Sequence record: PZ179880.1 | DNA length: 64,000 bases | Strand: one strand, 5' to 3' | Source: a phage | Part shown: one piece after another, positions 1-64,000 of the stretch | Position numbering within the stretch: the first letter of the stretch is position 1 | Layout of the letters: the number at the start of each line of letters is the position of its first letter | Notes under the pieces: model-generated | What the model saw: the letters and a program-made list of their open reading frames with translations, nothing else | Database searches by the model: none | What the model was told of the DNA's origin: nothing | Translations under genes and position numbers: made by a program

Positions 1-619
1 TCTGTTTGGTGTTCTAGATCGCTTGTTCAAAGATAATGCTACCGGGAAAGTTCTTGCTTCCCGGGTAGCTGTCGTAATTCTTTTGTTTATAATGGCGATT
101 GTTTGGTATAGGGGAGATAGTTTCTTTGAGTACTATAAGCAATCAAAGTATGAAACATACAGTGAAATTATTGAAAAGGAAAGAAATGCACGCTTTGAAT
201 CTGTCGCCCTGGAACAACTCCAGATAGTTCATATATCATCTGAGGCAGACTTTAGTGCGGTGTATTCTTTCCGCCCTAAAAACTTAAACTATTTTGTTGA
301 TATTATAGCATATGAAGGAAAATTACCTTCAACAATAAGCGAAAAATCACTTGGAGGATATCCTGTTGATAAAACTATGGATGAATATACAGTTCATTTA
401 AATGGACGTCATTATTATTCCGACTCAAAATTTGCTTTTTTACCAACTAAAAAGCCTACTCCCGAAATAAATTACATGTACAGTTGTCCATATTTCAATT
501 TGGATAATATCTATGCTGGAACAATAACCATGTACTGGTATAGAAATGATCATATAAGTAATGACCGCCTTGAATCAATATGTTCTCAGGCGGCCAGAAT
601 ATTAGGAAGGGCTAAATAA
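1..619 (+). CDS. t: Holin t (lysis-inhibition holin), 5' end cut by window start
   Basis: Frame from nt 2 reads LFGVLDRLFKDNATGKVLASR..., matching T4 holin from about residue 13 to the C-terminus (memory); track start at 23 is a TTG. Confidence 0.9.
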   Translation, partial: LFGVLDRLFKDNATGKVLASRVAVVILLFIMAIVWYRGDSFFEYYKQSKYETYSEIIEKERNARFESVALEQLQIVHISSEADFSAVYSFRPKNLNYFVDIIAYEGKLPSTISEKSLGGYPVDKTMDEYTVHLNGRHYYSDSKFAFLPTKKPTPEINYMYSCPYFNLDNIYAGTITMYWYRNDHISNDRLESICSQAARILGRAK

Positions 620-892
620 TTATTTGTTTGTATACATCTCTAGATATCGATATACACCCTCAAAACCCTCGTTGAATTCGTCGATGAGGGTTTTCTTATC
701 TTCTTGAGTTAATTCAGAAACAATTTTACGGAATGAATTCTGATTTAACTTTCTACCTTCATGCGTTACTCCAATCTCATTCAGAAATGCGATAAAATTA
801 GCACGATTCTCAACAATATCTTCTCTGGAAAATTTAATCAAAATAGACGCAACAGTAATAATTTCACGAACTGTATCAATGTTTTTATTCAT
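620..892 (-). CDS. asiA: Anti-sigma70 factor AsiA
   Basis: 90 aa MNKNIDTVREIITVASILIKFSRED... matches T4 AsiA over full length (memory). Confidence 0.95.
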   Translation of the reverse strand: MNKNIDTVREIITVASILIKFSREDIVENRANFIAFLNEIGVTHEGRKLNQNSFRKIVSELTQEDKKTLIDEFNEGFEGVYRYLEMYTNK

Positions 893-904
893 TAACTATA
901 CCAC

Positions 905-1057
905 TCAATTAGTTGACTTTATTATAATATCATCAGACACTTGATTTGTAAACTGGTCTGTGTTATTTTCTTCAAAAATTTTTTCTACGAATTCCTTGAA
1001 CGACTCACGTTCCTGAGCTACATTATGCTCGATTACCTTTTCAAGATTATGACTCAT
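905..1057 (-). CDS. Hypothetical small protein (50 aa), ATGA-coupled to arn stop
   Basis: Hand-translated MSHNLEKVIEHNVAQERESF...; below track cutoff; contains the asiA early promoter. Confidence 0.3.
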   Translation of the reverse strand: MSHNLEKVIEHNVAQERESFKEFVEKIFEENNTDQFTNQVSDDIIIKSTN

Positions 1058-1332
1058 TCAAAATAATCTTCAATTTCGTAATCATGGACATAAATCATTA
1101 TAGTTTTTAATACATCATCAATACTTTTTCCTGGAGCTGGAATTACGTAAAAATATCCTGCTTTTGAGAGGTCTTTATAAGTTCCAACCAAGAAATCATT
1201 ATTCTCGAGATGTAGTTCTTCAACTAATTCATTAACAATTGAGTGGTATAAATTTGGTAGAAGCTTATATAGCTTTTCTAGAATATCAATTTTGATTGTA
1301 TATTGAACCACAGATTGAGAATCAATAATCAT
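1054..1332 (-). CDS. arn: Anti-restriction nuclease Arn (McrBC inhibitor)
   Basis: 92 aa; sequence, length and position between asiA and motA match T4 Arn (memory). Confidence 0.85.
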   Translation of the reverse strand: MIIDSQSVVQYTIKIDILEKLYKLLPNLYHSIVNELVEELHLENNDFLVGTYKDLSKAGYFYVIPAPGKSIDDVLKTIMIYVHDYEIEDYFE

Positions 1333-1415
1333 AGACCTTCCCCTTATGTTTCTGTTTGCGATTAGATTCTTTAAACGCTTTCTTCTTATCCTTATGGACA
1401 GAAGCTTTATTAAAA

Positions 1416-1634
1416 TTATGTTTTGCGACTAAATTGTTCATAGTGCTGAATTACCTCTCTTAAACATTTGCATGTGAATGAAAACTTTTTAGCTACACCA
1501 CATTCAAATATATGTTCTCTTAAATCACGCGTGTCAGTATATCCCATCTCAACAATAAAATGCCGTATTAGATTTTTATCTTTATCGTTGAGGGAATTAA
1601 AATAATCGGATTTTGAATTAATTTCCCTGGCCAA
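1416..1634 (-). CDS. Hypothetical protein (72 aa)
   Basis: Minus-strand ORF in arn-motA interval; co-oriented, compact. Confidence 0.45.
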   Translation of the reverse strand: MAREINSKSDYFNSLNDKDKNLIRHFIVEMGYTDTRDLREHIFECGVAKKFSFTCKCLREVIQHYEQFSRKT

Positions 1635-1914
1635 ATTGAATCACCTTCAGTTGACGTTTTAGTTCTTTTATCATTTCTTCGTTCATCGCAATATAAAGAT
1701 CACGTAAAGCAGGTTTTAGCATTCCATTTATTGGGGAACTAAATGGACATACATAATCTTTTCCTACGAGCTTTTTAGTTAATTCCATATCGCAAAACTG
1801 AAATGCAGGTTCATTAGCATAAATTCCCCAATTAGTTGACATCATTTTATTGGCATATTCCAACGCCTGGATTTGATTAGTAATTCCATCAATTTGAAAC
1901 TTTTTAATATTCAT
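1618..1914 (-). CDS. Hypothetical protein (98 aa)
   Basis: Minus-strand ORF, tightly packed with neighbours. Confidence 0.5.
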   Translation of the reverse strand: MNIKKFQIDGITNQIQALEYANKMMSTNWGIYANEPAFQFCDMELTKKLVGKDYVCPFSSPINGMLKPALRDLYIAMNEEMIKELKRQLKVIQFGQGN

Positions 1915-2375
1915 TAGTAAAGGTCCTCAGAGTAAAGTTCTTTTTCACTACCACCACGTTCAATACGTACTTGTCCAGCGTAAGTTGCAATAATCATTGC
2001 TTCTTCACGTGTCCAATAATTACTATATTGGTCAATAAACCCTTGATCATCATCACAAACTTGCTGAGTAACTAATTGAGGTTTAACTACATCTAAAACT
2101 TCTGCCATATCTTTAGAATAATGACGAGCACCCGGAATAATAAGAGTTCGTCCATCTTTTAATTTAAAACGGTTGGCTGCGCAAACAATTCGTCGTTGAT
2201 ACTTTTGGTTTTCGTCCCAATATGCGGTCTGCCAACAGATTTCAGGAACTTCTTTTAGAATATCTTCTTCTGTGCATTTATAACCATGTGCTTTAAATTT
2301 TTCAACAAGACTTTCTGGAGTTTCACGAGATAAAGGAACATTCAACATTTTTAAACGATTAATAAATGGATTCAT
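1914..2375 (-). CDS. Hypothetical protein (153 aa)
   Basis: Minus-strand ORF, start overlaps upstream stop. Confidence 0.55.
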
Positions 2376-2701
2376 TTAAACCATCCTTTAATACGCTGCC
2401 ACAAAGTTTTCTGCTGAGCTTTGTTAACACCAATTGAGCGAATAACTGGTTGAGATTCCTGGAATTCTTTATAATCAGCAAGGTAAATTTCGTAAGCTGA
2501 ATCTGTAAAGGAACTTATAGCTGCCATGAAATTATTGCGAATACCTACTGGAGCATCTTTACTTTCACGAATAATCATGTATTTACCAGTCTTAATCTTT
2601 ACAATAGTTCCAAGATAAGCTCCGTGGTACCAGATGTCCCATCCCTCTTGAGTGGGTTCTGCACAACGACGAAGTTCATTGATAATTTCTAACTTGTTCA
2701 T
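2372..2701 (-). CDS. Hypothetical protein (109 aa)
   Basis: Minus-strand ORF immediately downstream of motA. Confidence 0.55.
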
Positions 2702-2711
2702 TATTTATTCC

Positions 2712-3347
2712 TCATAGTTCAGATGCTACGGTGATTACAGCTTCAATGTTTTCTGCTGAGCGTTTAATGTCAAGATACACATTACCGTTTTTAGCGATTT
2801 TACATGACATTCCGATATCAATAAATTTCTGAATATGATGTTCCATCATTTTGTATCCAAAAATTCGCATATTTCCATTGTTGTTAATTTCAAAATTACG
2901 AATTCCGTGAGTGCGTTTTTCTAAAATAGCGAGATAGTTACTACGATAAGTTTCAACCTTTTTAAGAACAAATCCATTTTCATCTAAAAGTTTTAACATA
3001 AAGTCTTTATCTTCTTCCATATCAGAAGTAATCTCGCGAGCTTTACGAGTTGCTCGTTTTTTCAGCAGTTCAGGAGCGTTTTCCTGTGCGTATAAAGTTG
3101 CTGCATTTGAAATAATATCCTGAGCTTCACCAGTAATGATTAATCCATCACCAGATTTCTCTACTAGGCCTTTTTTAATCAATACCCCAATATTACTATT
3201 AACTACTGCATTACCTAAATCTGGATGCACCTCACGAACTTCTGCAGCTGCAATGAAATCTTTCTTAGCAATGGTAATTAAAATCGCAGCAGTTTTTTCA
3301 TTCAGAACATCGTTAGAAGCTTTGATGATGTAAGTTACTTTAGACAT
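2712..3347 (-). CDS. motA: Middle-transcription activator MotA
   Basis: 211 aa MSKVTYIIKASNDVLNEKTAAILITIAKKDF... matches T4 MotA (memory). Confidence 0.95.
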   Translation of the reverse strand: MSKVTYIIKASNDVLNEKTAAILITIAKKDFIAAAEVREVHPDLGNAVVNSNIGVLIKKGLVEKSGDGLIITGEAQDIISNAATLYAQENAPELLKKRATRKAREITSDMEEDKDFMLKLLDENGFVLKKVETYRSNYLAILEKRTHGIRNFEINNNGNMRIFGYKMMEHHIQKFIDIGMSCKIAKNGNVYLDIKRSAENIEAVITVASEL

Positions 3348-3388
3348 TTTCTAATCTCCGTAATTCTGTATCAGTAGTTGATAGTTGT

Positions 3389-3417
3389 ATAGTACCACAG
3401 TATGCTTTGGTTGTAAA
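3389..3417 (-). promoter_or_regulatory. T4-type early promoter upstream of motA (-35 TTTACA, 17-bp spacer, -10 TACTAT, TGn, A-rich UP element)
   Basis: Minus-strand reading GTTTACA..N17..TGGTACTAT; UP element revcomp of gttttgtgaaaaaaatttt at 3421-3438. Confidence 0.7.
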
Positions 3418-3440
3418 CCGTTTTGTGAAAAAAATTTTGA

Positions 3441-3470
3441 AATAAAAAAGGGAGAGCCGAGGCTCTCCCT
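3441..3470 (-). terminator. Rho-independent terminator after gene 52 / small ORF
   Basis: GC stem gggagagcc/ggctctccc followed by U-run on minus transcript (plus aataaaaaa). Confidence 0.7.
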
Positions 3471-3477
3471 AAAATTA

Positions 3478-3624
3478 CTACATGACTGTGATAACTGTCA
3501 TGATAACACGTTGAATTCCGAACGCAAGAAGACCTCCTGCTACGGCAGGAACAACACCTAAACCCGCCAGTAAAATGCTACCGGATACTAATGCAGCGCT
3601 TGTAATACCTATGAATGGACTCAT
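3478..3624 (-). CDS. Small hydrophobic membrane protein (48 aa), ATGA-coupled to gene 52 stop
   Basis: Hand-translated MSPFIGITSAALVSGSILLAGLGVVPAVAGG...; below track cutoff. Confidence 0.45.
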   Translation of the reverse strand: MSPFIGITSAALVSGSILLAGLGVVPAVAGGLLAFGIQRVIMTVITVM

Positions 3625-4949
3625 TTGATTTCCTCTAAATCTTTGGTGTATTCTGTAACTACATCAGTAGTTTTCCAATATTCGTTTTCTTCTTTTTTAG
3701 CTTTAGCTTCTTCAGCAAGTTTCTTTGCTTCGTCGGAAGTCATATGAAAAATGTTCATTCCAACTAGTTTATCAACATAAGAAGAATACATCTCAATTTT
3801 AGAAAGTTCTTCGGTCAGTTCTTTACGAGTTTTACCCTGCACCACAATTTCACCTGAAATTACTTTCTTAATGAAATGTGCCTTGGCAAAGGCTAGACGA
3901 AATGCTGATTCAGTTTCTTTGATTTTGTTATCAATTCGTTTTTGGACATAAGTTTTACGAACTTCAACGAAGTCTTTGATTAAATCAACTACGTTGTCGT
4001 AAACTTGCAGCTTTCCTTTCTCATTAATAACGGTAATATTCTGGGAACGACGCTCAATCAACCCGAAGTCTTTCATAATTTTCGCGTGACGTTCTTCTTC
4101 GTTATCGCTCAAAGAGTATTCTTTGCGGAATTTAACTTTAAAGCCAAAGCCATGCTCACCACAAGCATCATCCCATGTAATGAAGCCTTTATCTTCAAGC
4201 GGGTCTAAGATTTTACTCACATAAGTTTCACGATCATACTTATATGGAATCTCAGTGATATGCATTTGGGTTCGTGAAGTAAACTTGTACGTTCCACGAA
4301 TTTCATATTGGCCATCAATTTCAACGACTTCACCACGAAATTCTGGGAATTCTACCTTCGGTTTAGTTACTTTCTTTCCTTGAAGAGCTTGTAGTACAGC
4401 TTTCTTGACAGAAGAAACACTATGAGGAAGAATGTAAGTTGCATAACCAGTTGCAATACCGGAAACACCATTAAGAAGAACAGTAGGAATAATAGGCAAA
4501 TAGAAAGCAGGAGGAATGTGTTCTTTATCTTGATGTACCGGAGCATATTCAGTATCTTTATATACGTTATAGAAATTTTTACTTACACGAGCAAAAATAT
4601 AACGACTTGCCGCTGCTTTTTGAACAGTACGAGAACCAAAGTTTCCTTGACCATCTAACAAAGGAAAGTTATTATTCCAAGTGTTAGCCATCAAAGCCCC
4701 CGCATCTTGTGCGGAGTTTTCGCCATGATGATATCCAAGGTCAGCTACACCACCTGCAATAGAAGCGAGTTTGTGAAACTTATCTTTATTTCCCCGTGCC
4801 AAATCAAGAGCTCGAGCGATAACAAATCGTTGAACTGGCTTAAATCCATCAATCATATTTGGAATAGCACGATTTTCAACCGTGTACATAGCATAAGCCA
4901 ATGCTTCATTATCAATGATACTTTTTAAATCACGATTATTCAGTTGCAT
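3621..4949 (-). CDS. 52: DNA topoisomerase II medium subunit gp52 (GyrA-like)
   Basis: 442 aa; MQLNNRDLKSIIDNEALAYAMYTVENRAIP... matches T4 gp52 (memory). Confidence 0.95.
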   Translation of the reverse strand: MQLNNRDLKSIIDNEALAYAMYTVENRAIPNMIDGFKPVQRFVIARALDLARGNKDKFHKLASIAGGVADLGYHHGENSAQDAGALMANTWNNNFPLLDGQGNFGSRTVQKAAASRYIFARVSKNFYNVYKDTEYAPVHQDKEHIPPAFYLPIIPTVLLNGVSGIATGYATYILPHSVSSVKKAVLQALQGKKVTKPKVEFPEFRGEVVEIDGQYEIRGTYKFTSRTQMHITEIPYKYDRETYVSKILDPLEDKGFITWDDACGEHGFGFKVKFRKEYSLSDNEEERHAKIMKDFGLIERRSQNITVINEKGKLQVYDNVVDLIKDFVEVRKTYVQKRIDNKIKETESAFRLAFAKAHFIKKVISGEIVVQGKTRKELTEELSKIEMYSSYVDKLVGMNIFHMTSDEAKKLAEEAKAKKEENEYWKTTDVVTEYTKDLEEIK

Positions 4950-4953
4950 AAAT

Positions 4954-5094
4954 TTACCATACTAGTGAATGTAGTGCCATAATAACATCAGAAATGAAAA
5001 GCACGACTTGAATTAATCCGAACATTACTCCATAATATAGCGCTATCAATAAAATAGCAAGGGCTACCGAGTAGCCCAAGATTTTCTTAATCAT
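4954..5094 (-). CDS. Small hydrophobic membrane protein (46 aa)
   Basis: Hand-translated MIKKILGYSVALAILLIALYYGVMFGL...; lies between 52 and stp. Confidence 0.4.
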   Translation of the reverse strand: MIKKILGYSVALAILLIALYYGVMFGLIQVVLFISDVIMALHSLVW

Positions 5095-5245
5095 TAGTAG
5101 ATAACAACACAAATGTTAAATATGCACACATACCCTGGGCTAAAGCTTGTGAAAACACACTGCTAGCATCGATACAGATAGTTAAAACACATGCTACTAT
5201 CCAACAAATAAATGAAATAACTCCTAATAATTTTGCAATATTCAT
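5087..5245 (-). CDS. Small hydrophobic membrane protein (52 aa); size and position fit T4 ac but not sequence-verified
   Basis: Hand-translated MNIAKLLGVISFICWIVACVLTICID...; GAGG SD 5 nt upstream. Confidence 0.4.
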   Translation of the reverse strand: MNIAKLLGVISFICWIVACVLTICIDASSVFSQALAQGMCAYLTFVLLSTND

Positions 5246-5252
5246 ATTTTCC

Positions 5253-5333
5253 TCACTGGCGTCCGAAGACGCCTTTAGTTTTAAGATTGTTACGATAGAA
5301 CTGCATCACGTGTTCGTTATGGAAATTACTCAT
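5253..5333 (-). CDS. stp: Stp peptide (26 aa; Stp is known in T4 as a restriction inhibitor and activator of the PrrC anticodon nuclease)
   Basis: Hand-translated [26 protein letters not shown], matching T4 Stp (memory); TAATG overlap with ndd stop. Confidence 0.85.
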
Positions 5334-5788
5334 TAATATGCCTGCAAAACAAATTTAAAGTTATCAGCCAACATACGGTTCATTTCTTCAAGTGTTTGAT
5401 ACTCAGAATGATGATTACGAGTAAACGCTAAAGCTAACTGACCTTTTCCAAATCCCGTCGTCAGAGGTTTCATCTTAGAAGCAGGTAGATAAAATACTGT
5501 GTATGGAACATTGTTATTTGCAATAGTACGCGCGAGCTGGGACCGACGCTGACGAATATGACTTAGAACTGCACTGAATCCTTGCTTAGAACGCTGATTA
5601 CCTACATAAAATCGCGCAGATACACACGGACTATCAAATGGACCACCAAATTTACTCACTAAAAAGTAAAATCCAGGGTTAGATAAAATATCTTTATGCG
5701 GAGTTCCCAAAAACCACTCACCACCCTTGATTGTACCAATAACAGTAGCGCCTGCATTATTCAGATCAGTAACAGTCATGTATTTCAT
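5333..5788 (-). CDS. ndd: Nucleoid disruption protein Ndd
   Basis: 151 aa from [26 protein letters not shown]...; GAGGAAA SD; track ORF extended 16 codons upstream. Confidence 0.9.
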
Positions 5789-5848
5789 ATTAATTTCCTC
5801 TAAATTATTTTCTACTCCAAGGCCACATGAATACACGCGGCCATTAAA

Positions 5849-6064
5849 TTAATCGTCGCAGTCGACGCTCAATTCCCAAAACTCTTCTACGGTATAAGTT
5901 TCAGTATCATTTTCAATACAGAAACGTTCATTACTGTTATTTGCTAAAGTAGCATTAACTGTCATTTTTTCGCTAGTGCTCTTAAGAGGTGAAATACGAA
6001 TTAACTGATCACCATTATCTAAACAGAAAATTTCACCAACTTTTACATCTTTAAAAATTTTCAT
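5849..6064 (-). CDS. Hypothetical protein (71 aa)
   Basis: Minus-strand ORF downstream of ndd. Confidence 0.5.
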   Translation of the reverse strand: MKIFKDVKVGEIFCLDNGDQLIRISPLKSTSEKMTVNATLANNSNERFCIENDTETYTVEEFWELSVDCDD

Positions 6065-6072
6065 AATTCACC

Positions 6073-6180
6073 TCAGGGAGTATAAAATCCAAATGCAGTT
6101 GTTGACCATCCCATCCAATATGGGATATTTGCGCCAATGTAAAATACAAGAATATAAAACCAAATGCTTAGTAAATTCAT
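6073..6180 (-). CDS. Small hydrophobic peptide (35 aa)
   Basis: Hand-translated MNLLSIWFYILVFYIGANIPYWMGW...; start overlaps upstream stop. Confidence 0.3.
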   Translation of the reverse strand: MNLLSIWFYILVFYIGANIPYWMGWSTTAFGFYTP

Positions 6181-6377
6181 TATTTTACACCATTCCAAAT
6201 TGTTTCAACCACAGATTTCAAACCATTTTGGTGAATATCCATTCCGACAACTGCCATCAAATAGATTCCAACCACAACTGAAACCAAGGCGAAAATCAGC
6301 ATGAAAATGAATAAAGCTGGAAAAATATTATCGAAAAACCATTCCATAAATGTAAAAGCACTGCGTTTACGCTTCAT
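6180..6377 (-). CDS. Small membrane protein (65 aa from MKRKRSAF...)
   Basis: Track ORF trimmed to ATG with GAGGAAAA SD; long hydrophobic segment. Confidence 0.45.
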   Translation of the reverse strand: MKRKRSAFTFMEWFFDNIFPALFIFMLIFALVSVVVGIYLMAVVGMDIHQNGLKSVVETIWNGVK

Positions 6378-6384
6378 ATTTTCC

Positions 6385-6498
6385 TCACATAAATCCAAAG
6401 TAAGCGTTTAATACATCAATCATTAAAACAATTGGGAATATACTCAAAACTACTAGTATTATAACTACATTCCATATAGCTTTAACAATCTTTTTCAT
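6385..6498 (-). CDS. Small membrane protein (37 aa, MKKIVKAIWNVVIILVVLSIF...)
   Basis: ATG at 6498 with GGAGG SD, just downstream of the early promoter at 6527-6555; track ORF upstream part lies before the TSS. Confidence 0.4.
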   Translation of the reverse strand: MKKIVKAIWNVVIILVVLSIFPIVLMIDVLNAYFGFM

Positions 6499-6526
6499 TT
6501 TCTGTTCCTCCGTAGTTGATAGGGTA

Positions 6527-6555
6527 ATAATACCACAGAGGAACAGTCTTGTAAA
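6527..6555 (-). promoter_or_regulatory. T4-type early promoter (-35 TTTACA, -10 TATTAT, TGn)
   Basis: Minus-strand GTTTACA..N17..TGGTATTAT; part of 63-bp exact repeat also at 59245-59307. Confidence 0.65.
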
Positions 6556-6563
6556 CAACTTTT

Positions 6564-6662
6564 TTAAAAATATTCGTAATAAATGTGAATGCCAATCACT
6601 ACTGCCGAAACTTGCGCAACCCACCATGCACAAGCAATAAGTACAGAATTCAAAATTTTCAT
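6564..6662 (-). CDS. Small hydrophobic peptide (32 aa)
   Basis: Hand-translated MKILNSVLIACAWWVAQVSAVVIG...; GAGG SD. Confidence 0.3.
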   Translation of the reverse strand: MKILNSVLIACAWWVAQVSAVVIGIHIYYEYF

Positions 6663-6745
6663 AATAACCTCATCACAAAAGTAAATGTTAAACAAATTAA
6701 TGGAATACTAATTAACCAAATAAAACACCACCATAATGAACTCAT
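6659..6745 (-). CDS. Small hydrophobic peptide (28 aa)
   Basis: Hand-translated MSSLWWCFIWLISIPLICLTF...; ATGA overlaps at both ends. Confidence 0.3.
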   Translation of the reverse strand: MSSLWWCFIWLISIPLICLTFTFVMRLL

Positions 6746-7014
6746 AGTTCAATCTCAGCGATTTTCATTTCATTACTATTAATAGCCGCTTTAAGACTAT
6801 CTGAAAGAATTACATTCCAGTGGTCATTCATATGACCATTAACCAAGCGTGTAATTTCTTCGGGAGTTGAAAAATAAGGCGTATCAGACTCCCAATGCGA
6901 TAGTCCCAAGCGAGTATAAATCATACCTTCATCATCGCTAGAATATTCAACTGACACAAACTCATCAGTTATTTTATGTTTAGCGTAATAAAATTTAAAT
7001 TTCATTTTACTCAA
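6742..7014 (-). CDS. Hypothetical protein (90 aa)
   Basis: Minus-strand ORF, start overlaps upstream stop. Confidence 0.5.
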   Translation of the reverse strand: MSKMKFKFYYAKHKITDEFVSVEYSSDDEGMIYTRLGLSHWESDTPYFSTPEEITRLVNGHMNDHWNVILSDSLKAAINSNEMKIAEIEL

Positions 7015-7217
7015 TAATCCGCTAAAAGATCGACGATTGCATCACGAAGACACTTATTCGCAATACGCTTAAGAGCAATTTCAGTTTCTGGAGCATTTTG
7101 AATAATCATTGAATTCAATTCAGCCTCAGCAAACTGAAGTTCTTTAACTAATTCAGCTTTATATTTTCCTTGCCCTTTCTTAGCTTTTGCTCGTTTTAAT
7201 TCAGCTGTAGTAAACAT
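7011..7217 (-). CDS. Hypothetical protein (68 aa from MFTTAELKRAKAKKGQ...)
   Basis: Track ORF trimmed to ATG at 7217 (GGAGA SD), which lies downstream of the promoter at 7252-7280. Confidence 0.45.
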   Translation of the reverse strand: MFTTAELKRAKAKKGQGKYKAELVKELQFAEAELNSMIIQNAPETEIALKRIANKCLRDAIVDLLADY

Positions 7218-7251
7218 TTTATTCTCCAAATCCGTATCAGTTGATAGTTGT

Positions 7252-7280
7252 ATAGTACCACAGTCCTTGTGGTATGTAAA
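7252..7280 (-). promoter_or_regulatory. T4-type early promoter (-35 TTTACA, -10 TACTAT, TGn, UP element)
   Basis: Minus-strand GTTTACA..N17..TGGTACTAT downstream of denB stop. Confidence 0.65.
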
Positions 7281-7297
7281 CTGTTTTGTGAAAATTT

Positions 7298-7855
7298 TTA
7301 AATGGAAAGATACCATCCGTTGTAGTTGCTTTTTCTTACAACCTTACGAAGGTCTTCTCTATCACCGATGAACTTCGGAGTGTACTGGATGACACCTGGA
7401 TGAATTTCTTTAGTGTTGAATATAATTATACAGTCAGCGACTTGATGATTTAGAATGGGCCCTAGATTTATTCCAGAACCGTATGGATACTCTCCGCTGC
7501 ATCCGGTTGTTACCGAAATCCAACGTGAGTCAGTTTGATGTGTTTTGACTTCTACACGAAGCCCGCAGTATTTTGGATGCGCCAGTACATCCCACGCATA
7601 TGTATACGGGTCATTAACATCCTCTTGGCCTTTGTTAACGTACCCGCTTAGCCAATCTGCTACAAAAAATTCTGCGTACACAGCGATACGACATCTTTCA
7701 ATAACTTCTGCTTTATCCTGATTAGGATTTTGTTTTAAAGAGTATCTTGCTGTATCAGCAATTTTGACCTTCATTTCACTAGTCAAATCATTGTTCGATA
7801 GGGTAAATGTCGGAATCTGAAATAGTCTCTGTAAACCCGGATTCGTTTTCTGCAT
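7298..7855 (-). CDS. denB: Endonuclease IV DenB (dC-specific ssDNA endonuclease)
   Basis: 185 aa MQKTNPGLQRLFQIPTFTLSNNDL... matches T4 DenB in sequence and length (memory). Confidence 0.9.
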   Translation of the reverse strand: MQKTNPGLQRLFQIPTFTLSNNDLTSEMKVKIADTARYSLKQNPNQDKAEVIERCRIAVYAEFFVADWLSGYVNKGQEDVNDPYTYAWDVLAHPKYCGLRVEVKTHQTDSRWISVTTGCSGEYPYGSGINLGPILNHQVADCIIIFNTKEIHPGVIQYTPKFIGDREDLRKVVRKSNYNGWYLSI

Positions 7856-8117
7856 TTAGACTTTCCTTTTTACCGCTGAGATAAGCGTTATATACTTTAA
7901 GAGTACCATAATAAATTCTGTCATTTTCATCTAAAGACTCACGGTCGAGTTCATCGAGTTCCTTTTTATCCATGACTATAACATCATTACAGTAAAGAAA
8001 CCCAAGTTTTTCGTGACCAAACTCAAATTTATTGCAGTACACAATATTAGCGTGATGATTTCCGTGTAGATTAATCTCTTTTATGTCGGAATCACCGATA
8101 TTCATACAATAAATCAT
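7788..8117 (-). CDS. Hypothetical protein (109 aa), 3' end overlaps denB start
   Basis: Minus-strand ORF between rIIB and denB. Confidence 0.5.
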   Translation of the reverse strand: MIYCMNIGDSDIKEINLHGNHHANIVYCNKFEFGHEKLGFLYCNDVIVMDKKELDELDRESLDENDRIYYGTLKVYNAYLSGKKESLNAENESGFTETISDSDIYPIEQ

Positions 8118-8136
8118 AATTTCCCTTAAAACAAAA

Positions 8137-8148
8137 GGGCCGAAGCCC
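8137..8148 (-). terminator. Intercistronic GC stem-loop with UUCG tetraloop (terminator / RNA-stability element)
   Basis: plus gggccgaagccc = minus RNA GGGC-UUCG-GCCC, followed by U-rich run. Confidence 0.55.
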
Positions 8149-8153
8149 TTATT

Positions 8154-8348
8154 TTATTTGAATTGTGCAATTCTTTTCTCTAAACAATCTGCGTAAGATT
8201 TCATTGAGATAAATTGTGAAAGCAACAGTTCTTGTTCAACTTCATTAATCGTTAGAAACTTTGTGCTTTCTAAAAATTTGCTCAGTGCATTAATTTTGAG
8301 CATTAATTGATCGTATTCTTCTTTTACTCGTGCTTGATAACCTAACAT
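8154..8348 (-). CDS. Hypothetical protein (64 aa)
   Basis: Minus-strand ORF flanked by two UUCG hairpins. Confidence 0.45.
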   Translation of the reverse strand: MLGYQARVKEEYDQLMLKINALSKFLESTKFLTINEVEQELLLSQFISMKSYADCLEKRIAQFK

Positions 8349-8364
8349 AATTTTCCTTAGTTAA

Positions 8365-8376
8365 GGGCCGAAGCCC
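8365..8376 (-). terminator. Intercistronic UUCG-tetraloop stem-loop just after rIIB stop
   Basis: plus gggccgaagccc. Confidence 0.5.
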
Positions 8377-9315
8377 TTATTTAAATTGTTCAGTAACGTC
8401 TTCAACTACTTCGTATTGACAGGTACGCATTTTAGCATCGTTATAATCAATCGGAATTGATACTACATCACGCGGATGTACTTTAACTTTTACAACTCGA
8501 CTGGTTGAACTGCCAAAGTGACGAATATAAGATTTAGAACACACATGCAGACCACGAGAACAAGTTTGTGTATCATCGTCATTCACACGAGTACGTGGCA
8601 TTTTAACTACTTTACCAGGACTGTTATCAAAGGTATTTGAGTGACAGTCAAAGTAATTGCTGCGAACTACTTTCCAAGCATAGAAGTAACCGTCTTCTGT
8701 AATTTCAATATCGTTTGCTACCAAGAAATCAAAGAGTCGAGATACCGCTTTTTGGCTCGGGTTTTCCAGCAGATTTTCCAAGAACGGAAAATAAAATTCA
8801 AAGTTTTCACCTTTTTCCATCGAATCGAGAATACGATCAACTAAACCAGACCGCAATTCAATATTTTGATAGAACAGGCTTCCACCTTCAATTCGAACAT
8901 CACCGGAAATATATTTTTCAACTGCGCGACGAACATTAATTTTTTGTGCCGCTTCTTCCAATTTATCTGCAACAAGCAGATTAAGAATTTCCTGGAAGTT
9001 TGAATGAGTATTAGGAGTTGCGTTGTAAGTTACGCCATCAACAGTAATTGAAATGAATTTTTTAGATGCATTCCAAATAATGTCAGATTTAGCAACTGAA
9101 GCAATAGCTACATCACTCTTAACTTCAACTGTAATGTCACCGCTAATGGTAACTTTGGAACGCTCAGCTTCTTCAGCATTTTTCAAAACACGACGGATTG
9201 TGTCAACCGATACACCTTGCCAATCAGCCAATTCCTGTTGGGTATAATTACCACTTGAATACAGTTTAACAATTTCAGCTTGTTCGTTTTTGGTCAGGCA
9301 TTTAATATTGTACAT
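8377..9315 (-). CDS. rIIB: rIIB protein
   Basis: 312 aa, same length as T4 rIIB; directly downstream of rIIA as in T4. Confidence 0.95.
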   Translation of the reverse strand: MYNIKCLTKNEQAEIVKLYSSGNYTQQELADWQGVSVDTIRRVLKNAEEAERSKVTISGDITVEVKSDVAIASVAKSDIIWNASKKFISITVDGVTYNATPNTHSNFQEILNLLVADKLEEAAQKINVRRAVEKYISGDVRIEGGSLFYQNIELRSGLVDRILDSMEKGENFEFYFPFLENLLENPSQKAVSRLFDFLVANDIEITEDGYFYAWKVVRSNYFDCHSNTFDNSPGKVVKMPRTRVNDDDTQTCSRGLHVCSKSYIRHFGSSTSRVVKVKVHPRDVVSIPIDYNDAKMRTCQYEVVEDVTEQFK

Positions 9316-9326
9316 AATTTTCCTTA

Positions 9327-11504
9327 TTAGGCCGCAAGGGCCTTCATAGTTTTAGCGATTTGGGAAACTTCATCATCACTTAAAGAGTTGCGATAACCGA
9401 TGAAGTCGGAAACAATACGGAATTTCTTGGTAAACTCAGCAACCATTTTATCACTGTTTTTTGAAGCATTATTTGATAATACATCAAAAAGATTAGTTAC
9501 TGTCCAGATGTCATGACCGATGGTATCTTTTCCACCGTTGAAATATACACCCTGTAATGAACTAACCATATTAGCGAGTCGTGTATATTCTTCAGAAACT
9601 TCATCTACACTGAAGTACTTCATCATAAAATCTAGTTCAGGATACTTGATAATTTTATCAATATATCGTTTAGCTGAACTTGAATAACCTACATACTTAT
9701 CATAATCTACATCATCAAAAGCATCTACATATAAATCACGCAAAGTTTCAAAAATACATTGGCACTGACCGAGTTCTTTTACCTTTTTCTGCAAAAGCGG
9801 ACGAATAACATAAAACTCATTAATGCCAATAAGATTAGCCATACGAATCAAAATATTCATAGATGGATGACAAAGAGATGTAGTACCATCCATAGAGAAA
9901 ATATCAGAACGATGCATATACGCTACATACCCAGTAATTTCATCTGCTTCTGATGTGAGCGTAAATAATTCCTCTTTTTCCCAGCGCCCGTCTTTAATTT
10001 CAAACTTAAATGCTGTAGCAGCTTTAGGACGAGGAGCTTTACTTTTAACTACCTTTGGAATATAGCTTTTAACTAAAGCTTCAATTTCTGACAAATAATG
10101 AATGTTAACTTCATCACTTTCAAACATCGCCATAATATCAGGAAGCAAATCAATCTGCGATTCTACTTCTGGATTAATAAACAGAAGGCGTTCGTTGTGA
10201 TGAATATTCAAAGTGTTATTAAATTCACTATCATCTAACGCATGTGCTAATCCACGGACAATATTAACACGATTTTTAATATTATCAATAACGATATTAA
10301 TTTTTGTTGCATTAATACCAAACAGACGATAACTTGATGCAACGGCTGAAGTTTCATGACTTTGCTTAATGCGCTTCAGTCGAGGGTCAAGATTTACTTC
10401 ATACACAACTCCTGCATTGCATAACTTACTATCAGGTTCAAACATGCTTTGCATCTTCTTATATGACAGATTTTTAGTCGTAAATTTGACTGAATTACTA
10501 ATCATATAATCTCGAGCAGAATACCCCATCTTCATCAATTCACGATATGTATGACGGGGAGATGTGGATTCTTTAAATCGTTTTACATCTTCATTAAATG
10601 CTTTCTCACTGAGTTCTTTAACTCGTTCAATAATATTTTTACGAGTACGATCATCCAGTGAAAGAGCCTCGCGAGATGGAGCAATATCAAGTGAACCCAT
10701 TGGAAACTTAATGTAATTCACTTCATTGCGGATGCTTAACCAGTTACGGTCTCTAATGACACCATCAATAGGATAAACAATACCACCATAGATAGCATAC
10801 AATCCACCACGATCTGGCCAGTATCTTTCTGGATTTACGCCGTAATAATCATCAAAATCCGGAAAATAATCAATTTCGCGGTCAAGACCATTAATGATAG
10901 CCAAATCTTTGAATGGTCGCATGATATAGGAAACTTCATAAGCAAAGTTTCTAAAGTCTTTTTCTTCAACTGGAACTACGATTTCAATACCAGTTTTATC
11001 GTCTGGACCCATTTCTTTTACGAATGTAGGTTTAATCTGCGGACCGTCACCATCCATATAAGCTACATAACCGCGAATTTCACCTTTATGGTACGAAGTA
11101 ATACTAAACGTATCAGTATAACTAAACGGAGATTTAGAACCTAAACCAAATCCACCAATGAAATCGTTAGATTCAGCCTTAGATGAACTGAAGTATGAAT
11201 TATACAACCCAGGAGAATTATCATCACCCTGAATATCAAAATCGCTCATACCCGGACCAAAATCTCGGCAAACAAATCGCGGATCTAATCGTCCTGGAAC
11301 TTGAATGATAAATTTTTCAGGATTTCCATTGAGAGCATGGGCATCAATCATGTTGGTAATCAATTCACGTACTACTGCGCGAATCTTGTTTGTGTACAAA
11401 TCAGATGATAGAATTTTAAATACTTTAGGAGATGCTGTGATGCTAAATGCTTTTGATTTAGAACCATTACCAAGAATTGTTTCTTTTTCAGTGGTGATAA
11501 TCAT
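9327..11504 (-). CDS. rIIA: rIIA protein (GHKL/Bergerat-fold ATPase-like N-terminal domain)
   Basis: 725 aa, same length as T4 rIIA; N-terminal motif [10 protein letters not shown]...GxGxG. Confidence 0.95.
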
Positions 11505-11514
11505 AATTTCCTCA

Positions 11515-11718
11515 TTAATTCATATTGCGTTTAATAACTTCAGCAACTTCTAGTAGTTCATCTTTAGTTGCGGTGTCGGATTGAATTTTATCTCTAATAT
11601 CCTTAAAGCGGTTTTTAAACTCTTCGGCTTCTCCCATATCGAAAAAGCGTTGAATGATTCTATATTCTCGATGAACTGCTTTATCAAAAAGTTCTAAATT
11701 TACTTTATATGATTTCAT
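11515..11718 (-). CDS. Hypothetical protein (67 aa), rIIA.1 position
   Basis: Minus-strand ORF between gene 39 and rIIA, downstream of early promoter. Confidence 0.6.
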
Positions 11719-11743
11719 TTCAATATCCTCATTTACCCAATTA

Positions 11744-11772
11744 ATTATACCACATCCTTGTGGTAAAGTAAA
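11744..11772 (-). promoter_or_regulatory. T4-type early promoter for the rIIA.1-rIIA-rIIB unit (-35 TTTACT, -10 TATAAT, TGn)
   Basis: Minus-strand GTTTACT..N17..TGGTATAAT; spacer holds palindrome CCACA-N4-TGTGG. Confidence 0.7.
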
Positions 11773-13590
11773 CTATTGGCTCATCCATTCTTTACGAAGG
11801 TCAGCGTTATCTCCCATGAGCATTTCAAAAAGCTCTTTCCAGTTCTCAGGAAGTTTAACAACATCATATACTGGGTTTTGAATCATCTCACGATATTCAG
11901 ATTTTTCCAAAGAGCCAAGTCCCTTAATATAACGGATGCTATGTTTAGGTAGAGCATCTTTGGCACTCTCATATTCAGCGACTGTATAAAACCATTCTTG
12001 TTTTTTACCGACCTGAGCGATGATTACAGGAGTTTTGACGAAGCGAATTCTTCCTTGTTCAAACAGTTCTGGCCAATTACTAAAAAATCCGAGCAGAGAA
12101 GGATAAATGCTTCCTAGACCATCATGGTCAGCATCGGTCATAATAGCAATATTATGATAATTCAAGTTTTCGGCTTTTTCACCAAGAACTAATCCAGTGA
12201 TTGCGCAAATATCAAACAGTTCTTTGTTTTTAAGCATATCAGCATATGACATACCCCAACTGTTGAGAACTTTACCACGTAATGGATAACCACCATGAAG
12301 TTCTTTATCACGAACATCAATAAGATATCCGATAGCAGAATCGCCCTCAGTCAAGAAAAGAGTAGTATCAGCATCTTTACCACAAAGATTCGCTTTAATA
12401 TGTTTATGAACCTTAGCTTTAGAAGCCTTTTTAGCTGCTTTAGTTTCTGCTGCTTTTTCTGCCGCCAATTTACGAGCCAAAGCAGCTTCAATAATTGGCA
12501 TTAAAATTGCTTCATTATTTAAAATAGCGCGTGAAATCTTTTTAGCATCAAGCTGAATATGACTACGAATTTCACCAAATGGAGAAGTCAAACGCTCTTT
12601 AGTTTGAGAATCAAATCGCATGTTTTTCATATCACGAACAAACATGACGATAGTCAAACATTCTTTAACACGTGCTTTAGTTACATCAATTTTGAACTTA
12701 CGTTTGATTTGTGGAATAAGGTCTTCACAAATATCATCCATAACACAGTCAATATGATGGCCACCATTCTTAGTATGAATGTTATTGACGTATGTTAATT
12801 GACGAAAACCATCCGGTGAACGACCAACCGCAATAGAACAATTTTCTTGTTCTTGAACGATAGCATGCTCATCATATTGGCGTGCATATTTCTTAAAATT
12901 ACCCTGAACCTTTTTACCATTAAAGGTAAATTGAATATCAGGATAAACTACTGCAAGTGTCTGGAGACGATCCAGTGTAATGTCAAGATAAACCTGAGAC
13001 AGCTCATTAGTTTCAAATGACATAAAATCAGGAATGAAAGTAACACGAGTTCCTTTCCATTTTCCAGGAATATCTTCCCATGATTTATTTTCCATGCCAT
13101 TTGAACAACGAACTACAATATTATTTTGACCGTCGCCAGTTTCACCGACAAACATCACAGAAAAAATGTTAGTTAAACTAGAACCAACACCGTTCATACC
13201 ACCAGTGACGCGTTCTTTGTCATCACCAAAGTTACCACCTGCTTTTGGAATAGTCCAGGCAGCAACAGGACCAGGAATTTCTTCACCAGTAGGTGTTTTA
13301 ACCATTGCCTGTGGAATACCACGACCGTTATCTTCAACTGTTACTTGGTTGTTTTTGATAGTAACATTAATTTTATTTGCGAATTTAAACTTAGTACGAA
13401 TACCTTCATCTACTGAGTTATCGATAATTTCATCAATAAGCTTAACAAGACCAGGTACATACTGAACACTTTCCCATTTACCAAACAGAAAGCGCTCATG
13501 CATTTCATTAGCAGAAGAGCCAATATACATGCCGCTACGCTTTTTGATATGTTCAATATCGCTCAGAATTTTAATTTCATTCTTAATCAT
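11773..13590 (-). CDS. 39: DNA topoisomerase II large subunit gp39 (GyrB-like ATPase), single fused ORF
   Basis: 605 aa from MIKNEIKILSDIEHIKKRSGMYIG...; continuous through the region that T4 splits into genes 39 and 60. Confidence 0.95.
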   Translation of the reverse strand: MIKNEIKILSDIEHIKKRSGMYIGSSANEMHERFLFGKWESVQYVPGLVKLIDEIIDNSVDEGIRTKFKFANKINVTIKNNQVTVEDNGRGIPQAMVKTPTGEEIPGPVAAWTIPKAGGNFGDDKERVTGGMNGVGSSLTNIFSVMFVGETGDGQNNIVVRCSNGMENKSWEDIPGKWKGTRVTFIPDFMSFETNELSQVYLDITLDRLQTLAVVYPDIQFTFNGKKVQGNFKKYARQYDEHAIVQEQENCSIAVGRSPDGFRQLTYVNNIHTKNGGHHIDCVMDDICEDLIPQIKRKFKIDVTKARVKECLTIVMFVRDMKNMRFDSQTKERLTSPFGEIRSHIQLDAKKISRAILNNEAILMPIIEAALARKLAAEKAAETKAAKKASKAKVHKHIKANLCGKDADTTLFLTEGDSAIGYLIDVRDKELHGGYPLRGKVLNSWGMSYADMLKNKELFDICAITGLVLGEKAENLNYHNIAIMTDADHDGLGSIYPSLLGFFSNWPELFEQGRIRFVKTPVIIAQVGKKQEWFYTVAEYESAKDALPKHSIRYIKGLGSLEKSEYREMIQNPVYDVVKLPENWKELFEMLMGDNADLRKEWMSQ

Positions 13591-13643
13591 CACTTATCCT
13601 CGTTTGGTTTCGGGAATATTATACTCCGGTAATCATAAAGCTA

Positions 13644-13659
13644 AAGGCCCGAAGGCCTT
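13644..13659 (-). terminator. Intercistronic UUCG-tetraloop stem-loop upstream of gene 39
   Basis: plus aaggcc-cgaa-ggcctt. Confidence 0.5.
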
Positions 13660-13920
13660 TTATTTAAAACGGATAGTCGAATCCTTGAAGAATAGACCAG
13701 AACATACGGTTCCTTCTACTTTCTGCCCAGTAGGTCCAATAGCACGAAATCCAGTATGTTGGAAATCATTTTCAGAGCAACCGAACCAATTGTATCCAGT
13801 GATTTCAATATTAGTAAAACCGCTTGAAGACAAAACTTTGGTTGCGTTATCAGCATCAGTACATCCTACTAAAGATACTGCTAATACTAATGCCGCGATA
13901 GAACGATTAACATATTTCAT
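13660..13920 (-). CDS. Putative lipoprotein (86 aa)
   Basis: MKYVNRSIAALVLAVSLVGC... signal peptide with lipobox; track start was GTG, first ATG used. Confidence 0.6.
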   Translation of the reverse strand: MKYVNRSIAALVLAVSLVGCTDADNATKVLSSSGFTNIEITGYNWFGCSENDFQHTGFRAIGPTGQKVEGTVCSGLFFKDSTIRFK

Positions 13921-13925
13921 AATTT

Positions 13926-14081
13926 TCACTTAAATTTAATGGCTTGAAGAAGACTAATAACTCTCAAACGACTTCTTTCATCTTTAACCGTAAAAGAAAG
14001 AGGGTCACCAGATTTCATAGTGATAGTGCATTCAAAATCAAAATCTTCGCGAATGCGATATTTCTTACTGATTTTAAACAT
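13926..14081 (-). CDS. Hypothetical small protein (51 aa)
   Basis: Hand-translated MFKISKKYRIREDFDFECTITMK... Confidence 0.3.
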   Translation of the reverse strand: MFKISKKYRIREDFDFECTITMKSGDPLSFTVKDERSRLRVISLLQAIKFK

Positions 14082-14083
14082 AA

Positions 14084-14260
14084 TTACCCTTTAAGTAAGT
14101 CGTAAAATCCACCATTCACATGCTTAGGAGCGGAAACTAACCGAATAGCAATCCGATGACAATCAGGACATACATCAGTATCCCTTTCAGAAATTTTCTT
14201 GATTTTTTCGTATTCTTTTGCGCAGTCTTTGGATTGGCATTTATAATCATAAAGCGGCAT
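14084..14260 (-). CDS. Small zinc-ribbon protein (58 aa)
   Basis: Hand-translated MPLYDYKCQSKDCAKEYEKIKKISERDTDVCPDCHR... with two CxxC pairs. Confidence 0.4.
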   Translation of the reverse strand: MPLYDYKCQSKDCAKEYEKIKKISERDTDVCPDCHRIAIRLVSAPKHVNGGFYDLLKG

Positions 14261-14262
14261 AA

Positions 14263-14676
14263 TTATTCCTTAAAGTGAGCTTTCAACATCTGATACAAAG
14301 ACCATGCCTGTTCATTATTTTCAATAGTAACTTTCATTACAGGGAATTCTGTAAAATCTTCTATTTGTTCTTGCTCTTCCTGCTCTTGCTCTTCGGCTGC
14401 CTGGTATGGATTTTCCACTTCATCAAAGAACTTTGCATCGTCCGCTAAAAGACAAATATAATTTTCATCGCAAATATCTTTATATAAAAATAATGTTCTG
14501 CTAGATGTCATAATTTTAATTGGAGTTTGAAGAGAATCAACATCCAAGATTTTAAAAGGTTGCATATCTAAACGTTGTGCATAAATTTTATTCTCAGTAT
14601 GGTCTTCAATAAAAGCTTCTTGAGCTTGTTTATTTTTAAATTGATACCATTTATTAACTTCAAATTTAATAGCCAT
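14263..14676 (-). CDS. Hypothetical acidic protein (137 aa); position and size fit T4 goF, not sequence-verified
   Basis: Minus-strand ORF with [10 protein letters not shown] acidic tract. Confidence 0.5.
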
Positions 14677-14891
14677 TAATAAATTTCCTTCCAGTAAGTT
14701 GTACCGCCTTCAGTGATTTCACGGAATACACCGTAAATTGGTTGTTTATCACCGACTTTCTCATACACATAAACCGAAGTTAAGTGAGTAAACTTGCTAG
14801 TATGTTCCTTTTGAACTACTACCAAATCTGGATCGAATAATACATCTTCAAATTCGTTATTAGTGCAGTTCTGAACAATTTTACGTTTCAT
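14676..14891 (-). CDS. Hypothetical protein (71 aa); position and size fit T4 cef, not sequence-verified
   Basis: Minus-strand ORF with GAGGAAA SD, downstream of promoter at 15010-15038. Confidence 0.5.
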
Positions 14892-15009
14892 TACAATTTC
14901 CTCATTAATTGAACATTGGAGTGATGCGTTTCAGAAGAGTAGTAGCACCTTTGGCAAATTTTCCATTTTATTCTCCAAGTTGTTTTCTGTATCAGTAGTT
15001 GATATTGAT

Positions 15010-15038
15010 ATAGTACCATAATCAACTACTGATGTATA
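15010..15038 (-). promoter_or_regulatory. Putative T4-type early promoter (weak -35 TATACA, -10 TACTAT, TGn, UP element)
   Basis: Shares the gatattgatatagtacca and ttttatgaaaaaatttt blocks with other early promoters. Confidence 0.45.
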
Positions 15039-15063
15039 TAGTTTTATGAAAAAATTTTAAACT

Positions 15064-15552
15064 TTATGCATAGAGAGCTTTGCTATAGTGTTTAATCCAG
15101 CTTTCAGGAATGACTTTGTATGTTCCTAAAAATACCACATTATACAGCTTAACACCGTCTTCTACCCACTGATCGGTAATGTATGCGCACATAGCACGAG
15201 TATAAACAGCCGCACCATCATCTTTGATAAATTTAAATTCACAAGGAGCAATGAACTTAATAGCCTGACCGAGTTTCCACTTAAAGTCTACACCTACGTG
15301 CGAAGTATCAATCGTTTCAATTCCTTTAGCAGGAACAGCTTTCAAAAACGCAGACTCAAGAAATTTCGCGCGAACATAGCCAAACTGGGGTTTAGACTTT
15401 CCATCTTTAGGAATGATACGCACTTTTACTTCAGAATCTTCATCTTTAACACCATGTTTAAGCTGAATGCTTACAATTTCAACCAATTTTCCTGCTGCTT
15501 TAGAACGGGATTTATCAGATACACGAGCAATTTCACCAATATTAATAATCAT
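15064..15552 (-). CDS. motB: MotB (DNA-binding early protein)
   Basis: 162 aa MIINIGEIARVSDKSRSKAAGKLVEIV...; sequence and length match T4 MotB (memory). Confidence 0.9.
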   Translation of the reverse strand: MIINIGEIARVSDKSRSKAAGKLVEIVSIQLKHGVKDEDSEVKVRIIPKDGKSKPQFGYVRAKFLESAFLKAVPAKGIETIDTSHVGVDFKWKLGQAIKFIAPCEFKFIKDDGAAVYTRAMCAYITDQWVEDGVKLYNVVFLGTYKVIPESWIKHYSKALYA

Positions 15553-15596
15553 AGTTATCTCTCACTTGTTAAAAAGATTTTATACTCCACGGGACC

Positions 15597-15625
15597 ATTA
15601 TACTCTGGTCCCAAGAGTTTGTAAA
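15597..15625 (-). promoter_or_regulatory. T4-type early promoter upstream of motB (-35 TTTACA, -10 TATAAT)
   Basis: Minus-strand GTTTACA..N17..TATAAT; -10 sits in loop of hairpin gggacc..ggtccc. Confidence 0.6.
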
Positions 15626-15628
15626 CTA

Positions 15629-16168
15629 TTAATTCAAAATAGCTACCACTGCACTACGAGGTACTACGCTAAAATCACCTGCATGAACAACGTTCAGAAG
15701 TTCAACACCATCTTCAATCCACTGGTCTGTTACCCAACCACAGACCGAAATAAATGGGGTCTTAATAGCTACTGCACGAGTCAAAAGGTCAGTAGGATCG
15801 CATTCTTGGAAGAGGATAAGCTCTGCTTCAAAAACTATAGTTTTAATTACTTCATCATTATCTAAACGGTGCACTCGAATCACGTAAGCTTTATTCTTAT
15901 CATGCCAATTACTTTTTGAAAAACTTTTAACCACGAACTCGCCTTCACCAAAAACGCTAGTCAATGCTTTATAACCCAAATCTAGTTCAGTAGTTTTAAT
16001 TTCAGTTTCAACCAGTTTGTAGGTTTTGCCGATTTCAATAGCGGTAGTCATAGTAGGTTCCTTAATTTCCAGTGGTTTAACAGGGCATACATAAGTGCTT
16101 ACAACATCAAAATCAATCAGTTTAGCTACCGGATTTGGTGTGTATTCAGGATTATAATTAAATTTCAT
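15629..16168 (-). CDS. MotB paralog (179 aa) sharing MotB C-terminal domain
   Basis: CGWVTDQWIEDGVELLNVVHAGDFSVVPRS aligns with MotB CAYITDQWVEDGVKLYNVVFLGTYKVIPES. Confidence 0.6.
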   Translation of the reverse strand: MKFNYNPEYTPNPVAKLIDFDVVSTYVCPVKPLEIKEPTMTTAIEIGKTYKLVETEIKTTELDLGYKALTSVFGEGEFVVKSFSKSNWHDKNKAYVIRVHRLDNDEVIKTIVFEAELILFQECDPTDLLTRAVAIKTPFISVCGWVTDQWIEDGVELLNVVHAGDFSVVPRSAVVAILN

Positions 16169-16169
16169 A

Positions 16170-16670
16170 TTATCTCATTTCAATAAAATCTACGAGTTCA
16201 GCATGTGATTTGCGGAACATTACTTGGTGCCCGCCAATGATAACTTCATCTTCAGGAACTTCATATACAGCGAGATAAAATCCTTTAGAAGATAATTCTT
16301 CGCGTTCTTCTCGCGTGAACCATCTCATCATATCATATTCGCTAGCGAAAGCAAAATGATAAAGAGCTATAAACCATCCTGGAATATGATATTCTACTCC
16401 AACATAATCTTTCTTGAACTTAGTATTAATTACTATATTAGCGTTTTTAACTAATAGTTTATCTTCGTGTGGTAAAGGAATTCTTTTATTATTATCGCTA
16501 TGATGCATAAAATTAGGTCTATCATAACCTACGTGTAATAACCACTCTTCGCTCCATGAATCTATTATACTCCTGTATGGTGTTATTTGAACACAAAGAT
16601 TTCGACGCATTGTTATAGCATCTTCATAATCAAGAATGCTAAACGATGATTCAACACGATAAATTTTCAT
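16170..16670 (-). CDS. Hypothetical protein (166 aa from MKIYRVESSF...)
   Basis: Track ORF trimmed to ATG at 16670, downstream of promoter at 16698-16726. Confidence 0.5.
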   Translation of the reverse strand: MKIYRVESSFSILDYEDAITMRRNLCVQITPYRSIIDSWSEEWLLHVGYDRPNFMHHSDNNKRIPLPHEDKLLVKNANIVINTKFKKDYVGVEYHIPGWFIALYHFAFASEYDMMRWFTREEREELSSKGFYLAVYEVPEDEVIIGGHQVMFRKSHAELVDFIEMR

Positions 16671-16697
16671 TTTATTATCCTCAGTAGCTATGATGTT

Positions 16698-16726
16698 ATA
16701 ATACCACAACTAACCGAGGAAGTAAA
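16698..16726 (-). promoter_or_regulatory. T4-type early promoter (-35 TTTACT, -10 TATTAT, TGn)
   Basis: Minus-strand GTTTACT..N17..TGGTATTAT just after dexA stop. Confidence 0.6.
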
Positions 16727-16733
16727 CAACTTT

Positions 16734-17417
16734 TTATCGTTTTGTTGGAAGAGATAGAGGATCGCACTCTTCCTCTGACGGAGCATCTTCAAGACCCATA
16801 GCATATCGCAAAGCATACTTCATCATCAGGATGTCTTTCGCACAGTCATGAATAGAATCATGTGCAACGAATCCATCCAAAGTTCCCTTTGGAAGAGGAC
16901 ACGTGGTCATATCACGAACAAGCAGAAGTGCTTCAATTCTGGTACGAATATCACGCTGATTCCAGAATTTACAAGGTTCTAACTTAAATGTGTCAAGCTC
17001 ATTCTCGGAAACGCCGTTAAGACGTTGAATATCGCGAATGAGATCAACTAAAATTGGAAAATCAAACGACATTCCACGGCACCAGCCCTGAGATTTCCAA
17101 GGATCGATATTATGCGCATTGATGTAATCATTAAATTTTGCAATACCATCGATAGTGCTTACATCTTCATTTGATGGTGCAATATTTTTTCGAGCTTCAG
17201 GAGACTGATTTTTCCACCATTCGATAGTGCTTTTAGTAAAAAGACGATGTCCTTTTTGGCTTTTTAAATCAAATTTGATTTTAATGCCGCGTGAAACTAA
17301 TTCATCAAATGTTTCAACTACTTCTGGATTAGGGTCAAAGGCAATAACAGCCAAATCAATAACAGCTGCCTTTTCACCGCTTCCCATTGTTTCAAAATCT
17401 ATAATAAAATCAAACAT
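16734..17417 (-). CDS. dexA: Exonuclease A DexA (DEDDh 3'-5' exonuclease)
   Basis: 227 aa from MFDFIIDFETMG... (exo motif I), matching T4 DexA (memory). Confidence 0.9.
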   Translation of the reverse strand: MFDFIIDFETMGSGEKAAVIDLAVIAFDPNPEVVETFDELVSRGIKIKFDLKSQKGHRLFTKSTIEWWKNQSPEARKNIAPSNEDVSTIDGIAKFNDYINAHNIDPWKSQGWCRGMSFDFPILVDLIRDIQRLNGVSENELDTFKLEPCKFWNQRDIRTRIEALLLVRDMTTCPLPKGTLDGFVAHDSIHDCAKDILMMKYALRYAMGLEDAPSEEECDPLSLPTKR

Positions 17418-17670
17418 TAATAATCGCCTTATAAAGATGGCTAATTTCACCTAAAATATAATCACTGATTGTGACAGTTTTCACTCTACCACAAAAGAAT
17501 TCTAACGCAGTCAAATCTCGTTCAATTTCTTCCAATTGAAGCATTAACTTACTAGACTCAATTTTTACAGTTTCATAATTTTTACTATAAGATATTTCAT
17601 AAATTTCGCTTACTTTATCTTGAAGAAGATAAAACTGATCTTTAGTTATTTCCACGAATAGCTTCCTCAA
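17410..17670 (-). CDS. Hypothetical protein (86 aa)
   Basis: Minus-strand ORF between dda and dexA. Confidence 0.45.
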   Translation of the reverse strand: MRKLFVEITKDQFYLLQDKVSEIYEISYSKNYETVKIESSKLMLQLEEIERDLTALEFFCGRVKTVTISDYILGEISHLYKAIINV

Positions 17671-17902
17671 ATTTAATCAGCAGCTTACAGACACTTTCAT
17701 CTAGCGTAATTACCGTGTCTGTATTACTATGATATGATTGTTTTTCAATTCGTTTAATTGCTAGTATAGTATCACTTATAAGATTAAGCTTATAAAGGAG
17801 CTCAGCTCCTGTTATCATAACACTGAGGTTATCTTGCTTGTCAGTATGCTTCTTTATACCATCTATTAGACGATTTAAATATTTTGAATTGATGTTAATC
17901 AT
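17642..17902 (-). CDS. Hypothetical protein (86 aa)
   Basis: Minus-strand ORF between dda and dexA. Confidence 0.45.
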   Translation of the reverse strand: MININSKYLNRLIDGIKKHTDKQDNLSVMITGAELLYKLNLISDTILAIKRIEKQSYHSNTDTVITLDESVCKLLIKFEEAIRGNN

Positions 17903-17908
17903 ATATCC

Positions 17909-19228
17909 TCACACATAAAACACATCATAACGACCACGAGTGACACCAACATAAAGAAGCTGCTGAGCCAATTCAGCGTCTGCATAATGAATACAAGGCG
18001 TATAGATGAAAGCACGATCTACAGACATGCCCTGAGCTTTGTGGAATGTTGATGCAGGAAGTGCTTTCACTTTACTAAACTGTGATTTAGCATCCCAAAA
18101 ATCACTCCATGGAGCTTTTCCACCTTTATTCCAATTTTTATAAGTTTCTGCCGTTTTACCTAAAAATAAGTTAAACTTATACAGCTCTTCATCAGATGAA
18201 ATTATTTTAATCTTTTCACGATAATATTCATCATCGCCGTAAGTTTCTACTGTTAAATCCCAATGACGAATTAAATATTCTCCAGGAATACCACGAGCTT
18301 TAACAAATGTTGATGTATACTCTGCTTCTATAATACGAACTAATTGTCCGTTATTAAAAATAATTTCTGACACAGGCTTTCCATCAATTTTATATGTTTT
18401 AATTAATGGTTCCTGCATTACAATAATTTCACCGACAATAAAATCTTTATCAGTTTCAAAAATCTTTTTACGAATAATGCTATTTAACTTGTCAACAGAT
18501 TTATTTGTAAATGCCATTACACGATTTTCAAACAAATCATCTAGTGATTTAACGATTGAAAAATAATTTACCATAAAATCGCGTAAAGCGGTATCACCAG
18601 TAAATCCACGTACTCCATGCCCGTCAATAATTTTATCATAAATCCACTTACCGTTACGAACATCAGTAGCTACATCAATAATAGGAGCATTACTGCGTTT
18701 AACTTCGGTGAGTTCACACTGATAAAAATCTTTGTGCGTAAAGAATGGACTGATATAAGCAGTGTTTTCTCCCGGGTCAACAGGTCTAATTTGCTTATTA
18801 TCACCTATTCCAATTATAGTACACCACGGTGGAATAGTTGAAAGCAGAATTTTAAATAGCTTTCTATCATACATTGACACTTCGTCACAGATTAATACTC
18901 TACATTTAGCCAAATCTGGCACTTCTTTTTGCTCAAAAAGAACGTTTTCTTCGTATGTTACTGGGTTAATTTTAAGAATACTGTGAATAGTACTCGCTTC
19001 TTTCCCTGATAGTTTTGAAAGAATCTTTTTAGCTGCATGAGTAGGAGCTGCTAAAATAATGCCAGTTTCGCCTGTAGATATTAAAGCTTCAATGATGAAC
19101 TTAGTAAGAGTAGTCTTACCAGTACCAGCAGGTCCATTAATAGTTACATGATGTTTCTTTTCTTTAATAGCCCTCATAACGATGTTAAAGGCATTTTTCT
19201 GGCCTTCGGTCAAATCATCAAATGTCAT
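17909..19228 (-). CDS. dda: Dda DNA helicase (SF1B)
   Basis: 439 aa; MTFDDLTEGQKNAFNIV... with Walker A GPAGTGKT; matches T4 Dda (memory). Confidence 0.95.
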   Translation of the reverse strand: MTFDDLTEGQKNAFNIVMRAIKEKKHHVTINGPAGTGKTTLTKFIIEALISTGETGIILAAPTHAAKKILSKLSGKEASTIHSILKINPVTYEENVLFEQKEVPDLAKCRVLICDEVSMYDRKLFKILLSTIPPWCTIIGIGDNKQIRPVDPGENTAYISPFFTHKDFYQCELTEVKRSNAPIIDVATDVRNGKWIYDKIIDGHGVRGFTGDTALRDFMVNYFSIVKSLDDLFENRVMAFTNKSVDKLNSIIRKKIFETDKDFIVGEIIVMQEPLIKTYKIDGKPVSEIIFNNGQLVRIIEAEYTSTFVKARGIPGEYLIRHWDLTVETYGDDEYYREKIKIISSDEELYKFNLFLGKTAETYKNWNKGGKAPWSDFWDAKSQFSKVKALPASTFHKAQGMSVDRAFIYTPCIHYADAELAQQLLYVGVTRGRYDVFYV

Positions 19229-19536
19229 CGTAAATTCCCTGCAATTGGTATACTAACAATACGCCCAGTATCTAAAATTCGCCGATATAATCTTTGCGTG
19301 TCTACATCAGGCTTAACATGTTTAACTTCTATTTTATTAAACCAAAACTTACGTGGAGTCTCAACTAATCTCGGAATTCCCATACCTAAAGCTAGTCGAT
19401 ACTGATCTTTAAGAGTGGTAAATACTTTATCAGCAATCTCCCTTTCAAAAAATACAGCAGGGTGGTGTTCATCAAGAGGAACAGGCACTGCAAATCCATC
19501 TTTGTCTCTATACACTATCGCATATACATAAAACAT
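19225..19536 (-). CDS. Hypothetical protein (103 aa)
   Basis: Minus-strand ORF, stop overlaps dda start. Confidence 0.5.
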   Translation of the reverse strand: MFYVYAIVYRDKDGFAVPVPLDEHHPAVFFEREIADKVFTTLKDQYRLALGMGIPRLVETPRKFWFNKIEVKHVKPDVDTQRLYRRILDTGRIVSIPIAGNLR

Positions 19537-19537
19537 A

Positions 19538-20284
19538 TTATCCTCGGATAAGTTTAAAAATTGAACAATTTAGCGGGTATCCTCTTTTTAGTTTAAGTTT
19601 ATCAATAAAAGACAAGTTTTGATACCGCTCTACACCTTGAATAATTTTATCACACATATCATATTGCATTTCTGCTTCTGACAACTTTTTCACAGTTTTC
19701 CAATCAGAGCCTTTAAGAAGAACGTTCAATTTAACAACTTCAGTTCCTTCTGCTATACGAGAACCATCAATACGAGCTTTGAGTGCTACAATCGTTAGCT
19801 TAATATCAGAGGTTTGTTTTGATTTAGAAAGCTGAGAAATGTGCTCAATTCGGTTTTCACGTTTTTTCTGTATAGCTTTAATTTGATTATAAGTCTTTTT
19901 GATTTTAGCCCATTTCTTTTCATCTAAATTTAGTTTATGAACTTTTTTCGCAGATGAACGACCAATTCGCAAAGCAAATAAATCACGCTTTTCAATCAAC
20001 TCTTCTAAAGTATAATCAGAACGAAATGTATTGTACTTTTTCTTTACTGCAATAACATTCCCTTTAATGTATCCAACGTTATTATCAAAACGTTCTAATG
20101 ATAATTTCTCTCCTTCAATACGATTATCAAAAGGTTCTCCCGAGTAAGCGCAAACTTTCTGATCTAAAATGTTCTTAATGTAATTGAAGTCTAAGTTAAA
20201 ATCTTTAGAACGTCTTTTAGCGGATGCCTGAGTGTGCTCTAGACGACGTGTAATTTTACGAATTTGATTTTTAGACAGTTTCAT
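19538..20284 (-). CDS. srd: Srd-like protein (248 aa)
   Basis: Assigned by position between dda and modA and by size; sequence not recalled independently. Confidence 0.55.
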   Translation of the reverse strand: MKLSKNQIRKITRRLEHTQASAKRRSKDFNLDFNYIKNILDQKVCAYSGEPFDNRIEGEKLSLERFDNNVGYIKGNVIAVKKKYNTFRSDYTLEELIEKRDLFALRIGRSSAKKVHKLNLDEKKWAKIKKTYNQIKAIQKKRENRIEHISQLSKSKQTSDIKLTIVALKARIDGSRIAEGTEVVKLNVLLKGSDWKTVKKLSEAEMQYDMCDKIIQGVERYQNLSFIDKLKLKRGYPLNCSIFKLIRG

Positions 20285-20314
20285 ATTTTTCTCACGGACG
20301 GGTTAACTACTTAT

Positions 20315-20343
20315 ACTATAACATTTTTACTTCAGCTTGTAAA
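20315..20343 (-). promoter_or_regulatory. T4-type early promoter upstream of srd (-35 TTTACA, -10 TATAGT, TGn)
   Basis: Minus-strand GTTTACA..N17..TGTTATAGT. Confidence 0.6.
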
Positions 20344-20400
20344 CAACTTTATGAAAAATGCTTTAAAACTTTCATGGTATAATGAATCTAAGTCCTTCCA

Positions 20401-21003
20401 TTATAGATTAAATCCTTCAAAGTCAAGAGTATAGATAGTGTATGTTGAATACTTTTTATATTCATATCTATCAGCAATTCTAAATACACTTCCAGCTGGT
20501 ATCATTACTTCTTGTTCATCTGAAACTAATTCCATATTACGATAGCGATGGCTATCTGGAAACTTAAAACTCGGACTATATTCTTTACAACGTAGAGCTT
20601 TTATAGCATACTCCTGGAAATTGAATACCATAGGAGCTTTGAATTCAAAAATAACTTGTGTGTTATATTCTAAACCGGAAGCAAAGTGTAGAGCTATATT
20701 TTTATCATATGAAGCTGATACGACTTTATCAAATGTAATAATATCAATTCCTTGATTTAATACTTGTTTAGTCTCAGCTGGAACACCTCTCCAAAGAGGT
20801 TTATCGTTTGGAACCAAACGAGATTTGATTATTTCATTTAACCAAGAGTGGTCATCTGGCTTATTAGTAATACAATGAATTAAAAGTTCAATTTCAGATA
20901 AATTAAATCCTTCAGAAAGTAATTCTTCACGAATAGAAGCACGCACCGATGCATCCATTGATTTTATTTTAAAATCTTTTAATTGCATTGCCGAATATTT
21001 CAT
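20401..21003 (-). CDS. modA: ADP-ribosyltransferase ModA
   Basis: 200 aa MKYSAMQLKDFKIKSMDASVRASIREELL... matches T4 ModA (memory). Confidence 0.9.
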   Translation of the reverse strand: MKYSAMQLKDFKIKSMDASVRASIREELLSEGFNLSEIELLIHCITNKPDDHSWLNEIIKSRLVPNDKPLWRGVPAETKQVLNQGIDIITFDKVVSASYDKNIALHFASGLEYNTQVIFEFKAPMVFNFQEYAIKALRCKEYSPSFKFPDSHRYRNMELVSDEQEVMIPAGSVFRIADRYEYKKYSTYTIYTLDFEGFNL

Positions 21004-21623
21004 TCAACTACCTCAATATCATACACTTTAAATGTTCCAAATGAATCGTGTAATTTTTCTTTTGAAATAAAAGTTATTTTATACTTTCCAATTGGAATCA
21101 TCCATTCTTGTTCACGTACAATCATCATTAAGTTATCAGTACGTTCTGAATCTAGCCCATCAGTATCTTCATATGTGTACTTGAACTCAGTATTAGGAGA
21201 AGAAAGTATAATATCGCTGATATGGTCAGAATAATTAAAAGCTTTATCAGTTTTTAAGCGAAGTATTATTTTAGTAAAATATTCAGCATAAGAAAAAGAA
21301 CATGCTGTGAGTAAACTAGTAGTAAATGAATCTACCCTGTTCGTTGAAAACACTTCTCCAACTTGTAAATCTTTAATAAGTTCTTTTGTCGATTTTGATA
21401 TACCACGATATAACTGATAAGGCGATTTAGTTAAATGCTTTTTAATGATTTTATTCAATTGCCGATGAAGAGCTTCATTCTTTTTGGCTTCCATACATTG
21501 CCAAAGAATTGACTGTTCAAAGTCAGTAAATTTTTCACAGACCTTTTTATACATATCATATTGAAAATCAACGCTTTCAGCTTTTATAGATAACTGTTCA
21601 ACATCTGCAAGATTAATAATCAT
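21000..21623 (-). CDS. modB: ADP-ribosyltransferase ModB
   Basis: 207 aa from MIINLADVE... with GGAGG SD; track ORF was 4 codons longer. Confidence 0.85.
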   Translation of the reverse strand: MIINLADVEQLSIKAESVDFQYDMYKKVCEKFTDFEQSILWQCMEAKKNEALHRQLNKIIKKHLTKSPYQLYRGISKSTKELIKDLQVGEVFSTNRVDSFTTSLLTACSFSYAEYFTKIILRLKTDKAFNYSDHISDIILSSPNTEFKYTYEDTDGLDSERTDNLMMIVREQEWMIPIGKYKITFISKEKLHDSFGTFKVYDIEVVE

Positions 21624-21649
21624 GATAGCCTCCATATACTTCAGAAGCT

Positions 21650-21678
21650 ATCATATCATTGTTAGGAAGGAAAGTAAA
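21650..21678 (-). promoter_or_regulatory. T4-type early promoter upstream of modB (-35 TTTACT, -10 TATGAT, TGn)
   Basis: Minus-strand GTTTACT..N17..TGATATGAT. Confidence 0.55.
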
Positions 21679-21690
21679 CAACTTTTTGAA

Positions 21691-21873
21691 TTATTTTGCC
21701 CAGGGAGCCCAGGGCGGAGGGTCAAGATGGTATGAAGCTAGTTCTTCTAGAAGAGCATCTGGGGCTTCAATTCCATAATTCTGTAATACTATACGGTACT
21801 CTTTCTTATAATCACTAGAATCATTCTGGATATTCGTAGAATGATTATCTTCTAACATCTCAAATAAATCCAT
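21691..21873 (-). CDS. Hypothetical protein (60 aa)
   Basis: Minus-strand ORF. Confidence 0.4.
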   Translation of the reverse strand: MDLFEMLEDNHSTNIQNDSSDYKKEYRIVLQNYGIEAPDALLEELASYHLDPPPWAPWAK

Positions 21874-21881
21874 ATTAATTC

Positions 21882-22352
21882 CTAGCGATAAAAACCAAAA
21901 TAACGATTAGTTTCAATAATCTTTCTTTCTTCTTCGGACATTCTCCAGCGTAGTCCAACATCAAAATGAGCCCAGACCATCTTAACAAATGCATTTATAT
22001 CTTTAATATCTTCAATAATGAATGTTTTACTTTTAGAAGGTTGACTCGCTAATTTAACTTTATCGTCTTCAAATAGGTCAAAAAGACCATATTCATGAGC
22101 TCTTTTATAGCCTTTGATAGTTAAAGCCTCAGAAGAAGAAAATGGTGAATCAGTATGCTGCAAAATATCTTCAGTATGCTTTATAATTAGAATAACATCT
22201 TCTGGATATTTTCTTTCTTTTATATCTTTAATTAAAATATCCGGATTTTCTGCTAAAGGAATAATTAATGAACACTTTTTATCAAGTGTATTTACTGATT
22301 TACCTTCTTTAGACATAAATTCTATTGAATAATGTTTTGCTACTTCAATCAT
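21882..22352 (-). CDS. Hypothetical protein (156 aa)
   Basis: Minus-strand ORF. Confidence 0.5.
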
Positions 22353-22509
22353 TCGATTTCCTCTTGCCTACTAATGGACCGTCAGGAATTTTGTTTTCCT
22401 GGATATATTTCTCATTTTCTTCCATCATTTTACTGCCAATTTTAAGAAGCAAATCCAATGCTTCATTTGCTTTAGCCTTGGCCTCTTCTAACGTTATATC
22501 TCTGTTCAT
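22345..22509 (-). CDS. Hypothetical small protein (54 aa)
   Basis: Hand-translated [23 protein letters not shown]...; ATGA-coupled to upstream stop. Confidence 0.3.
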
Positions 22510-22709
22510 GATTTATCCCCATAGATGTCTCTCATCAATTTAAGCGCTGAGCGTTCTAATTTCTTTTCTTTCTCAACGCTAATCATTGATTTCATCCATT
22601 CTTCTGATTCGTTCTGCATTTCTTTATTTGCTTGTTCAACCCAACCATCGTCAAGGTACATTGAGTTTGGTCTATTGAACCATTCAAGTATTTTCTTCAG
22701 AACTTTCAT
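22506..22709 (-). CDS. Hypothetical protein (67 aa)
   Basis: Minus-strand ORF. Confidence 0.4.
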
Positions 22710-23181
22710 TTGTTTTACCTAAAACAACAGTAGGAGCATCGTCAAATTCATGAATTTTTAGCAAATTTGGATGTAAACTATTCCATACAGAAGAAATAAA
22801 ATATGATAAAGCATCTTCACTCGCAATTATAAATTTGTTTCCTTTATCTATTTTCCAGTTATATAATGAATCGTACGAATAGAAAGATAAAGGTTTATCA
22901 TTATATTGTTCTGCGCTAACATTAATGTATTCGGATTTAGTAAATGCTTCAATTGCTCTAAATGGAATATTTGGTACAGTTTCAATAATTCCGATCTTTT
23001 TAAGTTTTATTTCAGCATCTTCTGGAACTGGCATTGAAACGAAATTTTCTACGAGATACATTGGGTCACAATAACCCTTATCAATCATTACTGCTACGGT
23101 AATTGGAACATCTTTAGCAAATGACATGCTATTACTGCTAATATACATTTCAAACAAAATCGCTTCCATAATTTTCCTCAA
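22684..23181 (-). CDS. Hypothetical protein (165 aa)
   Basis: Minus-strand ORF. Confidence 0.5.
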
Positions 23182-23561
23182 TCACAAGATGTAGATGAAC
23201 AACTAGAATCACAAGAACTTCCACATGAATCGCCCGTCCACACATGAACAGGAACATTAGTATCATATGAATCAGAACTAGACTGTGTATTCTGCGTATT
23301 AGATGATGTAGGTGTTGACCAACGCCAAGGATTTTTATAATATTCCTGGGCTTCTTCATAAGTCATAGTAACTGCTTCTACTGTTCCATCTCCCATATAA
23401 ACATATTCAACTACAGTTAAAGGAAGGTAGTCATTTGAAATAGGAACTACACCTTCTCCGGGAGTTGTAGAGAAAAAATCCGTAAAGAAACTTTTAAACC
23501 AATTAAAGATAAACATTACAAAAAGCCTCTTTGAAATTCGACTCTTTGAAATCCACCCCAA
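23178..23561 (-). CDS. Membrane-anchored protein with Cys/Ser-rich C-terminal tail (127 aa)
   Basis: N-terminal hydrophobic segment; C-terminus [18 protein letters not shown]. Confidence 0.5.
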
Positions 23562-23728
23562 TCAGTGTATCGCATTTCAGCATTGAACTCGACTGAACCA
23601 TCTGCATGCATCATGAATGAATGCGTGACGATATCACAATCCCAGCTTTTCATACCCCATTTATCAGAGATAGCTTTATCAAGAACCTTCTGGAGGTCTT
23701 CATTTGGTTTAATCCAGCGATTTAACAT
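23516..23728 (-). CDS. Hypothetical protein (70 aa)
   Basis: GGAGAG SD; downstream of promoter at 23755-23783. Confidence 0.45.
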   Translation of the reverse strand: MLNRWIKPNEDLQKVLDKAISDKWGMKSWDCDIVTHSFMMHADGSVEFNAEMRYTDWGGFQRVEFQRGFL

Positions 23729-23754
23729 AGTGCTCTCCTCTATAAGATAATTTT

Positions 23755-23783
23755 ATTATACCATACTCATTTTGGAAAGTAAA
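23755..23783 (-). promoter_or_regulatory. T4-type early promoter (-35 TTTACT, -10 TATAAT, TGn)
   Basis: Minus-strand GTTTACT..N17..TGGTATAAT. Confidence 0.65.
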
Positions 23784-23793
23784 CCGGTAAAAT

Positions 23794-23819
23794 GAAAAAA
23801 GGACTCCCGAAGGAGTCCT
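23794..23819 (-). terminator. Rho-independent terminator after soc
   Basis: Stem aggactcc/ggagtcct, loop cgaa, then U-run on minus transcript. Confidence 0.7.
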
Positions 23820-23824
23820 TGAAT

Positions 23825-24070
23825 TTATTCACCAGTTACTTTCCACAAATCTTCGTTTGCAGTAATCCATTCAGTACGTTGATTTTCTTCATATACTGTA
23901 GAATATGCTGCTTTTTCTGAAGGGAATATCTGATAATGAGCGCCAGAAATTTTGTGAACGTCAGAATAAAGAGGGAAAGCTACAGAAATTTCCTTTCCTT
24001 CAATTTTCTTATTTCCATCTAATTTTTGCTCAAATGTTTTAATATTAACATAACCGCGAGTACTAGCCAT
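23825..24070 (-). CDS. soc: Small outer capsid protein Soc
   Basis: 81 aa MASTRGYVNIKTFEQKLDGNKKIEGKEISVAFPLY... matches T4 Soc (memory). Confidence 0.95.
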   Translation of the reverse strand: MASTRGYVNIKTFEQKLDGNKKIEGKEISVAFPLYSDVHKISGAHYQIFPSEKAAYSTVYEENQRTEWITANEDLWKVTGE

Positions 24071-24099
24071 GTAATTCTCCTTTATTTAAATTACATGAC

Positions 24100-24107
24100 T
24101 ATTTATA
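24100..24107 (-). promoter_or_regulatory. T4 late promoter (TATAAATA) for soc
   Basis: Minus-strand TATAAATA about 30 nt upstream of soc ATG; GGAG SD. Confidence 0.6.
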
Positions 24108-24291
24108 ATAAATTCTTGTGGAACGTTAAAATACCCAATTTTAGTTAATATAACAACATCACCGTTAATAATTACCGGAGAATAATCGGCTGGAGCATTA
24201 AACTTCCAATGAGCTCTAATATTATATCCATCAGAACCAAATGCTCAACTAGCCGGTCTCCCGGCTTTTTGCCATGCATAAAAATCAAATT

Positions 24292-24492
24292 TCATTTTGA
24301 ATGCTCTATAATTAATTTTAAGGCTTCTTCATGCACCTTACCTAATTGTATATGTCCAGTTTTAATTGTGTAAGCTTTGTGGAGCTGATTAGATAGGAGC
24401 TCGTATGTGAGCTCCTTGTCATAATTTTTAAATAGCTGGTCAATACGTTTCTTGTGGGCTTTCTTAAGTTGACGTTTATTTAAACGAGCCAT
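24292..24492 (-). CDS. Hypothetical basic protein (66 aa)
   Basis: TAATG-coupled to gene 56 stop. Confidence 0.45.
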   Translation of the reverse strand: MARLNKRQLKKAHKKRIDQLFKNYDKELTYELLSNQLHKAYTIKTGHIQLGKVHEEALKLIIEHSK

Positions 24493-25007
24493 TAATAACC
24501 TCGGTCTTGACGAGCGAAGTTTTCAGCATTTTTCAGATAATAAAGTTTAAAGATTTCTTCAGCCGTAAGACCGAGACCTTGGAACATGTTCAGAACGAAA
24601 TGAAGAATATCAATCATTTCGAATTTAATTTCCAACTGGTCTTGTGGAGACAAATCAGTAATCAGAGTTTCACGTCGTTCACCATGTTGAGCTTTCCAAG
24701 GCTTCCATACAGCAGATGCATCTTTTTCACCATTGCTCATACCACCAAGAGAAGTCAATAGTTCGCGGAATTCATCATCAATATAATCTTTCTGATTACG
24801 CAGCCAATCAACAACTTCACCCGCAGTAGCCAAATCATCAGGATGACGGTTATATTCAGGTTTATCTTTAGCTAAACGAACCTGTAGAGATTTCTGCATA
24901 TCAAGCATAACCTGCAGCGGGTCTTTTTCATCACCGAGAATATCCCAGTATTCATTTTGAGCTTTATCAGCGCCTTCGATCAGTTGACTACATTCGTTAA
25001 AGTAAGC
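24492..25007 (-). CDS. 56: dCTP pyrophosphatase gp56 (MazG-like)
   Basis: 171 aa from MAYFNECSQLIEGADKAQNEYWD...; matches T4 gp56 (memory). Confidence 0.9.
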   Translation of the reverse strand, partial: AYFNECSQLIEGADKAQNEYWDILGDEKDPLQVMLDMQKSLQVRLAKDKPEYNRHPDDLATAGEVVDWLRNQKDYIDDEFRELLTSLGGMSNGEKDASAVWKPWKAQHGERRETLITDLSPQDQLEIKFEMIDILHFVLNMFQGLGLTAEEIFKLYYLKNAENFARQDRGY

Positions 25008-25070
25008 CATTATTTTTCCTTTCAATTCATTAATAAGTTAAATAATTATATCATTTGAGTATGTAAGCAA

Positions 25071-26410
<1,340 letters not shown>

Positions 26411-26435
26411 TATATCATCCTCAGCAATTTATTTT

Positions 26436-26464
26436 ATAATACCATAACAAGCTGAGAAAGTAAA
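26436..26464 (-). promoter_or_regulatory. T4-type early promoter upstream of the 186-aa ORF (-35 TTTACT, -10 TATTAT, TGn)
   Basis: Minus-strand GTTTACT..N17..TGGTATTAT. Confidence 0.6.
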
Positions 26465-26509
26465 CAAATTTATGAAATTTGTGATAAATATTAATTTAAA
26501 GGAGGACAT

Positions 26510-26710
26510 ATGGCACAAAAATTAATGGCACTTGTTAATGCCATCAAAGGTAATAAGAAACGTATAGCTTTTACTATTTCTGCTATGGTAGGAATTTTAC
26601 TCTGGAACTTTATTTTATCACCAATTGCAATTGCGCATGGTGTTAATATTCCAGTAGTTACTCTTGATACATTCGTAGATCTAGCATTTGCTTTAGTTGG
26701 GTTAATTTAA
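26510..26710 (+). CDS. Small membrane protein (66 aa) on the plus strand, convergent with gene 61
   Basis: Strong SD AAAGGAGG 6 nt before ATG; two hydrophobic segments; 3' end overlaps gene 61 stop by 4 nt. Confidence 0.4.
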   Translation: MAQKLMALVNAIKGNKKRIAFTISAMVGILLWNFILSPIAIAHGVNIPVVTLDTFVDLAFALVGLI

Positions 26711-27735
26711 ATCTTGGCATATTTAGATAACCGCATTTTAGCCATTAACCCCTGGGCAATATTATTTTTCATATATTCCATAATTTGTTCAGGGGTTGCA
26801 CCTTCCTTTCTAATCATATCATTAACATCTTTTGATTTCCAGGGAGATTTATCCCAAAACATAACCCTTTCTCCTGCATCAACTAATTTAGTCATTCGCT
26901 TGATAGTGTCAGGGTGACGAGGTTCATTATCTAAAACCCACACTCGTCTATCTTTAAATGGAACAACTTCTAGGTCTAATTGACCACCCGTAATAGCTAT
27001 ACCATTTTCAATAAAAAGCGAATCTATAGGTCCTTCTAGAACATATACATCACCATCTTTGACTCGTTCGACTCCATAGATTTTTGTTGCCTCAGGATAA
27101 GCTTTGATGGTGATATATTTTTGAGGAGCATCTTTCTTTAATGCACGTCCTTGAAAAGACTCAGCTTTTCCGTTAGCATTATAAATTGGAATAACAAGAC
27201 GAGGCTCAGGTGTTTCCTTTTTATATGTTCCTGGAGCTATACTATTAACTAATTTAGGCCATTCAGTTGTAAACCAAAGATATTTCCATTTATCCTTTGG
27301 AATACAACGAGCTTTTACATATTTTATAATTGGATGGTCTTCCGCCAATTTATCTAATCTGATGCATGACGGAAGAGATTTAATTATTTTCTTCTCAGGT
27401 TGTTTAGGAAGTTCTTTAGGTTTTTCTACTGGACGACTTTTACCTTTTTCTTTTCTTATTTCAAAGATATACTCACGATATAAATCAGGTTCAAACTCCT
27501 TTAAATATATTCCGATTGGTGCATGATAGTTACAGTTATAACAATGAATATTTCCTTCATTATTATCACCGTAATACCATCCACGGGCTTTATTTTGGTC
27601 GGTTTTTGAATCTCCACAAACAGGGCATCTAAACCTTAATTTAAAAGTTGAACTATTATTTACTTGTGTGAATTTAGGTAAATGAGCTAATGCACGATAT
27701 GCAAACTCATTATCAATCCAAGGTATTGATGACAT
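26707..27735 (-). CDS. 61: DNA primase gp61
   Basis: 342 aa; zinc-binding CPVCGDSKTDQNKARGWYYG...CYNCNYH; matches T4 gp61 (memory). Confidence 0.95.
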   Translation of the reverse strand: MSSIPWIDNEFAYRALAHLPKFTQVNNSSTFKLRFRCPVCGDSKTDQNKARGWYYGDNNEGNIHCYNCNYHAPIGIYLKEFEPDLYREYIFEIRKEKGKSRPVEKPKELPKQPEKKIIKSLPSCIRLDKLAEDHPIIKYVKARCIPKDKWKYLWFTTEWPKLVNSIAPGTYKKETPEPRLVIPIYNANGKAESFQGRALKKDAPQKYITIKAYPEATKIYGVERVKDGDVYVLEGPIDSLFIENGIAITGGQLDLEVVPFKDRRVWVLDNEPRHPDTIKRMTKLVDAGERVMFWDKSPWKSKDVNDMIRKEGATPEQIMEYMKNNIAQGLMAKMRLSKYAKI

Positions 27736-27737
27736 TT

Positions 27738-27902
27738 TTACTCTTCTTTTTCTTTAGATTCCTCTTTTTTCTTTTTAGGAATCTGTTCAGGGCCTTTATT
27801 TACTACAGCACCTGACGTTGTTCCAGTAGAGATATTTTCAGGATTACCACCTGAATCTCCAGCTACCATATCTTCTTTAATAAATTCTTTATATGTTTTC
27901 AT
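27738..27902 (-). CDS. Hypothetical small hydrophilic protein (54 aa)
   Basis: Hand-translated MKTYKEFIKEDMVAGDSGGNPEN...; lysine/glutamate-rich tail. Confidence 0.35.
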   Translation of the reverse strand: MKTYKEFIKEDMVAGDSGGNPENISTGTTSGAVVNKGPEQIPKKKKEESKEKEE

Positions 27903-27903
27903 A

Positions 27904-28260
27904 TTAACCTCTATTCATAAAAGCATTAAAAATTTGGTCATCAATCGATGGAATAGCAATCTTTTCTGCGTCATTTAGCAAATCATTAATTTCATCAGAT
28001 AGCATAACACATGTACCTTTATTTCCTGTAATTGTTACTGCACAATTACGAACGTTTTCTTTATCAAATTTTAGGTTAATATTTTCGTAATGAAAATCCT
28101 TTAATGCCGAATATATTTTTAAAATGAAATTGTCTTTTACTACAATAAAACCGACTTCACTGTTAAAACGCGGCTCATGAAAACTGTAATAAACCTTTTC
28201 ATCTATAAAATCGTATGAAATTTTTTCCATTTTTAAATAAGAAAATTCAGAACTATACAT
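27904..28260 (-). CDS. Hypothetical protein (118 aa), 61.1 position
   Basis: Minus-strand ORF between sp and 61. Confidence 0.5.
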   Translation of the reverse strand: MYSSEFSYLKMEKISYDFIDEKVYYSFHEPRFNSEVGFIVVKDNFILKIYSALKDFHYENINLKFDKENVRNCAVTITGNKGTCVMLSDEINDLLNDAEKIAIPSIDDQIFNAFMNRG

Positions 28261-28272
28261 ATTAACCTCTAA

Positions 28273-28566
28273 TTACTCACCTACCACTTCAGCGATGATA
28301 TTTTTATTATTGAAGTTTTTATCGCAATACAGAACATAATTATACTGCATTACACCACCAGACTTAAGTTGTTTTTGCACTTCAGCTTTCATTTCAGGAC
28401 GATCACGCTCAACGATATTCATAATATCTGCTTCAATCTGAGTTTCAACCTCAGTCTGATCTGCAGTCATAGACCATTCGCACAAATCTTTATCATAACC
28501 TGCCATAGCAGGCTGAGCAGCACAAGAAGCTAAAGCAAAAATTGCAGCAAAAACAAATTTTTTCAT
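28273..28566 (-). CDS. sp: Spackle periplasmic protein Sp
   Basis: 97 aa MKKFVFAAIFALASCAAQPAMA... signal peptide; matches T4 Sp (memory). Confidence 0.9.
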   Translation of the reverse strand: MKKFVFAAIFALASCAAQPAMAGYDKDLCEWSMTADQTEVETQIEADIMNIVERDRPEMKAEVQKQLKSGGVMQYNYVLYCDKNFNNKNIIAEVVGE

Positions 28567-28626
28567 GATAATCTCCTCAGTAGTTTATGTTTATATAATA
28601 TCTCAATTTTCAATAAAAGTAAACAC

Positions 28627-28884
28627 TTATTTTAAAACTTTTGCATAATCACATGTTACAAACTGTTTCTCTAACTTGACGATTTTACGAAAGTATCTTT
28701 TGCATTGACGAATCTGTCGCTTCGTAGGACGCACAGCAAACTTAATAGATTCCACTCGACCAAATGGAGGACTTTCTTCTGCTGAAATATCTAACACCAA
28801 TTCCCACGTATCCGCAATAAGTGCTTTGAATTGTGTATTTTTCCTGATGTTATACGGAGTAGGTTTAAATAAAACCGTATGCAT
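28627..28884 (-). CDS. Hypothetical protein (85 aa) at the 61.4 position next to dmd; possibly the TifA-like ToxIN inhibitor, not sequence-verified
   Basis: Track ORF trimmed to MHTVLFKPTPYNIRK...; assignment by synteny and size only. Confidence 0.45.
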   Translation of the reverse strand: MHTVLFKPTPYNIRKNTQFKALIADTWELVLDISAEESPPFGRVESIKFAVRPTKRQIRQCKRYFRKIVKLEKQFVTCDYAKVLK

Positions 28885-28885
28885 A

Positions 28886-29068
28886 TTACCCTCGCCAATC
28901 AGATTCAAAAACTTTTTTATCATTAACAAATGCTTTAACTAGTGCTTTATTAACTTCAGCATATTGAGTAGTAGCCCATTGAACGTCATCTTTCATCATT
29001 GTGGTCTCTTTAGTAAACATGCTTTCATTCTTAAACCACCCCATAAAAACTACCTTTACCAATTCCAT
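28886..29068 (-). CDS. dmd: Dmd (antitoxin against host RnlA/LsoA RNases)
   Basis: 60 aa MELVKVVFMGWFKNESMFTKE...; matches T4 Dmd in sequence (memory), size and position upstream of 61.4. Confidence 0.85.
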   Translation of the reverse strand: MELVKVVFMGWFKNESMFTKETTMMKDDVQWATTQYAEVNKALVKAFVNDKKVFESDWRG

Positions 29069-29097
29069 AACAATCTCCTCATTTAACCAACAAGACT

Positions 29098-29126
29098 ACT
29101 ATACCATAGTCTTGTCAGCTTGTAAA
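29098..29126 (-). promoter_or_regulatory. T4-type early promoter upstream of dmd (-35 TTTACA, -10 TATAGT, TGn)
   Basis: Minus-strand GTTTACA..N17..TGGTATAGT. Confidence 0.6.
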
Positions 29127-30554
29127 CTAAAATTTTAATTCATTCGCCAAAGCATCTAACTGAGCTCGAGTGGATTCATTTCTTTGATAGCGATTCTGCT
29201 CAGCTTGTATCTGTTGTGAACCTGCTACCTCACTCACTTCAGTTGGAGTAGAATCTTGTTCAATTTCTACCCATTTCTGATTTCCTTTTTGAACACCCAT
29301 CAAAAACTTATTCCATTTATTCTTATCACCATATCGTGATTTGATTTGCTTAATAAGTTGTTGTTCAGCAGCTGCTAACTCCTCGGTTTCAATGACCGCA
29401 AGCATAAAATCAGCTGTTGCTGGAAGACCGGCAGATTCTGCAATATCGCTCATGTTAACATCAGAAGAATCCCAAGCTTGCTTACCAACCTGTGCTGCGG
29501 TCCAAAGAACAGTTTCGGTTTCAACAGCCAGAGCACGCAATTCCTCTGCGATAGCTTTAACAGTTGTGTAACTATTTTCTGAATACACTCTGATGCGGCA
29601 AGATTTACAAATACCTAGATAGTCGACAATAATGATTGTTGGAACAAAATTCTTCTTGAGTTTCAATTCATTTAAAAGAGATCGAAATGTATTAGCGTCT
29701 GCTCCACCAGTAGGATACTGTTTAACGATTAAACGACCGAGAGTAGATTTCTCACGCCATTTTTCCATTTTTCCTTTATACTCAGCGTAAGAAATATGCC
29801 CATCATCAATGTCATCAAGAGAAACATCAAGCATATTAGCGTCAATACGTTTAGCACAGACTTCTTCTGCCATTTCCATGGAAATGTAAAGAACATTATG
29901 TCCGAGCTGCAAATAATCTGCTGCCAATGAACACAATCCTAATGACTTACCAACGTTAACACCAGCCATTAAAACATTCAGTGTTCCAGTTTCAGCTCCA
30001 CCTTTAGTAATTTTATTTAGAATTTTGAGTTTAAATGGAACCTTACGCGCTTTATTCATATAAGATAGCCAACGTGCTTCATAGTCATCCATCCAATCAT
30101 GACCAACGTAACTATCAAATGAAATTGATAATGCTTGACGCATGATGTCAGGAATAGCACCTACATCTGGCATTTTCTTATTTCGTTTTTCCGGAGGAAG
30201 CTCAGCATTAGTTTGAATTTCAATTATTTTAGATGTGGCATTAAACATCGCCCTTTGCTGAACATATTTTTCTGTTTCTTTTACTAACCAGCTGTGGTCT
30301 TCTGGAGAATCGGCTAGTTTTGAAATAAGTGTTTTTACACCAGAATATTCTGTTTCAGTAAATGAACTATTTTCTAATGCAACATTTAACGCATTAATAG
30401 ATGGAACGCTATGGTACTCATTAACATGAGACTTAATTAATTTGAATGTATTTTTAGCTGGACCACTTTCAAAATATTCTGAATCCATATATGGCCAAAC
30501 TTTTGAAAAATAAGCTTGATCAAATATGAGATGAGAAAGAATAATTTCTACCAC
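29127..30554 (-). CDS. 41: Replicative DNA helicase gp41 (DnaB-like)
   Basis: 475 aa, same length as T4 gp41; Walker A GVNVGKS. Confidence 0.95.
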   Translation of the reverse strand: MVEIILSHLIFDQAYFSKVWPYMDSEYFESGPAKNTFKLIKSHVNEYHSVPSINALNVALENSSFTETEYSGVKTLISKLADSPEDHSWLVKETEKYVQQRAMFNATSKIIEIQTNAELPPEKRNKKMPDVGAIPDIMRQALSISFDSYVGHDWMDDYEARWLSYMNKARKVPFKLKILNKITKGGAETGTLNVLMAGVNVGKSLGLCSLAADYLQLGHNVLYISMEMAEEVCAKRIDANMLDVSLDDIDDGHISYAEYKGKMEKWREKSTLGRLIVKQYPTGGADANTFRSLLNELKLKKNFVPTIIIVDYLGICKSCRIRVYSENSYTTVKAIAEELRALAVETETVLWTAAQVGKQAWDSSDVNMSDIAESAGLPATADFMLAVIETEELAAAEQQLIKQIKSRYGDKNKWNKFLMGVQKGNQKWVEIEQDSTPTEVSEVAGSQQIQAEQNRYQRNESTRAQLDALANELKF

Positions 30555-30563
30555 ACTTACTCC

Positions 30564-30908
30564 TTAAAAGAATTTAAATTTTTTCTTTGACCTTTTATTA
30601 AATGCATCTTGCAGTTGCATTGTAATACATTTTTCTACATGAGGAGCTAACTCAGCTTTTCTTTCTTGGTCAAGAACAGCAAAGTCCATTACGACTTTTC
30701 CATCAACCCAATCTAATTTTGTCACATACACAATGTGTGTAGAACCATCTTCTAGTTTAATGACAATCTCCTGGATAACATTTTCCATAGCAGATTTAAT
30801 TATCTTAAGAGATTCATTAAAAAGACGTTCTTTTCTTTCTTCTTCCCCCTCCGAAGAGGGGGATTCGTCGATAATTTCTAGATCTAAATCTAAATCATCT
30901 TTATTCAT
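30564..30908 (-). CDS. 40: gp40 head-assembly protein
   Basis: Position between 41 and uvsX; acidic N-terminus; start set at first ATG (track used GTG at 30926). Confidence 0.6.
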   Translation of the reverse strand: MNKDDLDLDLEIIDESPSSEGEEERKERLFNESLKIIKSAMENVIQEIVIKLEDGSTHIVYVTKLDWVDGKVVMDFAVLDQERKAELAPHVEKCITMQLQDAFNKRSKKKFKFF

Positions 30909-32082
30909 TAAATTCTTCCATATCACTTAACTGATCTAGGTCAGTTTCTAAATCAGCTGCTGATTTGTTTTTACTTTCTGGAGATTTAAATTTTTCAACC
31001 TTTGAGTTAATCAATTCATCAACTTCAGCTTCAACAATTTCATTACTATCAATAGCACCTAACTGATAAGCACGTTTAATAGCATCTCGGAATGGTTGAT
31101 GCTTAAATAAAGGACCCCAGAATGTAGTGCAATTGGTATCTTTTGCACGCCAAGATTTTTCTTCGCGAATCATCTCACCGGTTTCTTCATCAAGAAATTC
31201 ACGGGCATACCAGCCATTTTTAGGTTTTACTACAAATCCTAATTCTAGAGCCATATCTAACAATCCAGAATAAGGATCGATACCACCGTCAAATTTAACA
31301 TCAATAAAGAATTTACTTTTTTCTTTGACGGTACGAGATTTTTCTACATTTAGAACAAATTGATACCCCTGAAGATCAGAACCATCTTTAATTTGACGTT
31401 TACCGATAATGAATACAGTATCAGCCGAATACATTACGCCTGTACCACCTGTCATCACGGTTTTACTAAACATTTCAATTGTTTCAATTGTATGGTTAAC
31501 CGCAACACATGGAATATTTTTAATGCTAAAATAAGGAGTAACAATACGGAATAATGACTTCAGTGATTTAGCACGAGTCATATCTGCCACAGATTTTTCA
31601 TTCAAGGCATCTTCCGTTTCTTTCTTAGAAGCCATATTACCGATTGAGTCGATGAATACAATAACTTTTTCACCGCGCTCAATAGCTTCAAGCTGATTCA
31701 CCATATCAATTTTCAGTTGTTCAACTGACTGAATTGGCGTATGAATTACTCGTTCCGGGTCAACTCCCATGGATCGCAAATAAGCTGGAGTAATACCAAA
31801 TTCGCTATCATAGAATAGACAAACCGCGTCAGGATATTTGTTCAAATATGCCGCAACCATAGTCAAAGACATATTTGATTTAAAGTGTTTAGAAGGCCCT
31901 GCAAAAATAGTTAAACCAGACTGCATACCGCCATCAATCGCACCAGAAATAGCAATATTCAGCATTGGAATTTTTGTACGGATTACATCCTTTTCATTAA
32001 AGAATTTAGATGTAGTCAGTTCAGCAGTCATTTTAGAAGTGGAAGCTTTAATCAAACGGGATTTTAAATCTGCAATAGACAT
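30901..32082 (-). CDS. uvsX: UvsX recombinase (RecA-like)
   Basis: 393 aa MSIADLKSRLIKASTSK... near-identical to T4 UvsX (memory); Walker A GPSKHFKS. Confidence 0.95.
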   Translation of the reverse strand: MSIADLKSRLIKASTSKMTAELTTSKFFNEKDVIRTKIPMLNIAISGAIDGGMQSGLTIFAGPSKHFKSNMSLTMVAAYLNKYPDAVCLFYDSEFGITPAYLRSMGVDPERVIHTPIQSVEQLKIDMVNQLEAIERGEKVIVFIDSIGNMASKKETEDALNEKSVADMTRAKSLKSLFRIVTPYFSIKNIPCVAVNHTIETIEMFSKTVMTGGTGVMYSADTVFIIGKRQIKDGSDLQGYQFVLNVEKSRTVKEKSKFFIDVKFDGGIDPYSGLLDMALELGFVVKPKNGWYAREFLDEETGEMIREEKSWRAKDTNCTTFWGPLFKHQPFRDAIKRAYQLGAIDSNEIVEAEVDELINSKVEKFKSPESKNKSAADLETDLDQLSDMEEFNE

Positions 32083-32159
32083 TCATTTTTTCCATAGGCA
32101 TCATTATATTTTCCTCACTGGTTAAAGATAGAGTAATTATAACACAATAAATTTAGGCA

Positions 32160-33002
32160 TTAATCAACTGCTATCGGATGAATAGCATTAAACTTATGAA
32201 ATGCTTCTGATTTTTCTTTGCGCGAAACACACATGCGAAGAACCTTTAATGGCTCGTCTTCTTCACCCAACGATTTTCGTTTTTCGATATTAGAAGTTTT
32301 CCAACGAGCTTGCTCTGGAAACTCTCTATTGATTTGCTCAAGCGCTCTATTATGTTTAGAATTACTACGAATTGAACTGCACCCGCCAGGAGCTTGTGCT
32401 TTTCCAGATACAACCAGATATTTGAACAAGGCCAAATGCGGATAACCTTGATTAATTAAATTGAGAAATGCATACATATCTTCGCATAAATCAATTTTTC
32501 CATACCCAATTTGTTCTGTTGTAAGTTTTCCAAGGTCATACCATGTATTCGTGAATCCATATGAATTTTCACGATAATTACCCCAAGATGAAGTAATTTT
32601 AAAAATAGGTAGACGAGCATGGCCATGATAATACCCGCAATCCATGGCATCTTCAACGTATTGAATTAATTCATAGAACTGTTCACGGGTTAATTGATTA
32701 ATTTTATCTACGCAGCGACGATCATCTTTCTTTCGCATTGAACTCATACGAATAGTAGTATCATCATCGATCATCCAAATTCGCTGACCTGCATACATAT
32801 CAGTAATTGCTTTACGAGTTCCAGCAATTCCATTAACATCATCAGGAATAGTTATAATTTTAGCTCTAGACCCATAAGCGTCATAATAAGCTTTTTCTTC
32901 GTGTTTACGTACTACAATATGAGGTTCATAATCAGATGGAAACATATCAAGGGCAGAAACTGCCCCTACGCGTTGATAGCTTGGAATTACGAATTGAATC
33001 AT
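32160..33002 (-). CDS. GT-A fold glycosyltransferase at the beta-gt locus; likely the T2/T6-type beta-glucosyl-HMC alpha-glucosyltransferase
   Basis: 280 aa from first ATG (track start GTG); DxD motif WMIDDDTTI; ATGA-coupled to gene 42 stop. Confidence 0.6.
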   Translation of the reverse strand: MIQFVIPSYQRVGAVSALDMFPSDYEPHIVVRKHEEKAYYDAYGSRAKIITIPDDVNGIAGTRKAITDMYAGQRIWMIDDDTTIRMSSMRKKDDRRCVDKINQLTREQFYELIQYVEDAMDCGYYHGHARLPIFKITSSWGNYRENSYGFTNTWYDLGKLTTEQIGYGKIDLCEDMYAFLNLINQGYPHLALFKYLVVSGKAQAPGGCSSIRSNSKHNRALEQINREFPEQARWKTSNIEKRKSLGEEDEPLKVLRMCVSRKEKSEAFHKFNAIHPIAVD

Positions 33003-33739
33003 TTCCACTCACCGTTATAATCTTTTTTCGCAATATGAGTTTCGCCAGTTTTCCACCAATGGTCAACCAAGTAAAAATGACGGGAATACACATGAAGACT
33101 TCCGACATTCCATATAATGGAACCCGCTTTATACTGGCGAGTTGAATCACCTGCATTCAAATCAGATACTAATTTATCTAGTACGTATTTTTGCCACGCA
33201 TAATCATTGCGGAATCCGAAGACCACGTCATTTGAGCGCATGTTAACTACTGCATTGACTTTCTTATCACGAATCAGATACTGTACTGTATTCGTACACA
33301 TGAAATCTGACATACCATCTTTATTGTAGTCAAACTGCATGGATGGACGAGTATAAATCATGATACCACGCCGAGAATCAGGATTTTGACCAAGTTCAGC
33401 TAAACACATATCATACTGGGCATAGTTATCTTCTGACCAAATAGCCCAACCATAATTCGAGTTAATTTCGCCTTTAGAAGATGCTACCTGCTGCCAAATC
33501 TTTGGTGTTTCACCTGGAATATCTTTAACAAACAAGCTCTTAGATTTATACCATTCAAGTTCGCGCTGAATGTATTCATCATTAAGAGCACCAAAAATAA
33601 ACGGTTCATCTGCTACAAATGATGCGCCAATAATTTCAATAGTTTTAACACCAGTTTTATCAACTACGAAATCTTTTTCTTTTAATGCAAGCCCCAAATG
33701 AAGACGGATTTCTTCAACTGTCATAGAGTCATTAATCAT
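32999..33739 (-). CDS. 42: dCMP hydroxymethylase gp42
   Basis: 246 aa MINDSMTVEEIRLHLGLALKEKDFVVDKTG... matches T4 gp42 (memory). Confidence 0.95.
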   Translation of the reverse strand: MINDSMTVEEIRLHLGLALKEKDFVVDKTGVKTIEIIGASFVADEPFIFGALNDEYIQRELEWYKSKSLFVKDIPGETPKIWQQVASSKGEINSNYGWAIWSEDNYAQYDMCLAELGQNPDSRRGIMIYTRPSMQFDYNKDGMSDFMCTNTVQYLIRDKKVNAVVNMRSNDVVFGFRNDYAWQKYVLDKLVSDLNAGDSTRQYKAGSIIWNVGSLHVYSRHFYLVDHWWKTGETHIAKKDYNGEWK

Positions 33740-33746
33740 TTAAACC

Positions 33747-33896
33747 TCAATTGATACATTCATATTTAACTTGTAACAGTAATAAACTCCACCCTATAAT
33801 AAGCGTTGGAATCATAAGAGGAACCGTTACACTATAGTATATACTTATTATAATCATCAAGATTAAAAGCAACACTGCTATAATTTTGCTTTTCAT
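33747..33896 (-). CDS. Small hydrophobic membrane protein (49 aa), ATGA-coupled to imm stop
   Basis: Hand-translated MKSKIIAVLLLILMIIISIYYSVTVPLMIP... Confidence 0.35.
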   Translation of the reverse strand: MKSKIIAVLLLILMIIISIYYSVTVPLMIPTLIIGWSLLLLQVKYECIN

Positions 33897-34144
33897 TCCT
33901 TCTCTCTGATGATAATTACTTGGTTTTGCTGTGCAGATTTTTTAGTTTCACCCGCAATTGACCAAATAAATGTAATAAACCAACCAATAATTGACCAGTT
34001 AAACAGTAAAGATGTGAAAAAGATTCCTACTGTCGATTTTGACCCACGCATCAAGGCGATGAACCATGGAAGCATGTATATAATAATAGCCAACACGCCT
34101 GAAACTAAAACCATAAAAATTGAACCTGCTACTAAAGTTTCCAT
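33893..34144 (-). CDS. imm: Superinfection immunity protein Imm
   Basis: 83 aa METLVAGSIFMVLVSGVLAIIIYMLPWF... matches T4 Imm (memory). Confidence 0.9.
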   Translation of the reverse strand: METLVAGSIFMVLVSGVLAIIIYMLPWFIALMRGSKSTVGIFFTSLLFNWSIIGWFITFIWSIAGETKKSAQQNQVIIIREKE

Positions 34145-34151
34145 GTTTTCC

Positions 34152-34544
34152 TCACTTAGTCAAATTTTTTACACATGAATTATAAGAATTCACTACATAC
34201 TCCATCGGAGCATTTTTACCAGTACGCCATTGGTAATTATTAGCCCAATTAGCCCAAAGTTCAGCGCAGTAATTTTCAATTTTTTCTTCGCGTGTAATTA
34301 CATCCGAATTACGATATGCTTGAGCAGATTCATCTGGACGAATAGCTTCGTCAAAATTCGCCTGCATTTGTTCTACTGTCTGTTTTGGAGCTTCTTTATA
34401 ACACTTGACATTAGGATTATAAAATTTGCTTGAACAGTTTACAATTTTTCCTACATCAGACTGATTTACTACCGGTCCTTGAGCTACACAACCAGTAAGA
34501 CCTAATGCAATAACCAAAATAGCGATTTTCATTTCATTCTCCAA
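34152..34544 (-). CDS. Putative secreted/lipoprotein (130 aa), imm.1 position
   Basis: Signal peptide with LTGC lipobox; downstream of promoter at 34570-34598. Confidence 0.6.
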   Translation of the reverse strand: MENEMKIAILVIALGLTGCVAQGPVVNQSDVGKIVNCSSKFYNPNVKCYKEAPKQTVEQMQANFDEAIRPDESAQAYRNSDVITREEKIENYCAELWANWANNYQWRTGKNAPMEYVVNSYNSCVKNLTK

Positions 34545-34569
34545 ATCCGTATCAGTAGTTGATAGTTGT

Positions 34570-34598
34570 ATAGTACCATGGAAGAACAGGGATGTAAA
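34570..34598 (-). promoter_or_regulatory. T4-type early promoter upstream of the imm.1-imm-42 unit (-35 TTTACA, -10 TACTAT, TGn)
   Basis: Minus-strand GTTTACA..N17..TGGTACTAT; near-identical to promoters at 3389 and 7252. Confidence 0.7.
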
Positions 34599-34679
34599 CA
34601 GTTTTGTGAAAAAAATTTTAGGGAATCCAAAGGGTCCAGAATCATCTCTTTTTCATAAGTATAGATTTATATTACTTGT

Positions 34680-34703
34680 ATGAAAAAGGGACCTGGAGGT
34701 CCC
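34680..34703 (-). terminator. Rho-independent terminator after gene 43
   Basis: Perfect stem gggacc/ggtccc, loop tgga, then U-run on minus transcript; 14 nt past gp43 stop. Confidence 0.7.
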
Positions 34704-34716
34704 TAGATTTATTCTA

Positions 34717-37413
34717 TCAGCCAAACAGGAAGTCTAACGAAGCTTTTTCTTCATAGTCCATACCTGCCGATTCACACATACCCGCAAGCGGTTTAACAAA
34801 CGATTTTTGGAACAAAGTTGAGTAGTCAATCCAAGCCAGTACATCAGAACGAATTTCTTTTGGAAGTTCCGTACCCGATGGCCAAGCAATGCACTTGTCA
34901 CCAAATGGATTTCCCTCACGTAATGGAAGAACCATTACCTTATTTCCATCCAAAATTGGAGCTACACCTAAACCACTAACAGCTCGACGATAAGTTAGCA
35001 CACCGCGAATGTGGAACGGGCATTTAAATCCTGGCCAACCTTTATCATCATATTTCGCTATATCATTCGCAGTTTTTACTTCAGCAATAACTTTATAGTC
35101 AAGTTGACGATATTCTTTCTCAAAGTTCTTGTAGTATTCTTGGACAGACTCTTCGCCTTCCTGAAGAATACGACGAATACTTTCTTCGAGAGCTTCTTGT
35201 ACTGCTTTTGGTGTTGAACTCTGCTGAGTTTCCATACCCATGATTTTTAGATGTGGTTCAGCAAATCGCTTATCTTCCATATCATAAACGTTTAGAGCAT
35301 AACGTTTTTTCGCTTTCCAAAATCCACCAACACCCTTTGAACCAAGCGGAGGACAAGAAATAGCTTCACGGTCCATATGCATCAGATGCTCGCGGTTATT
35401 CATATAATCACATAACTCACGATATGCAACATCAATCATAGGTTCCATCTTTTTCTTACCGAACTGATTCATGAATTCAACTAAATCATTTTGTTCTTTA
35501 AAGCGGTCAAGACCTACTTTTTCAATTACTTTATCTACACAAACATATACCGAATCAGTATCACCTGCTGCGATGAAATCTTCACCATCAGTTCCACATA
35601 CTTTATTCAGATATTCATTAATTTTACGAGCAATCCACTGAATACCAACTTGACCAAAAATTGTGATAGCAGTAGCATTTCGCAAATCATAATAGCGGAA
35701 ATGAATGTTACCAAGAGCACCATAAAGACTGTTAATAAGAATTTTACGGTTCAGCTGATTTGTGTTAGCAAGTGTAGCTGCTTTTTCACATTCTTCGATC
35801 AGACTATTAAGAACAGATTCGGTGTAATTCGATAATTCATTTAAGAAATCATCATTGAACTTAACATATCGTTCAACTTCTGGTTTAGTTGAGCAAGACC
35901 CTGCGCCTTTCATAATAATCTTTTTAATAGCTTCGGCATTCATTTCTTCAGCGAACATTTTCTTTTTCCAATCTTTACGCTGGAAAAATACTTTAGCGAT
36001 TTCCTTTGGAATGATACCTTCTTGATGCTTATCGTACATCCATCCATTCGGGGAACAAGAGTACTCATCACTTGGCTTAGGAGCGGTTCCTGCGATATAT
36101 TCATGAATTGGATGAACTTTAAACTGTCCACGAATAGTTTCAGGACTAATGTTAACCTGACGAATAATGCTAGGATACAGAGACGTCAAGTCAAAACTCA
36201 TAATGTATCGACGAGCAATCGGTTTAGGTTCAAATACAAACGCACCTGGAAAACTCTGTTTAACGTGCGAACCTTGTTGAGGAATAACCTTATGTTCACC
36301 TTTCAATGAGTTAAAAATAATAGCATCCCAAGTTTTAATAGGACTCATTACACCAGAAAAAGGCATTTTAGCGTAATAAGACATACTTAAAACTAGATCG
36401 ATAAACCCACGAATTTTATCAATTGCTTGAACTGATTCTACGTCAATGATGTTATAGCTAATGTATCGTTGATGATTAGTCTCACGAAGTTTATTAATAG
36501 GACCATCATACGGTAATTTACCTTTTTTGGTTTCATGTTGAGCAACTGATTCCAAAGAGAATGATGGCAAATTAGTAAATGCGAATTTCTTGTACAAATC
36601 TAAATAATCAAGAATAGATACGCCATCAATAGAATAAATTTCTTTGCTACCGTACATATTTTGAATTAGTTTAGATTTTACTCGACCGATTGGAGAGAAG
36701 CGTTTCATACTACGTTCACCGAGAACCATTTTAACACGATTCATGATATACGGAACGTCAAATCCCTCAATATTCCAACCGGTAAAAATAGCAGGTCGTT
36801 TCTGTTCCCAGAGATTAATATATTCCATGAGCATATCACGCTCATTATCAAATGGCATATAAATTACTCGGTCAAGAATTTCTTGAGGAACTTCATCACC
36901 ACCTTCACAGTCAAGCTTAGCAGCTAACTTTGCATCCCATTTTGATACTGAACCGTACATTGAATTCAACAAATCAAAGACGTAAAAACGGTCGTCAATT
37001 GAATCATAATGAGTGATAGCATCAATTTCATATTCTGCTTTCATTGGGTCAGGAAATTTATCGCCAGTAACCTCAATGTCACAGTTAGCTACACGAACAA
37101 ATTTTCGGTCATAAACAATTTCTGAACCATATGTATCACTGATATAAGCGAGTTTAAAATCGTTCATACCGAGAGCTTCGAGACCGATGTCTTCCATTCG
37201 TTTCATCCAATCTCGGGCATCTTTCATTGATGGAAATTTTTGAGGAGCGCAGTTTTTACCGTAAATGTCTTTGTATTTTGATTCTTCCTTACAATGTCTA
37301 AACATAGTCGGAAGATATTCTACTTCACGAGTACGTTCCTTTCCATTTTCATCAATATAACGTTCAACAATATTATTTCCGACTGTTTCGATAGAGATAT
37401 AAAATTCTTTCAT
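34717..37413 (-). CDS. 43: DNA polymerase gp43 (family B, 3'-5' exonuclease proofreading)
   Basis: 898 aa, same length as T4 gp43; exo motif FDIE, pol motifs SLYGALG and DTDS. Confidence 0.97.
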   Translation of the reverse strand: MKEFYISIETVGNNIVERYIDENGKERTREVEYLPTMFRHCKEESKYKDIYGKNCAPQKFPSMKDARDWMKRMEDIGLEALGMNDFKLAYISDTYGSEIVYDRKFVRVANCDIEVTGDKFPDPMKAEYEIDAITHYDSIDDRFYVFDLLNSMYGSVSKWDAKLAAKLDCEGGDEVPQEILDRVIYMPFDNERDMLMEYINLWEQKRPAIFTGWNIEGFDVPYIMNRVKMVLGERSMKRFSPIGRVKSKLIQNMYGSKEIYSIDGVSILDYLDLYKKFAFTNLPSFSLESVAQHETKKGKLPYDGPINKLRETNHQRYISYNIIDVESVQAIDKIRGFIDLVLSMSYYAKMPFSGVMSPIKTWDAIIFNSLKGEHKVIPQQGSHVKQSFPGAFVFEPKPIARRYIMSFDLTSLYPSIIRQVNISPETIRGQFKVHPIHEYIAGTAPKPSDEYSCSPNGWMYDKHQEGIIPKEIAKVFFQRKDWKKKMFAEEMNAEAIKKIIMKGAGSCSTKPEVERYVKFNDDFLNELSNYTESVLNSLIEECEKAATLANTNQLNRKILINSLYGALGNIHFRYYDLRNATAITIFGQVGIQWIARKINEYLNKVCGTDGEDFIAAGDTDSVYVCVDKVIEKVGLDRFKEQNDLVEFMNQFGKKKMEPMIDVAYRELCDYMNNREHLMHMDREAISCPPLGSKGVGGFWKAKKRYALNVYDMEDKRFAEPHLKIMGMETQQSSTPKAVQEALEESIRRILQEGEESVQEYYKNFEKEYRQLDYKVIAEVKTANDIAKYDDKGWPGFKCPFHIRGVLTYRRAVSGLGVAPILDGNKVMVLPLREGNPFGDKCIAWPSGTELPKEIRSDVLAWIDYSTLFQKSFVKPLAGMCESAGMDYEEKASLDFLFG

Positions 37414-37473
37414 AGATATTCCTTAGTTTATAGCCCGAGTTATTAGGCTCTTGATATATTATACTCCAAATAA

Positions 37474-37488
37474 GGGGCCGAAGCCCCC
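37474..37488 (-). terminator. Intercistronic GC stem-loop between regA and 43
   Basis: plus ggggc-cgaag-ccccc. Confidence 0.5.
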
Positions 37489-37492
37489 TTGC

Positions 37493-37861
37493 TTAATTAC
37501 CAATCGTATATTTGGGAACGAGTTTCCATTCATGTTTTTGCTTAAAAGAAATAACTCGGAAGTTATTAGTTAAATCTTTCATAAAAGTTCTTTGACCGGG
37601 AGCGATTTCAATCAGTCCCCAATCTTCTAACAGCCATGCAATCGAATCACGACGAACTTCATCTTCTTCTGTCATTTCAACCTGGCGACCATCCATACGA
37701 AGCATTTCTTTAAAATGAACGATATAGTATAGTCCTTTTTTCTGGAGAATATGACAGGATTGATACAGAACTTTATCTTTATTATTAGCAATTCCCATAC
37801 GAGTCAAAGTTTCTTTTACTTTCAGAAAATCTTCAGGTTTTTTAAGAGTAATTTCAATCAT
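37493..37861 (-). CDS. regA: Translational repressor RegA
   Basis: 122 aa MIEITLKKPEDFLKVKETLTRMGIANNKDKVLYQSCHIL... matches T4 RegA (memory). Confidence 0.9.
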   Translation of the reverse strand: MIEITLKKPEDFLKVKETLTRMGIANNKDKVLYQSCHILQKKGLYYIVHFKEMLRMDGRQVEMTEEDEVRRDSIAWLLEDWGLIEIAPGQRTFMKDLTNNFRVISFKQKHEWKLVPKYTIGN

Positions 37862-37862
37862 T

Positions 37863-38426
37863 TTACCATTCCAATGCTAGTTTTTTGAGTTGTTTCTGTT
37901 CTTTTACGTTCTTAGTCACTTCTTTCAAAAAATCATCCGTGACTAAACCTTTTAGTTCTTTTAATACTAAAGGAAGTTTTCCATTTTTAGTAAGAATTGA
38001 TTTATAGTTAATTGCATCATTTGTATTAACTTGATACCGCTTAGCAAGTAACTTAATAATCAATACTTCGGTAGAATCTTCAACCAGTTTTGCCCATTTA
38101 CCATATCTTTTACCCCGAGGAACAGCAGCCATCAGATAATTAAAATGGGCTTCATCACTTAAACCTGATCCAATTAAATTCATAGCATATACAGCTGGCA
38201 TGCATTCAGGAAATTGTGATAATGCATTCTCAACCATGTATTTTGAATAATCTTTTTGAGCAATAGAGCATTTAGTTTTATTATTAATAGCTCCAATTAT
38301 TTCAAAAAATTCATTTTCAGCTTTTTCTTTAAAAGAATCAGCAGCGGATTGGACAGCTGTCCAATCTTTTGAATACCAAGCAACTTGATGCTCGTTTAAT
38401 TGAATATCATCTTCAAATAAGCTCAT
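37863..38426 (-). CDS. 62: Clamp-loader subunit gp62
   Basis: 187 aa from [22 protein letters not shown]...; track ORF was 7 codons longer. Confidence 0.9.
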
Positions 38427-38427
38427 A

Positions 38428-39387
38428 TCACTTCCACTGCATTTCACATGCCAATTGAATGAAAAGATATGCTAAATGTAATTCAGTATTAGCCGCAATT
38501 CCATGATACTGGTTATTTTCACCAACAATTTCATACATACGAATAATACTTTGCGGAGTTACGCGTGTATAGATTTCTTCGGCAAGTTTACCTACGAACC
38601 ACGAATAATCAGCTGCATATTTTGGTGCTAAAGCTCTGAGCTGTTTAACATCTTTATTTTTGAGAGACTCAAGAACATCATCAATAGCACCACGATCGTT
38701 AGTAACCAGTGATAAAATACCAGCATCCAAAACACCTTTAGATGAATAACTATCGAGCTCACCAATAGTTTTACGAAAATCAGGAAAATTCTTTTTAACC
38801 AAAGCTGCTACAACTTTCATATCAGCTATAGCAATTCCTTCATGCTTACAGATTTCAGTCAATCGACGAATCATCTGCTTCATCATTTCAATTTTATCTT
38901 CATCGGTCGGTTGACCGAACGTAATAACTCGGCAGCGTGACTGAAGTGGTTTAATAATACCATCAATATTATTAGCAGTAATAATAATACTACAGTTTGA
39001 ACTATAAGCTTCCATAAAGGAACGAAGATGTCGCTGAGACTCTGCTAATCCTGAGCGGTCAAATTCATCAATAACGATTACTTTTTGACGACCATCAAAT
39101 GAAGCGGCGCTGGCAAAATTAGTCAAAGGACCGCGAACGAAATCAATTTTACAATCTGATCCATTCACAAACATCATATCAGCATTTACATCATGACACA
39201 ATGCTTTTGCTACAGTTGTTTTACCTGTTCCTGGAGAAGGAGAATGAAGAATAATATGTGGAATCTTACCTTTACTTGTAATAGATTTAAAGGTTTCTTT
39301 ATCAAAGGCGGGAAGAATACATTCATCGATAGTAGATGGACGATATTTCTGTTCAAGAATGTGTTCTTTTTCATTTACGGTAATCAT
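38428..39387 (-). CDS. 44: Clamp-loader subunit gp44 (AAA+)
   Basis: 319 aa from [17 protein letters not shown]...; Walker A GTGKTT. Confidence 0.9.
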
Positions 39388-39422
39388 AATTTCCTCATTC
39401 AAGTTTTAGTGTAAATTATAAA

Positions 39423-39434
39423 GGGCCGAAGCCC
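39423..39434 (-). terminator. Intercistronic UUCG-tetraloop stem-loop between 45 and 44
   Basis: plus gggccgaagccc. Confidence 0.5.
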
Positions 39435-39438
39435 TTTA

Positions 39439-40125
39439 TTAAAAATCGTGGGTAGAATCAGCTTCAAGAGCTACCACATAATTCGCGTGTTCACCTTCAA
39501 ATTTAGCAGCACCTTGTTTACCTTTTGCCCAGAGCAGAAGTTTATAATTTCCTGGTTGCATTTTCATATTTGCCATATTGATAATGAAATTAAATGTATT
39601 TTCACCATCATAATCACCAAGAGTCAAAGAATATTTAACACGGGTCAAAGCAGAATCTTCTACTTTATTAAAACCGTTAATTACGATTTTACCTTCTTTT
39701 ACTGTGATAGCAATTGTATCAATCTGCAGACCGCGAGATACACGCAACAGCTGTTGAAGGTCTTCAGCTTTAATTTCAGTAACAACAGATGCTACCGGGA
39801 ATGGAATTGGTTTATTAGGAGCAACTACTGTACTCGGATCGGCTGCTGGCCAAAAAATTGTTGAGCGGGCATCAGCAATTTTAATATTTCCATCTTCTGA
39901 CTGGGAAATTTCTGCATCATCATTAACTAGAGACAGAATACCGAGAAAACCGTTCAAATCGTAAATCGCTACATCAAAATCAATAGTGTCAGAAATATTT
40001 GCTTCTGCATAAGTTGTACCATTAACTGCGCGAGTCATAATAAATTGACCAGATTTAAGCATAATACCGGAGTTAATAGTAGCGAAATTTTTAAGCAGAG
40101 CAGTAGTATCTTTAGACAGTTTCAT
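39439..40125 (-). CDS. 45: Sliding clamp gp45
   Basis: 228 aa MKLSKDTTALLKNFATINSGIMLKSGQFIM... matches T4 gp45 (memory). Confidence 0.95.
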   Translation of the reverse strand: MKLSKDTTALLKNFATINSGIMLKSGQFIMTRAVNGTTYAEANISDTIDFDVAIYDLNGFLGILSLVNDDAEISQSEDGNIKIADARSTIFWPAADPSTVVAPNKPIPFPVASVVTEIKAEDLQQLLRVSRGLQIDTIAITVKEGKIVINGFNKVEDSALTRVKYSLTLGDYDGENTFNFIINMANMKMQPGNYKLLLWAKGKQGAAKFEGEHANYVVALEADSTHDF

Positions 40126-40180
40126 GTAATTTCCTTCAATTCAAATGAGATTTAATTTTATAACTAATTTAATAAAGCAA

Positions 40181-40570
40181 TTAACGATTAAAATCAGCAG
40201 CAATTGTTTCCGCAACAATTTGAGCAGCAACAATTAGACGTTCATCTGCATTGCCGCAATATTCATCTTCAAGGCGTTCACCACATGAAGTCATAATAAA
40301 TTTAGCACCGGCGTTTAGAGATTCTGTAGTATGTTTGCGCATTAGTTCAATCCATTTATTACTTACTTCACGATCGATAGCTTCATAATACGCATGACGA
40401 GCAGGTGCAGATTTAATTTTGCTCTGAATAACTTCCATTGCGTTATTAGAAAGAGACAAAACCCATGCTCGACGAATTTTATTTTGGTTTTGTGGATTTG
40501 ATTCAGAACGCACGTGTTTTGGCTGAATATCTTTTACATCAACAGTATAATTCACAGTAATTTTAGTCAT
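40181..40570 (-). CDS. rpbA: RNA polymerase-binding protein RpbA
   Basis: 129 aa; assigned by position upstream of 45 and length. Confidence 0.65.
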
Positions 40571-40579
40571 AATACACCT

Positions 40580-40768
40580 TTAGTCATAATAATCAGTAAC
40601 AGTCCAAGCTTCATTTCTGTTGGACATTATTTTCGTATATTCTGATTTAAATGCATTCTTAAGCATAGATTCAGTAACTATATGCTCTTCATTAGAAAAA
40701 TTATTTCTCAGAATATATCGTTTTATTTCAGGAATAGTTAATAGATGCTGTCCAGTTGAATATTCCAT
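40580..40768 (-). CDS. Hypothetical protein (62 aa)
   Basis: Minus-strand ORF between 46 and rpbA. Confidence 0.45.
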   Translation of the reverse strand: MEYSTGQHLLTIPEIKRYILRNNFSNEEHIVTESMLKNAFKSEYTKIMSNRNEAWTVTDYYD

Positions 40769-40823
40769 GTTTTTCCTCCATAGAGATTATACTCTAATAA
40801 ATTAAAGCATAATCTCTTATAAA

Positions 40824-42506
40824 TTAAACCATTACAGTAAATCGACCAACTTTCTTCATTTGAAGATGCTGACCATATTCTTGCGGGTCATGGTCTTTAT
40901 GCGAAATTATAAAAACATTAGTGTTTTTCATTGAATTTATAATATTAGCTACACCTTTAATACCTTCGGCATCAAATGACCCATCAAACACTTCATCAAG
41001 AATTAATGTACTAATACTAACACCAGATACGATAGAAGCAATATCACGCCAAGTAAATAAAAGAGCAATATCAATTCGTGCCTTTTCACCTTCACTAAAT
41101 GAAGCATAACTAAAATCTTCACGACCACGGGATTTAATTGTCTCATTAAATTCTTCATCTAATGTAAACACATAATCCGCTTCCATTATTTTAAGATAAT
41201 GGTTAATCTGCTTATTAAATAATGGAATGTACTTTTTAATAATAGCACCTTTAATACCAGAATCTTTGAGCATATCAGTCAAAATTCCTCGGTGGTATTT
41301 TTCCATTACTAAATTAGTTTTTGTCTTAACAATTTTATCAAGTTCTTCTTGAAGCAATGCTATTTCATCAGCATGGTCAATAAACTCGGATGATGCTTTT
41401 TCTATAGCTGCTTTAACTTTTTTAGCTTTATCTACCGTCGTGATTAAGGATTGCTTTTTATTGCGAATATCATTTGCCAACGACTGCTGGGTTTTAATAT
41501 TATCTCGGTATTCATCAACAAGAACTTTTAAATTATCACGGTGTGTTGAAAGCTGTTCAAACGAATGCGTACATTCAGAAACTTTATCTTTAATTTTAGA
41601 AACAACTTTATCACCGGAACTTAATTGTGACAAACAGGTTGGACATAATCCACCTTCGTGATACATATTAATGACTTTATTATACGAGTCAATTTTTGAT
41701 TTAATTAAAACTGCTTCTTGACCGATTTTATTAAATGCATCAGTCGGGTCTTCATCTAAAACAATATTAACTAATCTTTCATTAGCTTCTTCTATTTCCG
41801 ATTTTAGCGTTCTAGCTTCTTTTGCCAAATCATCATACATATTTTGAAGACGAGTAAGGTTGTCACCCGTTAATTTTTTCTGGCGTTCAACGTTATCATT
41901 ATATATTTTAATTTGTTGGATAATACTATCTTTTTTAACGTCAAGCACTTGGTTTTGTGAATTTAATTCACGTATTAGTGCTTTATTAAGCTTATCCATT
42001 TCAGCTAATGTTCCTACCTCAAGCAGGTCTTCCACAAGCTTTCTTCGCGCAGGGGTCGACAAACCCATGAAAGGGGTATACCCTGCTGTACCAAGGACAA
42101 CAATCTGCTTGAAACTGGCATATGACATTCCGATAAGCTGTTCAAATTCTGCTTGGAAATCTTTACTGCTGGCAGATTCATTAAGACGTGTACCGTTAAC
42201 GGTGATTTCGAAAACGTTTGGTTTTTGTCCTCTTTTGATATAGTACTTTTTCTCATCATATTCCATCCACAGTTCAACTAAAAGTTCTTTCTTATTTGTG
42301 CTGTTTATTAATTGGCCTTTCTTTACATCACGAAATGGCTTGCCAAAAAGCCCAAATGTGATGGCTTCTAACATAGTAGACTTACCACCGCCATTTCGTC
42401 CAGTAATAAGAGTTTTTTGAACCTTATCTAATTGAATGTCAATAGGATTTCCACCTACTGACATTATATTTTGATATCTAACTCGGTTTAGTTTAAAATT
42501 CTTCAC
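40824..42506 (-). CDS. 46: Recombination nuclease subunit gp46 (Rad50/SbcC-like ATPase)
   Basis: 560 aa; Walker A GRNGGGKST, coiled-coil middle, signature SFSEGE; same length as T4 gp46. Confidence 0.95.
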   Translation of the reverse strand: MKNFKLNRVRYQNIMSVGGNPIDIQLDKVQKTLITGRNGGGKSTMLEAITFGLFGKPFRDVKKGQLINSTNKKELLVELWMEYDEKKYYIKRGQKPNVFEITVNGTRLNESASSKDFQAEFEQLIGMSYASFKQIVVLGTAGYTPFMGLSTPARRKLVEDLLEVGTLAEMDKLNKALIRELNSQNQVLDVKKDSIIQQIKIYNDNVERQKKLTGDNLTRLQNMYDDLAKEARTLKSEIEEANERLVNIVLDEDPTDAFNKIGQEAVLIKSKIDSYNKVINMYHEGGLCPTCLSQLSSGDKVVSKIKDKVSECTHSFEQLSTHRDNLKVLVDEYRDNIKTQQSLANDIRNKKQSLITTVDKAKKVKAAIEKASSEFIDHADEIALLQEELDKIVKTKTNLVMEKYHRGILTDMLKDSGIKGAIIKKYIPLFNKQINHYLKIMEADYVFTLDEEFNETIKSRGREDFSYASFSEGEKARIDIALLFTWRDIASIVSGVSISTLILDEVFDGSFDAEGIKGVANIINSMKNTNVFIISHKDHDPQEYGQHLQMKKVGRFTVMV

Positions 42507-42718
42507 AAAAGATTCCTTTTAATGTATCTTTTAGACCATTCTATCATATCATCATAATCTAAAAAGTATTCATCAAATTCAGCCATGCAAACAACGCCTT
42601 GTGCTGTTTTTGATGTAATATAAATTATTCCAACATATCTAGAATCTTCTTCGGTATAATCAATGTTTGCTATGAATTCATCATTAATGTCAAATGTCGA
42701 AAACTTCACAGTATGCAT
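42503..42718 (-). CDS. Hypothetical protein (71 aa)
   Basis: Track ORF trimmed to internal ATG; between 47 and 46. Confidence 0.4.
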   Translation of the reverse strand: MHTVKFSTFDINDEFIANIDYTEEDSRYVGIIYITSKTAQGVVCMAEFDEYFLDYDDMIEWSKRYIKRNLL

Positions 42719-42953
42719 CCTTAATACAAGATACGGCCATATCTCGCAATGATTTAGGTGTGTCATTATCTAAAATGTTGAAGTTAAAAGATACAGCCCA
42801 GTCAGTGCAGACCGTGACCTTTTTAATACAATTATCTTCAACCTCTAGCGGTTCAAACCAATATTCAATAATTTCTTTATGCCCAATATCATCTTTTACT
42901 TCGCATTCAAAATGCTGACTCATCATAACATTTTTAAATTCATCAAAAGTCAT
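42690..42953 (-). CDS. Hypothetical protein (87 aa)
   Basis: Minus-strand ORF, start overlaps gene 47 stop. Confidence 0.45.
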   Translation of the reverse strand: MTFDEFKNVMMSQHFECEVKDDIGHKEIIEYWFEPLEVEDNCIKKVTVCTDWAVSFNFNILDNDTPKSLRDMAVSCIKDAYCEVFDI

Positions 42954-43969
42954 TGTGTTGCCTCTACATATAACTGATTTGCATATTGAATAAGTGCTTC
43001 ACGGTCAGAATCAGTGATGTCTGGAATTGCATTAATGTATTCTTCCATCAACGTCTGAAGAGATTGAACTTCAACTTCTTCACTGTCATCTGACTCGACA
43101 GAGTTATCAATCTTTGACACAACTCGTAATGAATGCACAACTTTTTCTAGTTCAGATTCGAACTTCGTTAGATTTTTGTCTACTTCAGTTACTATAACAC
43201 GTACTGATAGATTTGTAAAATCTTTATAGTCAATTTTTCCTTTAAATGGATAATGAATTCTACGATGCCAGGTAGTGTTGTTTGGAATAAATTCCATTCG
43301 TTCTGTTTCTGTATCAAACATCCAGAACCCACGAGGGTCATTCTCGTCACCTGCAGTTAGTGTCCATGGTGTCCCAATATATCTGACGTTAGCAGCCTCA
43401 GAGATAGTATGGAAGTGACCAGACCACACCTCTTTATAAGTCTTAAGGAAATCAGGTTCAAGACCGTGAGATTTCATTCCTTTATAAAAATAAAATCCAT
43501 TCAGTTCCCAGTGACCGACGCAAAAAGAAGCAGATGAAGTTTTGATGTGCTCAAGAATTTCACCAGTATTTTCTTCACACATCCAAGGAATTAAATCAAT
43601 TAAACATCCGTCAAAATCTACTGTAGTAGGCTTATCATATACTTTAACATTAGGATATTTAGCCAAAAGCTCAGTAGAGGCATTTGGAGTTAAAGTATTT
43701 TTAAAGTGCATATCATGGTTTCCTACAACAGTATGTAGGGTAATACCAGCATCATCAAGCATTTGAACTATTTCACGAGCGAACTCCATAGTTTTATGCG
43801 TGATTGCTTTTCGCACATCAAAAATATCGCCGTATTGAATCCATGTAGTAATTCCATTTTTCTTAGAATATTCTATTGCTTGTTTAATTCCATCCAACTG
43901 AATGGATTGAACCCACTCATCATCGGCTTTAACGCCTAAATGCCAATCACCTAAATTTAAAATTTTCAT
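42950..43969 (-). CDS. 47: Recombination nuclease subunit gp47 (Mre11/SbcD-like phosphoesterase)
   Basis: 339 aa; metallophosphatase motifs DWHLG, GDIFD, GNHD; same length as T4 gp47. Confidence 0.95.
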   Translation of the reverse strand: MKILNLGDWHLGVKADDEWVQSIQLDGIKQAIEYSKKNGITTWIQYGDIFDVRKAITHKTMEFAREIVQMLDDAGITLHTVVGNHDMHFKNTLTPNASTELLAKYPNVKVYDKPTTVDFDGCLIDLIPWMCEENTGEILEHIKTSSASFCVGHWELNGFYFYKGMKSHGLEPDFLKTYKEVWSGHFHTISEAANVRYIGTPWTLTAGDENDPRGFWMFDTETERMEFIPNNTTWHRRIHYPFKGKIDYKDFTNLSVRVIVTEVDKNLTKFESELEKVVHSLRVVSKIDNSVESDDSEEVEVQSLQTLMEEYINAIPDITDSDREALIQYANQLYVEATQ

Positions 43970-44106
43970 ATATCAAGAACCGTCATTGAAATGCAAAATA
44001 AAATTATTGAAATAAACCCATCTGGCGTGCTAAAGAAACCAATCCAGCATGCTCTAGTGAATAGATAAAATGCAAGAAAAAGTATCACATATCCAAGAAA
44101 TATCAT
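43966..44106 (-). CDS. Small hydrophobic membrane protein (46 aa), ATGA-coupled to gene 47 start
   Basis: Hand-translated MIFLGYVILFLAFYLFTRACWIGFF...; GGAG SD. Confidence 0.35.
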   Translation of the reverse strand: MIFLGYVILFLAFYLFTRACWIGFFSTPDGFISIILFCISMTVLDI

Positions 44107-44132
44107 TATATCAAACTCCGTATAAAGCTAAA

Positions 44133-44144
44133 GGGCCGAAGCCC
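44133..44144 (-). terminator. Intercistronic UUCG-tetraloop stem-loop after alpha-gt
   Basis: plus gggccgaagccc, 2 nt past alpha-gt stop. Confidence 0.5.
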
Positions 44145-44145
44145 T

Positions 44146-45348
44146 TTATTTTGTAATAATGTCAAACTGTTCTTTAAAGCAGAAGCTTGAATCTTGATGC
44201 TGATACAAAAATTCATATGCTTTTTCTCGCTCACGGTCATAAAGAGCTCGGTCAGATGACAGTTCTTTAATACGTTCAAACGTTGATTCCATATCATTTT
44301 CATCAAACCAAATGATACCGCTATCATGCGAGGTCAAAGGAGTATTATCAACACGGAATTTTAAATTTTCGCCAGTAGATTTCCAAAATACCGGAATTGT
44401 TCCACATGCACCAAGCTCGAGATGAGTATATTCTAAAGAACGTTGTAGATATTTTTTGTCCAACTTACTCAGCTGATAACCAAATCCGGATTTACTCATG
44501 CGTTCAAGCATTTCGCTATTTACATAACGGTCAAGAATTTGCGTTGGCAAATTAGGAGCAATTTTAATTTGGTCTACTTGATGAAGACGATAATACTCGT
44601 ATGGAATTCCTTTTTCTTTAATAGGAATGAACGCTGGAGAACGTTCCAGACCTTCCATAATAGTACTTAGTCCTGCAGGTTTAAGATGTTTTTCATGAAA
44701 ATCAAACATCTGATAAAAACCTTTCCATGTAGTCGTACGACCAATCCAACGGTTGATATTCATGTTAATTTCAGAAACATCTTTCCAGTAGGTTGATCTA
44801 ACCTTCGCAATATCCATAGGAGGCTGAAAGTTATATACTGTCGGCGCTTCTTCAATATCATCAAACAAAGAAACTGTTTCAGGATACCATTCTTTCATCA
44901 GAACTTTATTAAAATCGCCATTATCAGAATGACTAAAAATAACATCAGCTCGACGAACAGTTTCTTCTAATCCCAAATTTCGGCGCAAAGAAAGAGAAGA
45001 ATGGTCATGTTGATAAACTACAACACGAACCGAAGGTTTAATGTTATCAATAATTTTTTTATAGTTATTAATAGTGTCTTCTTCAACTGAAGTAGCAGGA
45101 ACTGAATTGATAATTAGAATATCACAATCATTTACCAGCTTAAGTGTTTTATCGTATTCTTTTGCCAATAAAACCGGAATTGAAAATGATTTATAATCAT
45201 GCGCACAATTACGAGTAAATGATTTATCTTTAGCATAAACCAAAGTTACTTCATGACCATTTTTAATAAACCAATCACGCTGCTCAAGAGAAAATTTAGT
45301 TACACCGCAACCTTCAAGACCTCGAGCCATAAAAATACATACTTTCAT
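44146..45348 (-). CDS. a-gt: DNA alpha-glucosyltransferase
   Basis: 400 aa; MKVCIFMARGLEGCGVTKFSLEQRDWFIKNGHEV... near-identical to T4 alpha-gt (memory). Confidence 0.95.
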   Translation of the reverse strand: MKVCIFMARGLEGCGVTKFSLEQRDWFIKNGHEVTLVYAKDKSFTRNCAHDYKSFSIPVLLAKEYDKTLKLVNDCDILIINSVPATSVEEDTINNYKKIIDNIKPSVRVVVYQHDHSSLSLRRNLGLEETVRRADVIFSHSDNGDFNKVLMKEWYPETVSLFDDIEEAPTVYNFQPPMDIAKVRSTYWKDVSEINMNINRWIGRTTTWKGFYQMFDFHEKHLKPAGLSTIMEGLERSPAFIPIKEKGIPYEYYRLHQVDQIKIAPNLPTQILDRYVNSEMLERMSKSGFGYQLSKLDKKYLQRSLEYTHLELGACGTIPVFWKSTGENLKFRVDNTPLTSHDSGIIWFDENDMESTFERIKELSSDRALYDREREKAYEFLYQHQDSSFCFKEQFDIITK

Positions 45349-45401
45349 TTAATATCCTCTTTGTTTTGGTTTATTTTACCAAAAATTTATAAAGCAATAT
45401 A

Positions 45402-45415
45402 GGAGCCGAAGCTCC
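45402..45415 (-). terminator. Intercistronic stem-loop upstream of alpha-gt
   Basis: plus ggagc-cgaa-gctcc. Confidence 0.45.
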
Positions 45416-45588
45416 TATCCACATAATACGCCATACAGAGGCTCGTTAGAACTTTTAAATTTTATGCGCTTATATTTTATAGTTCCTTCTGCTTTAGCTT
45501 TATCATGAGACTCTTTAAAGCGTCTCATCATTTCCTCTTTAGAGGAACGAATTTTATTATAATCTATTTCAGAAGTCTGGGTGTTCAT
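45415..45588 (-). CDS. Hypothetical small protein (57 aa)
   Basis: Hand-translated MNTQTSEIDYNKIRSSKEEMMRRFKESHDK... Confidence 0.3.
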   Translation of the reverse strand: MNTQTSEIDYNKIRSSKEEMMRRFKESHDKAKAEGTIKYKRIKFKSSNEPLYGVLCG

Positions 45589-45591
45589 CTT

Positions 45592-45798
45592 TCATAGTTT
45601 CCACCATTTTTTGACTTGATAGGAATCAACCCACACTTTCATATTAGGGTCTGCTCTTACAATAGGAGGATTAACTTCTTTAATTGAACTATCATGGTAT
45701 TCTTTTTCAGAAATTTTCACACAAAGATGACCATTTAAAGATTCAGTAAATCCTGCATTAATTTTAAGACGCTTGAATTTTACGTGTGTAAGCATCAA
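45592..45798 (-). CDS. Hypothetical protein (68 aa)
   Basis: Minus-strand ORF downstream of gene 55. Confidence 0.4.
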   Translation of the reverse strand: MMLTHVKFKRLKINAGFTESLNGHLCVKISEKEYHDSSIKEVNPPIVRADPNMKVWVDSYQVKKWWKL

Positions 45799-46081
45799 TC
45801 ATATCCTCAATCTGCGATCTAGTAGTCTTCCAAAGAATACTGATGAGTTCATCGTTATATGGCTGTTTCAGAATATCCCGACTTTTCTTGATAGCATATT
45901 CGTATTGAGCAAAATTATTGTTTTCAGCTGCGATCTGAGCGTGCTTATAAAGACGATTCAGTTCGCGTTTGTTTTTAGACAATAACTTATTTGCTTTTCT
46001 TTCTGCTTCAAGACGGTTCTTTTCTTCAATAGAAGAAATAAGCTTTTCCACTTCATCATTAATTTCGGGTTTATCAGTCAT
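45764..46081 (-). CDS. Hypothetical protein (105 aa)
   Basis: Minus-strand ORF downstream of gene 55. Confidence 0.5.
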   Translation of the reverse strand: MTDKPEINDEVEKLISSIEEKNRLEAERKANKLLSKNKRELNRLYKHAQIAAENNNFAQYEYAIKKSRDILKQPYNDELISILWKTTRSQIEDMIDAYTRKIQAS

Positions 46082-46082
46082 A

Positions 46083-46301
46083 TTATTTCTCTAATATAAA
46101 ATAAAAATCATCATCTGTTAAATGATACCGATAGTTTAATTCTACACCATTAGATTTAAAAGCGGTATCATACGGATTTTCTGGATCAATATCAATGTCA
46201 AGAGCTAAAACTTCCCTGAGATACATTTTAAGTAAATAGGGAATAGCTTCAACTTCAGGTATTTCTTCTAAGAATCCGGAGAGGTTAATCGTTAGCCTCA
46301 T
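46083..46301 (-). CDS. Hypothetical protein (72 aa)
   Basis: Minus-strand ORF, overlaps gene 55 3' end. Confidence 0.45.
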
Positions 46302-46842
46302 ATAAAAAATCCAAACTAGGAGAATCGTCTACAACACTTTTCTTTTCAGCCCCCGGTGTTCTATAGGTTGATTCTTCGTAATGCGTCATTTTATCGTAGA
46401 TGTCTTGAATAAAAGTTTCATCTACTAACGCAACCATATCGTCGTCACGACTGTCATAGACATTGTGAACGAAGTAACTGTATTTCTTTGCAACTTCCTT
46501 ACGTTCTTTTTTAATACGTTGGACGAATGCATTAAAACAAGCTTGAGTTATATATGCATGTGGGTTTTTATATTTCGTTTCATCAAAATTATGAAGCCCC
46601 TTAATAGAAGCTTCTATACCATCTGCAATCATTTCTTGTTTCCAGGATTGGGTGTATCCTGAAAAGTTGAAACGTTTAGATAAGCCTTCTGCAATAAGCA
46701 TAATGGCTAATCCGATGGTATCATTCTGACGAACTACTTTATTTGGGTCTTTATTATTTGCTAATTCTGTTTTCCAATCAATAATAGCTTGTAAAAGCTC
46801 TTTATTGTTTACGTAATTATATTTAGGCTTAGTTTCTGACAT
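46285..46842 (-). CDS. 55: Late sigma factor gp55
   Basis: 185 aa from [32 protein letters not shown]...; matches T4 gp55 (memory). Confidence 0.9.
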
Positions 46843-46920
46843 TTTCACCTCTTAGCTCAATTCATAGATCTATTATATCATAATATTTGAAGATCTATCT
46901 TAAAGCATAGAGGATATCAG

Positions 46921-47190
46921 TTATCTAAGTAAACAGTATGCTTGGAACACTTTCTCCATCATCTTTTTAAATTCATGAATATCTATGTAATGACTAGTTA
47001 AATCAGCATGATATAAAAAGTCTAAAAACTTTTCATGTGTGCTAACATATTCGCTTTCATTTAATTCAGAAACATGGCTTTCCCAATATCCAACACCAGT
47101 CTTATTTGGGAAAAATGAAATTTTCATGTATTGGTCAACATAGAAAATTCCATAATTTTCAATAGTAATAGAAATATTAATAAATTTCAT
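46921..47190 (-). CDS. Hypothetical protein (89 aa)
   Basis: Minus-strand ORF. Confidence 0.45.
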   Translation of the reverse strand: MKFINISITIENYGIFYVDQYMKISFFPNKTGVGYWESHVSELNESEYVSTHEKFLDFLYHADLTSHYIDIHEFKKMMEKVFQAYCLLR

Positions 47191-47402
47191 ACATTCATCA
47201 ACTTAGCCGCTTCGAGAGCTGCATCTAATGAATCAAATTGATCGACATATTCAATTAATTCGCCATAATTAGCATATAACCACCATTGGCTAAATTCATA
47301 CTCAAGGATGAATCCGTTTCCTTCAATTTGAGTTAAACCAATGCCATTTGTATTTACTTCATATCCGGCAAGACGTAAATCGTTAATAAGAGCTTCGTTC
47401 AT
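47187..47402 (-). CDS. Hypothetical protein (71 aa)
   Basis: Minus-strand ORF. Confidence 0.45.
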   Translation of the reverse strand: MNEALINDLRLAGYEVNTNGIGLTQIEGNGFILEYEFSQWWLYANYGELIEYVDQFDSLDAALEAAKLMNV

Positions 47403-47404
47403 AA

Positions 47405-47731
47405 TTATACCTTAGTAATTTTCAGGTCTGCAAATTTTTTCTTACGTTGATTTTTCATGCGACGAATAGTTTTATCGGAAATTTCATGCTTTTGATAAGC
47501 TTTAGATTCTACACCAAAAGCTTTAACATCAAATTCTGACAAGATATATTGAACCAACAATTCACGGACAGTATTGCGTCCAATCTTCTGATCATTCTGT
47601 TTCATCGTCTGATGAAGCTCTTTTTCCCATTTATCCAAAATTTGAGGAGTTACAATATCGCCTTTTTCTAGCAAAGAAACTACTTTATCATATGCGTAAG
47701 AATTGATGGCGTTTTTAATTTGAATAGTCAT
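47405..47731 (-). CDS. Hypothetical protein (108 aa), basic C-terminus
   Basis: Minus-strand ORF; C-terminal RRMKNQRKKKFADLK. Confidence 0.5.
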   Translation of the reverse strand: MTIQIKNAINSYAYDKVVSLLEKGDIVTPQILDKWEKELHQTMKQNDQKIGRNTVRELLVQYILSEFDVKAFGVESKAYQKHEISDKTIRRMKNQRKKKFADLKITKV

Positions 47732-47771
47732 ACATTATCCTCAATTACGTTAAAATTTTATTATCCAAAAA

Positions 47772-47783
47772 GGGCCGAAGCCC
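47772..47783 (-). terminator. Intercistronic UUCG-tetraloop stem-loop followed by U-run
   Basis: plus gggccgaagccc preceded by ccaaaaa. Confidence 0.55.
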
Positions 47784-47984
47784 TTAGCTAAACTTTTTGG
47801 CACCCTTCCAGCCTTCGTACATCATTGCGACTGACAATGACAAAGCTCCTTCACATGCTGCATACTTATTATTCCAGAACCAATTTAGAAAAACTTCATC
47901 CTCAATACCATTGTGTTTCATGTTCTGGAAAAATTTGGCGCGTTCTTCAGCAATTCGCTGCGATAATTTAGATTCAGGATTCAT
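47784..47984 (-). CDS. Hypothetical protein (66 aa)
   Basis: Minus-strand ORF. Confidence 0.4.
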   Translation of the reverse strand: MNPESKLSQRIAEERAKFFQNMKHNGIEDEVFLNWFWNNKYAACEGALSLSVAMMYEGWKGAKKFS

Positions 47985-48125
47985 TTAAATTTCCCAATTA
48001 CCATTTTCATCAATAAATTTAATCCAGTCATTTACTGACCATTTAGTTGTATCGCCTTTTGGAGTAGCATTTAAAGTATATAGCCCCCTTGCTTAAAAAG
48101 CATTCGTTTGATATTCATATTTTCC

Positions 48126-48464
48126 TCAGCTGTAACGATAGCACTCGTTTGATTTACGTTTAGCAACTCGTTGAGAAATATTATAATCAAAATCATCGTC
48201 AATGTAAACTGATTTTTTCAACTTTCTTACTTCACCACGTAATTGACGATTCAATTCATTCTTAACCTCTGAATCAACACCTCGCATACGTCGCCATTTA
48301 TCTGAGCGAAAAATGTTTTCAACCATATCTTTATGACTTACACCATCAGGAGCTTTACGCTTTCCGAAATAGTCATAATCACGTACTTTTAAATCTTTAC
48401 GACGATACGTTTTACCCATGGAGTTTAATTTCCTTAGCAACTGAACTAAATACAGCACGGTCAC
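48126..48464 (-). CDS. Hypothetical basic protein (112 aa)
   Basis: Minus-strand ORF, Arg/Lys-rich. Confidence 0.45.
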   Translation of the reverse strand: MTVLYLVQLLRKLNSMGKTYRRKDLKVRDYDYFGKRKAPDGVSHKDMVENIFRSDKWRRMRGVDSEVKNELNRQLRGEVRKLKKSVYIDDDFDYNISQRVAKRKSNECYRYS

Positions 48465-48594
48465 AAATCATCTGTTTATGTAACTTAAGTATAAGATAAT
48501 AAACTTCAAAACCGTTTACGTAAGTAACACGAACAACATTACCATTAATAAAATAATATTGTCCCTTTTTAATTTCTTTATCAACCACAACCAT
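48412..48594 (-). CDS. Hypothetical protein (60 aa)
   Basis: Downstream of promoter at 48625-48653. Confidence 0.4.
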   Translation of the reverse strand: MVVVDKEIKKGQYYFINGNVVRVTYVNGFEVYYLILKLHKQMICDRAVFSSVAKEIKLHG

Positions 48595-48624
48595 ATCAAA
48601 TCCTCAAAGGCAATTCATATGTTA

Positions 48625-48653
48625 ATAATACCATAGTTTGAACTTCTTGTAAA
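48625..48653 (-). promoter_or_regulatory. T4-type early promoter (-35 TTTACA, -10 TATTAT, TGn, UP element)
   Basis: Minus-strand GTTTACA..N17..TGGTATTAT. Confidence 0.65.
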
Positions 48654-48735
48654 CAACTTTGTGAAAATTATTTTAGGGAATGATAAGAAGGGAACGATAG
48701 CTTAGAATGGTAATATACAGAATGTGAGAAAGAAA

Positions 48736-48749
48736 GGCCCAGAGGGCCC
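48736..48749 (-). terminator. Intercistronic GC stem-loop after nrdH (weaker)
   Basis: plus ggccc-aga-gggcc. Confidence 0.35.
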
Positions 48750-48752
48750 GTC

Positions 48753-49061
48753 TTAGTCTTCTATGATATCTCTATCATATCCAAGTGAAATGAGAGTTTC
48801 TTTGAAGTGTTTAATGTTCTTTTGTCTAGAATCATTAATGAAAATGACTGGATAACGAATGTTAAGAGATGTGAATCCAGCGCGTTTAGCAAGAGATACA
48901 ATCAGTGGACGATCATACTCAATCTTACCGTTATTTGTAAGAACTTTATAGAAAGTAAAAGGAGCATTGAGCTCCTTTAGAAGTTTTGTAACTGATTGAC
49001 ATCCAGGACAACGACCTACTTCATCTGGAATTCCATAGACTTCAATCTTGTTCTGTTTCAC
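48753..49061 (-). CDS. nrdH: Glutaredoxin-like protein NrdH
   Basis: 102 aa with CPGC active-site motif; position next to nrdG as in T4. Confidence 0.8.
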   Translation of the reverse strand: MKQNKIEVYGIPDEVGRCPGCQSVTKLLKELNAPFTFYKVLTNNGKIEYDRPLIVSLAKRAGFTSLNIRYPVIFINDSRQKNIKHFKETLISLGYDRDIIED

Positions 49062-49063
49062 AA

Positions 49064-49300
49064 CTATTCCTTACTAAGAGCAGCATTCAGCGTGTTAGTA
49101 ATTTTATCCAGACGCTCATTGAACTCGCTAGAAGATAGTCCTTTTTCTGGAGAAATTAAGCTAATCACGAAAAATATAGCAATAAAAGGAATAAGAAAAA
49201 TAGCACCAACTGCCATAAACAAAAAGAACGTTACAGTTGTAAGAAAATCAGCTAAACCTTTACGAAATTTATACATATTTACCCTTAATTGATTAACCAA
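49064..49300 (-). CDS. Small membrane protein (78 aa)
   Basis: Long hydrophobic segment FFLFMAVGAIFLIPFIAIFFVISLI. Confidence 0.45.
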   Translation of the reverse strand: MVNQLRVNMYKFRKGLADFLTTVTFFLFMAVGAIFLIPFIAIFFVISLISPEKGLSSSEFNERLDKITNTLNAALSKE

Positions 49301-49390
49301 GCATTGATAAGTACTAAACTATACTGCGAATAAAATTCTGGACCAAAATGAAAAATCATATCATTTATAGTATCAATAATATAATTCAGT

Positions 49391-49861
49391 TTAATCATGT
49401 TTCCACACCCCATCGGTATTTGACCAAAGTCGCTGATTATCTGAACCTCGCCACAGCTTTTTGGTCGGAAGATTTTTCTCATACTTCCCATCAATAATAA
49501 CATCAACATATTTAAGCATTTCTAGTTGTTTAATATCTTCAAACTTGTACCCTGTCCACAACCAAATGCTTTTATTTGGATAAAGATTTTTTACTGTTTG
49601 AACAATGCAATGAACAACATCTCGGTTATCAGGATAAAGAGGGTCTCCTCCAGTTATAGTTAATCCTTCTATATAATCATTATTCAAACATTCAATTAAT
49701 TGTTCTAGTGTTTCACCAGTGAATGGAACGCCATTTCTAGCATTCCATGTTGATTTATTATAACACCCTTCACATTTATGCAAACACCCCGTAACGAAAA
49801 GAACGACCCTGCATCCAGGGCCATTCACAAAATCACAGGGATAAAATCTATCGTAATTCAT
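49391..49861 (-). CDS. nrdG: Anaerobic ribonucleotide reductase activase NrdG (radical SAM)
   Basis: 156 aa; CxxxCxxC motif CLHKCEGCYN; same length as T4 NrdG. Confidence 0.95.
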   Translation of the reverse strand: MNYDRFYPCDFVNGPGCRVVLFVTGCLHKCEGCYNKSTWNARNGVPFTGETLEQLIECLNNDYIEGLTITGGDPLYPDNRDVVHCIVQTVKNLYPNKSIWLWTGYKFEDIKQLEMLKYVDVIIDGKYEKNLPTKKLWRGSDNQRLWSNTDGVWKHD

Positions 49862-51675
49862 TGGTGTTTAACCCTATGCATGATTTCTTTATTTTTGCCA
49901 AGATTAAATCCGCGCTCGTTCGGATTTCCCAAATAACCGCAAGTTCTTCTTATTGTGTTCATCTTTTTAGGATCAGTTTCTCCACAAATAGAACAAACAA
50001 ACCCGTTTTCAGTAGGAGTCATTTCATGGGTACTTCCACACGTAAAACATTTATCTACTGGCATGTTAACACCAAAATAATCTAAATGTTGTGCAGCATA
50101 ATCCCAGACAGCCTCAAGACCTTTTAGGTTATTTTTCATATCAGGAAGTTCAACATAAGAAATGTGACCACCTGTCGCAATGAAATGATATGGGGCTTCG
50201 CGAGAAATCTTTTCAAACGGAGTAATATTTTCTTCTACTGAAACATGGAAACTGTTAGTGTACCATCCTTTATCGGTAACATCTTTTACACTTCCATATT
50301 TTTTTGTATCAAGTTTACAGAAGCGATAACAAAGGTTTTCAGCAGGAGTCGAATACAAACTAAAAGCAAACCCAGTTCTTTCAGCCCACTGTTTAAGACG
50401 AGCATTCATTTTAGTTAAAATTTCTTGTCCAATATCACGACCGACAAGAATATTCAATTCATGAATACCAATGTATCCTAAAGACACTGAACTTCTACCG
50501 TTTTTAAATAACTCAATTATGTCGTCATCAGGTTTAAGACGAACCCCGAATGCACCTTCTTGGTAAAGAATAGGAGCAACAGTCGCTTTAACTCCTTTTA
50601 AGGAACTAATTCTACACATCAAAGCTTCAAAACATAAATCCATTCGCTCATTGAACAATTCAGTAAATTTCTGTTCATTGAACTGTGTTCCAATATAAGA
50701 ATCCAACGCAATACGAGGAAGATTCAGTGTTACAACACCAAGATTATTACGTCCATCAAGAATTTCATTACCGGTTGAATCTTTCCACGCGCTCAAGAAA
50801 CTGCGGCAACCCATTGGAGAAACAGGAATAGATGAGCCGGTGATAGCTTTATTGTTCTTAGCTGAAATAATATCAGGATACATCCTTTTGCTTGCACACT
50901 CTAGAGCAAGCTGCTTAATATCATAGTTCGGATCGTCTTTATAAAGATTAACACCTTCTTCAACGAACATAACAAGCTTAGGGAAAATAGGAGTTATCCC
51001 ATCACGACCGAGACCTTTAATACGATTTTTCAGAATTGCTTTCTGAATCATTCGTTCAGTCCAGTCAGTTCCCGTACCAAATGTAATTGTTACAAAAGGA
51101 GTCTGTCCGTTTGAACTAAAGAGAGTATTTACTTCATATTCATAAGCTTGGAATGCATCGTATACATCTTTTTCTGTTTTAGATTGAGCATAATTTAACG
51201 CATCAGCGATTTGCCATTTTTCTGCATCCTCAATATGTTTTGCATAGGTGCGTTTAACATAAGGAGAAAGTACTTTATCTACATTAGCAAAAGTCGTTCC
51301 GCCATATTGATGGGAAGCAACTTGCGCAGTAATTTGTGCCATAATTGCAGTAGCAACGCCAATTGATTTAGGAGTTTCAATCTGCGCATTACCAAGCTTA
51401 AATCCGTTCTCAAGCATTCCTTTTAAATCTACTAAACAGCAATTAGTAAATGGAAGAGCAGGGGAATAATCAATATCATGAAAATGAATAATTCCGCTTT
51501 CATGCGCTTTCATAATAAAAGACGGGACCATATTTTTGGCAATGTGTTTAGACACAATACCAGCCATAAGGTCCCGTTGAGTTGGAAAAACACGAGAATC
51601 TTTATTAGCATTCTCGTTCAAAAGGTCTTTATTAGTTTTATGAATCAATCCTTCAATTTCTTTTTCAATTGTCAT
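49858..51675 (-). CDS. nrdD: Anaerobic ribonucleoside-triphosphate reductase NrdD, intronless
   Basis: 605 aa continuous ORF; C-terminal Zn site CFTCGS...CSICGE and glycyl-radical region; same length as T4 NrdD. Confidence 0.95.
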   Translation of the reverse strand: MTIEKEIEGLIHKTNKDLLNENANKDSRVFPTQRDLMAGIVSKHIAKNMVPSFIMKAHESGIIHFHDIDYSPALPFTNCCLVDLKGMLENGFKLGNAQIETPKSIGVATAIMAQITAQVASHQYGGTTFANVDKVLSPYVKRTYAKHIEDAEKWQIADALNYAQSKTEKDVYDAFQAYEYEVNTLFSSNGQTPFVTITFGTGTDWTERMIQKAILKNRIKGLGRDGITPIFPKLVMFVEEGVNLYKDDPNYDIKQLALECASKRMYPDIISAKNNKAITGSSIPVSPMGCRSFLSAWKDSTGNEILDGRNNLGVVTLNLPRIALDSYIGTQFNEQKFTELFNERMDLCFEALMCRISSLKGVKATVAPILYQEGAFGVRLKPDDDIIELFKNGRSSVSLGYIGIHELNILVGRDIGQEILTKMNARLKQWAERTGFAFSLYSTPAENLCYRFCKLDTKKYGSVKDVTDKGWYTNSFHVSVEENITPFEKISREAPYHFIATGGHISYVELPDMKNNLKGLEAVWDYAAQHLDYFGVNMPVDKCFTCGSTHEMTPTENGFVCSICGETDPKKMNTIRRTCGYLGNPNERGFNLGKNKEIMHRVKHQ

Positions 51676-52145
51676 TTTAAACTCTTTCTAAGCTGCTTCT
51701 TAAATGAAGCTATTAATTGTGTTTTAGTGTCAGATTCATTATATTCAAATCCTCTTTGAAGCATCTCGGCCATCATTTCCTCTTTTCCTAAACGAGAAAA
51801 TTCCTTTGATTTATCTCCAACAAAGTTAGGGTGAATATTATTTTGGGTGTAATCGGATTTTAAATAAGTAAGTAAATTTTCTAACCATTCAAGATAATCA
51901 ACACCTTGTCCCTTTAAGCCAGAACGATTAAATTTATGCTTCATTTGACCTTCTGCGGCATTGCATAGATTACAAAGCAATCCACGTACCTTTCCTGCTT
52001 TTGGTCCATTTAATTCATGGTCATGATCAAGATGATTAGCTTGAACATCAGGATTTAGTTCTCGTTGGCAAATTAAGCATTTACCGTTTTGCGCATCATA
52101 AAATTTCTGTTTTTCTTCTTTATATAATTTGCCAGTCAATAACAT
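51672..52145 (-). CDS. 49: Endonuclease VII gp49 (Holliday junction resolvase)
   Basis: 157 aa MLLTGKLYKEEKQKFYDAQNGKCLICQREL... matches T4 endo VII over full length (memory). Confidence 0.95.
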   Translation of the reverse strand: MLLTGKLYKEEKQKFYDAQNGKCLICQRELNPDVQANHLDHDHELNGPKAGKVRGLLCNLCNAAEGQMKHKFNRSGLKGQGVDYLEWLENLLTYLKSDYTQNNIHPNFVGDKSKEFSRLGKEEMMAEMLQRGFEYNESDTKTQLIASFKKQLRKSLK

Positions 52146-52187
52146 AATAAAACCCTTACCTTAAATAGATAAGGGTATTTATTATTT

Positions 52188-52364
52188 TTAAGTATTGTAA
52201 AACATTCGATGCAATCGTTTATACTGTCGAATCATCTTTTTAGTAGGACGAGAATAGGTTCCTACGCAAGTGGTCATATGAGGGTCCGTAGAATGTCCTT
52301 TAATAAAAAGTTTCCAAACCTTACCGCCATTTAACTTTTCAGTATAAACCAATTCGGTTTTCAT
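52188..52364 (-). CDS. Small ORF (58 aa) whose C-terminus is a paralog of the Pin C-terminus
   Basis: Ends KKMIRQYKRLHRMFYNT vs Pin QKIRQYKRLHQMFYNT; lies within a 45-50 bp direct repeat. Confidence 0.4.
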   Translation of the reverse strand: MKTELVYTEKLNGGKVWKLFIKGHSTDPHMTTCVGTYSRPTKKMIRQYKRLHRMFYNT

Positions 52365-52400
52365 TAAAATGTCCTGTCAGAAAAAGAATTTTGAGTTTTT

Positions 52401-52886
52401 TCAAGTATTGTAAAACATTTGATGCAATCGCTTATATTGCCGAATCTTTTGGTCAGAAAAAGAAATTTGAGTTTCAAGCCATTCAATGTACTCTGCGGCA
52501 GCTTGCATCAGGTTACCTTCATAGCCATCGTTATTTTCTTGCGCAGCTAATTTAGCTAATGCGTATGAAATACGTTCACCTTGAAAAGCGGCTTTAGGCT
52601 TCTGAACATCTTGGCTAGTTCTCTCTACAACTTCTTCAATTTCGCCATTTTCAACGGATTCAGTATTCCACAAACACCAGTATGTAATTGGCTTATCATA
52701 GATGTTAATAATCTTTCCGTCGGAAAGTTCAATTTCAATAATTCCAGTATCAGGTTCTATATCATCTTCGCATTCTTTTGCAAGTTCACGAACTTTAAAG
52801 ACAATACCTGCACTAAGTTCAGGCCAGTAATTACACAGCCCTTTATCAGCACGATTAATTCTAAACCACTTATCTACTGTAATCAT
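52401..52886 (-). CDS. pin: Pin (inhibitor of host Lon protease)
   Basis: 161 aa from MITVDKWFRINRADKGLCNYWPEL...; matches T4 Pin (memory); GGAG SD. Confidence 0.8.
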   Translation of the reverse strand: MITVDKWFRINRADKGLCNYWPELSAGIVFKVRELAKECEDDIEPDTGIIEIELSDGKIINIYDKPITYWCLWNTESVENGEIEEVVERTSQDVQKPKAAFQGERISYALAKLAAQENNDGYEGNLMQAAAEYIEWLETQISFSDQKIRQYKRLHQMFYNT

Positions 52887-52926
52887 GTCCCATCTCCATA
52901 TCAATTATGTCATTTATTGTAGGTTC

Positions 52927-52955
52927 ATTATATACTGTTTCTTCATCAGTGTAAA
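52927..52955 (-). promoter_or_regulatory. T4-type early promoter upstream of pin (-35 TTTACA, -10 TATAAT)
   Basis: Minus-strand GTTTACA..N17..TATAAT. Confidence 0.55.
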
Positions 52956-53008
52956 CCGGTTCTTCCGGCTCTGGCTCCACAGTTTCCCATCTAACCGCCC
53001 ACCAAGGT

Positions 53009-53218
53009 TTAACCCCGAAGCTTATTAAGTTCTTCATAATCAATCCAGGATTCTAGTCCTGATGGCAAATCAGATTCAATTTCCCAAAGAAGTTCTTCAA
53101 TTTTATGAAGACGATCTAATTCTTCAGCTGGAATAGTAACCATTGATGGAGTTCTTGCTACATTAATATCGTAAATCATATTTACCCCAGTTTGACCATA
53201 CAATCGCCGTATTTCCAC
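53009..53218 (-). CDS. Hypothetical protein (69 aa)
   Basis: Minus-strand ORF. Confidence 0.4.
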   Translation of the reverse strand: MEIRRLYGQTGVNMIYDINVARTPSMVTIPAEELDRLHKIEELLWEIESDLPSGLESWIDYEELNKLRG

Positions 53219-53397
53219 TTAGAAATAGACTTTTCACCATTAGAATAATAAACTTCAAGTTTAGCACGATTATTTTTAATTTGAATAACCTTGGCTGTCA
53301 TCAAAGTTCCATACCCATAATAAACTGCAACTTCATCACCTACATATACCGCGCTTCCGCGGTAATCATGAATATAGTCAGTTCCTTCGAGCATCAT
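53182..53397 (-). CDS. Hypothetical protein (71 aa)
   Basis: Minus-strand ORF downstream of nrdC. Confidence 0.4.
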   Translation of the reverse strand: MMLEGTDYIHDYRGSAVYVGDEVAVYYGYGTLMTAKVIQIKNNRAKLEVYYSNGEKSISKWKYGDCMVKLG

Positions 53398-53657
53398 TTA
53401 AAATATTCTCGCAGTTGGTCAAATCCACCAATATGACTTCCATCAGGAGCAAATACCTGGGGCATTGTCAAGCCGATTTGAGTATCACGACCTAGTTTAG
53501 TCAGAAGCTCAGCAATTTTCTCATCATCAAAAACACCTTTTTCCGGCATAATGTTGATAAATTCAAACGGCTGTTTCTTCACGGTCAAAAGACGTTTTGC
53601 ATTATCGCAATACACACATTTATGAATGTTGCTATCATAACCATATACTTTAAACAT
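53394..53657 (-). CDS. nrdC: Thioredoxin NrdC
   Basis: 87 aa with CVYC active site; sequence and length match T4 NrdC (memory). Confidence 0.9.
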   Translation of the reverse strand: MFKVYGYDSNIHKCVYCDNAKRLLTVKKQPFEFINIMPEKGVFDDEKIAELLTKLGRDTQIGLTMPQVFAPDGSHIGGFDQLREYFK

Positions 53658-53658
53658 A

Positions 53659-53901
53659 TTATTCCTTAATTCCTAGTACTTGTTTAAAAGTCTCGTCGTA
53701 ATCAAGACTTTGGCCCGTTTGTTCTTTATGTTTGTATATAATATCACTTACTTCTGATAGCATATTTTTATATGAACGAGTTAAAGCAGATTTAAGCACG
53801 CTGTATCTATCAGGAAATTTACCATGTTCATTATAATAAGCTATTGCTAATTCACGGACTGCCTTTTCAGCAGCCTCCATATATTCTTTACGCTTGGTCA
53901 T
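53659..53901 (-). CDS. Hypothetical protein (80 aa)
   Basis: Minus-strand ORF. Confidence 0.5.
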
Positions 53902-53903
53902 TT

Positions 53904-54293
53904 TTAATCCAAAATATTATTAGGCATTGGTTGAACACTCACAAGTTCTTTAAAGAACTCAGTAGAGTCAGGCAATTTAACCATTTCCGGAGCATGCTTA
54001 CTGAATTTATGTTTACATTGACGGCATTTATATTCAAGCTCTGGTTTACGCCAGTTAATCAATTGAACTTGTTCAGTACCGCATTCAGGGCAATTAGGAA
54101 CGTTTTTAGAAGCTCTTTCACGTCGTTCAACCATAGCCATAATAGCATCCCATGCTGGAGGTTTAAAATCTAAATCGTCGCAGCCGTGAATCTTTCCACG
54201 CATTTCCATATCATCTTCCTCACCAGCCATAATAATTTTAATTAAACTGGAATTACTTGAAGCTGCAATGTCTTCTAATAAACGCTTTTTCAT
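53904..54293 (-). CDS. Zinc-ribbon protein (129 aa)
   Basis: CPECG...CRQCKHK pair of CxxC motifs. Confidence 0.5.
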
Positions 54294-55216
54294 TTCAATA
54301 CCTCAATAGCATTACGTAAACCATTTGCTTTGGCGGTTAAAGCCTTAAGAACTTTAGTATGCTCTTCAATCTGTTTTTCAACTTCAATCAAACGGGCACT
54401 GAGATATTCGCGTTCTTCTTTCATAGTATCATTTCCATGATTGGATTTTGGTGTAGGTTTAAATTCACTAGGGTCCTTTAATTTAATAACAAATTTAGTT
54501 TCAAACAGCGAAAGACCATAATTCGTATTATCATCAAAGGATTTGACTACATCCATATCAGATAATAACACGCGTAAATTATAAGCCAAAGAACTAATAG
54601 TTTCATTGTGTTTATTAGCTTCGCGTGGTTTCATATACGGAAGATTTTTATATATCTCGTGCGGAGCACAAATGATAATTGACAATTCAAATTGCCCATT
54701 CTGGGACGATGGAGTGAATTTAGCCGTAACCCAGTCTTTTACATTCACATTAATAGTACGGTTATCACCATGACAAAACAGTCTACGAGAATGCTTAAAA
54801 AGCATATTCACGTTATTATTGAATTCGTGTGAAAATTCACTAGCAAATTTTTCTTTACTATCTTTAGAAAACCATTCTTCTAAATAAGTTCTTTTCACGT
54901 CGTTAATAATATTAAATGTAACAACACTAGCATTTGATACATTAGTCTCAATGTAGCTTGGATACATAAATTTTTTAACATTATTAACAGCTATCACAGA
55001 AGATAGTAATCGGGAACGTTTGAACCACTCGAGCAAAGAACCAAGAGAATGTGAATACGCATTTTGTGTATCTTTACAAATATGGTTTTCCCATCCAATA
55101 TAGTCTAAAAAATCACGAAGAATATTATTGATTACTGCTCTGTGTCCTATCTGATAATTACGATGTTTAGTAATAAGACTGTCAAAATAATCAATATAAT
55201 GTTTACGAGTTTTCAT
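54290..55216 (-). CDS. Hypothetical protein (308 aa), coiled-coil C-terminus; paralog family member A
   Basis: N-terminus MKTRKHYIDYFDSLI and ...SRLLS motif shared with the next gene; C-terminal heptad-like region. Confidence 0.6.
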   Translation of the reverse strand: MKTRKHYIDYFDSLITKHRNYQIGHRAVINNILRDFLDYIGWENHICKDTQNAYSHSLGSLLEWFKRSRLLSSVIAVNNVKKFMYPSYIETNVSNASVVTFNIINDVKRTYLEEWFSKDSKEKFASEFSHEFNNNVNMLFKHSRRLFCHGDNRTINVNVKDWVTAKFTPSSQNGQFELSIIICAPHEIYKNLPYMKPREANKHNETISSLAYNLRVLLSDMDVVKSFDDNTNYGLSLFETKFVIKLKDPSEFKPTPKSNHGNDTMKEEREYLSARLIEVEKQIEEHTKVLKALTAKANGLRNAIEVLK

Positions 55217-55268
55217 GTTCTTCTCACTTGGTTAATGATTTATACTCCGAGCCATCCTTGGCTTTAAA

Positions 55269-56270
55269 TTACTTAATTAACTGTAAAGCTTGTTCCAGAC
55301 GATCAAGACGATTAACAGATTCTTCCCAAATCCTTTTAGCCTGCTCATATTCTTTCTGCGCTTTATTAGAAATTTCTAGAACTTCTTTATAAGCTTTTTC
55401 TAGTGCAATAACTTCTGGACGAATTTCTATCGGTTCAGGTGAATCATCAAGACATTCCATTAGTTCCTCAAGGGTAGTTTCTTCTTTAGGAGTATTCACA
55501 ATTTCATCACATTTTTGTTGGTAAATTTCTTTATCAGTAGGTGAATAAGCACATTTCACTTCACGAAGGCTAATTACGAGTTTATATCCTTCCCAACCGC
55601 ATATATTCTTAAAAGGATATGTATGAATATTTTCTACTGTTTCCATACAAAGTAATGCGGTCACTAATTGACGAGTTATAGTGCTAGCAATTGAGAAAAA
55701 TTTATTAATATTCTTTTGGTTAGTTTCTGGTGTAAAAAATCCATAATTCACAAAAATAGATACTTTATTTTTATCAAGTTCATATTCTTTTATGATAATC
55801 ATATCAGAAGCCAAAGGATGAATTTGACGATAATCGCCATAACATAATTTAGAAGCTGATTTTAGAATCTGTCCTTTGAAAAGTCTGAAATTACTAATCC
55901 AACGACGAGTAAAAATATTCTCAGGGTCTTCTTTATTATTAAGATGATAAGAATTAACATCACCGAACCAATTATATCCTACTACATCTTTGGTTCGTTT
56001 AATTTCTTTCCCAAAATTACCAAGAATATCCCGATTAACCAAATATGAAAGAAGACGAGACTCTTTAAAGGTTTTCTTGATAACATCTTTATCTACACGG
56101 CTAGAAATTTTACGAATTTCATGAATAAATTTAGTAGAAGAAACAATACTTGCATCAACACTATTGAGCCATTGATTGATAATAGAAAGAACGCTATTTT
56201 GGCCAAACATCGGTATAGCTTTATCATCAATAACGCTATTGAATGATTTGATATATTCGTTACGAGTCAA
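55269..56270 (-). CDS. Hypothetical protein (333 aa), coiled-coil C-terminus; paralog family member B
   Basis: N-terminus MTRNEYIKSFNSVI, ...ESRLLS motif; own early promoter. Confidence 0.6.
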   Translation of the reverse strand: MTRNEYIKSFNSVIDDKAIPMFGQNSVLSIINQWLNSVDASIVSSTKFIHEIRKISSRVDKDVIKKTFKESRLLSYLVNRDILGNFGKEIKRTKDVVGYNWFGDVNSYHLNNKEDPENIFTRRWISNFRLFKGQILKSASKLCYGDYRQIHPLASDMIIIKEYELDKNKVSIFVNYGFFTPETNQKNINKFFSIASTITRQLVTALLCMETVENIHTYPFKNICGWEGYKLVISLREVKCAYSPTDKEIYQQKCDEIVNTPKEETTLEELMECLDDSPEPIEIRPEVIALEKAYKEVLEISNKAQKEYEQAKRIWEESVNRLDRLEQALQLIK

Positions 56271-56296
56271 TAATCTCCTCAGTAGAAAGTAAGAAC

Positions 56297-56325
56297 ATTA
56301 TACCACATCCTTGTGGCAAAGTAAA
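56297..56325 (-). promoter_or_regulatory. T4-type early promoter (-35 TTTACT, -10 TATAAT, TGn)
   Basis: Minus-strand GTTTACT..N17..TGGTATAAT; spacer CCACA-N4-TGTGG identical to the promoter at 11744. Confidence 0.65.
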
Positions 56326-57354
56326 CTAGTTCAGTGCATTTAGTGCATTGTTCAGTTTAGAACGTTGCTTTGTCAGATTTTGAACCCTTGACTGAGCTTG
56401 TTCTAACGCCTTTTCAGCTTCTAGCATTTCATTGGTCGCTTTAACGAGTTCATCATCTACTGCCTTAAGAGACTTTTCAATCGCATCAGCGTGCCATTTT
56501 TCTACAGGTTTAAAATTTGAATTTTCAGTAGGAAGAAAACTCACTTTATTAAGTTTACATGCATCTATGTTACTTGAACTGTACATCCAACATTTAGGAT
56601 CGTTTGATAAGTAATTGGATAAATTTAAATTTAAGGTATCTTGCACTTCCTGCTTTTTCTCTTGAACAATTTCATCCTTTCTCAAAAATTCATATTTAAA
56701 TGAAACGATCATATCAAGTTCATATGTTGTTGTATGTTCCCAATTTCGCTCAAAACGAGGTAAAATCTTAGATTGAACAGCAGCAACAACATCCATATAC
56801 TTAAATGCTTCTGTCAGCTGTGATTTAAGACATTCACAAATTGAAAGAGAATTTTTAGTATTAGGCTTAAAGCTAATTCGTGCAGTTCTATTATTTTCTT
56901 TTAACGGTCTTACTTCCATCTGAAGAGTATAACCATCAAATTTCAGGTTCTTTAAGTTAATATCAGAGCCTTTTAATCGACTAGCAGTAGACAAAATTTG
57001 CTTTAATTGTTTACGGAATAGAGCAATAAATCTCCATTCAATACGATAATGATTTGGATTGAAAAATCCAGATGATAAATCGACCTTACTTTGACCAACG
57101 CCTTGAACAATCAAAGGATTTTTATAATCAATAGTTTTACAGAAATCGGTGAGCTGTTCACGAGCAGTCATTTGTGTAATATACCCTGCTTTACTAAAAT
57201 TACGCACCCATTCACTGCTATTCGTATACTTAAAGTGATGAATAACACGATTAACTTTATCAGGGTCTAAATTATTTTCACACAAAAATGTCATAACATC
57301 ACGAGTATAGCTGGCATTACGAACCATATCTTCAATTTGAGAACGAGTTTTCAT
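56326..57354 (-). CDS. Hypothetical protein (342 aa), coiled-coil C-terminus; family member C
   Basis: N-terminus MKTRSQIEDMV; C-terminal LEAEKALEQAQSRVQNLTKQRSKL. Confidence 0.6.
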   Translation of the reverse strand: MKTRSQIEDMVRNASYTRDVMTFLCENNLDPDKVNRVIHHFKYTNSSEWVRNFSKAGYITQMTAREQLTDFCKTIDYKNPLIVQGVGQSKVDLSSGFFNPNHYRIEWRFIALFRKQLKQILSTASRLKGSDINLKNLKFDGYTLQMEVRPLKENNRTARISFKPNTKNSLSICECLKSQLTEAFKYMDVVAAVQSKILPRFERNWEHTTTYELDMIVSFKYEFLRKDEIVQEKKQEVQDTLNLNLSNYLSNDPKCWMYSSSNIDACKLNKVSFLPTENSNFKPVEKWHADAIEKSLKAVDDELVKATNEMLEAEKALEQAQSRVQNLTKQRSKLNNALNALN

Positions 57355-57362
57355 GGTGTTCC

Positions 57363-58265
57363 TTAAGATTTAAGTAAATCAACGATTTTAATTAATTTTT
57401 CACGCTCAGATTTAGCTTTACTACTCAATCCAGATAGTCTGAAAATTTCATCATCATATTGCTGAATAGAAATATTTAGCTCTTCAATCTGCTTATTAAA
57501 ATAAGCAATTTGTTCAGAATGTTTTTCATTACTGCGAACTGGTACAGGTTTTGTAGGTAATTTAGTTGAACTGGATTCATCTGGGCGATAAATTAAAATG
57601 CAATTTGAACCAATCGGACATTTAGCACCAGACACATATTCTAATGTTCCGGCTTCTTTTAAAACTTCAAAAGCTAAACAGAGATGATGCCCCATATTAA
57701 CATAATCTGTAGAGCGAGCTCTGATGTAATAATCATCTCCACGAGTACTAAATTTAAAGCATTTAAGGTCTTCTGTATTATTGGTCTTAAAAATCATTTG
57801 TTTATCTAGACCTTTAGCTAATCGAGCGCCTAATGCTAATAATCGTCGTTGATTTTCCCACAAATCCGCAATCATTTGGTCAAATGATAATTTCGGCATT
57901 AGTCGACCATAAAGGTCATATCCTTTATTATAATTGCGAAGGATTTCACTCGCATTAATACGAGACAACGCTCCAATTTTATTAAGGGCTTTCATGATGC
58001 GATTAGATAAACCCATTCCAGATCCGTTTGTTCGTTGCAAATGTTTATCTAATCCAAACCCAATATCAACTTTAAATTTATCTAAAATTTCAGCATGAAC
58101 ATCTCTGTCAATAACATTCAAATCCAAAGTTGGGTTAAATCTATGAAAAAATTTATCTGGCTCTCCACGACGAAGTACAGTCCATTCATTTAATTTTTTA
58201 TTAACTAAAGATTTAATTACTGCATTGACATTATTAATTACTACTGACATATTTTCCTCACTCAA
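57363..58265 (-). CDS. Hypothetical protein (300 aa), coiled-coil C-terminus; family member D
   Basis: C-terminal NKQIEELNISIQQYDDEIFRLSGLSSKAKSEREKL. Confidence 0.6.
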   Translation of the reverse strand: MSEENMSVVINNVNAVIKSLVNKKLNEWTVLRRGEPDKFFHRFNPTLDLNVIDRDVHAEILDKFKVDIGFGLDKHLQRTNGSGMGLSNRIMKALNKIGALSRINASEILRNYNKGYDLYGRLMPKLSFDQMIADLWENQRRLLALGARLAKGLDKQMIFKTNNTEDLKCFKFSTRGDDYYIRARSTDYVNMGHHLCLAFEVLKEAGTLEYVSGAKCPIGSNCILIYRPDESSSTKLPTKPVPVRSNEKHSEQIAYFNKQIEELNISIQQYDDEIFRLSGLSSKAKSEREKLIKIVDLLKS

Positions 58266-58666
58266 TTTTCAATTTTACTAAATATACAGAATAAGATGGA
58301 ACAGACTATATAAGCACCACACACAGATTGAACTAATACCATTCCAAAGAACCAAACAATATTATCAAACAATGTCTGTTTTACGTCGAAAGGACGTAAA
58401 CTTACAGTAATATTATCACCTTTTTCTATTGAAGAATACATCTCTGGGGAAATATATTCACTAAATCTATAACCGTCTTTGAGTTCATATACAGCAATAA
58501 ACGATAAACTAGACCCCTTTCCTTGAGTTCCTGTAAAGGTATTAACTACAGTAACATCATAATCTTTATAATGCATATAATCATTAATAGCATAATAACC
58601 ATATGCAATTATTATACATAAACAACATATCAATAAATTCAATCTTTTAATTATCAACTGTTTCAT
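58262..58666 (-). CDS. Membrane protein (134 aa) with N- and C-terminal hydrophobic segments
   Basis: LLICCLCIIIAYGYYAI and IVWFFGMVLVQSVCGAYIVCSILFCIF. Confidence 0.5.
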   Translation of the reverse strand: MKQLIIKRLNLLICCLCIIIAYGYYAINDYMHYKDYDVTVVNTFTGTQGKGSSLSFIAVYELKDGYRFSEYISPEMYSSIEKGDNITVSLRPFDVKQTLFDNIVWFFGMVLVQSVCGAYIVCSILFCIFSKIEN

Positions 58667-58721
58667 AATAATCTCAATTAAAAGGGCTTAGAACCATTAT
58701 ACCATCCTTGGTATAAAGCGG

Positions 58722-59249
58722 TTATGCGAGTACCGTCTTTAACCGTTCTTCAAACTTCCGAAGAGTATTTTGGCGTTCAGCTCTTTGCTTTTTGTAAGTT
58801 TCAATACGCTCTGAAATGAGAGTGTATCGTTCATTTACTGATTCTTTCATAAAATCAGGAATTTCACGAGAAGCTTTAATCTCATCAAATTTATCAATAA
58901 CAGCTTGCTCTTCAGCAATTAAGTTATCATACATCAAAATATCTTTCTTGATGAACTCAATATCTTCTTGAGTTACACGAGATAATTTAGATGCTTTATC
59001 CTTTTTGTACTGTTCATTAGTATCACGAGACCAGTGTAATGTACGATTTTTATTCGTATTCTTGTAAATTTCTACAATACCAATCTCATCGATAATAACG
59101 ATCCAATTCCAACGGGATTTGTAAATTTGTCCTCCATCAACCGTGATTTCACCTCCGATTGAGATGTCATTAAAGAACTTGCTTTGTGCTTCAGATTTAA
59201 ATTTACCATCGTTATAATTTACTAAGTTGAAAATATCTTTAGCGTTCAT
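58722..59249 (-). CDS. Hypothetical protein (175 aa)
   Basis: ATG and GGAGG SD lie inside the 63-bp promoter repeat. Confidence 0.55.
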   Translation of the reverse strand: MNAKDIFNLVNYNDGKFKSEAQSKFFNDISIGGEITVDGGQIYKSRWNWIVIIDEIGIVEIYKNTNKNRTLHWSRDTNEQYKKDKASKLSRVTQEDIEFIKKDILMYDNLIAEEQAVIDKFDEIKASREIPDFMKESVNERYTLISERIETYKKQRAERQNTLRKFEERLKTVLA

Positions 59250-59277
59250 TTTCTGTTCCTCCGTAGTTGATAGGGTA

Positions 59278-59306
59278 ATAATACCACAGAGGAACAGTCT
59301 TGTAAA
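59278..59306 (-). promoter_or_regulatory. T4-type early promoter (-35 TTTACA, -10 TATTAT, TGn); exact copy of the one at 6527-6555
   Basis: 63-bp perfect repeat 59245-59307 = 6494-6556. Confidence 0.65.
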
Positions 59307-59309
59307 CCA

Positions 59310-59624
59310 CTAAAAGAAACTTCTTTCACAATTTTTTCCACTGAACCATGCACTTACCGCTTTCTTGGTCTCAGGAGCAGTGTTATCCATAAACCATTCA
59401 AAGGCAGCCTTTTTGTGATTCTGGAGGGCTTCTCGGGCTTTAATCTGCTCACGGTCTATTAACACTAACATATGAGCCTTTCTTGTCACCATGGGCTTCT
59501 TATGATTTTTTGAATACTCCCAGTCATTTGTCCATCGCATTGTCGTTGCGAACTTAAATACTGCTTCTTTAATTTTAGTTTCGTAAATTTCACGAGCCTT
59601 TGAGTATAACATCATTACCTCCAT
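59310..59624 (-). CDS. Hypothetical protein (104 aa)
   Basis: Minus-strand ORF. Confidence 0.5.
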   Translation of the reverse strand: MEVMMLYSKAREIYETKIKEAVFKFATTMRWTNDWEYSKNHKKPMVTRKAHMLVLIDREQIKAREALQNHKKAAFEWFMDNTAPETKKAVSAWFSGKNCERSFF

Positions 59625-59713
59625 TCACCAGTTTAATTCTAGTTATCTTTTTAATGGCAGTCCATATAATCTATTTCTGAACTGCCTTTTTGTCATAGAA
59701 GTCCTCTTATGAA

Positions 59714-60682
59714 TTATTTCAGAAGAGTAACCTCAGCAATTTCTTCCCAACCGTTTTTGTCGGTCATAATAAAGTCAGCAAGATAAAGAGCAGTACGCAG
59801 TGAAACATTGCGTAAACGATTAACATTAACTTTCATCCATGATAATGCTTTATAAGTTTCTTCATCAGAAAGACCGCGCTTTTGCATCATGTCAGTTGAA
59901 AGAATAACATCTTCAACCCTGACCATAATTTCTTCATTAGTGTGAACACCCAAATCCAAATAAACCGAGCGGGACACTAATGCTTGTAAATGTGGAGCAA
60001 GTTTAGTACCACGGTCTAATTCGCGGTCAATGTCAACGTTTGTGATAAAAACAATCGTTCCTTTAAATTCAAACTCACGCTCAATGCCTTTTTCTTCTAA
60101 GTAAGAAGATGCGGTGCTCCAGCAGACTTTACGGGTCTCTCCAGTGTCCAGAGCAGCTTTCAGAAGATTAAGAATGTCCATATCAGAGAAAACATCCACA
60201 TCATCAATCAAAAGGACAGAATTCTCTTCACGATTATTCCAAAGCTGCTCATAAAGACCAATACCAGAGATTTTACCATTAATGCTTTTATATTCAATGT
60301 ATCCAATATCATTTGCTTTATTTAAAGCTTTATCTAAAGAATACGTTTTACCAATACCTGCTGCGCCAGAGATAATTAATGAACGAATATTTCCATTAAT
60401 AATACCATTCGTCATCATTCCCATAACATTAAATCTTTTATTAATGCGGGTTTTCATATCTTCATACGATTCTTTAATTTCTTCAACTTTTACACCATCA
60501 TATGAAATATCTGATTTGTAAACCCAAACACCGCGACGTTTACCGTCAATTTCAACAAAAACTTTACCATCTCCTTGTGCATCTACCGGAGCATTATCTG
60601 GGAACCATTCGCCTAAGAGCTCAAAAGTTCCAGAGATTTCTTTACCGAAGTAGATACCCTTATTGATAGTTACAGTTTTCAT
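59714..60682 (-). CDS. P-loop NTPase (AAA-like ATPase), 322 aa
   Basis: Walker A GAAGIGKT, Walker B VLLIDDVD; start set at MKTVTINK with GGAGA SD. Confidence 0.65.
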   Translation of the reverse strand: MKTVTINKGIYFGKEISGTFELLGEWFPDNAPVDAQGDGKVFVEIDGKRRGVWVYKSDISYDGVKVEEIKESYEDMKTRINKRFNVMGMMTNGIINGNIRSLIISGAAGIGKTYSLDKALNKANDIGYIEYKSINGKISGIGLYEQLWNNREENSVLLIDDVDVFSDMDILNLLKAALDTGETRKVCWSTASSYLEEKGIEREFEFKGTIVFITNVDIDRELDRGTKLAPHLQALVSRSVYLDLGVHTNEEIMVRVEDVILSTDMMQKRGLSDEETYKALSWMKVNVNRLRNVSLRTALYLADFIMTDKNGWEEIAEVTLLK

Positions 60683-60718
60683 TTTATTCTCCAATTTTAC
60701 ATTTGTTTTGATAGGGTA

Positions 60719-60747
60719 ATAGTATCACACTACTACCCTGCTGTAAA
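60719..60747 (-). promoter_or_regulatory. T4-type early promoter upstream of the ATPase gene (-35 TTTACA, -10 TACTAT, TGn)
   Basis: Minus-strand GTTTACA..N17..TGATACTAT. Confidence 0.6.
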
Positions 60748-60751
60748 CAAT

Positions 60752-61015
60752 TTATTTTAATGTTTGCCAAATTTTTACTGCTTCGCGACGAGATACTTCT
60801 ACGGCGCCAAGTTCTATAGCTTTTTGGCGTCGCCGAGCGTGTAAGTCATAATGTTTAATGCGTTTATCTTGAAACCAAGAACGTTTCATTCCTATTGCTT
60901 CTGCCATTTCATGAAGCTCTTCAATATCTCCATCAGTGAACATATGACAATTTTTAGTTGGATGACCGCGAAGTTTCCATCCATGATTCATTAAAACATC
61001 TACGTAAACTGTCAT
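60752..61015 (-). CDS. Hypothetical protein (87 aa), possibly DUF4031-like
   Basis: MTVYVDVLMNHGWKLRGHP...HYDL pattern; family assignment from memory, low certainty. Confidence 0.45.
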   Translation of the reverse strand: MTVYVDVLMNHGWKLRGHPTKNCHMFTDGDIEELHEMAEAIGMKRSWFQDKRIKHYDLHARRRQKAIELGAVEVSRREAVKIWQTLK

Positions 61016-61161
61016 TGATTCTGCTCCAAATATGTTTCTATAATTTTCTGAGCGAGATAAACTGCATTATCTTCAGTTGCATCTTCTAAGAAACTTTCAA
61101 AACACTCTGAAATTTCTTCTGTGTCAATCAACTTTTTTACTTCAATTGGTGTAATTTTCAT
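61012..61161 (-). CDS. Hypothetical small acidic protein (49 aa)
   Basis: Track ORF trimmed to MKITPIEVKK..., the first ATG downstream of the promoter at 61199-61227. Confidence 0.35.
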   Translation of the reverse strand: MKITPIEVKKLIDTEEISECFESFLEDATEDNAVYLAQKIIETYLEQNQ

Positions 61162-61198
61162 TTTGTTTTTCCGTTTAAGTGTTTGTTTTGATAGTTGT

Positions 61199-61227
61199 AT
61201 AGTACCATAAAGCTTTATGCTTGTAAA
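61199..61227 (-). promoter_or_regulatory. T4-type early promoter (-35 TTTACA, -10 TACTAT, TGn, UP element)
   Basis: Minus-strand GTTTACA..N17..TGGTACTAT. Confidence 0.65.
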
Positions 61228-61250
61228 CAATTTTGTGAAAAATTTTTGAA

Positions 61251-61276
61251 ATAAAAAAGGGAGCCCGAAGGCTCCC
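61251..61276 (-). terminator. Rho-independent terminator after the nucleotidyltransferase-like gene
   Basis: Stem gggagcc/ggctccc, loop cgaa, then U-run on minus transcript. Confidence 0.7.
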
Positions 61277-61278
61277 TA

Positions 61279-62292
61279 TCATTTATAATAACTTCGGTGG
61301 TTTTCAAGATAAACCCTCTCAAGGAAGTCATCCCAAAAACCCATGTCTACTTTTTGCTGCATACCGTTCTTAGAAGCTTCAGTAGATGCTGCTTCTACTT
61401 GATCGACCACATCTTCCAAAAACTCTTGAACCGTTTTAAATGGATGTTTACCCAACTTCACGTCGAGAATAAATGGAGCATCTTGGAGTGGATAAACCAA
61501 GTCACCAGTTTTGTAAATTTCCAATAGTTGGAGTCCACCACGGCAAGCATGACTCAGAGCTTTCCAGTCAATACCTTCATTGGCTTCGGCCTTACGAGCA
61601 CGTTCACCGTATTCAGCATCTAATTTGTTCAGTGACTGCTTAAGCTCAATAAGAGAAAGCGTTGTCTGATATTTACGACCCAACACTGTGTAGAACGTCT
61701 GTGGGCCTGTTTTCTCATGATTATGGAACACCCATTCACAGAATTCGTTTTCTGGAAGACGATGCTTAATATCTTCAACTTTAGTACGACGCTGCTTAAT
61801 GGAACCGTCTTCTTGGTAATCAACCCATTGCTCAGGGATTTGATTAACTACTTTCAATACATCACGTAATGCAGCCAAACGAGAACCCTTAACGCCGTAT
61901 TTAGAAGCTTGCTTACGGACATATCCTAAATAGGATTTCATGTTAGTCGTATAAAAACGAGAACGGTTGTCTTGAATAAACTTCCACACATCAGGCAAAT
62001 CAGATTTAACCACTAGTTCAGGTGGAGTGTGAAGCATATCTAACGCTACAGTTTCACCATCTGCTGCTAATTTAAAGAAATACTTAAGACTATACAATTC
62101 GTGGTCAATATCATCTTTAGTGTTTTTAGATGATGTGTTGTTAGTGTTTTTACTCATGTGCTCTTTAACATTTCCGATAAGAATATCACGAGCAGGAGGA
62201 ACAAAGATTTCTTTAAAATCTACATCAGATTCTGGGGTAGAAGTTCCATAAAGATGACTACCAAAATAGCTTTTCATTACTGTTTTCATCAT
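61279..62292 (-). CDS. Predicted nucleotidyltransferase-fold protein (Pol-beta superfamily signature), 337 aa
   Basis: N-terminal GSHLYGTSTPESDVDF = hG[GS]-x(9-13)-DxD pattern, plus downstream acidic DMLH. Confidence 0.55.
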   Translation of the reverse strand: MMKTVMKSYFGSHLYGTSTPESDVDFKEIFVPPARDILIGNVKEHMSKNTNNTSSKNTKDDIDHELYSLKYFFKLAADGETVALDMLHTPPELVVKSDLPDVWKFIQDNRSRFYTTNMKSYLGYVRKQASKYGVKGSRLAALRDVLKVVNQIPEQWVDYQEDGSIKQRRTKVEDIKHRLPENEFCEWVFHNHEKTGPQTFYTVLGRKYQTTLSLIELKQSLNKLDAEYGERARKAEANEGIDWKALSHACRGGLQLLEIYKTGDLVYPLQDAPFILDVKLGKHPFKTVQEFLEDVVDQVEAASTEASKNGMQQKVDMGFWDDFLERVYLENHRSYYK

Positions 62293-62750
62293 TCAGCCTT
62301 ATATTCAATAACAGGACATACTTTAGCTTTACGAGCTTTTAAAAATTCGACGATAATCGATTTCTTGGGTTGAATAGGAGGTAAACCTTTATACGCCCTA
62401 TCAATATTTTCTACGTGTAAAGCATAATCCTTTTTCCATTTATAATCTTTATATTTTTCACGCAAATGCGCAGGAATAACAAATGAACCGATAATAAGTA
62501 AAACAAGCAAAATGGCAAGTATAAATGCTGATGGAATAAGAGTCCATAAACTACCAAAAATAAGCCATTTCTGTATGATTTCTGCACAGATGATAGTTAG
62601 ACCTACGAGTATAGTACATCCGAAAAAAGAAACGAAAAATGTAGGGATAACAATAGACCAAAAGTATGCGCATAGTGTCTTAGGTCGTTTCCATTCGTCG
62701 TTAAACATTTTAAATAATTTATAGTGCCAAGAGCTTTCATTAATAATCAT
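62289..62750 (-). CDS. Polytopic membrane protein (153 aa)
   Basis: At least three hydrophobic segments. Confidence 0.55.
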   Translation of the reverse strand: MIINESSWHYKLFKMFNDEWKRPKTLCAYFWSIVIPTFFVSFFGCTILVGLTIICAEIIQKWLIFGSLWTLIPSAFILAILLVLLIIGSFVIPAHLREKYKDYKWKKDYALHVENIDRAYKGLPPIQPKKSIIVEFLKARKAKVCPVIEYKAE

Positions 62751-62752
62751 AA

Positions 62753-63274
62753 TTATCCTTTCATTGAAGGTGTAACAGTTGTTAAATACTTAATCATAGC
62801 TTCAGCTTCTGATTTTGATAATGAAATTTCTTCATTGTTTTGACGAATAGAAATAAAATCCGGATGACGGTCACCACCAGCTTTTAAAACACACATATAA
62901 GTATCAGTTTCATCTTCAATATCTGAAATGATTGAAGCAGTTCCACACGAATGTGGTTTTTGATAAATCAATACAGCTTTTCTTCCACCATTTGACTGTT
63001 CATAAACTTTTAATACATCAAACAAATCACTTCTTTTATCAATAGCTAAAATGTTATTTTCATCTTCAATGTTAAATCCTTCGGATACTTCATAAAGTGT
63101 CACCCATAAATCACCTATATCGATAGTAGCATTTTCCTTTCCATGACTTTCAAGAGCATGACAAATTTTCTTAATTTCGTCATAACTCATTTTAATAATA
63201 TCATCTCCTTGAATAAGGAAGATGTCATTTTTAAATTCAACACGAATTAAACCGCTTCCACTTGAAATAAACAT
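62753..63274 (-). CDS. Hypothetical protein (173 aa); paralog of the next gene
   Basis: C-terminus SKSEAEAMIKYLTTVTPSM resembles neighbour TKDEAIALKTYLDSVIPTM. Confidence 0.55.
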   Translation of the reverse strand: MFISSGSGLIRVEFKNDIFLIQGDDIIKMSYDEIKKICHALESHGKENATIDIGDLWVTLYEVSEGFNIEDENNILAIDKRSDLFDVLKVYEQSNGGRKAVLIYQKPHSCGTASIISDIEDETDTYMCVLKAGGDRHPDFISIRQNNEEISLSKSEAEAMIKYLTTVTPSMKG

Positions 63275-63280
63275 ATTTCC

Positions 63281-63835
63281 TCACTTTGAAATCATAGTTG
63301 GAATGACAGAATCAAGATAAGTCTTTAACGCAATAGCTTCGTCTTTGGTAAATGTGACAATATGTGATCGAAAATCGTCAATTTGGCGAATAGTTAAGAC
63401 ATCTCCCTCTTCATAACATTTTGATACATTTAAAAGAGTTTCATCATTCTGATTGCAAGCGTTAGTAATAATAGCATTGCAATTTTTGAGCCATTTTAAA
63501 CTATGTTTTCTTTCATTAGAATAATAAAAATATTTAATCTTAGCTATAAAACTATCCCAATGGATAACTGATAAACACATTGACTCACTTTTAATATTAA
63601 ATCCTGGGCATGAAGAATAAAAATGAATTTTGTGCTCATCATTGATGCTTACTATTTTATCAGTATAAGGATATTCAATTTGGGTTAAATGAATGATTTC
63701 ACTAGGCGTAAAATATAGCATATCGTCTTCTTGCGTCAAACGATACATGTTATTTACTTTTTCTATAGCCAATTCACCAAAAAGCGGACTAACTTCTAAT
63801 ACTAATCGTTTCATATTAATCCTTTTTATTGGCAT
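63281..63835 (-). CDS. Hypothetical protein (184 aa); paralog of the previous gene
   Basis: Shared C-terminal motif with the 62753-63274 product. Confidence 0.55.
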   Translation of the reverse strand: MPIKRINMKRLVLEVSPLFGELAIEKVNNMYRLTQEDDMLYFTPSEIIHLTQIEYPYTDKIVSINDEHKIHFYSSCPGFNIKSESMCLSVIHWDSFIAKIKYFYYSNERKHSLKWLKNCNAIITNACNQNDETLLNVSKCYEEGDVLTIRQIDDFRSHIVTFTKDEAIALKTYLDSVIPTMISK

Positions 63836-64000
63836 GAATTTGTTCTAAAATTTTAGAGTATTCCTTTGTATCAGATTTACGTACAATCGATACACTATAA
63901 GGCATACTATCGGTATCTTTTATAAAGCGTTCCAAATGACACTCTAACAAAATTTCTGGGTTATAAATCGTGTACATCAAATTACCTGTTGCTCCACGAT
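63826..64000 (-). CDS. Hypothetical protein, 3' part only (N-terminus beyond window end)
   Basis: Open frame from window edge ending ...ILEQIHANKKD; overlaps next start by 10 nt. Confidence 0.35.

Follow-up and report, generated by a model that had tools for sequence, protein, structure and literature searches.

A probable composite allele between pin and gene 49 of a T4-like phage, in which the tail of Pin appears to derive from a short TifA paralog

Gene 61.4 of phage T4 now bears the name tifA, as its product inhibits ToxN, a type III toxin (Srikant et al. 2022, PMC9391042); TifA binds RNA and acts against ToxN, which is an endoribonuclease (PMC9391042; Guegler et al. 2023, PMC10853763). 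The fold predicted for TifA has a beta sheet of three strands, a loop of about 20 residues and a basic C-terminal helix with a conserved Pro-Thr cap, and the TifA residues P53/T54 and K55/R56/R59 are needed both for RNA binding and for ToxN neutralisation (PMC10853763). Inhibition of the Lon protease, the activity of the Pin protein of T4-like phages, is in turn regarded as an anti-toxin-antitoxin strategy (PMC10286901). Genomes of the T4 type are known to be rearranged in at least two ways, by duplication and deletion via microhomology, as documented in T4 (PMC9391042), and by the shuffling of genes at repeated promoter/stem-loop (PeSL) cassettes (PMC2839356, PMC4122927). The locus described here, between pin and gene 49 of a T4-like phage, resembles both kinds of rearrangement in the coming and going of small accessory genes between conserved neighbours, in very short junction homologies (ACGTTT in contig L025, AAT in phage Pu-Krd-SF2, a run of A's in the window) and in the coexistence of alleles. 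It differs from PeSL shuffling in that no promoter/stem-loop cassette is involved, and the cuts pass through coding sequence and give in-frame chimeras.

The window, by which we mean the whole stretch of 64,000 nucleotides that was analysed, comes from a T4-like (Tequatrovirus) phage genome. The genes around the locus are all encoded by the minus strand; upstream of pin come homologs of 49.1 and additional genes. The features that the text refers to are as follows.

49858-51675, minus strand: nrdD
51672-52145, minus strand: gene 49 (endonuclease VII), the neighbour downstream of the 58-aa gene
52152-52176, minus strand: a hairpin with a T-run after it, directly upstream of the gene 49 start
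52188-52364, minus strand: the 58-aa gene, a putative short paralog of the TifA family (DUF7279), ending ...PTKKMIRQYKRLHRMFYNT
52188-52232, minus strand: repeat copy B', the presumed native tail of the 58-aa gene (IRQYKRLHRMFYNT, then stop)
52365-52400, minus strand: a non-coding spacer of 36 nt, made up of the A-run junction (52396-52401), A' and the link AGGACATTTTA
52376-52398, minus strand: repeat A', non-coding
52401-52445, minus strand: repeat copy B, the last 14 codons and the TGA of pin (IRQYKRLHQMFYNT, then stop)
52446-52451, minus strand: the fusion link CAAAAG (Gln-Lys), from the Pin core to the apparently captured tail
52452-52474, minus strand: repeat A, pin codons ...(E)TQISFSD
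52401-52886, minus strand: pin, Lon protease inhibitor, 161 aa, with its ATG at 52886, ending ...SFSDQKIRQYKRLHQMFYNT
28627-28884, minus strand: tifA (T4 gene 61.4), 85 aa, between dmd and sp, 93% identical to T4 gp61.4

Read along the coding strand, the order is pin...A-CAAAAG-B(TGA)-AA-A'-AGGACATTTTA-ATG-X-B'(TAA)-hairpin-gene 49, where X is the body of the 58-aa gene. A repeat search returned two direct repeats in this interval. The first, D1, pairs 52171-52233 with 52384-52446 (63 nt, 83% identical, spacing 213) and has a core of 45 nt (52188-52232 against 52401-52445) in which 40 of 45 positions are identical, or 89% at the DNA level; a degenerate sub-pattern of 30 nt from this repeat occurs exactly twice in the 64-kb window and not once in 100 shuffles. 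A previous inspection, referred to below as the sequence-only reading, had reported a direct repeat at the ends of pin and of a 58-aa ORF, and this repeat is real and is not of low complexity. That reading also assigned the second copy to the C-terminus of Pin and the first to the C-terminus of the separate 58-aa ORF, correctly and with the right peptides. The second repeat, D2, absent from that reading, is shorter and closer together (52376-52398 against 52452-52474; 23 nt, 96%, spacing 76). Each of B and B' comprises the last 14 codons and the stop of one minus-strand ORF, pin in one case and the 58-aa ORF in the other, and since four of the five differences between the two are silent in frame, both tails are very probably translated. 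The start codon and Shine-Dalgarno sequence, on which the sequence-only reading had let its case depend, are in place: the 58-aa ORF begins with ATG and has AGGA 7 nt upstream, a ribosome-binding site supplied by the spacer, and phage SP1 carries the identical sequence. The hairpin at 52152-52176 stands after B' only; it is not duplicated, and it is kept in all alleles.

The 58-aa ORF matches the Pfam family DUF7279 (PF23945) at 62.7 bits, with a cut-off of 24.5, over residues 7-56, that is, with the tail included, and along its whole length it matches phrog_3272 (E=3e-34, positions 1-58 of 59). Homologs were found in 370 records of a collection of 50,697 phage records, examples being RB69 (ORF087c), JS98, RZ, SHSML-52-1 and Salmonella phage NP4, and at an identity of at least 80% the ORF is present in an estimated 195 or so of the 50,697. 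The homologs end in RPTK(K/R)xIRQxKR(L/F)HRxFY, a signature whose elements RPTK(K/R)xIRQxKR...FY are kept in Tequatrovirus, Mosigvirus, Dhakavirus, Gaprivervirus and Gelderlandvirus, and residues R39, P40, T41, K42, R46, K49 and R50 are invariant in all ten family members compared. Judged by these matches, the 58-aa ORF represents, at full length, a conserved gene family in its own right, DUF7279, of which we found no mention in the literature searched. A HMMER scan with the profile of the 58-aa family against 1.84 billion representatives gave nine matches, three of them at E<1e-10, and its long multi-stretch matches look spurious; the family is therefore narrow, and the same scan gave no informative fusion partners of the small-ORF family. 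The best AF2 model of the 58-aa protein (pLDDT 81.6, the one confident model of five, the other four being at about 53) has strands at residues 2-9, 15-22 and 31-37 and a helix at 42-56. In this prediction a sheet of three beta strands precedes a basic helix (K42, K43, R46, K49, R50) that is capped by Pro40-Thr41. Its sole significant fold match was a family member from phage S16 (TM 0.75-0.80), and a Foldseek search of the PDB gave no match at E <=0.001.

Running the profile of the 58-aa family on the window led to the ORF at 28627-28884, the window's TifA ortholog, which itself scores 70.8 bits against DUF7279. When the two families are compared by hhalign, they match with a probability of 91.9% (E=7e-7), and P40, T41, K42, K43 and R46 of the 58-aa protein align with P53, T54, K55, R56 and R59 of TifA. 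The proteins are alike in their Pfam family, in the predicted sheet with its PT-capped basic helix and in a nearly identical RPTK(K/R)xIRQxKR, and both are products of small early-region accessory genes of T4-like phages. They differ in that the 58-aa protein is 27 residues shorter (58 against 85) and has no C-terminal extension, has about eight residues between strands 2 and 3 and not the loop of about 20 residues that is predicted to contact ToxN, and is encoded between pin and gene 49 and not in the dmd-tifA operon; unlike tifA, its gene is absent from T4, T2 and T6. By sequence and profile, the 58-aa protein is a TifA paralog of reduced length, most likely an RNA-binding mini-TifA; by analogy with TifA, the toxin that it would neutralise should be of the RNase type and distinct from ToxN, the one tested to date. 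Neither MKTEL nor RPTKK occurs as a string in the supplement of the published TifA neutralisation screen, and the 58-aa protein lies outside its panel of tested homologs. A role connected with Lon, which the sequence-only reading had envisaged for the 58-aa product, gains no support from these comparisons, TifA, its relative within the family, being an RNA-binding protein that inhibits ToxN (PMC9391042, PMC10853763).

The Pin of the window was then set against its own family. It scores 162 bits against Inhibitor_I24 (PF10465) over residues 4-141 and matches phrog_2167 (E=1e-65) over residues 1-146, so that both Pin profiles stop at residue 141-146, before the tail. Residues 147-161, outside both profiles, match positions 44-58 of phrog_3272 instead, and the tail also matches the profile built from the 58-aa family (E=1e-5). 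Pins of the T4/T6 type are 93-98% identical to that of the window, tail included; the closest described relative, PinA of T4 (Inhibitor_I24, an inhibitor of E. coli Lon), is 93-95% identical, again with the tail, although its family domain ends at about residue 146 and natural Pins of 137-148 aa are without the last 15 residues. Nineteen of 26 aligned Pin homologs lack the tail: the Pin of RB69, at 137 aa, ends in ...YLERRLS, and homologs at 40-50% identity end in ...FSxKSF, ...LEFSSKSF or ...LAFSDRGF, or in ...ERRLS, all tailless. The small gene, in turn, carries the tail in phages whose Pin is without it (RB69, IME340, SP1, HY01, Sa45lw, RZ) and in phages that have no pin (SHSML-52-1, NP4); in RB69, IME340, SP1 and HY01 it comes immediately after the tailless pin. 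Copy B differs by a single nucleotide from the tail of the small ORF of IME340. The profile boundaries, the tailless distant Pins and the presence of the tail in pin-less phages together argue that the tail belongs originally to the small gene and is a derived feature of Pin. All indications are that it moved from the small gene to Pin and not in reverse; that the segment now on Pin corresponds to the distal part of the putative RNA-binding helix, without its Pro-Thr cap; and that the classical 161-aa PinA of T4 and T6 is a chimera, apparently generated by deletion, with 15 residues of a neighbouring TifA-like gene. The sequence-only reading had the polarity reversed when it derived a mini-gene from a duplicated pin 3' end, since the 58-aa ORF is a full-length DUF7279 member and the Pin profiles end before the tail. 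In the comparison with the T4 pin locus that it had proposed, the fused Pin of T4 has the tail and T4 is without the separate small gene, the presumed source of that tail.

Alignment of the interval between pin and gene 49 across sequenced phages revealed four states. In the split allele (IME340, HY01, Sa45lw, SP1) the order is A-link-TAATG-X-B', with the TAA of pin overlapping the ATG of the 58-aa gene, and Pin has 148 aa and ends in ...SFSDRAF or ...SFSDRTF. The fused allele (T4, T2, T6, Shinka) reads A-link-B, misses 137 nt and encodes the 161-aa Pin; its reading frame runs through ...TCTGAC-CGAATG/CAAATG/CAAAAG-ATTC(A/G)GCAATAT... and continues into the 14-15 codons at the end of the small gene, so that Pin ends in ...SFSDRMIQQYKRLHQMFYNT in T4 and in ...SFSDQKIRQYKRLHQMFYNT in T6. 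The link is RM in T4, QM in P0021 and P0023 and QK in T6 and the window, three variants that could stem from one event followed by point changes or from more than one event. In the pin-only allele (Pu-Krd-SF2) a deletion between TTTTAAT and TTTTACAAT has taken the small gene and leaves a short Pin. The double allele, found in the window, in ECO07P4 and in others, has the order A-link-B-A'-link-X-B' and combines a fused Pin with an intact small gene. The fused junction was detected in 366 of the 50,697 phage records, and in 114 of these 366 it was accompanied by the window-type junction from B to A' to X, at an identity of at least 96.6%. Fused alleles are the commonest, in about 70% of Tequatrovirus records; split alleles account for roughly 80 records (an estimate, from the approximately 195 with the small ORF minus 114), and pin-only alleles for about 60 (an estimate from an evenly spaced sample). 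A scan of IMG/VR with Pin yielded six loci only, which add alleles and are too few for statistics. With the same junction in 114 phage records, the repeat in the window is a widespread haplotype and not a recent event in this genome.

The two halves of the window's locus have their closest counterparts in different phages. The stretch A-link-B is identical at 74 of 74 nt to the pin end of T6, A'-link is identical at 34 of 34 nt to the coding pin 3' end of SP1 (...ETQNSFSDRTF, then stop, with the TAATG overlap), and body X agrees with SP1 at 130 of 132 nt. From the 34/34 match to a coding end, we take the spacer to be a pin 3' end, from an allele of the short (148-aa) type, that persists as a dead copy. 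We had also considered that the AGGA might have evolved after duplication, to offset the lost coupling, and rejected this, as the identical sequence already stands in the coding pin end of SP1. These matches, together with the 114 records, contradict the claim of a recent duplication in this genome; of the sequence-only reading's choice between a segmental duplication and a domain-shuffled mini-gene, the shuffling is borne out, and neither its recency nor a mini-gene derived from pin is. The joint itself is a run of six A's. Both presumed parents carry CTTGAAA near it, offset by 3 nt, and a crossover there would predict three A's; as six are seen, strict microhomology at the joint amounts to about 1 nt. 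The Tequatrovirus fusion junction shows no evident microhomology.

In the explanation that we favour, to which as a whole we assign a probability of about 80%, the interval between pin and gene 49 has a structural polymorphism with four states, and the locus is a composite allele of it: the tail of Pin came from the small gene by deletion, and a T6-type end was later joined to an SP1-type allele. The ancestor, as comparison among the phages shows, had a short Pin of 137-148 aa (...FSDRAF) directly followed by a TifA/DUF7279 gene of 54-61 aa, often with a TAATG overlap of stop and start, the C-terminus of the small gene being a Pro-Thr-capped basic alpha-helix. The alignments suggest that a 137-nt deletion in Tequatrovirus then took the last pin codons and the first 43 or so codons of the small gene; the 14-15 codons at the end of that gene would thereby have come into the frame of pin, giving the 161-aa Pin of T4, T2 and T6. 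In the last step, a T6-type fused end, through its stop and four A's, would have been joined at the A-run to an SP1-type split allele, whose part starts 23 nt before the end of the short pin; either co-infecting phages recombined illegitimately, or an exchange followed upon a tandem duplication. The outcome would be what the window holds, namely a Pin with tail, a 36-nt dead relic of a pin 3' end and an intact short TifA paralog with its own AGGA.

Fusions of the same kind were also found in Mosigvirus-like material. In contig L025 a Mosigvirus-type Pin ends in ...YLERR-FHRDFYNVY and is fused to the last nine codons of an ORF087c-type gene; the fusion point coincides precisely with an ACGTTT microhomology. 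In L026 and L027, contigs that come from two separate samples, it is the N-terminus of Pin that is joined, in frame, to a complete upstream DUF7279 paralog, and the downstream paralog is deleted. RB69 also has an upstream paralog, broken by an A-run frameshift, with ORF089c as its 3' part. To judge from their sequences, the Mosigvirus-like fusions are independent of the Tequatrovirus fusion.

Three other histories of the repeat have to be weighed against a composite allele. Were the tail native to Pin, the 58-aa mini-gene would have been made by duplication of the pin 3' end, or else an unrelated X would have been inserted into an ancestral long pin; the closeness of the two tails (89% identical at a distance of 213 nt) and the standing of the 161-aa Pin, both as the commonest allele, with 366 records, and as the form characterised in T4, could be read in this way. 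That history is nevertheless highly improbable, as the tail lies inside the family model that the 58-aa ORF matches in full (DUF7279/phrog_3272), tailed homologs of the small gene occur in genera with a tailless Pin or with no pin, the canonical TifA at a distant locus has the same PT-capped basic helix, and Pin profiles and distant Pins alike end before the tail. A more substantial competitor, which we still hold to be rather unlikely, puts duplication first: a 213-nt tandem duplication of the pin 3' end plus the small gene in a split ancestor, after which the first body would have been lost in frame, with the T4 and T6 alleles derived by recombination of B with B'. It predicts the layout A-B-A'-X-B', the CTTGAAA heptamer stands on both sides of the 213-nt unit in split alleles, and T4 readily makes tandem amplifications by short homologies (PMC9391042); moreover, the Pin tail of Shinka has a B'-like 3' half (AAA, CGA, TAA), as expected from exchange between B and B', which indicates that exchange between the two kinds of tail does occur. 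However, the joint has twice the three A's predicted by exchange at CTTGAAA, the tail of T6 is of the B type through its stop codon and so is no simple B x B' product of the window haplotype, and no A-X-B-A'-X-B' intermediate was seen among the alleles; that the left and right halves best match different allele classes favours a join of two pre-existing alleles. The repeat might also have been kept as a DNA or RNA element, be it a PeSL cassette, a terminator or a recombination site, a notion encouraged by the cassette shuffling of T4-type genomes (PMC2839356, PMC4122927) and by the position of the repeats, which flank a variable gene. Neither copy holds a sigma-70-type promoter, a stem-loop or a terminator-like site, the sole hairpin following B', the differences between B and B' are largely silent in frame, and conservation across genera is at the level of protein and not of DNA, all of which makes such an element hardly credible. 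We propose that the direct repeats are scars of the rearrangement history and not a functional DNA element.

A separate question is whether the tail does anything for Pin. An adaptive gain, whether by degron-like binding to Lon, by tethering to RNA or by a kept interaction with the formerly separate protein, would be in line with the dominance of the fused allele in about 70% of Tequatrovirus records, which could mean benefit, with the independent C-terminal fusion in L025, with the translational coupling of pin and the small gene in split alleles, and with the potency of the tailed T4 PinA as a Lon inhibitor (PMC8835725). The tail ...KRLH(R/Q)MFYNT, furthermore, shares [KR][IL]Hxx[LF]Y with the C-terminus of SulA from MG1655, ...GLKIHSNLYH, a Lon degron, and in the window this pattern is confined to the two ORF tails and one spurious ORF. 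The likeness is loose and the pattern was defined post hoc, so that it is a weak lead, which descent from a basic helix would explain equally well. As one in three random deletions is in frame, recurrence needs no selection, and tailless short Pins persist in many phages. Structure prediction lends the idea no help either, in that AF2 gave no confident packing of the tail: the model of Pin (pLDDT 61.6, with the tail below 50) is too poor to place the tail on the body, and a search of PDB sequences with Pin returned no entry. Literature searches on the tail of Pin likewise yielded nothing informative. Among the alleles at hand, substitutions in the tail are four silent and one replacement in the context of the small gene, and in the context of Pin include R2Q, H8N and R9Q, each of which removes a basic or His residue; the contrast between silent and replacement changes rests on 8-10 substitutions and is not significant. 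The replacements on Pin suggest relaxed constraint or selection against basic character. Altogether an adaptive gain seems unlikely to us, and since the tail on Pin is without the Pro-Thr cap and is losing basic residues, it is most likely a tolerated, slowly decaying relic.

A chimeric PinA would have consequences for work on Lon, because PinA of T4 is used as a biochemical reagent, and structure-function studies of PinA and Lon should include natural 148-aa Pins for comparison. Many T4-like phages, not including T4, T2 and T6, moreover possess a second, shorter TifA-family gene. TifA acts in counter-defence and is the one family member characterised so far, which makes the short paralog a candidate for inhibiting another toxin; differences in host range between near-identical therapeutic phages may be due in part to it. 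The pairing of pin with the small gene is tight and often translationally coupled, which is suggestive of a joint role. Carried further, Pin and the short TifA paralog could be imagined as a coupled anti-toxin-antitoxin module, in which Pin would block the Lon-dependent decay of antitoxins and the mini-TifA would trap the released RNase toxin on RNA; the repeated fusions to either end of Pin would then reflect a partnership, and the tail of PinA would be active (as an RNA tether, or in binding Lon or a partner) and not a scar. We regard this model as distinctly doubtful. The natural allele series (split, fused, both, neither) recurs in two genera, where microhomology deletions would turn neighbouring phage genes into chimeras. 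A rare fifth arrangement was found in Ec_YwIITB1, in which part of A, the link and a T6-type B lie inside the small gene and shift its reading frame.

The window also carries a canonical tifA, the ortholog of T4 gene 61.4, flanked by dmd and sp:

28273-28566, sp
28627-28884, minus strand, tifA
28886-29068, dmd

The TifA-family (DUF7279) content of the window therefore amounts to two full genes plus the fragment that forms the Pin tail.

Upstream of gene 49 lies an element that is kept in every allele, RB69 included:

52152-52176, minus strand, 10-bp hairpin (ACCCTTATCT...AAGGTAAGGGT) with a T-run after it

This element stops 6 nt short of the gene 49 ATG and takes in the gene 49 Shine-Dalgarno region. 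It corresponds to the hairpin already known to regulate gene 49 in T4 (Barth et al. 1988).

Among the compared loci, further rearrangements of pin and TifA-family genes were observed at the following positions:

L005 605-776, RB69 ORF089c, 3' portion of the second DUF7279 paralog
L018 352-612, Ec_YwIITB1 small gene, disrupted
L006 729-1204, JS98 Pin-half region
L019 328-501, RZ Pin-like helical piece region
L026 / L027 1201-1776, P0046, 191 aa, full DUF7279 paralog and Pin in an in-frame fusion

The Ec_YwIITB1 locus is a further recombinant of fused and split alleles. Its small gene contains a 17-nt insert, consisting of a piece of the pin 3' end and the T6-type link, that shifts the frame and yields an 86-aa ORF overlapping the gene 49 start.

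The RB69 pin is flanked on both sides by TifA-family genes (n = 2), the second of which is broken by a frameshift in a seven-A run (MQVKLLYRLLKKWQT*), with ORF089c as its remainder; SHSML-52-1 and a Mosigvirus-like contig (L025) carry the unbroken form.

In JS98 and RZ, a 57-aa 'Pin-like' gene corresponds to the C-terminal helical part of Pin only (...AAADYIHWLEAQLRFSDEAF*). This gene is followed in RZ directly by the short TifA paralog, and in JS98 by a 100-aa ORF similar to the N-terminal beta domain of Pin (...FWCFWTNDDNEF), so that in JS98 the Pin halves are separate and their order is permuted.

In P0046, which was seen in two independent metagenome assemblies, the DUF7279 paralog is joined at the N-terminus of a Mosigvirus-type Pin. 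Another metagenomic protein, P0039 (142 aa), combines Pin residues 1-82 with a fragment matching Peptidase_S24 (PF00717), and probably reflects chimerism of the contig or a rearrangement in the phage.

Follow-up and report, generated by a model that had tools for sequence, protein, structure and literature searches.

What does the 337-codon gene on the minus strand at positions 61279..62292 of the 64-kb stretch of phage DNA analysed here (the window) encode, and on what might its product act? The preliminary description of this locus had recognized the N-terminal signature of a Pol-beta-type nucleotidyltransferase (NTase), and had named nucleotide signalling and the nucleotidylation of RNA or of protein as possible roles. 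The open reading frame is present where it had been placed, running from the first ATG to a TGA stop codon at 61279-61281, although its strand had been left unstated. As judged from its sequence, the gene encodes the orthologue of T4 NrdC.11, a predicted nucleotidyltransferase of the RlaP family (PF10127) within the Pol-beta superfamily.

The window belongs to a Tequatrovirus. Many T4-like coliphages are 98-99% identical to it over the 3.5 kb that surround nrdC.11, and the closest complete phage is ECML-134, whose NrdC.11 protein is 100% identical to that of the window. T4 NrdC.11 (AAD42629.1; AF158101 55435-56445) is 98.5% identical over its full length. In addition, the T4 gene lies on the same strand, at the same position in the nrdC-tk early region, and is followed by the same terminator and downstream early promoter. 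One difference between the two phages concerns the start of the gene. The window phage has two adjacent ATG codons in a start region (GAATGATGAAA) that overlaps the TGA of the upstream gene, whereas T4 has the second ATG alone. Because T4 has only this second codon, and because most homologues are 336 aa long, the true start is probably 62289, which would give a protein of 336 aa. The preliminary description had allowed for a match to a known T-even protein without enzymatic function. A known T-even protein is indeed what the gene matches, but one that belongs to a nucleotidyltransferase family.

Two family profiles match the protein. The Pfam RlaP profile (PF10127, E 2.4e-11) does so with 44.3 bits, above its gathering threshold of 23, but only over residues 7-135, which correspond to profile positions 23-142 of 249. 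The same profile is matched by 136 of the 137 sequences in our alignment (see below). The match to PHROG 388, "nucleotidyltransferase," runs from end to end (E 8e-137). Neither nrdC.11 nor four genes near it had a match in NCBIfam or PADLOC. Of 50,697 phage records, 1,565 contain a homologue of NrdC.11. These include Straboviridae infecting Escherichia, Klebsiella, Aeromonas, Acinetobacter and Vibrio, and extend out to Sinorhizobium phage phiM12 (29% identity). When 1.84 billion representative proteins were searched exhaustively, 3,421 clusters came up at E<=1e-3, with 827 of them at E<=1e-30, and the best-scoring 150 clusters are mainly full-length proteins of 310-350 aa.

The nucleotidyltransferase call made in the preliminary description is therefore right, given PF10127, PHROG 388 and the fold matches described below, but it is not new. 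RefSeq already annotates the gene as "nucleotidyltransferase," and nrdC.11 was tied to the nucleotidyltransferase COG3541 in 2006 (PMC1524935). Its placement in RlaP came later, the family having been named by Burroughs and Aravind in 2016, according to the papers that cite them (PMC12776372; PMC7824862). Since both the enzymatic class and the family are known from RefSeq and the literature, the locus is not a new kind of system. GenBank and UniRef carry other names for the homologues, "thioredoxin" in many cases and "HNH homing endonuclease" in one. The first seems to have spread from the name nrdC.11, nrdC being the thioredoxin gene of T4, and the second is probably derived from the neighbouring mobD gene.

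How much does the signature itself contribute to this assignment? The sequence FGSHLYGTSTPESDVDF, residues 10-26 (62215..62265, minus strand), fits both the loose pattern G[GS]-x(9-13)-D-x-[DE] and the stricter form hG[GS]-x10-DhDh, with G11, S12, D23 and D25 in the key positions. The loose pattern also turns up in 8.9% of shuffles of NrdC.11, and the strict form with hydrophobic flanks in 0.6%. Of the 90 stop-to-stop open stretches in the window that reach 100 codons or more, only one has the strict form. By itself the motif is modest evidence, and it is the matches to PF10127 and PHROG 388 that make it solid. The signature reported in the preliminary description is thus both matched and backed by family profiles.

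Conservation among homologues points to the same residues. When the window protein was aligned with 136 representatives of this full-length kind from the protein search (35-55% identity; 137 sequences in total), G11 and S12 proved to be present in all 137, and D23 and D25 in 136. Position 63 is acidic in every sequence, with Asp in 133 and Glu in four. D63 (codon 62104..62106, minus strand) lies in the sequence DDIDHE, at the start of the strand formed by residues 62-68. Profile alignment, conservation and a structural model all point to it as the probable third catalytic carboxylate. The hG[GS] loop, the DxD on the strand that follows and a third conserved Asp are therefore all present in NrdC.11. 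Beyond the presumed active site, Y132, H248, R251 and P268 are invariant (137/137) and K244 is conserved in 136.

One record shows an interrupted reading frame. The sequence of phage vB_EcoM_G9062 (NC_054920; 5700-5805 of the stretch extracted from it, L001) has an additional C in ACCCCAG, a run located between the codons for G-S and those for D-V-D. This causes a frameshift, and RefSeq annotates a 323-aa protein that starts past the G-S loop. Either the homopolymer was misread in sequencing or the gene is truly inactivated.

The preliminary description had suggested structure prediction and a fold search as a check on its reading. An AlphaFold2 (AF2) model built from the 137-sequence alignment (mean pLDDT 94.9, pTM 0.86) does contain an NTase core. 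The model consists of an alpha/beta core with strands at residues 3-10, 24-31, 45-49 and 62-68, followed by a linker helix, a beta insert and a C-terminal helical bundle. The core occupies residues 1-135 (61888..62292), the beta-rich insert residues 153-212 (61657..61836) and the bundle, which is KNTase-C/HEPN-like, residues 213-337 (61282..61656), all on the minus strand. Five strands are predicted within residues 155-209 of the insert, which is specific to NrdC.11-type proteins and poorly conserved (mean conservation 0.26, 22% gaps). The bundle contains a conserved helix, D242-W-K244-A-x-S-H248-A-x-R251 (61540-61569, minus strand).

Searches of the PDB by sequence, with the single protein and with the 137-sequence profile, found no related chain in a copy that appears to be without the crystal structure of the Pseudomonas protein PfRlaP. 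When the model was compared with solved structures by fold, the best matches were all Pol-beta-type NTases, albeit with weak Foldseek scores (best E 5e-3). They include kanamycin nucleotidyltransferase ANT(4') and the NTase-like protein 3c18, which are about 10% identical to NrdC.11 and share no sequence family with it. Among predicted viral structures, numerous phage "nucleotidyltransferases" match the model, with TM scores up to 0.73. PfRlaP itself consists of an NTase domain and a helical domain with a cleft between them (PMC12776372). From the model, we infer that D23, D25 and D63 cluster in space and that a similar cleft separates the core of NrdC.11 from its C-terminal helical domain.

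Where does NrdC.11 stand within its family? A profile-profile comparison with 11 short canonical RlaPs aligned residues 7-134 with a probability of 94.5 (E 7e-8), and placed D23, D25 and D63 on the invariant D37, D39 and D73 of the short proteins. The core is the sole part of NrdC.11 that aligns with either the Pfam RlaP profile or the short RlaPs, so that confident alignment is limited to the first ~135 residues. The C-terminal 200 residues gave a weak alignment (E 0.075), although one that pairs K244-x3-H248-A-x-R251 with K-x3-Y-A-L-R of the short proteins. NrdC.11-type proteins are also longer, at about 320-340 aa compared with about 250-280 aa for the short RlaPs encoded next to them in bacterial loci. 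Unlike the short proteins, they have the beta insert and a diverged C-terminal bundle, with Y132, H248, R251 and P268 as invariant residues of their own. A published sequence similarity network likewise separates the two, with NrdC.11 in cluster 5 and Pseudomonas RlaP in cluster 1a (PMC12776372).

The cellular relatives of NrdC.11 provide a clue to function. One genome per species was scanned, and NrdC.11-type proteins turned out to be encoded in 156 stretches. From these, the best 80 loci were selected, at 32-54% identity, and the genes next to them were clustered and scanned against Pfam. Most of the 80 belong to Desulfobacterales, Nitrospirota and Alphaproteobacteria, and a few are from archaeal MAGs. 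RtcB is a neighbour in 10 of the 80, Pnkp in eight, Hen1 in seven and Ro60 (TROVE/vWA) in four. Either RtcB or Pnkp is found in 15 of the 80 loci, and in 11 of the 45 that have at least 4 kb on each side. Hen1 and Ro60 are often present too where RtcB or Pnkp flanks the gene. The association with RNA repair that defines RlaP thus holds for the long clade in cells, because these are the genes that its cellular members adjoin.

A second feature of these loci is a pairing of long and short proteins. In 21 of the 80, a short canonical RlaP is encoded directly downstream of the NrdC.11-type gene and on the same strand, and such pairs often lie inside RtcB, Pnkp-Hen1 or Ro60 operons. A Nitrosospira locus (L041, 3558-16629) has the order Ro60 - RtcB - long RlaP - short RlaP - Hen1 - ... 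- Pnkp, and its short RlaP matches PF10127 at 175 bits. We found no mention of the pairing in the literature on RlaP and NrdC.11 that was examined. In phages, the short form was found in jumbo phages of Pseudomonas, Brevundimonas, Caulobacter and Burkholderia, and no Escherichia or Shigella phage is among the 80 matching records.

The phage locus itself looks different. No RNA-repair gene stands beside nrdC.11 in the window, where its neighbours encode a membrane protein, a DUF4031 protein and a P-loop ATPase. ECML-134 does have genes for Pnk and for RNA ligases 1 and 2, which favours a role in RNA repair, but they lie 55-84 kb from nrdC.11, and the lack of an adjoining repair gene counts against such a role. 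In Sinorhizobium phage phiM12, an RNA ligase gene is located 3.3 kb upstream of the NrdC.11 homologue.

RNA repair was first described in the form of the T4 pathway consisting of Pnk and RNA ligase. By itself, to our knowledge, it cannot restore a tRNA that is short of a nucleotide. What if NrdC.11 supplies the missing step? This would explain how T4-type phages might cope with anticodon nucleases that excise nucleotides, and it would give a function to the gene found in those 1,565 phage records.

A nucleotidyl-transfer assay like the one put forward in the preliminary description has recently been carried out with bacterial members of the family. In a bioRxiv preprint of December 2025 (PMC12776372), Carruthers, Fatma and Huang report that Pseudomonas RlaP adds one or two NMPs to the 3'-OH of RNA. 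The enzyme prefers Mn2+ and labels neither DNA nor protein. When offered a mimic of a cleaved tRNA, it favours the broken end at the anticodon loop. Its 3'-OH product suits RNA ligases that use a 5'-phosphate, the class encoded by T4. The authors propose that RlaP restores nucleotides taken out by "smart" ribotoxins such as RloC, and they name T4 NrdC.11 as a family member (PMC12776372). Iyer and colleagues made the same repair prediction for the RlaPs of jumbo phages (PMC7824862). The RlaPs of Pseudomonas fluorescens and P. aeruginosa share with NrdC.11 the PF10127 domain, the G-S / D-x-D / third-Asp site and, as far as the model of NrdC.11 predicts, an N-terminal NTase followed by a C-terminal helical domain. 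Cellular homologues of both types are found in operons of RtcB and other RNA-repair genes. Nucleotidylation of RNA is therefore favoured among the three options of the preliminary description, since characterized RlaPs label RNA 3'-OH ends (PMC12776372) and the cellular members of the NrdC.11 clade sit in RNA-repair operons.

With moderate confidence, we propose that NrdC.11 is an RNA 3'-end nucleotidyltransferase with a place between Pnk and Rnl1 or Rnl2 in the repair pathway, where it would rebuild RNAs, probably tRNAs, trimmed by host nucleases. In this scheme, G11-S12 and the D23/D25/D63 triad would bind the NTP and two divalent metal ions, probably Mn2+. The broken RNA would lie in the cleft that the NTase core forms with the C-terminal bundle, whose conserved helix contains K244, H248 and R251. 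Once the phage polynucleotide kinase-phosphatase had produced a 3'-OH, NrdC.11 would transfer one or a few NMPs to it without a template, and RNA ligase 1 or 2 would then seal the break. Nucleotides excised by host anticodon nucleases such as RloC would be replaced in this way, making NrdC.11 an accessory factor for RNA repair in counter-defence. Activity on RNA is suggested by analogy with Pseudomonas RlaP, and the nature of the substrate and the part played in counter-defence are further extrapolations from it. T4 tolerates a deletion from nrdC.11 to mobD.3 (PMC9825161), and this dispensability fits an accessory role. A weakness of the repair model, conceded by the authors of the biochemical study, is that template-independent addition gives the correct nucleotide only some of the time (PMC12776372). 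Moreover, the choice of substrate by NrdC.11 could differ from that of canonical RlaP, because residues 7-135 alone align with the latter and the C-terminal part does so weakly.

Perhaps NrdC.11 acts on a different RNA end. It might repair or extend tRNA 3' ends, restoring CCA at the acceptor ends of phage or host tRNAs rather than mending anticodon-loop breaks, or it might add tails to other RNAs. Deutscher, Foulds and McClain reportedly found in 1974 that the maturation of some T4 tRNAs needs the host CCA-adding enzyme, which argues that T4 has none of its own. Pseudomonas RlaP labels the 3' ends of full-length tRNA and rRNA in total RNA as well (PMC12776372), and jumbo phages often encode CCA-adding enzymes together with RlaP (PMC7824862). 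However, the head domain of CCA-adding enzymes and poly(A) polymerases (PF01743) is not among the Pfam matches of NrdC.11 at E up to 0.1, and the match to NTP_transf_2 is below threshold (13.6 bits against a cut-off of 21). Furthermore, the preference of RlaP is for the broken anticodon-loop end over the acceptor end (PMC12776372). We regard this alternative as unlikely.

Protein is a less probable target still. NrdC.11 might nucleotidylate a protein of host defence or of the phage, just as MNT-type antitoxins AMPylate and neutralize HEPN toxins. HEPN-like matches do occur, but they fall on the C-terminal bundle of NrdC.11 itself, an arrangement shared with kanamycin nucleotidyltransferase. 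The minimal NTases of MNT-HEPN systems are small (~100-150 aa) and encoded beside a HEPN toxin gene, whereas NrdC.11 has 337 aa and no HEPN gene adjacent to it. In addition, Pseudomonas RlaP left E. coli proteins unlabelled (PMC12776372).

We attach even less weight to the idea that NrdC.11 makes or mimics a nucleotide signal, either in the manner of a CD-NTase or by producing HalB-like oligonucleotides that, for example, keep a host effector off. The model does match the Hailong oligodeoxyadenylate synthase HalB (9dbh), but only in the generic NTase core, at 16% identity, and the family to which NrdC.11 belongs is RlaP. HalB, a defence component with HalA as its partner, has 217 aa and is without the insert and the long C-terminal bundle. 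PADLOC found no match, neither a CD-NTase profile nor a CD-NTase or cGAS/DncV-like fold is among the matches, and the genes adjoining the cellular homologues encode RNA-repair factors rather than effectors. The signalling option of the preliminary description has thus found no support.

Least probable of all is that NrdC.11 modifies small molecules or DNA ends like an aminoglycoside or lincosamide nucleotidyltransferase or a terminal transferase, since the presence of kanamycin nucleotidyltransferase, ANT(4'), AadA and LinB (ANT(4') acting on small molecules, unlike the role proposed for NrdC.11) among its fold matches has to be set against the weakness of those matches (TM <0.3 over the full length), the lack of any sequence-family match, the absence of an obvious use for antibiotic modification to a phage and the finding that RlaP uses no DNA acceptors (PMC12776372).

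The reading of NrdC.11 as an RNA 3'-end nucleotidyltransferase for repair can be taken one step further, although only tentatively. NrdC.11-type proteins may be a distinct "long" subfamily of RlaP, and the tandem arrangement with short RlaP could then reflect divided roles or a heteromer. T4-type phages would have kept the long form only. Together with Pnk and Rnl1, it may rebuild RloC-cut tRNAs that lack a nucleotide, which would make it a third component of T4 tRNA repair. We consider this extended scheme possible but doubtful.

How is the gene embedded in its transcription unit? The strong hairpin terminator noted in the preliminary description was borne out. It begins one base past the TGA (61252..61277, minus strand) and consists of AGGGAGCC-UUCG-GGCUCCCU (61277..61258) followed by U6, in other words an 8-bp G+C-rich stem, a UUCG loop and a U tail. 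Its predicted folding energy of -17.3 kcal/mol (z -3.6) was not reached in any of 200 shuffles. The terminator is kept in T4 and is annotated as such in phage G9062. Just downstream and outside nrdC.11 is a T4-early-type promoter, GTTTACA-N17-TACTAT (61199..61228, minus strand), which would start the next transcription unit. The motif GTTTAC-N17-19-TAYWAT has 18 matches in the window, against 0.27 expected by chance. Because all 18 are on the minus strand, the whole 64 kb is predicted to be an early region with one direction of transcription, and this context supports the label "early" that had been given to the gene. There is no match to this motif between 61229 and 64000 of the window. Transcription of nrdC.11 therefore probably begins at a more distant upstream promoter, or else at a weaker one or a middle promoter.

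The neighbours named in the preliminary description, a membrane-protein gene on one side and a DUF4031-like gene and a P-loop ATPase gene on the other, are all there, but a short open reading frame next to nrdC.11 had been omitted. The upstream gene encodes 153 aa and matches PHROG 944, "membrane protein," whereas T4 has the mobD homing endonuclease gene at that place. Downstream of nrdC.11 come the short frame (72 aa, probably 49 aa), the gene for the 87-aa DUF4031 protein (60752-61015, minus strand; 76.8 bits) and the nrdC.10 orthologue (59714-60694, minus strand). No relative of the DUF4031 protein was found by sequence among solved structures, and the family name occurs in one paper only of the full-text collection. 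NrdC.10 is a 326-aa P-loop NTPase (PHROG 1250) with the Walker A sequence GAAGIGKT and the Walker B sequence LLIDDVD; its matches to AAA_14 and nSTAND3 are both below threshold. nrdC.10 also keeps its place near nrdC.11 in Acinetobacter phage AC4 (66% identity), whereas none of the 80 cellular loci contains it. The NrdC.10 ATPase, the DUF4031 protein and the membrane protein were each considered as functional partners and rejected, as no homologue of any of them occurs in those loci. The DUF4031 cassette is, moreover, missing from T4 itself. For these reasons we view the local genes as neighbours by synteny, not as partners.

The short frame and the DUF4031 gene together form a cassette (60700-61260 of the window, minus strand) that separates nrdC.11 from nrdC.10 in the window phage and not in T4. 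It is flanked by two copies of the element GTTTACA-N17-TACTAT...CTATCAAAACAAA, with the promoter-like parts at 61199-61228 and 60719-60748, a spacing of 480 bp. T4 has one copy, directly ahead of nrdC.10. Of 540 matching phage records, 137 contain the cassette at a coverage of at least 80%. With a promoter-like element on either side, it resembles the modular insertions that have been described in the hyperplastic regions of T4-type genomes.
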